DNA of 42,629 bases, from positions 1 to 42,629 of the forward strand of contig JBGSMD010000010.1 in NCBI GenBank assembly GCA_041740355.1, written 5' to 3'. Of this stretch, positions 1-42,629 are shown piece by piece. This DNA comes from Bdellovibrionota bacterium (GTDB lineage Bacteria; Bdellovibrionota_C; UBA2361; CALJRW01). Every line of letters begins with the position of its first letter. Positions within the stretch are counted from its first letter, which is position 1. The translations under genes and the position numbers were made by a program. The notes beneath the pieces were generated by a model. It saw only the letters and a program-made list of their open reading frames with translations, was not told where the DNA came from and ran no database searches.

Positions 1-138
1 TTAGTAAATTAAAAAGAGTCATTACGGCTAATGCAAATCTTGGATTTATCCAAGTTTGCATAGCTAAAAACAACATAAATAGTGAGTCCAAGCAAAATCG
101 TTAGTTTTTAAAGTAATTAATTTTTTGGACTCACTATA
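1..138. mobile_element. MITE-like dispersed repeat, copy 1 (left end truncated by the window edge), 'empty' hairpin allele
   Basis: Aligns with 9766-9903 and 11358-11524. Contains hairpin TGCAAATCTTGGAT-TT-ATCCAAGTTTGCA (32-60) and a perfect 13-bp inverted repeat ATAGTGAGTCCAA (79-91) / TTGGACTCACTAT (125-137). The reverse complement of 113-138 matches the IS end at 42359-42384 at 23/26 positions. Confidence 0.75.
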
Positions 139-208
139 TAAGCTCTAGAAGTAGCATTACTTAAATGTATAAAATTCATTTAAGTACTTGTTTGATCTGG
201 TTCTTTTA

Positions 209-454
209 TGTGGAAAACTTGTGGAAAGCCTGTATAATAACTGCAGTGTACTTTAATACTTCCAGAGACATCTTTTACTTTTTTACCAATAACTAATAAT
301 TTTGTGGAAAAGTAGTTTTTTGTTTACTAGTTGTAAACAAGATTTATTATAAATTAATAAGCTAATTCCTAACGTTAGGTAGTTTTTCAACTAAAACCCT
401 AGTGCTTATTATTATTATTATTTTTATATATAAATATATTATAAGAAATTAAAT
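209..454. promoter_or_regulatory. oriC: Probable replication origin (oriC): DnaA boxes, DnaA-trios and AT-rich unwinding element upstream of dnaN
   Basis: TGTGGAAAA at 209-217 and 303-311 (reverse complement TTTTCCACA fits TTWTNCACA) and TGTGGAAAG at 220-228. Then a degenerate box, GTGC, (TAT)x5 at 407-421 and an almost pure A/T tract up to the dnaN ATG. This is the same layout as the Bacillus subtilis unwinding region before dnaN. Confidence 0.75.
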
Positions 455-1561
455 ATGAAATTAAAAATAGATTCTAAAGAACTTCAATCGATTCTTTCAG
501 GTTGTGCTAATATCGTAGATCGCAAAGCAACCATGCCGATACTTGCAAACATTCTCATTACTGCAAAAGCAAATCAGTTAACCTTATCAGCTACTGATTT
601 AGAGGTAACTGCCATGGTATCGGGAGATGCCCAAATACAGGAACAAGGTTCAATTACTGTAAACGCAAAAATATTGAGTGATATTATTCGAGAGTTACCA
701 GAAGGAAATGTTTCTTTAGAATTAAAAGAAGGTAGTCGTTTAGAAATCATAGCAGGTGGTTCTAAGATGAAAATTGTTGGTTTTAGTGCTGATGAATATC
801 CAACCCTTCCAGGGATGGGGATTAATGCTAGCAATAAAGTAAGCGCTACTAAATTCTTAGATATGATCAATAAAACTCTTTATGCTGTCTCTGACGACGA
901 GACGAGCTTTAATTTAACGGGCGTATTCCTATGCTCAGTTGATAAACAATTAAGAATGGTAGCAACAGATGGGCATCGAATTGCTGTTGTTAACAGAGAC
1001 GTAGAGGGGCTTAAATTAGGGGAAGGGGTAATCATTCCAAAAAAAGGTTTATCGGAAATAAAAAAATACTTAAATGATTTAGCTGATGCCGAAGTTGGAC
1101 TAGCTATTAAAGATGGATTTTTAATTCTTAATACCAATAATGCAAAATTTTCGGTTCGTTTAATTGATGCTGATTATCCAGATTACCAACAAGTGGTTCC
1201 TAAGTCTGCCGAATCAGAAGCAACTGTTCATTGTCAGGAATTAAGTCGGGCACTTCGTCGTGTATCATTACTTTCCGTTGATCGCATGAAAGGAGTTAAA
1301 CTCAAATTTACTAAAAATAAATTAGAAATAAAAAGCTCTTCACCAGAATTAGGGGAAGCATTTGAGGAACTTACAATTGTTTACAGTGGAGATCCGGTAG
1401 AAGTTGGTTTTAATGCTAACTACATACAGGATATTATTACTTCACTTAGTGATTACGAGAACTTAAATGTTTATCTGAATGGTTCATTGGGACCTGGGAA
1501 ATTTATGGCTGATTCTGATCCTGATTGTTATTCAGTAGTTATGCCAATGCGCATAGCTTAA
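455..1561 (+). CDS. dnaN: DNA polymerase III beta subunit (sliding clamp)
   Basis: 368 aa with motifs TMPILANILI, ATDLEV, VATDGHR, YPDYQQVVP, GFNANY and C-terminal VVMPMR. Precedes recF-gyrB. Confidence 0.98.
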   Translation: MKLKIDSKELQSILSGCANIVDRKATMPILANILITAKANQLTLSATDLEVTAMVSGDAQIQEQGSITVNAKILSDIIRELPEGNVSLELKEGSRLEIIAGGSKMKIVGFSADEYPTLPGMGINASNKVSATKFLDMINKTLYAVSDDETSFNLTGVFLCSVDKQLRMVATDGHRIAVVNRDVEGLKLGEGVIIPKKGLSEIKKYLNDLADAEVGLAIKDGFLILNTNNAKFSVRLIDADYPDYQQVVPKSAESEATVHCQELSRALRRVSLLSVDRMKGVKLKFTKNKLEIKSSSPELGEAFEELTIVYSGDPVEVGFNANYIQDIITSLSDYENLNVYLNGSLGPGKFMADSDPDCYSVVMPMRIA

Positions 1562-1567
1562 GCGAGA

Positions 1568-2665
1568 ATGATTGTAGAAAAATTATTTTTAGCTGGATTT
1601 AGAAATCTTACTGAACAGGAAATTAATTTTAGTACGGAAGTAAATCTATTAATTGGAAATAATGCGCAAGGTAAGACTAGTTTATTGGAAGCACTTTATT
1701 TTCTGGCTAATTGCAAATCCTTTAGAACTTCACGCAATAAAGATCTAATTGCTTGGGATGCACCTGGGGCATTCTTAAAAGTTGTTCTACAAGATCGCTT
1801 AACACAACAAGAAATTGAAATTAATCTTACGGGAAGTAGTAGGAAGATTTTAGTTAATGAAAAGAAAATAACTAGCCTAGTCGACTACTTAGGAGTCTTG
1901 AGAGTAATTTGCTTTGCGCCGGAGAACCTTTCTTTAGTGAAGGGCAGTCCGGCTCTGCGCCGAGAATTTCTAGACCGGCATATGGTTGATGTTAATCCTA
2001 GATTTTTAAATTATTTAGTTAAGTATAATAAAGCACTCAAAAATAAAAATAGCCTACTCAAGAACCGTGGGGCAAATCGAGTCAACATCGAAGCTTGGAA
2101 TCAGATTTTAGCTGAATTAGCAGAGGACATAATTCTACAAAGAATAAAGTTTATTCATAAAATCGATTTAGAAGCTCAGGCTATTCACAATGAGTATGGT
2201 GCAAAGGACGGCTTGTTAACTTTAAATTATCAATCGGAATGTGCCGAGCTACCAGATTTTTGCAAAGCAACAATTTTTCAATATCTTAATGATAACTTTG
2301 AAAAAGAAGTAATTTTAAAAAAGAGTTTACTGGGCCCCCACTTAGATGATTTAGAAATCAAACTTAATAATCAACCTGCAAGAAGCTTTGCTTCCCAAGG
2401 CCAGACTCGTTCGATTGCCCTTTCCCTTAAGTTTGCTGTAGTAAAAATGATTGAAGAGGAACATCAAGAGACTCCAATCATTTTACTAGATGATTTGGAC
2501 TCTGAATTAGATCGGGAAAGACTAGCGCTTTTATATGATTTCTTACTTAGTAAAAAGCGTCAAATTTTTATTTCGGGAACTTCCCTACCAGAGAGCATCT
2601 CGCAGCTTGGAAAAAACTTTACCCACTTTGAAATCTCAGAGGGAAAAGCAAAAATATTAGCTTAA
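1568..2665 (+). CDS. recF: DNA replication/repair protein RecF
   Basis: FRNL, Walker A GNNAQGKT, KSFRT, GSPALRREFLD, GPHLDD, ASQGQ, PIILLDDLDSELD. Confidence 0.97.
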   Translation: MIVEKLFLAGFRNLTEQEINFSTEVNLLIGNNAQGKTSLLEALYFLANCKSFRTSRNKDLIAWDAPGAFLKVVLQDRLTQQEIEINLTGSSRKILVNEKKITSLVDYLGVLRVICFAPENLSLVKGSPALRREFLDRHMVDVNPRFLNYLVKYNKALKNKNSLLKNRGANRVNIEAWNQILAELAEDIILQRIKFIHKIDLEAQAIHNEYGAKDGLLTLNYQSECAELPDFCKATIFQYLNDNFEKEVILKKSLLGPHLDDLEIKLNNQPARSFASQGQTRSIALSLKFAVVKMIEEEHQETPIILLDDLDSELDRERLALLYDFLLSKKRQIFISGTSLPESISQLGKNFTHFEISEGKAKILA

Positions 2666-2749
2666 ATCTTGCTAATATTTGAAGTTAAATTAGACACTTT
2701 TTTAGCAGCTAATACCGACCGTTTTAGGCAATAAAAACAACTAATTTAA

Positions 2750-2778
2750 TTGCTTATTTTACCTTCCAATAATATACT
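2750..2778 (+). promoter_or_regulatory. Sigma70-like promoter for gyrB
   Basis: TTGCTT (2750-2755), 17-nt spacer, TATACT (2773-2778) in the recF-gyrB intergenic region. Confidence 0.5.
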
Positions 2779-2870
2779 GTTGATTCACTATAAATTAAGT
2801 AACAAAGACAAAATTAAAAATTTTGCAAAATAATTATTAGGTAAATAAAACAAAGATTATTTTTATTTGA

Positions 2871-5333
<2,463 letters not shown>

Positions 5334-5336
<3 letters not shown>

Positions 5337-5372
5337 TATTTTTTAGAATACGAAGTATTCTAAAAAATATTA
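5334..5372. repeat. Perfect 18-bp inverted repeat with GAA loop starting at the gyrB stop codon
   Basis: TAATATTTTTTAGAATAC-GAA-GTATTCTAAAAAATATTA. Confidence 0.9.
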
Positions 5373-5535
5373 CCTCGGCGTAGCACGCAGTGCGAAGACG
5401 GGTTGTTTGCATTGTCCAAATCTCAGAACGCGCCATCGCCTCTCGGAGCAAGTCTTGAGGTACGAAGTATTTCAATGAAATATTATCCGGCGTAGCACGC
5501 AGTGCGAAGACGGGTTGTTAGCATTTTCCAAATCT
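5349..5535. repeat. Two ~75-nt direct repeats (5349-5423, 5461-5535), each holding a REP-like hairpin
   Basis: Shared core CGGCGTAGCACGCAGTGCGAAGACGGGTTGTT with conserved flanks TACGAAGTATT and TCCAAATCT. Confidence 0.9.
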
Positions 5536-5643
5536 GATATCACATTCAGAATAATCCTACTGTGATAAATAGCCTGTAATATTAGCTTTTTACATTAGGG
5601 AAAAGTCTTTTAATAACATCTGAAAGTGGCAGCCTCCTAAAGT

Positions 5644-5673
5644 TTGACTTAGAGCACTAAAATTAGCTATATT
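5644..5673 (+). promoter_or_regulatory. Sigma70-like promoter for the small basic ORF
   Basis: TTGACT (5644-5649), 18-nt spacer, TATATT (5668-5673), about 30 nt before the ATG at 5705. Confidence 0.5.
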
Positions 5674-5704
5674 AACCATCTTAATTTGATATCAAAATAC
5701 AGAC

Positions 5705-5833
5705 ATGGCCTCTAATTCAAAAATCGTTAAAAACATCAGAAGAGCACGAGACGAGAAAAAACTTAAAAATCGTCGTAAAGAAACAGTTAAAAAGCATGAG
5801 AAAGATCTTCGTGCTGGTAAAACTATCCTTTAG
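5705..5833 (+). CDS. Small, highly basic 42-aa protein (not in the ORF track)
   Basis: Manual translation gives MASNSKIVKNIRRARDEKKLKNRRKETVKKHEKDLRAGKTIL*, with 16/42 Lys+Arg. It has an upstream promoter and sits in an otherwise empty intergenic space. Confidence 0.7.
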   Translation: MASNSKIVKNIRRARDEKKLKNRRKETVKKHEKDLRAGKTIL

Positions 5834-5927
5834 TCCTCACCTAGTTAGTAAAAGTCCCCCGAATTTACTTCGTAATTGATCCCTTAATAGGATTTTAATT
5901 TTTTTGCGAAATAAAAGCTTACTGATA

Positions 5928-7310
5928 CTAATCTTTTTGGTAATTCTCTTTTATTCTTAATTCGGCACGAGTTAAGCCTAGTGCATTATCAGGAATATTC
6001 TTAGTAATTACAGATCCCGCTCCAATCAGGGCATTAGTACCAATTTCTACAGGTGCTACAAGCGAACTATTACTTCCAATAAAAGCACCCGCACCGATCT
6101 TTGTTTGGAATTTATTTTTACCATCGTAGTTGCAGGTAATTGTTCCCGCACCAATGTTGGCATTTTCTCCAACATCACAATCACCTAAATAAGTTAAGTG
6201 GGAAGCTTTTGCTCCCTGAGCTAAGGTCGCTTTTTTTATTTCCACAAAATTTCCAACTTTGGCTTTTGATCCAATTTTACTTTCTGGGCGGATATTAGCA
6301 AATGGACCAATCTCACACTCATCGGCAATCTCCGCATTTTCCAAGCGACAAGAAATTTTAATTAAATTATTTTTTCCGATCTGGCAGTTTTTAATCCAAG
6401 AGTTTCCTTCGATTTTGGTTCCTGTACCAATAATTGTTTTTCCATATATCTGGCAGTTGGGGCCGACTTCAGCGCCAACTGCTATTGTTACTTCCGAGTC
6501 GATAAAGGAGCTTTCGGGAAGAATAAAATTAACGCCAGAGATAATTAAATCTTTAATTTTTCTTTGTCTTAAAACATGGTTGATTTGTTTTAGATCAAAA
6601 AGGTCATTTACACCTTGGCACTCCAAGGCATTATCAATCATTAAACAATCGACGTTTTGACCCTCTTTGGTCGCACGTTCAAAAATATCAGTTAAGTAAT
6701 ATTCTTTTTGTGTATTGTTATTATCAAGTTCAGCAAGTGCCGGAGTTAAAAAAGCGGAATCAACGAGATAAACCCCAGTATTTGTTTCTTTTGTTGCTCT
6801 TTGTAATGCGGTGCAGTCTTTATATTCGACAATCTTTAAAGGCTTGCCTACTTCATCTCGAATAATTCTTCCGTAGTTATTATGATTATTATTTAAGCTC
6901 AGTAAACTAAGCGTATTACGATTCTCTAAATGAAAGGAAATAAACTGTTGAAACGTTTCCGTCGTGATTAATGGCATATCGCCATAGGCAATTAACACCT
7001 GTCCCTTGAAGTCAGCAAGTTGAGGAAGTGCCATTTTTACAGCATGCCCAGTTCCCAATTGTTCTTTTTGTTCGGCAAACTCTAAACAAGAGAAGGAGTA
7101 CTTGTTGCGATTTTCGGTAACTGCTGATTCCACCAATTCTTTCTTAAAGCCCGTAACTACTAAACATTTTTCAGCTTTAAGTGGTGATAGTGCTGATAAA
7201 ACATGATCAATTAAAGTAGTTTGATAAGTATGACTGAGGACCTTTGGTAGGTCTTGTTTCATTCTAGTTCCCTTGCCGGCAGCTAATACAATAATTGCAA
7301 TATTTTCCAT
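5928..7310 (-). CDS. glmU: Bifunctional UDP-GlcNAc pyrophosphorylase / glucosamine-1-phosphate acetyltransferase
   Basis: LAAGKGTRMK, EQLGTGHAV, YGRIIR, EYYLTD, GVN, hexapeptide repeats, GNFVEIK, HLTYLGD, NIGAGTITCNYDG. Confidence 0.98.
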   Translation of the reverse strand: MENIAIIVLAAGKGTRMKQDLPKVLSHTYQTTLIDHVLSALSPLKAEKCLVVTGFKKELVESAVTENRNKYSFSCLEFAEQKEQLGTGHAVKMALPQLADFKGQVLIAYGDMPLITTETFQQFISFHLENRNTLSLLSLNNNHNNYGRIIRDEVGKPLKIVEYKDCTALQRATKETNTGVYLVDSAFLTPALAELDNNNTQKEYYLTDIFERATKEGQNVDCLMIDNALECQGVNDLFDLKQINHVLRQRKIKDLIISGVNFILPESSFIDSEVTIAVGAEVGPNCQIYGKTIIGTGTKIEGNSWIKNCQIGKNNLIKISCRLENAEIADECEIGPFANIRPESKIGSKAKVGNFVEIKKATLAQGAKASHLTYLGDCDVGENANIGAGTITCNYDGKNKFQTKIGAGAFIGSNSSLVAPVEIGTNALIGAGSVITKNIPDNALGLTRAELRIKENYQKD

Positions 7311-7485
7311 AGATTTAAGGTTTAAAGTTCCATTAAGATATTGGCGATATGCTAGCTAGGTATTTAGATGCGCCTAAATACCTTATTCCTCAGCTCATTA
7401 CGTTTTGTTGGAATAATAGCCTACTTAGCAAGATTTAATGTCGCTGAGTAGATCATAACATCATATTTATATAATTCCGAATTTC

Positions 7486-8109
7486 ATGAGTCTTGTAAAG
7501 CATAAACTAAAATCTTCTGCACTAAAAACAGAGGCAAAAAAGGAGAAAGAAAGCTTAGAAAGAAGAAAACTTGGAAATCAGCCAGCAATTAAACATTTTG
7601 GAGAAAGCTTAGAAGCGCTAAAAGTGAAGTATGAGCAATATTTTTTAGGAATTGAAAAATTTACCCCGAGTGATGAACATACCAAATTTAAGCGTATGAT
7701 TCGACAGATGAAGCAACTGCTGCAAAAATCAGCGGAAGATAATTTTAGAATCAGTACCATCGAACAATCTTATCTAACTCTAAACAATCTTTGGGAAAAA
7801 AGCCTTCGTCAAAAAGAACAGGGAACTTACAAACGCGATCTTTTCCGAGCTAGGATGTCAGCAGAGTCAACACTAGCCAAGAGTCCAAAACTAAAGTCGG
7901 ATCATTTAGAATCTTCGCAGGTCGATAAAATTATTGATGATTTTAAATCAAAGTCAAATCTTGATCTCTGTCCGAATAATCAGGCGAAGATAAAGAGCAT
8001 TCTTCTATCGAAAATTAAAGAGCTAAAAAAGAAGGATCAGCAATCTGCTTTTACTATCGAAATAGCGATTCAAGATGGGAAATTAGGACTGCGCACTAAA
8101 TACAACTAA
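7486..8109 (+). CDS. Hypothetical protein, MXAN_5187 C-terminal-domain-like
   Basis: LKVKYEQYFLGIEKFTP, W..LRQKEQGTYKRD and C-terminal IAIQDGKLGL resemble that myxobacterial/deltaproteobacterial family. Recognised from memory. Confidence 0.6.
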   Translation: MSLVKHKLKSSALKTEAKKEKESLERRKLGNQPAIKHFGESLEALKVKYEQYFLGIEKFTPSDEHTKFKRMIRQMKQLLQKSAEDNFRISTIEQSYLTLNNLWEKSLRQKEQGTYKRDLFRARMSAESTLAKSPKLKSDHLESSQVDKIIDDFKSKSNLDLCPNNQAKIKSILLSKIKELKKKDQQSAFTIEIAIQDGKLGLRTKYN

Positions 8110-8278
8110 ATTTACAAAGGCAGTTTTGAAAACTAGTATTGTTTAGAAATTTCTTAAGCAAGAAATAATTTAATAGATATCTAATCATTATTAGATTGAA
8201 AGGGAAGTAGATTTTAACTTGAGTTTATAGGAATAAATTTAAGGGTCTAAATATATAACAATTGAGCAGTCAGAGCTT

Positions 8279-8458
8279 TTAATTTTTTACTGCTTTTCCA
8301 ACCTGATAAAACTTATTATTAACGTTTAATCCTAAAGTCCGAATACTAACCAAAGCAACAATAGCAATCAAAACTACAAGTATTCCATATTCCACAAGAG
8401 ATACACCTTTTGAAAAATTATTAATTTTCAATAATTTTAGCGGAGAACTTAACATCAT
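8279..8458 (-). CDS. flp: Flp family (type IVc/Tad) pilin (not in the ORF track)
   Basis: Manual translation gives MMLSSPLKLLKINNFSKG|VSLVEYGILVVLIAIVALVSIRTLGLNVNNKFYQVGKAVKN* (59 aa). It has the G|xxxxEY Flp motif, a hydrophobic helix and the conserved late Phe. Confidence 0.9.
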   Translation of the reverse strand: MMLSSPLKLLKINNFSKGVSLVEYGILVVLIAIVALVSIRTLGLNVNNKFYQVGKAVKN

Positions 8459-8694
8459 AACTTTTAAAATTTATAAAAACCGAGAGGATAAAAGGACTAA
8501 TTATATTAAAAATTTAAAAAAATAGGCTGGGGCAAATATTTAAGTAACAATATTAAGTATATCCTCTCATAGTTTTTCTTCGTATTCAAGCACTTCTTTT
8601 CCGAGCAAAATTAGCTAATAACAATTTTAAATTTTAGATTATTTTTGCTGGCAAAGTACTTTTAGGCAACATAAAAACATTATGCAGTTGCTAA

Positions 8695-9311
8695 TTAGAC
8701 TTTTAAGATTAAAACAATAAACTTTTCAGCACTTAAAATTTGAATTCTAAATTGATATTTACCAGGTTTTTCAACTTTAAAGTTCAGTGGTTTTACGTTG
8801 GGACCATTATTAATGGGAGTTATTTCTTCAAGTGAAATAATGTTGTAATCGTTACTGGCACCAAATGTATATAGTGGATCCTGACTCTCACTGACAAATC
8901 TAAAATTAAAAGTCTCAGCCTTTTTTAGATCAATAACTACTTCACTTAAAGTCTCAGTCCTTTTAATCATCTTGTTTTTTCCCGGCTTTCTCCACAATTT
9001 GTTATTAGATCCAAAAATTTCCAAAACTAATGGAACTTTCAGATTTTTTAATGGAGTATTGATAATTGTTTGAGCAGATGGATCATGATTAACAAAAAAA
9101 GTATCATAAAAAAGGCCAAGAAAAAGTATGGTTAAAAGAAACAAAGAAACAAAGAAACAACTTTGACAAGATCAAAATAATTTAATGTTTTTTTACTTTC
9201 TTCAATATATTTCTTGAGATTCTCTGCGTCCCTACGTTCTAGGATGTCAGAAATCGCTTCTGTTAAATCTCCAGTTCCACGTCTTTTAAAAGGTTTTGGC
9301 GCTAATGACAT
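8695..9311 (-). pseudogene. Single-pass membrane protein gene frameshifted at an 8-nt tandem repeat (fragments 9311-9132 and 9144-8695)
   Basis: The ATG at 9311 opens MSLAPKPFKRRG...DLVKVVSLFLCFF*. Removing one GTTTCTTT unit (plus strand AAAGAAAC x3, 9135-9158) fuses it in frame to the 8695-9144 ORF, giving 202 aa. Confidence 0.7.
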
Positions 9312-9425
9312 AAGAATATAGTATAAATAAAATTATCACTTTAAGATATAAATTAAAATCCGGAATAGTTAACGAAAGGCTTTGAAAATGCATTTCTGGT
9401 AATCTGACGCCTTCTTGCCTTCCGA

Positions 9426-9454
9426 CTTATCCGCCAAAGCTTTAGCGAAGGAGG
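9426..9454 (-). repeat. REP-like ~30-nt hairpin repeat
   Basis: Reverse complement is CCTCCTTCGCTAAAGCTTTGGCGGATAAG, matching the copies at 9781-9810 and 11602-11627. Confidence 0.8.
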
Positions 9455-9765
9455 AGTTAACACGAAGTTCACCTAATATATAATATAGCAAATCCAAGAA
9501 TGAATTTCCACAAAACTTTTTCGGAAAGGATGTTGGGTTCTCTATATTATTTCTAAACTAAACCAAAATAGCTGCTAATTAAAGAGAGTTTAAAAACTAA
9601 TTTTTGATAAGGAAATTAAATAACATTTATAATCGCGCCCCTTCTGCAAGTGTGAGGGAATGGAATTAAGGTTTAAATCCCTAAAAACTAGACAGAGAAA
9701 TTAAATAGGAATGTCATAGCCGTTTATCTGTAAGTACTCTTGGGATTTCTAAATTATATTGCCAT

Positions 9766-9903
9766 TGCAAATCTTGGATTCCCACCTTCGCTAAAGCTAC
9801 GGCGGGCAAGTATCCAAGTTTGCATAGCTAAAAACAACATAAATAGTGAGTCTAAGCAAAATCCTTGATTTTTTAAAGTAATATATTTTTTGGACTCACT
9901 ATA
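9766..9903. mobile_element. MITE-like dispersed repeat, copy 2, carrying a 30-nt REP-like insert (9781-9810)
   Basis: Near-identical to 32-138 except for CCCACCTTCGCTAAAGCTACGGCGGGCAAG inserted between GGATT and TATCC. Confidence 0.8.
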
Positions 9904-9907
9904 ATTA

Positions 9908-11047
9908 TTAAAGCGGTGCAGTTGTTTGTTCAGAGTTTTCAAATAGATAGCTCCATATACCAATGGTAAAAAATATTAATGGATAAATCGCACAACTTAC
10001 TTGGCTCATCAAATAATAGTGATTCAAAGTTAGGCAAAGTAATAAAGAAAGGATTAAAATGATTTGATGATGGGTAGATTTTAAAAAATAACAGATGGTA
10101 GGAAGTAGTAAAATTGAATCATAAGAAAATGAATAAGGGGTCGATAAAAGACTTAGAGGAATAATTATTAAAGTTATGAGTCGGAGATCCACTAAAAACT
10201 TAAGTAATGCTATCAAAATGATACCAGACACTATTAAGGGAAAAATAAATCTAGCGGCAAAATGATCAGGAAATATTAAGGCCATCAAATTGGGTTGTTT
10301 CCAATAAAATAAATATTCAAACTTTTCTTTTGAAAAGTAAGTATGAAAATTTGCTAGATCGTCACCCAAAACTATAATTGTAAAAACAATACAAATTGTA
10401 CTCAAGACTGCAAAAGTAATTTTATTTGCTCTAAAAATACTAGATAAAAACACGAGATATACTAAGTATAATGCTTGGGGCTTAATTAAGCTTAGTGATA
10501 AGAAGATACCAGCAGCGGGAATACGCCATTTGCCAAGCTTCTTTGATATTTCATTAGAATCAAAAAATAATAAAAACAAGCTTAAGCTTAATAATTGGAT
10601 TGAGGTTATTTGCCCAGAGCGAAATAAGTCTCTAAAGGGTGCAAAGATATATAATATTGTAAAAATAATAGGCAAAGTTAAAAATTTAATTTTTACAAAA
10701 TTGTACAGTTGAGCAAGTGTAGCAAAACAAGAGCTTAAGATTACGACAGTTACAATTTTGTAAGTAAAATTTAAAGCTTCTAAATCTAAACGAGCAAAAT
10801 ATTTAAAAATATAATGTGCCCAAATCGGATAGGTATTAAGAATCAATTTGCCAGATTCAAGAGCAGATTCACTAATCTTATAATTTTTACAATATTTAAA
10901 ATTATCTTCCAAATTACAAGCAGCTAACCAAAATAATTTCAAGTCTTGATCTGTTACTTTTTGACTAAAGCTTACAAGTATTGCTAAAGCTGAAAAGCTA
11001 ATTAGCCCAACTAGCAAGAAAAAATAAAAGATTTGAGACTTTTTCAT
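9908..11047 (-). CDS. Polytopic membrane glycosyltransferase, GT87/DUF2029-like (GT-C)
   Basis: Many hydrophobic segments with family-typical motifs NTYPIW, SGQI, LIKPQ and TPYSFSYD. Confidence 0.7.
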   Translation of the reverse strand: MKKSQIFYFFLLVGLISFSALAILVSFSQKVTDQDLKLFWLAACNLEDNFKYCKNYKISESALESGKLILNTYPIWAHYIFKYFARLDLEALNFTYKIVTVVILSSCFATLAQLYNFVKIKFLTLPIIFTILYIFAPFRDLFRSGQITSIQLLSLSLFLLFFDSNEISKKLGKWRIPAAGIFLSLSLIKPQALYLVYLVFLSSIFRANKITFAVLSTICIVFTIIVLGDDLANFHTYFSKEKFEYLFYWKQPNLMALIFPDHFAARFIFPLIVSGIILIALLKFLVDLRLITLIIIPLSLLSTPYSFSYDSILLLPTICYFLKSTHHQIILILSLLLCLTLNHYYLMSQVSCAIYPLIFFTIGIWSYLFENSEQTTAPL

Positions 11048-11338
11048 TTTATATTCCTCAAGAATAATATTTGTCAGTAGCTACTTAGTGCTTGAAAATT
11101 AATTTAATCAGCTTGTTAAGATATATCCTATATCGAATAAGGTCTGATGAAAATAATAACTAATTAGGAGAAAGAAATGTATATCCCACTAGATAAATTA
11201 GTGGTGGGCAGATCGAGTAGTTGCTAAGAATTTTAGGACAATTTTAAAAAAACTAAAACCATCTTATTTAGCGATCAAAGGAATAGCAAAGTTTTAACTT
11301 AGCAAATTTACTGAAAATCCAACTAAATTGAATGATCT

Positions 11339-11524
11339 TGATTCCAAAAAAATTACCTTAGTAAATTGAACAGAGTCATTTCGGCTAATGCAAATCTCGG
11401 ATTCCTGTCTCACCAAAGCAAATGCTACGGCTGATATCCAAGTTTGCATAGCTAAAAACAACATAATTAGTGACTACAAGCAAAACCCGTAGTCTTTTAA
11501 CGTAATTTTTTTGGACTCACTATA
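11339..11524. mobile_element. MITE-like dispersed repeat, copy 3 (longest), with a divergent 31-nt insert (11404-11434)
   Basis: 11358-11524 aligns with 1-138. Bounded by a perfect 14-bp inverted repeat TCCAAAAAAATTAC (11343-11356) / GTAATTTTTTTGGA (11502-11515). Ends in CACTATA. Confidence 0.75.
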
Positions 11525-11601
11525 ACTTTGGAAGTAATCTACTGATTATAAATTATTGTTGATTACTGAGAAAACAAATAATCTAAAAACTAATAGGCAA
11601 A

Positions 11602-11627
11602 CCTTCGATAAAGCTTCGGCGGACAAG
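11602..11627 (+). repeat. REP-like hairpin repeat
   Basis: CCTTCGATAAAGCTTCGGCGGACAAG. Confidence 0.8.
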
Positions 11628-11799
11628 GAGTGTACTTACAAAGCCCATAGGTCTATTCTTAATGAGTATTTATGTACTTTAAGGAGTCAGATTTTTTATG
11701 TATATGATTTAGGTAGATTGGTTTAAGAGGTATTAAAATTGTCAAGGAGTGCTATCATTTAAACTTAACCATGATTTATTAGTCCTTTAGTAGCTTTTT

Positions 11800-13473
11800 T
11801 TGATGAGTAATACCTTTACATACATATGTTCTTTAGCTCCACAACTTTTTAGTCAGGATAATCAAGTACTAGATAATCTCTGTGAAGTTAATAAGTACTT
11901 AAACTGGAAGTCTTCGACACTTAGCTTCTCTTCCAAAACCGAATTAAGTAGTATAAAGGAGTTTTTGAACAAAAAGGAAGTACCATTTAAAAATATCCCC
12001 GAAGGGATTGCTCTTAATTACAAAGGAACGGATCTAAAGGTTCTAATTTTAAATACTCCTTGCTTGCCAAATGAGAACGATTCTTCAAATATTATTAATT
12101 TAATTATTAAGCACTCCTCAGGTATTAATCATACGGTTTTTATCTCCGAGAAAAATGATTGGATTGTAGCTAATGTTATTAAAAGTTTGGCTCCCCATAA
12201 ACTACTTTTAATTGAAAAGTCTCAACCAGAAAGAGCTAATTGTCCCGAGCCTACCGCCCTCTTGTTAATACCAGAGTATAAAATTGCAACAATCGAATTG
12301 CCGAGTAATGATTTTCACAGTAAGCCTGCAGAATTAAATAATTTAAAATTATTAATTGAAAAACTTTCTAAGAATCGTCATCAAATTCCTAAGCAAAAGC
12401 AAAACTTACCTGGAGAAATTTGGGGAATTACTACGTTCTTTAATCCAGCGAAATATAAAAATAAACAAAAAAACTATCAGATTTTTCGAAAGTCAGTAAA
12501 GAGACAAGGCCTTAATCTCTTAACTATAGAATTAATATTTGATGGAAATAAATTTGAGATAAACAAAGAAGATGCTGAAATTCTAGTTCAAATTAAGGGT
12601 TCTTCCTCTAGTATAATGTGGCAGAAGGAACGATTACTTAACCTAGCCTTAGCGTACTTACCAACAAATTGCGACAAAATTGTTTGGTTAGATTGTGACC
12701 TAATTTTTACTAAGGAAAACTGGGTTACGGAGACAGCAAAAAAATTGGAAAACTATCCATTAATCCAACCTTATGCTTGGTCCGTTAGATTAAAAAAAGA
12801 AGATCATCCCACGCGTCCGAAAGGGAAACTACTCAGAGGTAACCAAGAAAGAGCATCATTTCATAGCATTGCCTATGGAGTAGCAAAATATGGACGCGGC
12901 GTTTTACATCAAAGATACCATGAATTTGGAAACCCGGGATATGCTTGGGCGGGACGTAGAGAATTTATTACAAGAATTGGTTTTTTTGATCGTGCGATTC
13001 TGGGCTCTGCTGATTATTTAATGGCTTTAGGATTCTTCGGAGTAGAACGCTCCGTGGACTCGAAGAATCATTCTAGTTCAATTATAGAAGCTTGGAAACT
13101 TTGGAGAGGACAAATTAAAAAATCGGAAATAGGCAAAGTTGGTTATTGCCCAGGAACTGTTTTACATCTCTGGCATGGAGATATTATTGATCGTAAATAT
13201 GAGGAGCGTAACTCTATCCTCAATTCGGCAAAATTTGAATTTGTAAAAGATTTAGATATTGATAGCTCAGGATTGTGGTGCTGGAAAAATAATAATACAA
13301 AACTAAAAAAAAATATTGAAAACTATTTTAAGTTTCGACGTGAAGATTCTAGCTCTAAATGGATTTTCATAAGCAGATTTAGATCAAAATGTAGTTACTT
13401 TTTATCTAGCAAGAAAGAAAGCTTTTTGTTTCGATTTGTATTCAAGTTTTTCAATAATAATAATTTTAAGTAA
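11800..13473 (+). CDS. Putative GT-A-fold glycosyltransferase-like protein with unknown N-terminal domain
   Basis: C-terminal part has WQKERLLNLA, a DxD motif (WLDCD), PGYAWA, ILGSAD and HLWHG. The start codon is uncertain (TTG 11800 or ATG 11803). Confidence 0.6.
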   Translation: MMSNTFTYICSLAPQLFSQDNQVLDNLCEVNKYLNWKSSTLSFSSKTELSSIKEFLNKKEVPFKNIPEGIALNYKGTDLKVLILNTPCLPNENDSSNIINLIIKHSSGINHTVFISEKNDWIVANVIKSLAPHKLLLIEKSQPERANCPEPTALLLIPEYKIATIELPSNDFHSKPAELNNLKLLIEKLSKNRHQIPKQKQNLPGEIWGITTFFNPAKYKNKQKNYQIFRKSVKRQGLNLLTIELIFDGNKFEINKEDAEILVQIKGSSSSIMWQKERLLNLALAYLPTNCDKIVWLDCDLIFTKENWVTETAKKLENYPLIQPYAWSVRLKKEDHPTRPKGKLLRGNQERASFHSIAYGVAKYGRGVLHQRYHEFGNPGYAWAGRREFITRIGFFDRAILGSADYLMALGFFGVERSVDSKNHSSSIIEAWKLWRGQIKKSEIGKVGYCPGTVLHLWHGDIIDRKYEERNSILNSAKFEFVKDLDIDSSGLWCWKNNNTKLKKNIENYFKFRREDSSSKWIFISRFRSKCSYFLSSKKESFLFRFVFKFFNNNNFK

Positions 13474-13688
13474 CACATTAACAGTTATATTTACAAAATA
13501 CTTATCTTCTCTTTTTTGCTCAAGTCTAAGTTTATTCTTTTCTCTACCGACATAACTTTATGTCTACTTGTTAGCTCTTCTCTGAAAATTATGAAGCAGA
13601 CAGAAAGTACTTAGCCACCTTCTACGGTACTTGTGAAAAATCCAATAAAACTATAAATTTTCTATTAGTAATAACTACTTAAACAACT

Positions 13689-14918
13689 ATGAATAAAATT
13701 AAAGTAACAACTCCACTCGTTGATTTGTCTGGTGATGAAATGACCCAAATCATTTGGGATCTGATTAAGTCTAAACTAATTTTACCTTATATCGACTGTG
13801 ATTTAAAAACCTACGATCTTAGTATTCAAAATCGCAATCTTACCGAAGATCGAGTCACCGTTGAGGCAGCCGAGGCGATCAAGCAATATGGAGTGGGAAT
13901 TAAGTGCGCCACAATCACTCCTGATGAAGCTCGAGTGAAGGAATTTAATCTTAAAAAAATGTGGAAGTCACCAAATGGCACGTTAAGAAACATCATTGGA
14001 GGAACAGTTTTTCGTGAGCCAATCGTTTGTAATAATGTTCCCCGTTTAGTACCCGGTTGGTTAAAACCGATTGTTATCGGGCGACACGCTTTTGGAGATC
14101 AATACAAAGCAACTGATTTTGTTGTTCCTGGCAAGGGAAAACTTAGCATTAAATTTGTTCCTGAGAATGGTGAAAGTGTGATTGAACATACCGTGTATGA
14201 TTTTGAAGGGGAAGGAATTGCCTTAGGAATGTTTAATACCAAAGAATCAATTGTTTCTTTTGCCCACTCCTGTTTTAATTATGCGCTAGATTTAAAGGTC
14301 CCACTTTACTTATCAACAAAAAATACAATCCTTAAAGCTTATGATGGAATGTTTAAAGATACTTTCCAAGAGATGTATGATCAAAATTACAAAGCAAAAT
14401 TTGAAGCCTTGGGGCTTTGGTATGAGCATCGCCTAATTGATGACTTAGTTGCCTTTGCACTTAAGAGCGCAGGTGGTTTCATGTGGGCTTGCAAAAACTA
14501 TGATGGAGATGTGCAGTCCGACATTGTGGCGCAAGGTTTTGGATCTCTGGGATTGATGACTTCAATTCTGATTACTGAAGATGGCAAAACCGTAGAGACC
14601 GAAGCGGCGCATGGCACCGTTACTCGACATTATCGCCAGCACTTACAAGGTAAAGAAACGTCGACAAATCCGATTGCTTCGATCTTTGCCTGGTCTAAAG
14701 GTTTGTCTTATCGCGCTAAGTTCGACTCTAATCCAGAACTACAAAAGTTTTCTGAAGCTTTAGAGCAAGCTTGTATTGAAACTGTGGAATCAGGAAAAAT
14801 GACTAAAGATCTGGCGATTTGTGTTCATGGGAATGATGCTGGACGGGATACTTATTTGAATACCGTAGATTTTATTAAGGCAATTGAGCAACAATTAGTC
14901 AAAAAACTTTCTTTGTAG
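13689..14918 (+). CDS. icd: NADP-dependent isocitrate dehydrogenase (type II, eukaryote-like)
   Basis: [66 protein letters not shown]. Confidence 0.98.
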
Positions 14919-14931
14919 CAAGTCCTGCTAG

Positions 14932-15771
14932 TTACTTCGAAATTCTTGTCGCCTCTAGATTGCTGATTAGTAAGGAGTCGATTAGCGACGTTGGCTCAGC
15001 GCCGGCAATCCAAGCTGATGGAATTCCTTGTTCTAGTACACTTAAGCAACTTATTAGTTTAGGAATCATTCCTTCGGAAATTAGATCACTATTAAGTAGC
15101 GCTTGAGCTTCGGCAAGAGAAAACTCTGGTTTAATTTTTCCATTGATTAAAATCCCACCAACTTGAGTAAGCAAGAAAAACTCTTGGCAGTTAAGTTCCT
15201 TGGCCAAAGCAGCAGACAAAAGATCGGCATTAATATTAAAAGATTGTTTTTTACCATCGGCACCAACGCTTCCAATTACTGGAATAATATTATTAGTCAG
15301 AAATAGATTAATTAGTTCATGATTAACCTTTATGACATCTCCCACCAAACCAAGTGCGACATCACTTGTCTGTCTGACCTCAAACAGATTGGCATCATAA
15401 CCTTTTAGTCCAATGGCGGTTGCACCAAGAGAATTTAATTCTTTAACAAGTAAGGGTTGCGCTTGTCCTGCAATTACCATCTCCACTAACTCCAGAGTTT
15501 CTGCATCAGTTTTTCTAAGTCCATTGATAAATTCTGGAACAAGGCCAAGTTTCTTTTGCCAGTCACTAATATTTGGTCCTGCACCATGAACAATAATAGT
15601 TTTAATATTTAGTTGGTTTAAGAAGGCAATTTGACGGCAGATATTATTGATTAGTTGAGGTGAGTTTAAAAGTGCACCACCAAGTTTCACTAAGATAGAT
15701 TTATTTTGATAATCTTTTAACTGTGCTAATTTATTTTGATAACTTGAAAACTCGGGAAATTGATTGAACAT
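14932..15771 (-). CDS. argB: Acetylglutamate kinase
   Basis: VKLGGA, VHGAGP, GLRKTD, LGLVGD, NINAD, GMIPK. Confidence 0.93.
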   Translation of the reverse strand: MFNQFPEFSSYQNKLAQLKDYQNKSILVKLGGALLNSPQLINNICRQIAFLNQLNIKTIIVHGAGPNISDWQKKLGLVPEFINGLRKTDAETLELVEMVIAGQAQPLLVKELNSLGATAIGLKGYDANLFEVRQTSDVALGLVGDVIKVNHELINLFLTNNIIPVIGSVGADGKKQSFNINADLLSAALAKELNCQEFFLLTQVGGILINGKIKPEFSLAEAQALLNSDLISEGMIPKLISCLSVLEQGIPSAWIAGAEPTSLIDSLLISNLEATRISK

Positions 15772-17020
15772 GAAGAAACTTGCAACTAAAGAATTATTTG
15801 ATAACTATATTATCCCAACTTACGCTCGTTTTCCAGTTTCTTTTGTTCGTGGGGAAGGGGCGTATCTTTATGATGAGTTAGATAATTGTTATTTAGATTT
15901 TGCCGCCGGCATTGCTGTTAACTGTTTAGGACACACAAGTCCGATAATAGTAAATGCATTACAGGAGCAAGCAGCTAAGTTTATCCATTGTTCAAATTTA
16001 TATCTAAACCCAAAGCAAGGTGAGCTAGCTGAAATTTTAACCGAACAAGTAGTTAAACGTCCCGGAAGATCTTTTTTCTGTAATAGTGGCGCCGAAGCTA
16101 ACGAAGCCTTAATTAAACTCAGTCGTCGCTATGCTGTGGCGAAACAAATTCAGAATCCTGAAATAATTACTTTTTATAATTCCTTTCATGGTAGAACGAT
16201 GGCGGGAATTAGTGCGACCGGTCAAGAAAAAATTCAAGTTGGCTTTGCTCCCTTACTCTCTGGATTTGAGTATGCCGATTTCAATGATTTAGAGAGTGTT
16301 AAAAATCTAATTAATGGTCGAACTGTGGCAATCTTGTTAGAAGTTATTCAAGGTGAGGGAGGGGTCTCTGTGGCCACCCCAGAATTTCTTTTGGGCTTAC
16401 AAACGCTTTGCCAAGATCATGAAATCTTACTAATGATTGATGAAGTTCAAGCAGGAATTGGGCGCACAGGTAAAATAAATTCTTGGGAAAGTCTTTTTGA
16501 TTCTGCGGATGCGTTCCAACCAGATGCGATTAGCTGGGCTAAAGGTTTAGGAGGAGGTTTTCCAATCGGTGCGATTTGGGTAAAGGATTTATTATTTAAT
16601 AAATTCAAGGTTAGTGAGCTTCTTAATCCGGGAAGTCATGGATCAACATACGGAGGTAATCCTTTAGCCTCTGCTGTAGCGATTGCCGTATTGCGAGAAA
16701 TTAATCAAACCAAGTTTTTAAATCATGTAGAGGCAACTTCTAAGAGTTTTCGCAGTGCAATTATTAATCTAAAGCTCCCTTGGGTTAAATCATTACGCGG
16801 CTTAGGGCTTATGTTGGGAATTGAAGTTGATGAGGATTGGATTAAAAAACAATCTGATTACTCTTTAGATGTCTTACCTAGTATTTATATTGTTCGAAAA
16901 TTATTTGCCGATCGGATGCTAACAGTTGCGGCAGGTGAGAAAGTTGTTCGCTTATTACCACCTTTAAATATTGGACAGGAAGAAACCGAGCTTGCCTTAA
17001 AAAAACTAAGTTTAATATAG
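15770..17020 (+). CDS. argD: Acetylornithine aminotransferase (class III PLP-dependent)
   Basis: TYARFP, YLDFAAGIAVNCLGH, NSGAEANE, SFHGRT, IQGEGG, DEVQAGIGRTG, AKGLGGGFPIGA, HGSTYGGNPLA. The ATG at 15770 is preferred over the TTG at 15764. Confidence 0.92.
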   Translation: MKKLATKELFDNYIIPTYARFPVSFVRGEGAYLYDELDNCYLDFAAGIAVNCLGHTSPIIVNALQEQAAKFIHCSNLYLNPKQGELAEILTEQVVKRPGRSFFCNSGAEANEALIKLSRRYAVAKQIQNPEIITFYNSFHGRTMAGISATGQEKIQVGFAPLLSGFEYADFNDLESVKNLINGRTVAILLEVIQGEGGVSVATPEFLLGLQTLCQDHEILLMIDEVQAGIGRTGKINSWESLFDSADAFQPDAISWAKGLGGGFPIGAIWVKDLLFNKFKVSELLNPGSHGSTYGGNPLASAVAIAVLREINQTKFLNHVEATSKSFRSAIINLKLPWVKSLRGLGLMLGIEVDEDWIKKQSDYSLDVLPSIYIVRKLFADRMLTVAAGEKVVRLLPPLNIGQEETELALKKLSLI

Positions 17021-17024
17021 AAAG

Positions 17025-17080
17025 TCCAAGAGTAAATTACTTTTTGGAGCTTTATATCTCCTTTAGGGATAATAAAATCA
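17025..17080. repeat. Double-hairpin dispersed repeat, copy 1 (second copy at 35194-35262)
   Basis: TCCAAGAGTAAATTACTTTTTGGAGCTTTATATCTCCTTTAGGGATAATAAAATCA aligns with 35194-35262. Confidence 0.7.
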
Positions 17081-17083
17081 TAC

Positions 17084-17230
17084 ATAGTAAACCCAAAAAT
17101 GGATTTCCGATAAATAGATTAACTAAGGCTTTTGCTGACCCTTATATTTTTTACCCTGAAGTAATTTAAGGACCTAAGTTTATAGATAAACCTATGGTTT
17201 AACTCTTTTTTTTAAAGTTGGGTTTACTAT
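17084..17230. mobile_element. 147-bp MITE-like element with perfect 13-bp terminal inverted repeats
   Basis: ATAGTAAACCCAA (17084-17096) / TTGGGTTTACTAT (17218-17230). The termini resemble the ATAGTRAGTCCAA ends of the other MITEs and the IS630 element. Confidence 0.6.
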
Positions 17231-17345
17231 TTGTCTTTTGGCTCCCGCTGGTCGCTTCTATCGTCATGATCTGTTTTATAATTTCCTAACGAAAATTATT
17301 TATTGGGATGACTATAGTTATTAGAATCAATTTTAACTTTAGCTA

Positions 17346-18605
17346 CTAACGCCGCTTAAACCAATGTCTTTTCGAATTAAGATCGGAGATTCCGACACCA
17401 GCTAGGATTACCATTAATGGAAAAATTGGTAAGGCATAGCGCATCGGAGCATCTTCAATAAAGACTAATGACATCGTGGCGGTTAGGGCAATCATTGGTA
17501 GGGCAACAAGGATTTCTTTTTGCCAGGCAAGTTTTTTAATTCCAAACCAAGCAAGTAGTACTATTGGAAAGAGCAGGATTAGGTTTAAAATAGTACGACT
17601 ATTTGATTGCTGGCGAATCCACATTGCTGGAGCTTTTACGAATAACTTTAGATAATTAAGTTTTAAGTTTTGCAGTAAGTGCTCCGTGGCCAAGTGATCA
17701 ATCTTTGCCATATTTTCAAAGTTGGAACGGTCCCGACTATTTAATACTGTTGGGAGTCCTTGGTTTTGGATGTAATTATTAGCAAACTTCGCACTTTCAG
17801 CTTCTAGATTTTTAAAATAAGGTTTTCTCTCTTGAAGTTGTTCAAAATAATACCAACCTTTAAAGTAATGTAATCCAAAACCAGTCGCTGTTGTAACTGA
17901 TGAATATCCAGCAGTTTGATTTCTAAGAGTCCAAGGAAATAGAGTAATTAAAAATCCTGCCAGTAATAAAATAATTACAGGTAAAACTTCTTTTAGTTTT
18001 AGACCAATGATTAATGCTAAGAAACTTGCTAAGGAAAAAGCTAAATAGCTAGCATGAGTCAGGCAAAGAAGTCCATTTACAACCCCAAATAAAAAAACAG
18101 TCAGGATGTTTTTTTCTTGCAGATATTTAATTGCCAGCAGTAGTTGTAATGGCACAAGTATTAATAAAAGATTTTCTGGGATAGAGGATTTTGTAATCCA
18201 GACACTAAATGGCCAAAGTGCAATAATGTAGCCAACCAAAAGTGGTGCACGGGAGGATTTAAAAGTTAACAGCCTAGTAATGTTCATGGCTAACAAGACA
18301 CCAAGGCCGGCTAAGATACTCTGAAAGATTTGAATTAAAGGAACAATTTGATTTGGCTCTTTTGCCAGACTAATTGGAATTGTTAAGAAAAGGGAATAGA
18401 GCGGTGGCCGATGAAAAACATTTGTGCCGTCCGCCAGACTATAGCCTTTACCAGCAAGCAGCTGAGTTGCAATCTCGTAATAATCATCAAATAAGTAAAT
18501 ATTTCCGATCGTAGCAAGCTCTAATAAGTATGTTGGGAATAAATATAAACAGAAAGAAATTCTTAGAGTAATAGATAGCAGTATTATAAATATCCAGTGC
18601 TTCAC
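17346..18605 (-). CDS. ArnT/PMT-like membrane glycosyltransferase (GT-C)
   Basis: DDYYEIA, RPPLYSLFL, PWTLRN and RYALP motifs, with about 10 hydrophobic segments. Confidence 0.7.
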   Translation of the reverse strand: MKHWIFIILLSITLRISFCLYLFPTYLLELATIGNIYLFDDYYEIATQLLAGKGYSLADGTNVFHRPPLYSLFLTIPISLAKEPNQIVPLIQIFQSILAGLGVLLAMNITRLLTFKSSRAPLLVGYIIALWPFSVWITKSSIPENLLLILVPLQLLLAIKYLQEKNILTVFLFGVVNGLLCLTHASYLAFSLASFLALIIGLKLKEVLPVIILLLAGFLITLFPWTLRNQTAGYSSVTTATGFGLHYFKGWYYFEQLQERKPYFKNLEAESAKFANNYIQNQGLPTVLNSRDRSNFENMAKIDHLATEHLLQNLKLNYLKLFVKAPAMWIRQQSNSRTILNLILLFPIVLLAWFGIKKLAWQKEILVALPMIALTATMSLVFIEDAPMRYALPIFPLMVILAGVGISDLNSKRHWFKRR

Positions 18606-18885
18606 AATAATTGAAGAAATTTTAAAAACTAGTAACAGCTTCTCATTTAAAAGCTCTTACTAGCAAGTGCTTTTAGAAACATATCTAGAAAAGTTAATTC
18701 TGAACAAATTCCTAATATAATCAGCTCGAAGGTGGAACGGGTACCTCCTTACAAAAGCATCACTTAACAAGAGAATCAAAAGTGTTGCATAGAATAGAAT
18801 GCTCAAATTTATCTGCTCTAACCCTTGAATCAGCTTTTCAAGTTGCTTTGATTATATACAAGTTGTTTATTTTTTTTGAGGTTTT

Positions 18886-19599
18886 ATGTTGAAAGTATTT
18901 AATAAGCTCCGGATTTTTGCCCTTTATTCTGTTTTTTTCCTTTTCGCACCACTTGGACTAATTGCACAAAATGGAGAAGTACCGACTGTAACTAAGCCAG
19001 ATACTTATCATTCGAAATATTTGCAGATTGGCCACCAATTCTCCGATTCCTTTAATATTACTAGAATTGGAAATACATATTATTTAAGGGATTTTGCCAA
19101 AACATCAAGCACTACTAATCTTCTCAACCAGACAGCCACAATTAAATTAGATTTAGAAGATGGCCCTGGTAATATCGAAATTCAGTATGTTTCTAGTAAG
19201 ACTAATCTAGTAACAGTCTGTGATGGTAAGCTGGATTTTTTAAGTGGGTATGATTATCAGATAAATTATGGCTTTAAAGTCCCAGCGATCTCTTGCATGT
19301 ATTTAGACAGTAAGGGTGAGCCACTGGATAGAAGTACAGCAGCAGAGGGGTTTGAATATGTTCGACTTGAGTTCAAATTTAGTATTACGAAGCCAGCTCC
19401 AAGTTGTAATGCAGAAATTAACCAAATTAAAAGCTTGACCGCTAGTAATTCTAAGCTACAAACTGCTTTAACAGCAGCTAATGATAAGGTTGCCAAAACT
19501 GAAGCTAGTTTGAAAACAGCTAATGCTAGTTTAAAAGCAGCAAATTCTAAGATTGTAGCTCTTGAAAAGGAGATTAAGCGATTAAGAGGTTTGCGTTAA
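18886..19599 (+). CDS. Secreted hypothetical protein with C-terminal coiled coil
   Basis: Basic plus hydrophobic signal peptide, beta-rich middle, and heptad repeats LTASNSK/LQTALTA/ANDKVAK/TEASLKT/ANASLKA/ANSKIVA/LEKEIKR. Confidence 0.75.
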   Translation: MLKVFNKLRIFALYSVFFLFAPLGLIAQNGEVPTVTKPDTYHSKYLQIGHQFSDSFNITRIGNTYYLRDFAKTSSTTNLLNQTATIKLDLEDGPGNIEIQYVSSKTNLVTVCDGKLDFLSGYDYQINYGFKVPAISCMYLDSKGEPLDRSTAAEGFEYVRLEFKFSITKPAPSCNAEINQIKSLTASNSKLQTALTAANDKVAKTEASLKTANASLKAANSKIVALEKEIKRLRGLR

Positions 19600-19623
19600 G
19601 AAGTAAGCTTATTTAATTTGTTT

Positions 19624-19662
19624 AGACGCCCCCAATGCTTAGGTCGTTCGGGGCGTCTTTTT
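19624..19662 (+). terminator. Intrinsic terminator between convergent genes
   Basis: AGACGCCCC...GGGGCGTCT stem followed by a T run. Confidence 0.8.
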
Positions 19663-19664
19663 CT

Positions 19665-20705
19665 CTACACTACTCCTAGCCCTGCTTCTTCCAGTCCAAT
19701 TTGTGATTTTAGTCCAAACATTAAATTCATATTCTGAATTGCTTGTCCTGCCATTCCTTTTACAAGATTATCAATAACTACAGAGATGGCGATTTGATTT
19801 CCCCGAGAAGTTACAAAAATATCTGCAAAGTTACTAGCTACTACATTTCGAATTTCTACTGCTTGGCTTTGTACACGAACAAAGTAGGAATCTTTATAGA
19901 AAGTCTGATAAATTTTTTGGATTTCATGTTCTGTGATTGAAGTTTTAAGCTGAGCATAAATACTTACCATCATTCCCCTAGAAATAGGCAGTAAGTGTGG
20001 AACAAACTGTAATGGTAATAATCTTTTAGTTGAGTGGAGTCCAAGAGCAATTTCAGCTTCATGTCGGTGGCCTAATATTTTATAAGCCATCACATTATTA
20101 TTCATTGTTGGATGGTGAAAATTAGCGCCAAGAGCTCTTCCGCCACCAGAAGTCCCCGACTTGCCATCAATCGCAATGCTGCCAACAAAATCTTTATTTT
20201 TAATGGGTGCAAGTCCAAGAATTGCGGCGGTTGCATAACAACCAGGATTAGCAATAAATTTTGCTTTAGCAATCTTTTTAGCATTTAGTTCAGTTAATCC
20301 ATAAACAAATTCTTTACGGAGAGTTGGGGCAAATTCAGTATCTTCATAAAACTTTTGATGTAATTGCTGGTCTTGGATTCTCAAGTCGCCAGAAAGATCA
20401 ATAATTTTAGCATTAGATTTTTCTTTAATTTCCTTAGCTTTGCTAACACTTACTCCATGCGGTAAGGCTAGAAAGATTATAGAATTTTTATCTAGATTAA
20501 TTTTCTGCCAGTTTAGTTCTTTGGTAAATTTAATTTTAAGATTACTTTGGGGGTGAGACTCCCTTAAGGATTTTCCAGCCATCGACTCGGAAATTACTTG
20601 ATTAATTTTTACTTTAGGATGTAGCGAAAGCAGTCTTAATAATTCTCCGGCACCAAAGCCTGTGCCACCAACAATACTACAAGATATTAAATCATTCTTC
20701 TTCAT
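19665..20705 (-). CDS. argC: N-acetyl-gamma-glutamyl-phosphate reductase
   Basis: GGTGFGAGEL, FLALPHG, IDLSGDLR, YGLTE, IANPGCYAT, SGTSGGG, HRH, IDNLVKGMAGQAIQNMN. Confidence 0.96.
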   Translation of the reverse strand: MKKNDLISCSIVGGTGFGAGELLRLLSLHPKVKINQVISESMAGKSLRESHPQSNLKIKFTKELNWQKINLDKNSIIFLALPHGVSVSKAKEIKEKSNAKIIDLSGDLRIQDQQLHQKFYEDTEFAPTLRKEFVYGLTELNAKKIAKAKFIANPGCYATAAILGLAPIKNKDFVGSIAIDGKSGTSGGGRALGANFHHPTMNNNVMAYKILGHRHEAEIALGLHSTKRLLPLQFVPHLLPISRGMMVSIYAQLKTSITEHEIQKIYQTFYKDSYFVRVQSQAVEIRNVVASNFADIFVTSRGNQIAISVVIDNLVKGMAGQAIQNMNLMFGLKSQIGLEEAGLGVV

Positions 20706-20711
20706 AGCTAC

Positions 20712-22895
20712 TTATTGTATCTGATTTTCGCCGAGGGTTAAAGGTAGAATGCTTTTAAATCGAATCGAAACTGGACGAACTCGATCTGGAGTTTTTGGAA
20801 CATTCACTGTAAATTCCTGCCAAGTATTATCCGCAATTAGATTTAGTTGTTTCCAAGGGATTACTTCTCCATATTTCTTAACAAACAGAGAAACAAAAAT
20901 TGTTTGTTTCTCGGGAGAGTTAGCTTTTAAATTAAAAACTAGTTTGCTGTTTGCTGGATATGAAGGAACTTGTAAGTAAGATTCTAATGTTAAAGGAGTA
21001 GCATTAATAAGTTTAATTAAATAGTTTCCAAGTTCGTCTCTTTTAATAATTTGTAAGCGATCTTGATAAGCAGCCAATTTAGATTCAAAAATTTGCTGAT
21101 TAAAACTAGGTTGATTGTGACTTGCAAAGATAATCCATTTAAGACCGGCAATTAAACCTAATGTGTTCAGTGATTCTTCACTGGGAAAACTTTGAGTTAC
21201 CCAAGGAAGTTCATAGGCATTTTTACTTTGTTGTCCGCTATAACCATTTACTAGCATAACTTGCTGATCAAGTAACCAGTTTTGGTATTCGATACTTGTT
21301 TCGGAGTAAGCTCTCCAACTTCCAATTTTGGAAGATCTTAGTTCTTCTGATGTCATAGGAAGTCCTATTACAACATCATCTTTGGCTACAAAATTATTTA
21401 GCTCAGCAAAAATGCCTTGAGCTCGATGCTCATTTTCTAGAGGATAATACTTAGGGTAATTTTCAAGGACCGTCCAAGCTAAAATACTCAACGGTAGGAA
21501 GATTCGAGATATTAACCTTATCTTATCAAGTCTTTGGAAAGCAAAAGGAATTAGGAGTGACAGGAAAAAAGCTACTAAGATCCCCATTCGACTTACGGCG
21601 CGAATTGCTGATACGCCCGGGATTAGATGATAAAAAATTGTGTGAATTCCCTGAGGACTATAGGAATTATTAAAAAAACTAGTCTCAACTCCTAATGGGC
21701 CAAGTGACCAGAAGAATAATGAATAAGTAGTAAATAGTAGGACTGCAATTAATCCTTGGTTAGAAACATAATTAATTTTAAGTTTGCGAGATAGCTGCCC
21801 AATTCGAAAGCAATAATAAAGTAGTCCAAAAAAAGTTAACCAGAAGAACCAACTAGCGAAACTTATTTTAAAAACTTGTAAACAAGTCGCAATTATAAAG
21901 CTAGTTGCTGTACATAAAATTATCCAACGAGGATTTCTTTGATTTAAGTTTGTCAGGATTATAAGAAGTGCAGTTAAACAAATTATTCCTGGAAAGAGCA
22001 GTGCTTCGGAATGAGACCACTTTGCGCTAAAACTAAAGAATAGATTGGAAGCAGGAGCCGAAAGGTAGCTTAGGATGTTAGCGCCAAAGGCACTGGCGGT
22101 TCTTAAATCTCTTTCTCCATAAGTTGCTTTTACATCTAAGTAAGGAAGTGCAAAGGGTATGATCGGAGCAAATCCAATTAAAGAACCAGAGAGGGCGATA
22201 CTGAAATTCTTGAATGAAAAAAAGTTTTTTTGATAAATTAAAAACCCAAGGGTGACTATCAGTAAGGTAACAATTAAAAAAATCGTATAATAAACAGTGG
22301 TTAAAAAACTCAAGAATAAAGTTAATCCTAAAAGAAAAGCGGAAATAAATTTCGGTTGGTTTAAAAATTTACAATATAATCCAATTGCCAGTGGGATCCA
22401 AAAAACAAATTGTAACTGTGGGTGTCCAAGATGTAATACTAGAAAGGGAAGTCCTAGCATAACAGTTCCCGAAATTAATGAACCAATAAAATGATTGGAA
22501 AGCTGAAAGGCAACTTTAAATGTGCAGAGACCATTTAGAAATGTTGCTAGAAGTAAAATTGCATTATAAGCAACAATTATTGGAAGCCCCATTAAGACAA
22601 AAGGTTTAGCAACCAGCGCTGGTAGAATAAAACTATCACTCCAGCCAAGACTTAAAGTATAAGGATAGAATGCTCTAGTGTTAAACCAAGGGAGTGCCCA
22701 GAGATCTTTTAGGTTTGATTTAAATAACCAGACGTAGAGTCCACCATCAGACCTGTCCGTACCAAGGTAATGGGTGTTGATTTTTAAAATACTTTCAGTT
22801 CGATAGAGCAGGATTAGTAAAAGAAAGTAGATTATACTAATCGCTATTTGCTTGTTTTTAAGTTTATAGAAAGCCAAATAGTTTTTGTTGAGCAT
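20712..22895 (-). CDS. Large polytopic membrane protein, YfhO-like/GT-C-like
   Basis: More than 12 hydrophobic segments, FYPYTLSLGWSD, HLGHPQLQ, IRAVSR, LVNGYSG, and a soluble C-terminal domain. Confidence 0.6.
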   Translation of the reverse strand: MLNKNYLAFYKLKNKQIAISIIYFLLLILLYRTESILKINTHYLGTDRSDGGLYVWLFKSNLKDLWALPWFNTRAFYPYTLSLGWSDSFILPALVAKPFVLMGLPIIVAYNAILLLATFLNGLCTFKVAFQLSNHFIGSLISGTVMLGLPFLVLHLGHPQLQFVFWIPLAIGLYCKFLNQPKFISAFLLGLTLFLSFLTTVYYTIFLIVTLLIVTLGFLIYQKNFFSFKNFSIALSGSLIGFAPIIPFALPYLDVKATYGERDLRTASAFGANILSYLSAPASNLFFSFSAKWSHSEALLFPGIICLTALLIILTNLNQRNPRWIILCTATSFIIATCLQVFKISFASWFFWLTFFGLLYYCFRIGQLSRKLKINYVSNQGLIAVLLFTTYSLFFWSLGPLGVETSFFNNSYSPQGIHTIFYHLIPGVSAIRAVSRMGILVAFFLSLLIPFAFQRLDKIRLISRIFLPLSILAWTVLENYPKYYPLENEHRAQGIFAELNNFVAKDDVVIGLPMTSEELRSSKIGSWRAYSETSIEYQNWLLDQQVMLVNGYSGQQSKNAYELPWVTQSFPSEESLNTLGLIAGLKWIIFASHNQPSFNQQIFESKLAAYQDRLQIIKRDELGNYLIKLINATPLTLESYLQVPSYPANSKLVFNLKANSPEKQTIFVSLFVKKYGEVIPWKQLNLIADNTWQEFTVNVPKTPDRVRPVSIRFKSILPLTLGENQIQ

Positions 22896-23258
22896 TCTAT
22901 ATAATTTACTAAAGAATCTAAATTTAGCAAAATCTTTATAAACACTAATTAATAGGGGGGGGGTAAACTTTTGTCCACTTTCAAAGTAAGTAAAAATTTC
23001 AAGTCGTAAGGTATAAACTAATTGGATTTAGAATGCGTAGTATTATTTAAGCTAGAGAATCTGCACTTGATTCTTTTCAATGCAGGCCTGCTAAGTCATT
23101 GATTAATATAGCAAGAGAGTCAATTAAAGTTATAAAAGTTGCCGATTGATAAAATTTATCTGGTGGAAATTAGAAAAATTAGTCTATACTCACTAGACTT
23201 TAGTTAAAGACGCGGCACCGCACAAAATTTTTTGTGCAAATGTTAGCTGTCTTATCCA

Positions 23259-23753
23259 ATGGAGAAATTTATGAAGAAATTATTAATTTTATTAGCGTTA
23301 ATCGCCCCACTTAGTGCATTTGCTCAAGATGACGTAGGTACTTGCGGATGGGGATCTAAGTTGTTTGAAGGAAACCGTGGACTTGCTCCCAAAGTTCTTG
23401 CTGTAACTACCAACGGATCTTCAGGTAACCAAACTTTCGCTATGACTTCGGCAACTTCTGGTTGTTCTCGTGATGGTGTTGTTCGTTCTAACTGGAAAAC
23501 AGTTTATTTCATTGACCAAAACATGAATCGTTTAGCTCGTGATATTTCTCGCGGCGAAGGCGAAACGTTAGCTTCTCTTAGCCAATTAGTTGGTATTGAA
23601 AAAGCTGACCAAGTTGCTTTTAACGCAGAGTTAAAAAATAACTTCTCTAAGATTTTCGCCAGCGAAAATGTTGATAGCAAGTCAGTTCATGCTGCTATGA
23701 AAACAGTACTAGCTAGCAATCAAGACTTAGCTAACTATAGCAACAACCTATAA
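23259..23753 (+). CDS. DUF3015 family secreted protein
   Basis: Signal peptide, CGWGSKLF, TTNGSSGNQTFAMTSATSGC, DISRGEGETLASL. The true start may be 23271. Confidence 0.88.
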   Translation: MEKFMKKLLILLALIAPLSAFAQDDVGTCGWGSKLFEGNRGLAPKVLAVTTNGSSGNQTFAMTSATSGCSRDGVVRSNWKTVYFIDQNMNRLARDISRGEGETLASLSQLVGIEKADQVAFNAELKNNFSKIFASENVDSKSVHAAMKTVLASNQDLANYSNNL

Positions 23754-23759
23754 TTAAAT

Positions 23760-25625
23760 ATGAGTTGTTCACTAAGCCGGCTAATTGCCGGCTTTTTTTT
23801 GCATTTTGTATTATTTTTTGGCGTACATGCTGAAAACACTTCAACATCGGAAATAAATGCACTCGCAAAAGATCCGCAGTGGTTAGCACTGCTTCACTAC
23901 AAATCAAACTCAACCTCTGGATATCAAAGTTTTATTGATTCGCCAGAATTTTTTCTAGATGCAGATGGAGCAACGAATCCAGAAAGCGAACTAGGCGCTA
24001 CAATTGAAAAATTTGAATCTGAGGGTACTAAATTGTCCTGCCGATACCCAGCAAGACTTAATCTAATTCAAGAGAAATTAAAATTATTTCAAGATCGTAC
24101 AATTAGCGATTGCCCTGAGTTTGATGAATGGCAAGGGTTAATTGCTGCCAAAGGCATTACTTTAATTTTCCCAGCAAGTTTTTTAAATAATCCAGCCTCA
24201 GCTTTCGGACATACTTTTTTAAGATTAGACCAAGACCCTTCAAATCCTAAAGCTGATTATTATTCCTATAGCATAAATTTTTCAGCGCATACTTTTGGTG
24301 AGCCAGGTTTGATCTATGCTTTTAAAGGAATCTTTGGATTTTATAATGGTTATTTTAAAGTTGCGCCCTACTTTGAGTTGGTCAAACTTTATAGCGATTT
24401 AGAGAAAAGAGATATTTGGGAATATCGCTTGGACTTTGAGCAAAAAGAAATTAACTTGCTAGTTAAGCATCTTTGGGAACTGCGTAACATAAATTTTAAT
24501 TATTATTATTTTGACGAAAACTGCTCCTATCATCTACTTGGACTCTTTGATGTTCTTCGTCCAAGTTTAAAACTTCGCGATAAATTTAGTAATTGGGTCA
24601 TACCAAGTGATACTTTAAAAGCTGTCGCTAAAAATAAAGAATTAGTTCTAGAAAAAAACTTTCGCCCCTCACTTAGTTCTAAGTTTAATGCTCGGGAAGC
24701 AGGCACTTCTTCAAAACTTAAAATAATTGCAAAAAAAAGAATCTTAAAACCAGAAGAAGCGGAAAAAGATCTTGCTGCCTTATCTTTAGAGGATAAAGTT
24801 ACAACTCTAGACCTAGCTTATGATTATTTAGATTATTTAGTTGTTGGCGATAAACTCCCAGCTGAGAAGTCTGATCCGCTAGCCTTTAAATTATTAAACG
24901 AAAGAAGTGCATTAGGGCAAAGCTCTCCCGAATTAATTGTACCTAAGCAAACAGATCCACTAGATTCTCATGCCAGTCAGCGGGTCGCTTACGGCGGACT
25001 TTACCGCGACGAGCATTACTATCAAAGTTTTGATTTAAGATTGGCCTATCATGACTTATTAGATCCACAAATTGGATTTATACCAGGATCTCAAATCAAT
25101 TTTATGGACTTTAATTTTTTGCTTGATAGTAAAAGTGATTTTAGTTTAGAACGAGCAACTATTGTTGATTTGGTGTCGCTTAGTCCAGGGAATTATTTCT
25201 TAAACCCACTTTCTTGGGCGCTCTATACCGGACTGGAGAGAGAGCAAGTTAACTTAACGGACAGCAATAAGCTTGTTTATAAAAATGAGCTATATATTGG
25301 ACGAAGTAGTAAACTAAACGAAGCTAATCAACTCTATCTACTAGGTGGACTAGCAAATAAAATTAATACCTACTTTGAAAACAATCAGGCTACTGGTGGT
25401 GGAGCAAAACTTGGTTGGTTAGGCTACTCCAAATCTTTTAATTATCTTACTGAATTAGAATTAAATCGCTATTTCTTTGGAGATAATCATACTAGTCTGA
25501 GAGCTAGTAGTAAGTTAGATTTTCCTTTAACATCAGATTTAAACTTAAGACTAGAAGTGGCGAGAGAGAAAGACTATCAGGATAGCTTTAATACTTACTT
25601 AGCAAATCTGTACTACTTTTTTTAG
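23760..25625 (+). CDS. DUF4105 (Lnb N-terminal-like) domain protein with probable C-terminal beta-barrel
   Basis: WLALLHY, CRYPAR, NNPASAFGHTFLR, EKRDIWEY, YYYFDENCSY, RLAYHDLLDP, amphipathic strands and terminal YYFF. Confidence 0.88.
   Translation: MSCSLSRLIAGFFLHFVLFFGVHAENTSTSEINALAKDPQWLALLHYKSNSTSGYQSFIDSPEFFLDADGATNPESELGATIEKFESEGTKLSCRYPARLNLIQEKLKLFQDRTISDCPEFDEWQGLIAAKGITLIFPASFLNNPASAFGHTFLRLDQDPSNPKADYYSYSINFSAHTFGEPGLIYAFKGIFGFYNGYFKVAPYFELVKLYSDLEKRDIWEYRLDFEQKEINLLVKHLWELRNINFNYYYFDENCSYHLLGLFDVLRPSLKLRDKFSNWVIPSDTLKAVAKNKELVLEKNFRPSLSSKFNAREAGTSSKLKIIAKKRILKPEEAEKDLAALSLEDKVTTLDLAYDYLDYLVVGDKLPAEKSDPLAFKLLNERSALGQSSPELIVPKQTDPLDSHASQRVAYGGLYRDEHYYQSFDLRLAYHDLLDPQIGFIPGSQINFMDFNFLLDSKSDFSLERATIVDLVSLSPGNYFLNPLSWALYTGLEREQVNLTDSNKLVYKNELYIGRSSKLNEANQLYLLGGLANKINTYFENNQATGGGAKLGWLGYSKSFNYLTELELNRYFFGDNHTSLRASSKLDFPLTSDLNLRLEVAREKDYQDSFNTYLANLYYFF
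23774..23800 (+). terminator. Intrinsic terminator downstream of the DUF3015 gene, lying inside the 5' end of the DUF4105 ORF
   Basis: AAGCCGGC-TAATT-GCCGGCTT, with a T8 tract at 23793-23800. Confidence 0.8.
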
Positions 25626-25661
25626 TAGTTTAGTAAATTCTAGCAATTCAAATTATTATCT

Positions 25662-26780
25662 ATGAATAAATTATTCAAATTATTTTTAACCAGCTTGTTG
25701 TTAGTACCTCTAGCACAAGCGGAGAGTGACCTTTGCAGTTTAGCAAAGGAAGCATTACAGGAAGCTGAGAAGATTAGAGAGCTTAAAACAAAACGTCCAG
25801 TTAATTGTAAGGTTCAAAATAAGCAAGAGGTTGAGCAGTATCTGCGAGATACCATTAATACGAAAGTTCCTGACATTAAAATTACTAATGAGGAAAAGCT
25901 CTATAAAAAACTTGGTCTAATTCCTAGAGCATATAGCTACAAAGAAGAAATTATTAAGCTCTACACAAGTCAGCTAGCTGGGTACTATGAGCCAACTACG
26001 GAGTATTATGTGATGGCGGGCTGGATGCCTGAAGCAATGCAGTTACCGATTGCTATTCATGAGTTAACTCATGCCATTCAAGATCAACATTATAATTTAG
26101 ATAAGTTTTTAGATCCGATGTCTCTTACTACGGATGAGTCCTTAGCCCGCTCCGGTGTTGTCGAGGGTGATGCCACAGTTGTAATGTATGACTATTTTAA
26201 TCAACAGTCAGGCCAAGCTCGATTGGCTGAGCAAGGAGACATTCGTAGTCTTATTTTTCAAGCTGTAGCATCTTCCAATATGCTTGCTGGCTTTAAGGAA
26301 GCGCCAAGATCCATGCAGGCCTCACTTTTATTTCCATACACCAGTGGCTTAAATTTTAGCCATTCTATTTTAAAACGCGAAGGGTACGCTGGTTTAAATA
26401 AGGTCTTTAGTCGAGTTCCAAAAACAACCAAAGAAATTTTGCACCCTGAATTTTATCAACAAAACATTACTTTTGTTCCATTGACCCTTAAAGACTTAAG
26501 TGATTTTTTTGAAGTTGCTGACTTGCAAATTTCTTATGAAGATCGCTTGGGTGAATTTATGTTATCAACAATTACCAACTTAGAAGATGAAACTTTAGCA
26601 ACTGGCTGGGTTAATGATTTAGCAGTTGTGCAGAAAAACACTGATGATGTCTATTGGTTATTAAAGTTGGAGAGTCCAGAAAAAGCTGCGAAGCTTGAGA
26701 CTGTTATTAGAAAAATTAACCCCGAGGGAGTTGTTAAGAGTATTTTGAAAAATGAGTTTTTGGGATTAGTGCTTCGCTAG
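25662..26780 (+). CDS. Secreted putative zinc metallopeptidase (HExxH)
   Basis: Signal peptide, QLAGYY, HELTHAIQDQHY, VEGDAT, FPYTSG, TKEILHPE. Confidence 0.75.
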   Translation: MNKLFKLFLTSLLLVPLAQAESDLCSLAKEALQEAEKIRELKTKRPVNCKVQNKQEVEQYLRDTINTKVPDIKITNEEKLYKKLGLIPRAYSYKEEIIKLYTSQLAGYYEPTTEYYVMAGWMPEAMQLPIAIHELTHAIQDQHYNLDKFLDPMSLTTDESLARSGVVEGDATVVMYDYFNQQSGQARLAEQGDIRSLIFQAVASSNMLAGFKEAPRSMQASLLFPYTSGLNFSHSILKREGYAGLNKVFSRVPKTTKEILHPEFYQQNITFVPLTLKDLSDFFEVADLQISYEDRLGEFMLSTITNLEDETLATGWVNDLAVVQKNTDDVYWLLKLESPEKAAKLETVIRKINPEGVVKSILKNEFLGLVLR

Positions 26781-26837
26781 GTTTAAAAATCTGACGATTC
26801 TGTAGTGACACTCCGTAAACGTCAGGATTAAATAACT

Positions 26838-26891
26838 ATTTTAACATAGATGTGAAAATAGTTTGAACATTTTTCACATCTATGTTAAAAT
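26838..26891. promoter_or_regulatory. Perfect 21-bp inverted repeat enclosing a sigma70 promoter of the ATPase gene
   Basis: ATTTTAACATAGATGTGAAAA-N12-TTTTCACATCTATGTTAAAAT. TTGAAC (26863-26868), 17-nt spacer, TAAAAT (26886-26891) preceded by TGn. The ATG is 6 nt later. Confidence 0.75.
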
Positions 26892-26897
26892 TTACCA

Positions 26898-28013
26898 ATG
26901 GATAGGTATCTTACTGAAATCATTAAAAAAGATTTGACAAAAAAAATGGTCTTTATTGCTGGTCCTAGGCAAGTAGGGAAGACAACCTTAGCTGTTAAGC
27001 TTTTAGAAGGTCAAAACCAAGCGTACTTAAATTATGATGTACCAGACTCTAGAGAACTAATTTTAAAGCGAAAACTACCTAAAAATAAACTTTTAGTTTT
27101 TGATGAACTGCATAAGTACCTGGATTGGAGAAATTACCTAAAAGGTATTTACGATGATTTGAAAAGAGATTTTCAGATTCTTGTTACTGGTAGTGCACGG
27201 TTAGATTTTTATCGGGCTGGAGGCGATTCTCTTCAAGGACGTTATAACCTTTTTCGACTTCATCCATTATCGGTTGCGGAATTAAACCTTAAGACCAAAG
27301 AAGAATTTTCTACCCTTTTAGAGTTAGGAGGTTTTCCTGAGCCATACTTTTCTAACTCTAAAGAAGAAGCTCTTCGTTGGGTTCGGCAATATCGTTCTCG
27401 AGTAGTAATGGAAGACATTCGTGATTTAGAAATGATACAGGACTTAGGTAAGCTTGAAATGCTCCTTTTGATTCTTCCCGACCTTGTTGGTAGCCCACTT
27501 TCAATAAATGGAGTCCGCGAGAATTTACAGGTTGCTCATCTTACAATTGAAAGATGGATCCAAGCTTTTGAAAGGCTTTATCATATATTTCGAATTGCAC
27601 CGTTAACAACTTCTAAGGTTAAATCCTTAAAGAAATCACAAAAATGTTATTTCTATAATTGGGGAGCAATCGGAGATCCGGCGAAACGTTTTGAAAATTT
27701 AGTAGCTAGTCACTTACTTAAGTGGGTACATTATCAGCAAGATGTTCATGGAAAAAACATTGAACTATATTTCTTAAGGGATCGAACTGGGAAAGAGGTC
27801 GATTTTGTATTAACAGAAGGTAAGAAAGTTTTAACTTTAATTGAGTGCAAACTTAAAGAACAAAACATCGATTTGAATTTGAAATACTACGCAACTAAGT
27901 TTCCGGAGGCGCAAGTTCTACAATTAGTGCAAGAGATGGAAGAAACAAGCGCGTATGTTTCCAGTGGAATCACAGTTCAGTCAGCACTTAGTTTTTTAAA
28001 AACATTAATTTAA
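26898..28013 (+). CDS. AAA_14 ATPase with DUF4143 and PD-(D/E)xK-like C-terminus
   Basis: GPRQVGKTT, FDELHK, VTGSAR, SLQGR, GGFPEP, FENLV, EVDFV...IECK. Confidence 0.92.
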   Translation: MDRYLTEIIKKDLTKKMVFIAGPRQVGKTTLAVKLLEGQNQAYLNYDVPDSRELILKRKLPKNKLLVFDELHKYLDWRNYLKGIYDDLKRDFQILVTGSARLDFYRAGGDSLQGRYNLFRLHPLSVAELNLKTKEEFSTLLELGGFPEPYFSNSKEEALRWVRQYRSRVVMEDIRDLEMIQDLGKLEMLLLILPDLVGSPLSINGVRENLQVAHLTIERWIQAFERLYHIFRIAPLTTSKVKSLKKSQKCYFYNWGAIGDPAKRFENLVASHLLKWVHYQQDVHGKNIELYFLRDRTGKEVDFVLTEGKKVLTLIECKLKEQNIDLNLKYYATKFPEAQVLQLVQEMEETSAYVSSGITVQSALSFLKTLI

Positions 28014-28031
28014 CAGATAAGTATCTAAACT

Positions 28032-29420
28032 ATGAAAACTTACGACTTAATCGTTATTGGAAGTGGGGGCGGCAACAAGCTAGTTGGCTCTGCATTAAAG
28101 CTTAGTAAAAAAGTTGCCTTAATTGAAAAAGGCAAAGCTGGTGGTACGTGTTTGAATCGTGGATGTATCCCCAGCAAAATGCTGATTCACCCGGCAAATC
28201 TTTATAAACATTTAAGTGAGCTAGAAAAAATTAATTTAAAAGTTAATTCTGTGGACGTTGACTTTGAAGGTTTGATTAAAAGAATTAATTCTTACACTGA
28301 TGGAACTTCCCAAAAGATTGCCGAGGGGAGAAGTAAGAATCCTGATGTTGATTATTATCAAGGAAAAGCTGAGTTTGTTAGTGATAAAGTGGTTGTTGTA
28401 AATGGCGAACAACTAACTGCCAAGCAAATTGTTATTGCTACAGGCTCGCGCCCCCTAATTCCAGAAATTCCAGGACTTGCGCATACTCCTTTTATGACGA
28501 GCAATGAAGCACTGCGTGCTAAGAAATTACCAAAAAGTATTATTGTCATTGGAGGCGGTTATATTGCCACAGAACTTGGCGGAGCTTACAGTTCCCTAGG
28601 ATCTGAGGTTACCTTTTTAGTTCGCAGTCAATTCTTGCGACATGTAGACTCTGAAATTCAAGAAATTTTTGTAAAAGAATTTTCTAAGGATAAAAAAGTT
28701 ATTAGTAACTGTGAGTTTTTAAAGGCTAGTTATCAAGATAAGAAGTTTCAATTATTAATTAAGCAAAATGGAGTTGAGCAATCTGTTGAAGCCGAGGAGT
28801 TACTCGTCTGTGCTGGGATTGTTCCTAATAGTGATCAGCTAGGACTTAATAATACGGGAATTAAGATTAAGAAAAACGGATTTATTGAAGTTAATCCAAA
28901 ATTAGAAACAACTGTTAAGGATGTTTATGCAATAGGGGACGTGGCTGGAAATTTCTTATTTCGTCATAGCGTTAATTTTGAAGCGGAGTATTGGATTAAG
29001 TCTAATTATTTGACTAAAAGCCCTTATCCGATAGACTATCCGCCCGTTCCAGCAGCAGTGTTTACGGATCCAGAAATTGCTTCTGTCGGCTTAACTGAAG
29101 AAGAAGCAAAAGCAAAAAATTTAGATTACCTAATTGGCAAGTCAAAGTTTAATGTTGCCATGGCGAAAGCTCGTGGCAAAGAATCGGGATTAGTAAAACT
29201 GATTGTAGAGCGATCTACTGGACAGTTACTTGGTGCGCACATCATTGGTGATGAGGCTTCCACACTAATTCAAGAATTAGTTTTGGCGGCAACACTAAAG
29301 TTAACTGTAGAGCAACTTTATCAACAGATTTATATTCACCCCGCTTTACCTGAAGTAATTCGGGGTGCTGTTAGAGATGCTTTAAAGCAAGTAGATCCGG
29401 AATACGAAATTTTATTCTAG
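28032..29420 (+). CDS. Class I flavoprotein disulfide reductase (dihydrolipoamide dehydrogenase / mycothione reductase family)
   Basis: GSGGG, GGTCLNRGCIPSK, ATGSRP, GGGYIATE, AIGD, FTDPEIASVG, HPALPE. Confidence 0.9.
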   Translation: MKTYDLIVIGSGGGNKLVGSALKLSKKVALIEKGKAGGTCLNRGCIPSKMLIHPANLYKHLSELEKINLKVNSVDVDFEGLIKRINSYTDGTSQKIAEGRSKNPDVDYYQGKAEFVSDKVVVVNGEQLTAKQIVIATGSRPLIPEIPGLAHTPFMTSNEALRAKKLPKSIIVIGGGYIATELGGAYSSLGSEVTFLVRSQFLRHVDSEIQEIFVKEFSKDKKVISNCEFLKASYQDKKFQLLIKQNGVEQSVEAEELLVCAGIVPNSDQLGLNNTGIKIKKNGFIEVNPKLETTVKDVYAIGDVAGNFLFRHSVNFEAEYWIKSNYLTKSPYPIDYPPVPAAVFTDPEIASVGLTEEEAKAKNLDYLIGKSKFNVAMAKARGKESGLVKLIVERSTGQLLGAHIIGDEASTLIQELVLAATLKLTVEQLYQQIYIHPALPEVIRGAVRDALKQVDPEYEILF

Positions 29421-29429
29421 TAAATTATA

Positions 29430-30182
29430 ATGACCCCTAGTCCGGTACCTTCTTCCGACCCAGTAAATGGGCAAGGTGCCTTTGAACAGCAAGCATTTTT
29501 ATTTAAATCATTAGAGCCCCAGCAAAGACTTTTTTTATTAGTGGGGCCGCCACTGAGTGGTAAAAGTTTAGCTGGAGGTTTTATTGCGCATACTTACGAA
29601 AATTTACCCCATCGTATTTTTTCTGACATGATACGTGATTATTTAAACGATGAATTAAACTTTGTTAGTGGTCCACGTAAACAGCAGTATGAATCCTATC
29701 TGCGAAAAATGAATCGAGGAGTACTATTGCCCGATGAATTTATAAATGAATTTGTACAAAAAGTGTTGGAAAATAATCCGAGAGGGATTGTTTTAGATGG
29801 TTATCCAAGAACAGTGGCGCAAGCGGAGTTCTTGTTAGAGTTAACTAAAGATTGGAAGCAAAAACCTTTTGTTCTTGAGCTTGATTATGACTTTAAAGAT
29901 GAATTAGAACTAAGCACTAGATTATCAAAACGCACATACGACGCGCAAAAAGCTGGTCGAATCAGACTTGATGATACAGAGGAAGTTATTAAAGTAAGAC
30001 TTGGTTTTTATGAAAGCTTAACTAAACCACTGTTTGCTCAGTTTACCAAAGACTCTGAGATTAAAACGACAAAGGTTGAATTTCATTTAAGTGGTAGAGA
30101 AACAACAGTGGTGAAAAAAGAAGTTGTTGGAAAGCTGAGTCAAATTTGTAGTGATCCCACTCTTGGATATAAGTTAAAATAA
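29430..30182 (+). CDS. Divergent adenylate/NMP kinase family protein (short LID)
   Basis: GPPLSGKS, GVLLPDE, LDGYPRTVAQA, RLDDTEEVIKVRL..Y. Confidence 0.8.
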   Translation: MTPSPVPSSDPVNGQGAFEQQAFLFKSLEPQQRLFLLVGPPLSGKSLAGGFIAHTYENLPHRIFSDMIRDYLNDELNFVSGPRKQQYESYLRKMNRGVLLPDEFINEFVQKVLENNPRGIVLDGYPRTVAQAEFLLELTKDWKQKPFVLELDYDFKDELELSTRLSKRTYDAQKAGRIRLDDTEEVIKVRLGFYESLTKPLFAQFTKDSEIKTTKVEFHLSGRETTVVKKEVVGKLSQICSDPTLGYKLK

Positions 30183-30416
30183 TTAAGGCTTATTTCTCTA
30201 ATGTAAGTATTAATTTGATAAATTTAAAATGAATAGTTATTGCGGCAATTAGCTTTGTCTTTCCTATATCAATTGATCCATCGCATACTGGATTGATCTG
30301 AAGAAAATTTTACAATTATATCTTTTACTTGAAGCTGACACGGCAAATTGTATTTAAAACATCAGAAGTGCAGCCGCTTCTTCCTGTAATCAGTGTTCTC
30401 GCTTTTGACCAAAAAA

Positions 30417-31124
30417 TTATTCAATCCAAGATATTTCCTTGCTATTAAGATAGAGCAGGGCATTTTGCTCCCACTGCTTACCATAGAAAGTCTGATCGGC
30501 AATGCGGGTTCCGTAAAGGCTATCAATGCTCTGTTTTTCTAAATGGAGAGTCTGTAATTTTTCCAATTGCTCGTTGTTGAGTAAATATAAAAGACGATTT
30601 TCAGATAGTTTCAATTTTGTTAAAAGTTTCTCCGCCCGATATTGCTCATCCTCATACAAATATCTTTGAGCTGCCGTAGATCCATAATCAGTCCGAATTG
30701 ATGGAAGGAATTTAAATGCATAATTAGCAGTTGCAAACCAATCTGTTATAAAATGGCCTGATTGTTTAGGGAAATCCTCAATCTCATGTTTGACTGAGCT
30801 CAGTACTGAAGGCTTAGGGTATTTACCGAAATTCAAATTACTTCTAGCTTCACTTCCCTTGATTTCAAGTGAATAAATAAGTCTCTTAACTTGCACTAAG
30901 GTTTGAAATGGATCTTTTTTTGCATCTTTTTCAATAATTGCACTGAGCAGTAACTCCCTTCTCTCAACTTCTTTGACACAGTTTTCTTGCATCTCATCTC
31001 TAATATGGTCTAATTTAATTTTCCATCCTACGGGGAATGCAATTGATCCGAGAGTAGTAGCTACAACCGCGACCCTTGTAGCTTTATGATCTATAATCTT
31101 TTTTAAACAAATGCCTAAATTCAT
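30417..31124 (-). CDS. Hypothetical protein with N-terminal hydrophobic anchor
   Basis: 235-aa ORF filling the gap, with no recognisable motif. Confidence 0.6.
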   Translation of the reverse strand: MNLGICLKKIIDHKATRVAVVATTLGSIAFPVGWKIKLDHIRDEMQENCVKEVERRELLLSAIIEKDAKKDPFQTLVQVKRLIYSLEIKGSEARSNLNFGKYPKPSVLSSVKHEIEDFPKQSGHFITDWFATANYAFKFLPSIRTDYGSTAAQRYLYEDEQYRAEKLLTKLKLSENRLLYLLNNEQLEKLQTLHLEKQSIDSLYGTRIADQTFYGKQWEQNALLYLNSKEISWIE

Positions 31125-31312
31125 CCAAGTCTAAGTATTAGTTGAGTTTGCTTGAAGCTATCCTAGAAATAATGCTTATGCAAATAATTAAGATCTGATC
31201 TGGGAGTTTAGGCAGGATAGTTAGTGAGAAGTTTATATTGAAGGATTATCTTTAGAAGACAAGCCTTATTTTTGATAGTCATATTTCAAGACAGTCACTT
31301 TTTATTTTAAAA

Positions 31313-32194
31313 TTATTTTCCTTCCAGATAAGAAGCATAGCTAAGATTAATAAACTGATAATTATTGTTTATTAGTTTTAGTGGAACAATCTTTTGATTT
31401 CCCAAAATCATTTGAGATAACTCTTTACCTAGTAACAACTGAATAATAAATTTTGGAATTCCTAGTAGACATGGGCGATGCAAATGTTTTGCAAGGGTCT
31501 GGCAGAATGATTTATTAGTAATTAATTCTGGAGCAACAGCATTTACTGGTCCATTAATATTAGGATTTTCTAAACAAAAATTAATAATTTGAACTAAATC
31601 ATCAAGTCCAATCCAAGCAAGGTTTTGCTTGCCATTTCCGAGCCAAGCTCCTAGTCCTAGTTTAAATGGCAAAAGCATTTGCTTTAACATTCCACCGCTT
31701 GGGTCAATCACCACTCCAATTCTTAGGTTAACAACACGAATACCTGCAGTAACTAATGGTTGACAGGTCGATTCCCAATCTTTGCAAACATTTGCTAAGA
31801 AATCATTGGCTAGGGGTCCATCTTCATTAACAGGAATATTAACATCTTGCCCATAGATTCCAACAGCAGAGGCGCAGATAAAAACTTTTGGTGGATTCTG
31901 TAACTTTAAGATTTGCTCGACTAATAACTTCGTCCCAGCAATTCGACTCTGATAGATCTTTTCTTTTTTCTTTTTAGTCCAAAGACCAAGGATGCTTTCG
32001 CCGGCCAGGTGGATTATGGAATCAAAGTTTTCAAGATCATTTGAATCCAATTTTTGATTAGTAATATCCCAGATAATTGTATCTTTAGATTTTTGTCGAC
32101 TTAGCTTTACTACTTGATGGTCTTTGCTCACCAAATCTTTGGTTAATTTTTGTCCAACAAATCCTGTTGCTCCTGAAATTAAGATTCTAGACAT
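31313..32194 (-). CDS. TIGR01777 family NAD(P)-binding oxidoreductase (YfcH-like)
   Basis: GATGFVG, HLAGESI, SRIAGT, ASAVGIYG, FLANVCKDWE, LRIGVV, GKQNLAWI, GPVNAVAP. Confidence 0.92.
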   Translation of the reverse strand: MSRILISGATGFVGQKLTKDLVSKDHQVVKLSRQKSKDTIIWDITNQKLDSNDLENFDSIIHLAGESILGLWTKKKKEKIYQSRIAGTKLLVEQILKLQNPPKVFICASAVGIYGQDVNIPVNEDGPLANDFLANVCKDWESTCQPLVTAGIRVVNLRIGVVIDPSGGMLKQMLLPFKLGLGAWLGNGKQNLAWIGLDDLVQIINFCLENPNINGPVNAVAPELITNKSFCQTLAKHLHRPCLLGIPKFIIQLLLGKELSQMILGNQKIVPLKLINNNYQFINLSYASYLEGK

Positions 32195-32343
32195 TAACCT
32201 GCATTATTTATCAGTGCACGCAGCCAGTAGTGCTCTGCCGATGACACACTGTCATCTTAAAAAATTTCCATATCCTACGTAAGTCATCGGGATATGGATG
32301 AAATTTTATTTCATCCATATCACTGATGAATTATGCAGGTTAA
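32194..32343. mobile_element. 142-bp MITE (32198-32339) with terminal inverted repeats and TTAA target duplication, IS1380-like ends
   Basis: TTAA-CCTGCATTATTTATCAGTG ... CACTGATGAATTATGCAGG-TTAA (17/19 match inside the TTAAs). Internal 14-bp perfect hairpin at 32291-32321. The element fills the whole intergenic space. Confidence 0.8.
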
Positions 32344-32768
32344 GCCATAACTTCTTTAGCTAAGGTACTAGCATCTTTGCCATCGTATTGTCCGGCAAAG
32401 TTATCTTTTAAATATGACATTGCTTGTCCCATATTAGCTGCCGCATGATCAGCTTTAAATTTTTGTAATAAAACTTTTAGCTCTTCCGCGCTCATTTGCT
32501 TTGGTAAATATGATTCAATTACGCGAAGTTCTTCTAACGAAATGGCCACTTCCTCTTGGCGATTTTCTTTTTCTAGGTATTCTAAACTTTCTTTTCGTTT
32601 TTTTACTTCATTTTTAAAGATTGCAATCAATTGCTCTTCTTTTAGTTCAGTGCCTTTTTGCATTTCTTCGTATTGAATGGCAGAGATTAAAGCACGAATT
32701 GTATTTAGTTTAACTTTTTCTTTTGCCCGCATGGCATCTTTCATATCAGCTTGAAGTTTTGCTTTCAT
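32340..32768 (-). CDS. yqeY: GatB/YqeY domain protein
   Basis: LQADMKDAMRAKEK, VKKRKES, YLPKQMS, MGQAM, DGK. Confidence 0.93.
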   Translation of the reverse strand: MKAKLQADMKDAMRAKEKVKLNTIRALISAIQYEEMQKGTELKEEQLIAIFKNEVKKRKESLEYLEKENRQEEVAISLEELRVIESYLPKQMSAEELKVLLQKFKADHAAANMGQAMSYLKDNFAGQYDGKDASTLAKEVMA

Positions 32769-32802
32769 TGGATTTTATCTGAAAATTAAAATTTATTAAT
32801 AG

Positions 32803-33225
32803 TTAGGCAACCACGCTAGTTGTTTTGCTTTGAGTCTGAACAAACTTTTCTAATTTTTTAGTTGTTTCGATACTAATTAAATGTTCTGTTTTACAAGCAT
32901 CAATCTCCGCTTGCTCGGGAGTAACCTTTAAAACTTCAGTTAAAAAGTCCAATAAAACTTTTTTTCTACGGATCACTAATTTAGCTAAGCTCTCACCTTC
33001 TTCGGAAAGATGAAGAAAGCGGTTTTCATCTTCGATGATTAAGTTTTTATTTTTTAAACTTTTTAGATTAGTAGAAGCACTTCCGGAGGTGATGTGTAAG
33101 TGTCTTGCTACATCGATCACTCGAGCATAACCATGTTGCTCTTTTAGTTCTAGAACCGCCATTAGATGATGAGCTGCACTGTGCGTAATGTCATTGCCTT
33201 CAAAGGTTTTCCAAGTCTCTTCCAT
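32803..33225 (-). CDS. DtxR/MntR family metal-dependent transcriptional repressor
   Basis: GYARVIDVARHL winged HTH, FLTEVLKV, AEIDACKTEHLIS. The ATG at 33225 is preferred to 33252. Confidence 0.9.
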   Translation of the reverse strand: MEETWKTFEGNDITHSAAHHLMAVLELKEQHGYARVIDVARHLHITSGSASTNLKSLKNKNLIIEDENRFLHLSEEGESLAKLVIRRKKVLLDFLTEVLKVTPEQAEIDACKTEHLISIETTKKLEKFVQTQSKTTSVVA

Positions 33226-33325
33226 GTTCTTGTTCCAATAAATTAGGAGCATTGTGATGCTCCTATAAAATTCTTTAACTCAGCATGCTTACCGCTGACT
33301 TATGTAGGTTAAGGATAGAAAAATA

Positions 33326-33344
33326 GTTTTATGGCAGACTAAAC
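33326..33344. promoter_or_regulatory. Candidate DtxR/MntR-type operator (autoregulation)
   Basis: Imperfect palindrome, GTTTAGTCTGCCATAAAAC on the minus strand (TTTAG-N7-CTAAA-like), about 100 nt upstream of the regulator. Confidence 0.4.
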
Positions 33345-33532
33345 AAGTGTTAAGCCTGATAATTAGTTGTTTATATGATAAAACGATTCGTTTAGTTAGT
33401 AAAGGAATGATCTAAATTGTTATAGTAAATTTAAGATGTTAAAGACATATTTAATGATTAATTAAGATCGAGTTGAATCTTTCAAGCTTAAACTCGATTC
33501 TAATAATTTGACCTAAAAAAGTTTCCTCTCTT

Positions 33533-34564
33533 ATGCCTAGCCCTGTGTCACATAACTCAAAATTAAACTACTTAGCTGATCGCTTGATTACAAGCTCTGA
33601 ACTTCGCACGGAGCTGATGTCGAAGTTGGCCGATCTAGCAGATCTTGAATTTCAAAATCGGGTAGAAAAATTTAAAGCAGGGCTCACTCCGCAAGATCAA
33701 GCAATTTTTGAAACTTGTCAGGTTACTCCTTATGCAGCTAAGGATTGGTGGAGAAATCCACATGATATTTACGTAGTGCAAAGCTTGCAGATTATTGTGG
33801 AGGAAGAGCGACTACCGGCATGGCTTGTAACTGCAGCCATCTTACATGATCGTGGGTATGGAATTTTAGCTAGCCAAAGTGGAGAGGAATCCCAGAAGTA
33901 TCTGCAAAAGAGTGGAGCACATTGGGAAAGTCCAGATACAAGAATCGTACATTCCTTATTATCTAGAAAATTTTCAGAAGAATTAATCTTTGCTCCAACC
34001 GGAAAGTTTTTTGAAGGGCGAGCAGCTATTTCAGAACCAGAACTATTTCTAAAAGTAATTGAAACTCACGATCATCCCTTGATTGGAAAATTTAATGAAC
34101 TTCCCAAAATCGGGCGGCATCACTTTGATGCTGATAGCTTATTCTCTATTAGTTTGTACAGTTTTGTAAAAGATTATTTATCGTATTTGGGAGATCCTAA
34201 AAAACTTGAAAAAGCTAAGGATCTGCTTGACTTAAAAGATGGTCGATTTGAGGCAAAGGATTTACTCGTCTCGCGGCTAGCTAGGTATTATCCTAACACC
34301 GAAATTTTGCCCAATGCTTGGGATTTAGAAATGTTTCCACTTATTGCAAAACTTGCTGCTTTTAGCGAAGCAGGTAAGTGCTTGCCACCAAGCAGCATTA
34401 CTGCCCAAGCCTTAACCGATGAGTCATTTAGGGATCTTGCTGAGTGTTGCCAAGTTTTAGCCAAGAGTAATGATTTGCCGATATTTATTAACTGGTTAGC
34501 TGATCGGGCGACAACTCAATTCTCCAAAGTCCAAAGCTTGCTAGATAGTAAACGTCTAAATTAG
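33533..34564 (+). CDS. HD-superfamily-like hypothetical protein
   Basis: H...AAILHDRGY...H...ETHD...DADSL metal-binding pattern. Confidence 0.65.
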   Translation: MPSPVSHNSKLNYLADRLITSSELRTELMSKLADLADLEFQNRVEKFKAGLTPQDQAIFETCQVTPYAAKDWWRNPHDIYVVQSLQIIVEEERLPAWLVTAAILHDRGYGILASQSGEESQKYLQKSGAHWESPDTRIVHSLLSRKFSEELIFAPTGKFFEGRAAISEPELFLKVIETHDHPLIGKFNELPKIGRHHFDADSLFSISLYSFVKDYLSYLGDPKKLEKAKDLLDLKDGRFEAKDLLVSRLARYYPNTEILPNAWDLEMFPLIAKLAAFSEAGKCLPPSSITAQALTDESFRDLAECCQVLAKSNDLPIFINWLADRATTQFSKVQSLLDSKRLN

Positions 34565-34641
34565 AACTTAAGTTTGTCGTAACAATAGCCGAATTTAGAT
34601 TGAAATTTTAAAAATACAATTGCCGACTGAGGGAGTCCTTT

Positions 34642-35070
34642 ATGGAGACAGCTAGACAATCAGAGATACAAGTTAAATCACCAGAGAATAATAATGCCCA
34701 GGCAGTTTTTGCGGAAATAAAAACTGAGCCTGATTTAAGGGTTCTAAATGGCGCCAAGGTATTATTAGTGGACACTCCATTAACATTTGAACGGGATAAG
34801 GCAATGCCAACAGGGGAGATCTCTAGGGTCGCTGAGAATATCAGAGAAGCAAGCGTTACTGCATTTGCTAGGCATTTTCGTTTATCGGAGACTGATATTT
34901 CTAGAAGGATTGATATTAGTCTTGTTGCCGATGACATGTCAGTTAATACTCCTGTCTATTCATTAAAGTCTGGTAATGCTGAATTTTCACCCAAGGCTTG
35001 GGATAGATTAGTTTCCAAAACTACTGAAGATAAAGTGGAGTTAAAAGTTTTCCTAATTCTAAATCCGTAA
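34642..35070 (+). CDS. Hypothetical protein
   Basis: 142-aa ORF preceded by GGGAG (SD-like), on the same strand as its neighbours. Confidence 0.6.
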   Translation: METARQSEIQVKSPENNNAQAVFAEIKTEPDLRVLNGAKVLLVDTPLTFERDKAMPTGEISRVAENIREASVTAFARHFRLSETDISRRIDISLVADDMSVNTPVYSLKSGNAEFSPKAWDRLVSKTTEDKVELKVFLILNP

Positions 35071-35193
35071 CACTCAAATCTTATTTTTTTAGTAAGCGTT
35101 TCGCTACTCCATATAAAGAAAGTTCAATTAATCTTTCAGGGGCAATTTTCAATTCAAATCATTATTAACGGCTACATTTATTATTACATTAAT

Positions 35194-35262
35194 TCCAAAA
35201 AGTAAGTTCCGTTTAGAATTACTTTTTGGGGCTTAGTATCCCTCGGAGGGATAATAAAATCA
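35194..35262. repeat. Double-hairpin dispersed repeat, copy 2
   Basis: CCAAAAAGTAA...TTACTTTTTGG and TATCCCT-CGG-AGGGATA hairpins. Aligns with 17025-17080. Confidence 0.7.
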
Positions 35263-35719
35263 GATAGTTATCACAAAACTCAACACTAATTTTAAATATT
35301 CGGAAATTACTTTTTGTCATAAATATATTTTCTCAGAGATCATTTTTTGTTTTGCACGGCATAGGATTTAGCTGCGCCAGCAAACTGTCTTAAGTTTGGA
35401 CAAATGGTAAGTGTTGGCGGCGTGCTGATGTGATTTTGGATCAAAATTAAATACACTTAATTGTTAAGGCTTATTGGATCGAAAACTATTTGAGTTCGTG
35501 AGAGTCTTTATGAGGTGGAGACAGCTATGTTTGTTTGTCATGTGGAGATAAGATTTGCGATCTAAAAACTTAAGTAAATTTGAAGTGTCCTGAAACTGCC
35601 CTAAGTAAGTTTTGTCCAGATAAAGATTCATTCACTGCTTATTTAGTTATGAATTTTTTGTCGTACTCAGGTCTATAATTGTTTTGGACAAGCTGTTTAG
35701 CTTTTCCTTTAGATAGTAT

Positions 35720-36523
35720 ATGCTACGCACCATGACTCGCCTCCTAAGCATTATCTTATTGATATTATTAGTAAATCCTCTATATGTTTGGGGCCTGGAT
35801 AAGCCTGAAACTGAGCTGACACTAATAACACCACTAGATAAATTAGGTGAGAATCTTGATTTAAGTCATAGTTTTCAAAATCCTGCTGGAGAAACTGTTA
35901 AATTAAGCAGTTTTTTTAAGGAAAATCGACCAGTTATCTTAGTGCCAGGCTACTTTACCTGTCCCCACCTGTGTGGATTGGTATTTAATGGCATAGTGGA
36001 GCTTGTAAATCGCTTAGATTTTAAATTAGGCATTGATTATCAGATAGTTACAGTTAGTTTTGACCACACAGATACTCCCGCTAACGCCCTCGCCAAGAAG
36101 GAAGAATTTGTAAAATTATTAAAAAACCAGGACGTTCCCAAGGATTCTTGGGAATTCTTAGTTGGCAAAGAAGAGCAAATTGCACCACTAATGGCTCAGT
36201 TAGGCTTTCGCTATTTAAATGACGGTAAAGACTTTGCCCACTCTGCTGCTGTTTATGTAGTCACACCTGAGGGAGCTATCTCTCAATATTTTGCCAACAT
36301 CAAATTTAAACCTTTTGATTTAAAATTATCTCTAGTTGAAGCTTCGAAAGGGCACGTGGGAAGTCTGATTGATCAAGCATTACTCTTTTGTTTTCGCTTT
36401 GATCACACCAAAGGACAATACACTTGGCTTGTTGATCGAAGTTTAAAATTTGGAGGAATTCTCGTGATTTTACTATTAGGTGGATTGTTGTTAAAATTAT
36501 GGGTTCTAGATCAGAGAAAATAA
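35720..36523 (+). CDS. SCO1/SenC family copper chaperone
   Basis: YFTCPHLC (CxxxC), FAHSAA, C-terminal TM helix, upstream of the cox operon. Confidence 0.9.
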   Translation: MLRTMTRLLSIILLILLVNPLYVWGLDKPETELTLITPLDKLGENLDLSHSFQNPAGETVKLSSFFKENRPVILVPGYFTCPHLCGLVFNGIVELVNRLDFKLGIDYQIVTVSFDHTDTPANALAKKEEFVKLLKNQDVPKDSWEFLVGKEEQIAPLMAQLGFRYLNDGKDFAHSAAVYVVTPEGAISQYFANIKFKPFDLKLSLVEASKGHVGSLIDQALLFCFRFDHTKGQYTWLVDRSLKFGGILVILLLGGLLLKLWVLDQRK

Positions 36524-36611
36524 ACCAGTTTTTGAGTGGTTTCACTCATGACAATTTGTTTTGATTGTACTATGTATACTCAAACCTATAGGTTAGATTT
36601 AACGGCTATGT

Positions 36612-36666
36612 AAATGCTTCCTCCTAAGCTAAAGCTAGGCGGACGAAAAATGCTTCGGCGGACAAG
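36612..36666 (+). repeat. Compound REP-like repeat
   Basis: CCTCCTAAGCTAAAGCTAGGCGGACGAA followed by AAATGCTTCGGCGGACAAG. AAATGCTTC is duplicated at 36612-36620 and 36648-36656. Confidence 0.7.
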
Positions 36667-36740
36667 GATCGCATTTTCTAATTTTAGGGATTGAGTATTT
36701 GTTTTTTCGGCAAAAAATGGCAACGCCATTATTTTGCGCG

Positions 36741-36786
36741 CCTAGCTTGACCTTCAGCTTTATTAAAAACTGAAGGTCAAGCTAGG
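36741..36786. repeat. Perfect 17-bp inverted repeat in the cox operon leader
   Basis: CCTAGCTTGACCTTCAG-N12-CTGAAGGTCAAGCTAGG. Confidence 0.9.
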
Positions 36787-36898
36787 TGTAATAACACCAT
36801 TGTTGTTGATCGTTCGCCTTCACACATTGTTACTACCGTGGATCCAGAATCCGTGTTTTTTGTGTACAGAGTGCACATATTTTTGACACTATATATTT

Positions 36899-38170
36899 AT
36901 GTTTAGATATTTACCCGAACAAGCTTCCAAGCACGCTGCTGATGTCGATTGGATTCATAATTTAATCACTGATTTATCGGTTCTTTTTACCGTGCTGATT
37001 GTTGGTGCAATGCTTTACTTTGCTTGGAAATACCGCAAGCGAAATGGTGTTGATCATGAAACTCCTCAAATTGAAGGTAGTCACACCTTGGAAATAATTT
37101 GGACAGTTGTTCCAACTATTATCTGTATCATCATCGCTTATTACGGGATTATTTATTATCACGATATTCGCAAAGTAGATCCTAATGCCATGACAATTAA
37201 CGTTACTGGTCAAAAATGGTTTTGGGAATTCGAATACGAAAATGGAAAGAAAACTACCAGCGAATTTGTCATTCCAGTTGATGAGCCAGTCAGACTACTA
37301 ATGCAATCTAAAGACGTGATGCACTCATTTTTTATTCCTTCAATGCGAGTAAAGCGAGATGTGATCCCAGGAAGTTATACTTATTTAACATTTACTCCGA
37401 TTAAAACTGGAAAGTATCAAGCATATTGTACTGAGTATTGTGGAGATAGCCATTATGCAATGTTAGCTAATCTGAAAGTAGTTTCCAGAGCTGAGTTTGA
37501 TGCTTGGGTAGAAGATAAAGGAAAGATTATTACAGATCCCGCCAAGCGTGGAGCACTAGTTTACAAAGCAAAAGGTTGTAACACTTGTCATTCACTTGAT
37601 GGTTCTCGAATCATTGGACCAACATTCTCTAAACTTTTTGGTTCGGAGCGAGAGTTTGCGGATGGAACAAAAGCTGTTGCAGACGAAGTCTACCTTCGTA
37701 ATTCAATTTACAATCCAAATTCTCAGATTGTTAAAACTTACAGTCCTGGCTTGATGCCTGTTTTTGAAGGCCAAATTAAAGAAGAAGAAATGCTAGATGT
37801 AATTGCTTACATTAAAACTCTAGATGGTTCTCAGCCTGTAGTAGAAGTAGAGGAAGAAGAAGTTGTGGTTGATCCTGCTAGCATGACTCCAGAACAGCGT
37901 GGTGAATTGTTGTACAAAAACAATGCTTGCATTGGTTGTCACTCACTTGATGGTTCAAAAGTTGTTGGGCCAAGTTTTCAAGGTTTATATGGAAGACAAG
38001 GTGAGTTTGAAGCTGGTGGTACATATACAGCTGATGAGGCTTATATCAAAGAGTCGATCCTAGAATCAAATAAAAATATAGTTAAGGGCTATGCACCTGC
38101 GATGCCGGCTTATCAGTTTAAAGATGAAGAGATTGCCGATATCACTGCGTATATTAAATCAATTAAATAA
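36899..38170 (+). CDS. coxB: Cytochrome c oxidase subunit II with two fused cytochrome c domains
   Basis: Two TM helices, LEIIWTVVP, CuA ligands DVMHSF and CTEYCGDSHYAM, haem motifs CNTCH and CIGCH. Confidence 0.96.
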   Translation: MFRYLPEQASKHAADVDWIHNLITDLSVLFTVLIVGAMLYFAWKYRKRNGVDHETPQIEGSHTLEIIWTVVPTIICIIIAYYGIIYYHDIRKVDPNAMTINVTGQKWFWEFEYENGKKTTSEFVIPVDEPVRLLMQSKDVMHSFFIPSMRVKRDVIPGSYTYLTFTPIKTGKYQAYCTEYCGDSHYAMLANLKVVSRAEFDAWVEDKGKIITDPAKRGALVYKAKGCNTCHSLDGSRIIGPTFSKLFGSEREFADGTKAVADEVYLRNSIYNPNSQIVKTYSPGLMPVFEGQIKEEEMLDVIAYIKTLDGSQPVVEVEEEEVVVDPASMTPEQRGELLYKNNACIGCHSLDGSKVVGPSFQGLYGRQGEFEAGGTYTADEAYIKESILESNKNIVKGYAPAMPAYQFKDEEIADITAYIKSIK

Positions 38171-38178
38171 AAGGTCTT

Positions 38179-39879
38179 ATGTCACATAGCGAAACACATG
38201 CTGAGGGTACTAATTACCTAAATTGTCAAAAAGGAATTTGGTCTTGGATGACAACTCTTGATCACAAGAGAATTGCCTTGATGTATCTTTTTACACTAAC
38301 CTTCTTTTTCTTTGTCGGAGGACTTTCTGCGCTTGTTGTCAGAACTGAATTGTTTGCTGCCGGAGCACAATTTTTAACTCCGAAGCAATACAACAACTTC
38401 TTCACAATCCATGGTGTTGTGATGGTCTTCTTGTTTATTGTTCCTGGAATTCCAGCAATCATGGGTAACTTCTTGTTGCCATTAATGATTGGAGCTAAAG
38501 ACGTAGCATTCCCGCGCCTTAATTTATTAAGTTACTATATTTATATCATCGGTGCGGTGATGGCTTTGATTTCACTAGTGCCAATTAATACTTTACCATT
38601 TATTAGCCAAGGATTTTCTGATTGGTTAGTAAACACTGCAGGGCTCGGAGGTCCGGTTGATACTGGTTGGACTTTCTATGCACCGTATAGCTTAGCAAAA
38701 AGCGGAACACAGTCTGCTGTAATTTGGATGACCGGTGCAGCTTTCGTACTTGGTTTCTCTTCGATTTTAACGGGACTTAACTTTATTGTAACTGTTCATA
38801 AACTAAGAGCTCCAGGAATGACCTGGGGACGCTTGCCAGTATTTGTTTGGGCAACTTATGCCACTGCAATTATTCAAACTCTGGCTACACCAGTAGTAGG
38901 AATCTCCTTATTATTAGTAATCATGGAGCGAGTATTCGGGGTTGGTATTTTCGACCCTACATTAGGCGGAGATCCAATTCTTTACTCCCACTTATTCTGG
39001 TTTTACTCTCACCCAGTTGTATACATCATGGTACTTCCGGCGTTTGGAGTAATTGGTGAGATTATTCCAGTTTTTTCCAGAAAGCCTATCTTTGGTTACA
39101 AAATGGTTTGTGGCGCAACTTTTGGTATCGCTTTAATCGGATTCGTAGTTTGGGCTCACCACATGTTTACATCAATTGGTGATACCGCTGCTTACGTCTT
39201 TTCCTTTTTAACATTTTTCGTTGCCGTTCCAACTGCCGTGAAAGTGTTTAACTGGGTTAGCACAATGTATAAAGGTTCCATCAGTTTTAACACTCCTATG
39301 CTGTACGCTATGTCCTTTGTTTTCTTGTTTATGATCGCTGGAACAACAGGGATTTACTTAGCAACTTTAGCAGTGGATGTGTTTTACCATGACACTTATT
39401 TTGTTGTGGCGCACTTTCACTACACAATGCAAGGTGGGGCAGTAATTGGACTAATTGCGGCGCTTCATTTCTGGTTCCCAAAAATGACTGGTAAAATGTA
39501 TAATGAAACTATTTCTAAATTAACTTTTGTTTTGGTCATGATTGGTTTTAACTTAACTTTTTTACCGCAGTTTGTTCTGGGGATGAAAGGCATGCCAAGA
39601 CGTTACTTTGACTACACAGGCTTAGAGCATTTTGATTTGCTTCAAACCCTTCATGCGACATCAACTGTTGGTGCTTACATTAATGCTCTGGGATATTTCC
39701 TAGCCTTGATTAACTTATTATATTTTTTCTGGTTTGGTAAAACTAAAGCTCCTGCTAATCCATTTAACTCCTTATCTTTAGAATGGCAGACACAATCTCC
39801 ACCAATTCATGAGAATTTCGCTGAGACCCCAATTGTCACTGATTGGACATATGGCTACGGAACTAAAAAAGACGCCTAA
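38179..39879 (+). CDS. coxA: Cytochrome c oxidase subunit I, type A2
   Basis: DHKRI, TIHG, AFPRLN, GWTFYAP, FWFYSHPVVY (YS motif of A2 enzymes), WAHHMF, VAHFH, GMPRRY. Confidence 0.97.
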   Translation: MSHSETHAEGTNYLNCQKGIWSWMTTLDHKRIALMYLFTLTFFFFVGGLSALVVRTELFAAGAQFLTPKQYNNFFTIHGVVMVFLFIVPGIPAIMGNFLLPLMIGAKDVAFPRLNLLSYYIYIIGAVMALISLVPINTLPFISQGFSDWLVNTAGLGGPVDTGWTFYAPYSLAKSGTQSAVIWMTGAAFVLGFSSILTGLNFIVTVHKLRAPGMTWGRLPVFVWATYATAIIQTLATPVVGISLLLVIMERVFGVGIFDPTLGGDPILYSHLFWFYSHPVVYIMVLPAFGVIGEIIPVFSRKPIFGYKMVCGATFGIALIGFVVWAHHMFTSIGDTAAYVFSFLTFFVAVPTAVKVFNWVSTMYKGSISFNTPMLYAMSFVFLFMIAGTTGIYLATLAVDVFYHDTYFVVAHFHYTMQGGAVIGLIAALHFWFPKMTGKMYNETISKLTFVLVMIGFNLTFLPQFVLGMKGMPRRYFDYTGLEHFDLLQTLHATSTVGAYINALGYFLALINLLYFFWFGKTKAPANPFNSLSLEWQTQSPPIHENFAETPIVTDWTYGYGTKKDA

Positions 39880-39906
39880 TAAGACGCCTAATTTATAATT
39901 GTAATT

Positions 39907-40791
39907 ATGAGTACTCCTACAACATCAAATGCAATCGAAAGTGGACCTCCACATGTTCATCACATGGATGCCCCAACAGCCTATCATGCTGCTAAATTGG
40001 GAATGTGGCTCTTCTTAGCAACAGAGGTTTTGCTTTTTGGCGGACTGTTCACAGCTTTTGCACTTTATCGCTATGTGTATTTTGCTGAGTTCCAAGCTGC
40101 GAGTGTAAACTTAGACTGGAGAATGGGAGCACTAAATACCGCCTTCCTAATTTTTAGTAGCTTCACTGCCGCCTTAGCCATGGACGCTGCGCAACATGGT
40201 GACAATGCCAAGGTTAGAAGAAATATTTTAATCACTTTGGCCTGTGGAGTTGTTTTCTTGGTAGTTAAGTATTTTGAATACAAAGGTAAGGTAGCTTACG
40301 GACTTTTTCCTTATGGTGTTAAAGGATTTGAAAATTTCCTTTTTGTCGGAGCACTTTGTTTAGCAATCGGTGCTTCTGGTGTGGTTATTTTTACACACAA
40401 TGCCAAACTTAAAATCCCTACGATCTTGGCTTCAATTGCCCTAGTTGTTGCTTTCTATTTTCTAAAAGGAAGTATTGCTACTATTAGTTTTGATTTAGCA
40501 AATTTGTTTCCATTTGGTCATGCACATCACCCAGAAACAAAAATGGTTTTTAATAGCCCTGAATTTAATACTGCTTACAAATCTTACTTTGGACTTTATT
40601 ACTGCATGACTGGCTTACATGCCTTGCACGTAATCCTTGGAATGGGAATTTTATTTTGGGTTTACTTAAAAGCTCTTAATAATAGATTTTCTGCTAATTA
40701 TTATACTCCAGTGGAACTTGGTGCGCTTTATTGGCACTTAGTCGATTTAATTTGGATTTACCTTTTCCCTTTACTTTACCTTGTTGGATAA
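39907..40791 (+). CDS. coxC: Cytochrome c oxidase subunit III with internal insertion
   Basis: GMWLFLATEVLLFGGLF, TGLHALHV, LYWHLVDLIWIYLFPLLY. Confidence 0.94.
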   Translation: MSTPTTSNAIESGPPHVHHMDAPTAYHAAKLGMWLFLATEVLLFGGLFTAFALYRYVYFAEFQAASVNLDWRMGALNTAFLIFSSFTAALAMDAAQHGDNAKVRRNILITLACGVVFLVVKYFEYKGKVAYGLFPYGVKGFENFLFVGALCLAIGASGVVIFTHNAKLKIPTILASIALVVAFYFLKGSIATISFDLANLFPFGHAHHPETKMVFNSPEFNTAYKSYFGLYYCMTGLHALHVILGMGILFWVYLKALNNRFSANYYTPVELGALYWHLVDLIWIYLFPLLYLVG

Positions 40792-40795
40792 TTGT

Positions 40796-41143
40796 ATGAG
40801 TAACGAACATAAACACGACAATCAGGATGTTGAAAGTCACGATCATGAGCTTGGTCATATCGTTCCCTTTAAAATTTATGTAACAATCTTCTCGTCTTTA
40901 ATTGCTCTCACTATATTAACTGTAGTTGTAGCAAAAGCTCCGATTTTTCACTTTGGGAATACTATTAACTTAATTGTAGCAATGTTGTTGGCTTCCGTTA
41001 AAGCTGGGTTAGTATCTTTGTTTTTTATGCACTTAAAATATGAAAATCCAATTACTTGGATGTATGTATTTTTCCCAATTTTTTTACTGTTTATTATGAT
41101 GGCTGGAATTTTTATCGACAATCCGATGCGAACGCTTCCATAA
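40796..41143 (+). CDS. coxD: Cytochrome c oxidase subunit IV (caa3-type CtaF/CoxD)
   Basis: His-rich N-terminus, three TM helices, KAGLVSLFFMHLKYE. The ATG at 40796 is preferred to the TTG at 40781. Confidence 0.9.
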   Translation: MSNEHKHDNQDVESHDHELGHIVPFKIYVTIFSSLIALTILTVVVAKAPIFHFGNTINLIVAMLLASVKAGLVSLFFMHLKYENPITWMYVFFPIFLLFIMMAGIFIDNPMRTLP

Positions 41144-41147
41144 CTGA

Positions 41148-41546
41148 ATGAATAATATCATCTATCAAGAAAAATTTATTAGTTGGCCAATAATTAGCTT
41201 TGTCTTAATACTTGATCTCTTACTGTTCATCACTTTACGTGGTTCTACTGCTTCCATTTTTATAATATTTGCATCATTCTTTTTATTGCTTAATATTTAT
41301 TCCTTAAATATTGAGATGGATGGTGATGGAATTTATTATGCTTTTGGATTTGGACTAATTGCCTTTTCGCTTCCTGTTAACAAAATCGCCGGGTTTGATA
41401 TTCAAGATATTAACTCACTCTTACCTTGGGTATACAATCCTAAGGGCTTTCAAAGTTTAGTAATTAAACTAAAAGATCAGCGATCCATTCGCTTACCTTC
41501 TCGTGAACCTAAAAGAATTATCAGTTATCTACAAAATAAAATTTAA
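41148..41546 (+). CDS. Small membrane protein (two TM helices plus PH-like tail)
   Basis: Two hydrophobic segments then a beta-rich tail, tightly coupled to neighbouring genes. Confidence 0.65.
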   Translation: MNNIIYQEKFISWPIISFVLILDLLLFITLRGSTASIFIIFASFFLLLNIYSLNIEMDGDGIYYAFGFGLIAFSLPVNKIAGFDIQDINSLLPWVYNPKGFQSLVIKLKDQRSIRLPSREPKRIISYLQNKI

Positions 41547-42266
41547 ATGATGGAATTATTAACGTTTGCCAATATGGCAGCACTGCTTAGCCTAATCTCA
41601 CTAGAACTTGTTCTAGGGATTGATAACATTCTCTTTATGGAGGTGATCCTAAGTAAGGTTCAACCCGAATATCGCCAAAAAGCTAGAATGATTGGCTTAG
41701 GTCTAGCCATGTTCTTCCGTATTTTATTACTTCTTTTTATTAGCTTTTTATTAAAGTTAACGCAGCCTTTATTTACGATGTTTGAAATTGATTTTTCAAT
41801 TAAAGGCTTAATTCTAATTGCTGGGGGGCTTTTCCTTTTGGTGAAAGCCACGCTTGAAATTCACCACATGGTGGACGATGCTCAAAAACCTGCTGAAAGT
41901 AAAAAGGTGATGATTAAAAGTTTTGCTTCAGCGATCATTCAGATTTTGATTATCGATTTAATTTTTTCACTAGATTCTGTAATTACAGCAGTTGGAATGA
42001 CAGAGCATGTTTGGATTATGGTTGTTTCGATTGTCTTCACTGTTTTTTGTATGTTATTTATGGCAGCCGCCATTGGACGAATTGTAGCTAAGTACCCAAC
42101 TTTAAAAATGTTAGCTCTCGCTTTCTTATTAATCGTTGGATTAATGTTGGTTGCTGATGGACTTGGACAGCACATCAATCGTAATTACCTTTACTTTGCG
42201 ATGCTGTTCTCAGTTTTCGTGGAGTTCTTGAATATTAAGACTCGGGGGTCAGAGACGAGTAATTAA
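41547..42266 (+). CDS. TerC family integral membrane protein
   Basis: LELVLGIDNI, GGLFLLVKATLEIH, DLIFSLDSVITAVGM, PTLKMLALAFL. Confidence 0.93.
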   Translation: MMELLTFANMAALLSLISLELVLGIDNILFMEVILSKVQPEYRQKARMIGLGLAMFFRILLLLFISFLLKLTQPLFTMFEIDFSIKGLILIAGGLFLLVKATLEIHHMVDDAQKPAESKKVMIKSFASAIIQILIIDLIFSLDSVITAVGMTEHVWIMVVSIVFTVFCMLFMAAAIGRIVAKYPTLKMLALAFLLIVGLMLVADGLGQHINRNYLYFAMLFSVFVEFLNIKTRGSETSN

Positions 42267-42358
42267 TTTTAAACCTTAAATTACCAATAAGCATCCTACT
42301 AATTAGAATTCTAGATAAAGTATAATTAGTTGCTATGATTGGCTCTCTAAATATTATA

Positions 42359-42629
42359 TATAGTAAGTCCAATAAATAAATTACGTAAGAAGTATGATTT
42401 TCTATATCTATAGTCTTGAAGATATGTCATAAGTGACATGTGTCCCGAAAGTTAGAAATCAATAAGGAAGTAGCGAGCCATAAGGAACTATTGGTATCGA
42501 TGCATAGTGCTCCGACAAAGAAGGGTTTTCATATTTATCAGGCGATAGATTTTCTTTATCAAGAGAAAAGCCTAAAGGAAGTCTCTTGTCTCCTTCATTT
42601 TACAGAGCATAGTATTAGAAAATGGATTC
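42359..42629 (+). mobile_element. Left end of an IS630-family insertion sequence (truncated by the window edge)
   Basis: TA-initiated terminus TATAGTAAGTCCAATAAATAAATTAC at 42359-42384, followed by an open frame running to the window end. Confidence 0.7.
42440..42629 (+). CDS. IS630-like transposase N-terminal HTH region (partial, not in the ORF track)
   Basis: GTG start gives VSRKLEINKEVASHKELLVSMHSAPTKKGFHIYQAIDFLYQEKSLKEVSCLLHFTEHSIRKWI. The 'AI.LL...S..EVA..L......I.KW' pattern is typical of IS630 transposase HTH domains. Confidence 0.7.
   Translation, partial: MSRKLEINKEVASHKELLVSMHSAPTKKGFHIYQAIDFLYQEKSLKEVSCLLHFTEHSIRKWI

Follow-up and report, generated by a model that had tools for sequence, protein, structure and literature searches.

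We found that a hairpin-forming unit of about 30 bases occurs in one bacterial genome in exact empty/filled pairs, in several families of host repeats, and we consider it very probable that insertion takes place as one discrete piece, as an earlier note on this DNA had claimed for such an ultra-small unit. The window, i.e. the whole stretch of 42,629 nucleotides analysed (contig C10 of a 3.27 Mb genome with 36% G+C), holds three copies of one of these hosts, a MITE. Regarding the mechanism, we propose (rough probability 0.45) that the unit is a non-autonomous hairpin, which would be inserted at unpaired bonds after nicking by a linked clade of GIY-YIG nucleases, the strands being joined by host repair.

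The unit and its host MITE in the window

The features of the window are as follows (coordinates, strand, description):

1..138, + strand: host MITE copy 1, empty allele with bond 46^47; the contig start clips its left end
9414..9455, - strand: apparent collapsed self-nest, unit 9426-9455 followed by a 12-base 3' remnant of a second unit
9766..9903, + strand: host MITE copy 2, filled allele, 5'-truncated
9781..9810, + strand: 30-base unit of the widespread subtype, forward orientation, in copy 2
11358..11524, + strand: host MITE copy 3, filled allele, degenerate left end
11404..11434, - strand: 31-base unit, reverse orientation, of a subtype found only in this host MITE, in copy 3
11598..11627, + strand: degenerate unit with no recognised host around it
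36619..36666, + strand: apparent collapsed self-nest, degenerate unit plus an 18-base 3' remnant, in the hairpin loop of another repeat

Re-reading of the sequence bore out the empty state of copy 1 at 46^47, and the 30 extra bases of copy 2 (9781-9810) are exact. The 31-base unit reported in copy 3 (11404-11434) is confirmed to be related; it belongs to another subtype and lies in the opposite orientation, the latter point having gone unremarked. In all three copies the insertion point is the middle bond of a 4-base loop, and the claimed lack of target duplication holds in each of them. The statement that the same 30-mer also occurs free elsewhere has to be corrected: the unit at 9426-9455 (- strand) has 5 differences and seems, with the 12 bases of another unit that adjoin it, to be what is left of a nest. 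A search of the window against Rfam matched nothing, and the window ORFs near the finding that match neither Pfam nor NCBIfam lie at 7486-8109, 8695-9144, 9908-11047 and 11800-13473.

The host repeat is about 165 bases long, has imperfect terminal repeats of about 26 bases and TA flanks, and carries no gene. On the right it shares its end with an IS630 element of contig C8 (G000:C8) whose own left end lies outside the assembly, and by these sequence features the host is an ordinary IS630-type MITE. It resembles the RUP and Correia/NEMIS MITEs, which we take to be IS630-derived, in its size, ends and TA flanks, whereas the 30-base unit itself has neither such terminal repeats nor TA flanks. The left terminal repeat of the host stands at the beginning of 135 places genome-wide, mostly other MITE families.

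Empty and filled alleles in one genome

Among the 59 host copies of the genome that have both hairpin arms, 25 are exactly empty (17 of them at contig ends and possibly counted twice, which leaves about 17 empty loci), 3 more are empty apart from a one-base change, 30 are filled and 1 is internally deleted; empty and filled alleles therefore do coexist in one genome, as proposed. The filled alleles comprise 10 in forward orientation (26, 30 in four copies, 42, 48 in two copies, 49 and 60 bases) and 20 in reverse orientation (30, 31 in eighteen copies, and 33 bases). A second hairpin of the same MITE is empty in 26 copies and filled in 22, every filled copy having exactly 32 additional bases, which belong to a third subtype of the unit.

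Three empty alleles (G000:C9-59697, C15+35900 and C42-12177) have an inverted loop with one extra base, which reads as template switching between the arms, and the 26-base allele (G000:C30-174854), the tail of which is missing, looks like a chimera that arose between the forward and reverse subtypes through their common 3' half. A simple inversion of loop plus unit was rejected as the source of the reverse allele, the loop bases keeping their order.

Gains, possible loss and probable passive spread at the MITE bond

The tree of host flanks was computed from 41 rows from which both units had been removed. The 59 copies yielded 43 distinct sequences after omission of the deleted copy and of those without a right end, and after merging of identical ones; three truncated or degenerate rows, including copy 2 of the window, were then dropped and one identical row was restored. 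Resolution of this tree is low, 2 of its 37 branches being starred. A single clade was rejected both for the empties (p-AU 0.007) and for the forward alleles (p-AU 0.016), on a short alignment in which conversion is likely, and a single clade of reverse alleles was not rejected (p-AU 0.2). Such a tree had been suggested as a means of telling gain from loss; conversion among copies could be another cause of the non-monophyly of empties and forward alleles.

The median divergence is 6.9% for the reverse-filled, 5.0% for the forward and 3.8% for the empty copies, and in a sister species 5 of 6 full host copies are reverse-filled (best loci of 22 matches). As the reverse allele is the most diverged and also fills the copies of the sister species, we regard it as an old insertion spread by the MITE. 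Copies C38+96319 and C13-42070, respectively empty and filled at both sites, have identical flanks (three bases being masked on each side of the bond), a sequence identity that suggests exact loss or conversion. So we count two or more gains at this bond, followed by passive spread, and the host MITE itself probably gave rise to many of the filled copies. Repeated gains are also borne out by host J, filled in 1 of 14 copies, by the presence of both orientations at one bond and by self-nesting. Thus, of the idea that the unit enters or cleanly leaves the hairpin loop, the entry is upheld by these repeated gains, and clean excision from the loop is suggested as possible.

No allele polymorphism was found at 9780^9811 or 11403^11435 in the assembled contigs of three runs of one study (one of which is possibly the source of the assembly), in which the empty junctions are present as separate contigs, and no movement of the unit was seen in these contig data. 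The host copies retrieved from the sister species (the best loci) have no syntenic counterparts here and the intergenic DNA is too diverged, and the available ends of the parent IS630 element, considered as an outgroup, exclude the hairpin.

Other hosts, self-nesting and target bonds

Tabulated genome-wide, the junctions are mostly base-exact, the exceptions being 3 of the 28 empties, which are off by one base, and the ragged host G (7 empties and 5 filled copies with +29 to +32 bases); apart from these, none of the refuting conditions named in the earlier note was found to hold. Host C (37 rows) has 23 empty copies, 8 filled with +30 bases, one with +41 and one doubly nested with +60; host E has 8 empty copies, 2 filled with +30, one with +29 and one with +42; and host B holds the unit in both orientations. 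Host H, with 6 empty copies in 9 rows and 2 filled by exactly +30 bases (both possibly one locus), is itself a non-identical relative, entered at the same loop bond. In host J, 13 of 14 copies are empty, and this comparison of sequences makes a gain the best reading of the single filled one. The patterns for hosts D and I yielded noise or no match at all; a paralogous site was sought for 108 units, and none was found for 39 of them.

The unit also inserts into itself. The 60-base allele of the host MITE is a unit within a unit, and complete self-nests occur at only two of the 17 bonds scanned, namely bond 12 (loop) and bond 18 (internal bubble), both of which come after GCT. The numbers at bonds 12 and 18 are, respectively, 7 and 2 among 54 units of this genome, 3 and 0 among 21 units at sister loci in two relatives, and 4 and 7 among the 122 units listed across phyla. 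The 42-, 48- and 49-base alleles would be collapsed nests.

In this genome GCT precedes the unit at 21 of 81 distinct junctions versus 4 of 431 controls (CT, 31/81 versus 26/431), and across phyla at 27 of the 120 matches listed versus 6 of 466 controls. Insertions fall in apical loops at 40 of 81 junctions versus 75 of 431 controls, with the reservation that junctions within a family depend on one another and that coding DNA is among the controls; across phyla no apex enrichment was observed (26 of the 120 matches listed versus 82/466). Hence the location at a hairpin apex, which the earlier note had emphasised, stands for the MITE loop and for this genome, and does not extend to a general rule across phyla. 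Nor is the unit tied to this MITE, as it is also present in other repeats, in the internal bubble of its own fold and, in other bacteria, in coding DNA.

Fold of the unit and distribution across bacteria

The unit at 9781-9810 folds into a 6-bp outer stem, an internal bubble, a 2-bp inner stem and a 4-base loop, with a 4-base tail. A flexible pattern found 109 unit-like matches in the genome, versus 1 and 0 in two block shuffles; 108 of them lie outside long ORFs and the remaining one is a chance match within an ORF. The outer stem is conserved, the bubble positions 9/18 are never paired, and the pair 4/23 is of the Watson-Crick type in 31 of 77 units versus 16 expected (a value attained in 0 of 2000 shuffles), kin among these units not being independent. 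Two subtypes of the unit are restricted to the host MITE and are probably its passengers.

An exact degenerate pattern found the unit at no fewer than 120 loci, i.e. at least 120, in many phyla, close relatives possibly being among them, as well as at 3 viral loci. At the class level, it occurs in 31 of 96 genomes, with zero control matches. Among the matches listed, 22 loci below 50% G+C have the unit within open frames of at least 200 codons, and in one in-frame case, compared with a solved homolog, it is an exact 10-residue insert. The unit is in frame in long genes at L014, L019, L025, L033, L056, L080, L085, L089, L090 and other loci, and the in-gene units in sense orientation are nearly always placed at a codon boundary, though a second frame is open. 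In alphaproteobacteria (L028, L063, L082, L098, L116 and L123) the unit occupies one fixed bond, after GCT, of a host that looks like CGTC-type repeats.

A clade of small GIY-YIG nucleases linked to the hairpin

Among the small GIY-YIG genes of the class, a unit-like hairpin lies beside one clade and a different hairpin beside the other; in a tree built without SsnA, the unit-like hairpin accompanies 7 of 15 genes on one side of a branch of support 99 versus 0 of 10 on the other side. This linked clade, the weak structural hits of which are SLX1/UPF0213 proteins (E 0.01-0.5), is present in the sister species, and neither a gene nor a remnant of it was found in the present assembly, the own small GIY-YIG gene of which belongs to the other clade, with the other hairpin. 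The role of the nuclease is thus inferred. In metagenomes, 80 loci encode relatives of the 79-residue GIY-YIG protein of the sister species, and, where the flank is long enough (60 distinct loci), the unit core is located upstream of the gene in 32 loci (15 of 29 clusters; 0.12 in shuffles), and downstream in 0 of 78. A looser hairpin motif, designed post hoc from the flanks, occurs in 50 of 57 loci versus 8 of 175 background windows. As just 4 of 60 cassette flanks contain the full unit pattern, the cassette hairpin is a relative of the unit, not identical to it. Some cassette hairpins hold units in their own loops, and they may be frequent targets of the unit or have a common origin with it.

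A tRNA or tmRNA adjoins the gene of about 80 residues in 31 of 36 chosen loci, mostly preceding it (3' end). Upstream of the gene at L241, L249 and L259-L310, a tRNA 3' end and a three-hairpin element make up a cassette together with the small GIY-YIG gene; the first hairpin often has the tRNA CCA as its stem base, and the gene may point in either direction. In the present genome, the locus G000:C15:68477-69000 (L006) has, in this order, a tRNA-Ala, a small GIY-YIG gene that belongs to the other clade and has a hairpin motif of its own, and a recombinase-like ORF; by this sequence, hairpin type tracks nuclease clade. Downstream of tRNA-Leu and tRNA-Ser (G000:C39:71704-71760 and C63:68398-68460) there is a cassette-like hairpin with no nuclease gene, possibly a relic. 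No cassette is present at the site syntenic to that of the sister species, and a half-kept cassette at G000:C15:75 kb was rejected, only the flanks being shared. Genome G011, with 17 units, gave only a GIY-YIG hit of UvrC length and no small one, and a small GIY-YIG gene lies within 500 bases of the unit at 1 of the 120 loci listed (motif filter). The nuclease of the sister species is not covered at 80% likeness in the contigs of the read runs, which is uninformative as to its presence.

Proposed mechanism and alternatives

By analogy with the Ssn enzymes, we propose that a nuclease acting in trans on the gene-less 30-base hairpin binds its own hairpin in single-stranded DNA and would then nick an unpaired bond of the folded target strand, into which host synthesis or ligation would copy the unit. 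GIY-YIG enzymes hydrolyse DNA and do not join strands, and because of this the nuclease leaves the joining step unexplained. The enzyme would have been supplied in the past or from an unassembled gene, the unit likely gained further copies by travelling with the host MITE as its passenger, and gene conversion or occasional exact loss may later have shuffled the empty and filled alleles. A bolder version, which we put forward with more doubt, is that tRNA-dwelling GIY-YIG nucleases of about 80 residues act in trans to mobilise copies, 30 bases long, of their own hairpin, with neither transposase nor target duplication, and that one near-invariant unit thereby invaded repeats, itself and core genes across phyla and can leave cleanly.

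It is rather unlikely, in our opinion, that no dedicated enzyme was involved and that host processes (template switching at stalled forks, hairpin-break repair or reverse transcription of hairpin RNA) inserted the unit, with slippage generating the self-nests. Such an origin would agree with the lack of a candidate enzyme in this assembly, the many hosts and phyla, the 42-, 48- and 49-base alleles, which slippage between direct repeats within a nest could yield, and the three loop-flipped empties and the 26-base chimera, which point to template switching or conversion at the site. However, it hardly accounts for the same two breakpoint bonds across phyla in the absence of microhomology, for the entry into host H at the same loop bond, which tandem duplication cannot achieve, or for the exact ends of the unit in coding DNA and other unrelated targets, and it leaves the clade-specific GIY-YIG link unexplained. 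An enzyme of another type, an HUH enzyme of the Y1 family (RAYT or IS200/IS605 TnpA) cutting and rejoining hairpins with the unit as its REP-like substrate, had been invoked in the earlier note. The unit does share with IS200/IS605 elements the lack of target duplication, its hairpin is imperfect with a bubble, CT is enriched before it (31/81 versus 26/431), the genome has five Y1 genes (321-341 aa) and, according to the accessible part of PMC3479197, Y1 chemistry is able to join strands; we nevertheless judge this enzyme improbable, since no unit was found within about 1.5 kb of any of the five genes (one of which is cut by a contig end), i.e. the proposed Y1 gene flanked by 30-mers was seen at 0 of 5 loci. 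Moreover, a loose match to the unit occurs at only 2 of 36 Y1 loci, all six hits fall short of the RAYT cut-off (NF047646), 90 of the 96 genomes of the class have Y1 genes versus 31 for the unit, and GTAG is present 5' of the hairpin foot in only 4 of 109 units. The cut position is also wrong, since the unit lands after the T of CT, whereas E. coli TnpA-REP is described to cut between C and T (PMC3479197, in the text available), and the 5' flank (GCT in 21/81) is too variable for the fixed 4-5-base target of IS200/IS605. Long Y1 subclasses are not flanked by REP-like hairpins according to the portion of PMC6006769 at hand, the five genes here being unclassified. Three 341-aa Y1 genes (L001-L003) have common conserved flanks of more than 100 bases, as a mobile element in its own right would.

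Finally, filled could be the ancestral architecture at the MITE site and the empties deletions, so that the unit would not be, or would never have been, independently mobile here. This architecture would suit the reverse-filled state of 5 of 6 sister-species copies (best of 22 matches), the high divergence of the reverse alleles (6.9% versus 5.0% forward and 3.8% empty) and their single origin, not rejected (p-AU 0.2), the identical flanks of an empty and a doubly filled copy, and the two host-confined subtypes. We find it improbable as well: it explains the reverse allele, and possibly part of the empties, but neither the forward allele nor the other hosts; host J, with 1 filled copy of 14, refutes it as a full account. 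It also conflicts with the rejection of one clade for empties and for forward alleles (p-AU 0.007 and 0.016; short alignment, conversion likely), and would demand an exact slip without the support of microhomology.

Relation to known systems and significance

The small dispersed repeats (SDR) of the cyanobacterium Nostoc, reportedly described by Elhai et al. in 2008, are modules of 21-27 bases, for which we know of no enzyme. The accessible part of PMC4390886 describes the insertion of SDR5 between bases 3 and 4 of the palindromic HIP1, and the 30-base unit is alike in being a tiny module that enters palindromic targets precisely, at a fixed bond. Compared by the partial descriptions at hand and not by sequence, it differs from the SDRs in its 30-31 bases, its near-invariance across many phyla and its candidate nuclease. 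Of the Ssn nucleases with their NTS/SRM hairpins, SsnA cleaves single-stranded DNA upstream of its own hairpin, at a distance of a few bases (Chenal et al. 2025, PMC11893778, in the text available). As described there, the likeness would reside in a single-domain GIY-YIG gene with a cognate hairpin both flanking it and dispersed in the genome; however, the SRM pattern matches 0 of 109 units, the clade linked here dwells at tRNA ends with weak SLX1/UPF0213 hits, and the same part of that source presents Ssn as known for cleavage, not insertion.

The GTAG/CGTC REPs are likewise imperfect palindromes of 20-40 bases, as far as the available portions of PMC3733652, PMC8266576, PMC3479197, PMC3116915 and PMC6006769 describe them. 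In the accessible text of Di Nocera 2013 (PMC3733652), some REP families are inserted in other palindromes, some are in frame in genes, and the CGTC class is reported without any transposase. In contrast to REP/RAYT systems, the unit has no GTAG foot and no linked Y1 gene, inserts after CT, and self-nests as single units; by these partial descriptions it appears distinct from the GTAG/CGTC families, although it may be identical with one of the families listed. Judged from its sequence and from these portions of text, the unit works like cyanobacterial SDRs and palindrome-inserted REPs, and does not fit REP/RAYT or SRM elements in the features compared. The literature searched, subscription papers and figures being outside its scope, holds no description of the 30-base unit.

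The spread of palindromic repeats of 20-40 bases is an old open question, and the present genome offers many empty/filled pairs, base-exact junctions, a defined unit that enters itself at two fixed bonds, and a candidate enzyme encoded by a sister species, which makes it testable in vitro. If true, the trans-acting GIY-YIG reading would represent a new route of DNA mobility. The recurring 10-residue inserts in conserved proteins of many bacteria bear on annotation and on protein evolution.

A longer-looped relative of the unit lies 3' of gyrB, on the - strand, in two copies (5377-5402 and 5489-5514) placed 112 bases apart, and both copies of this pair are embedded in a 75-base repeat.
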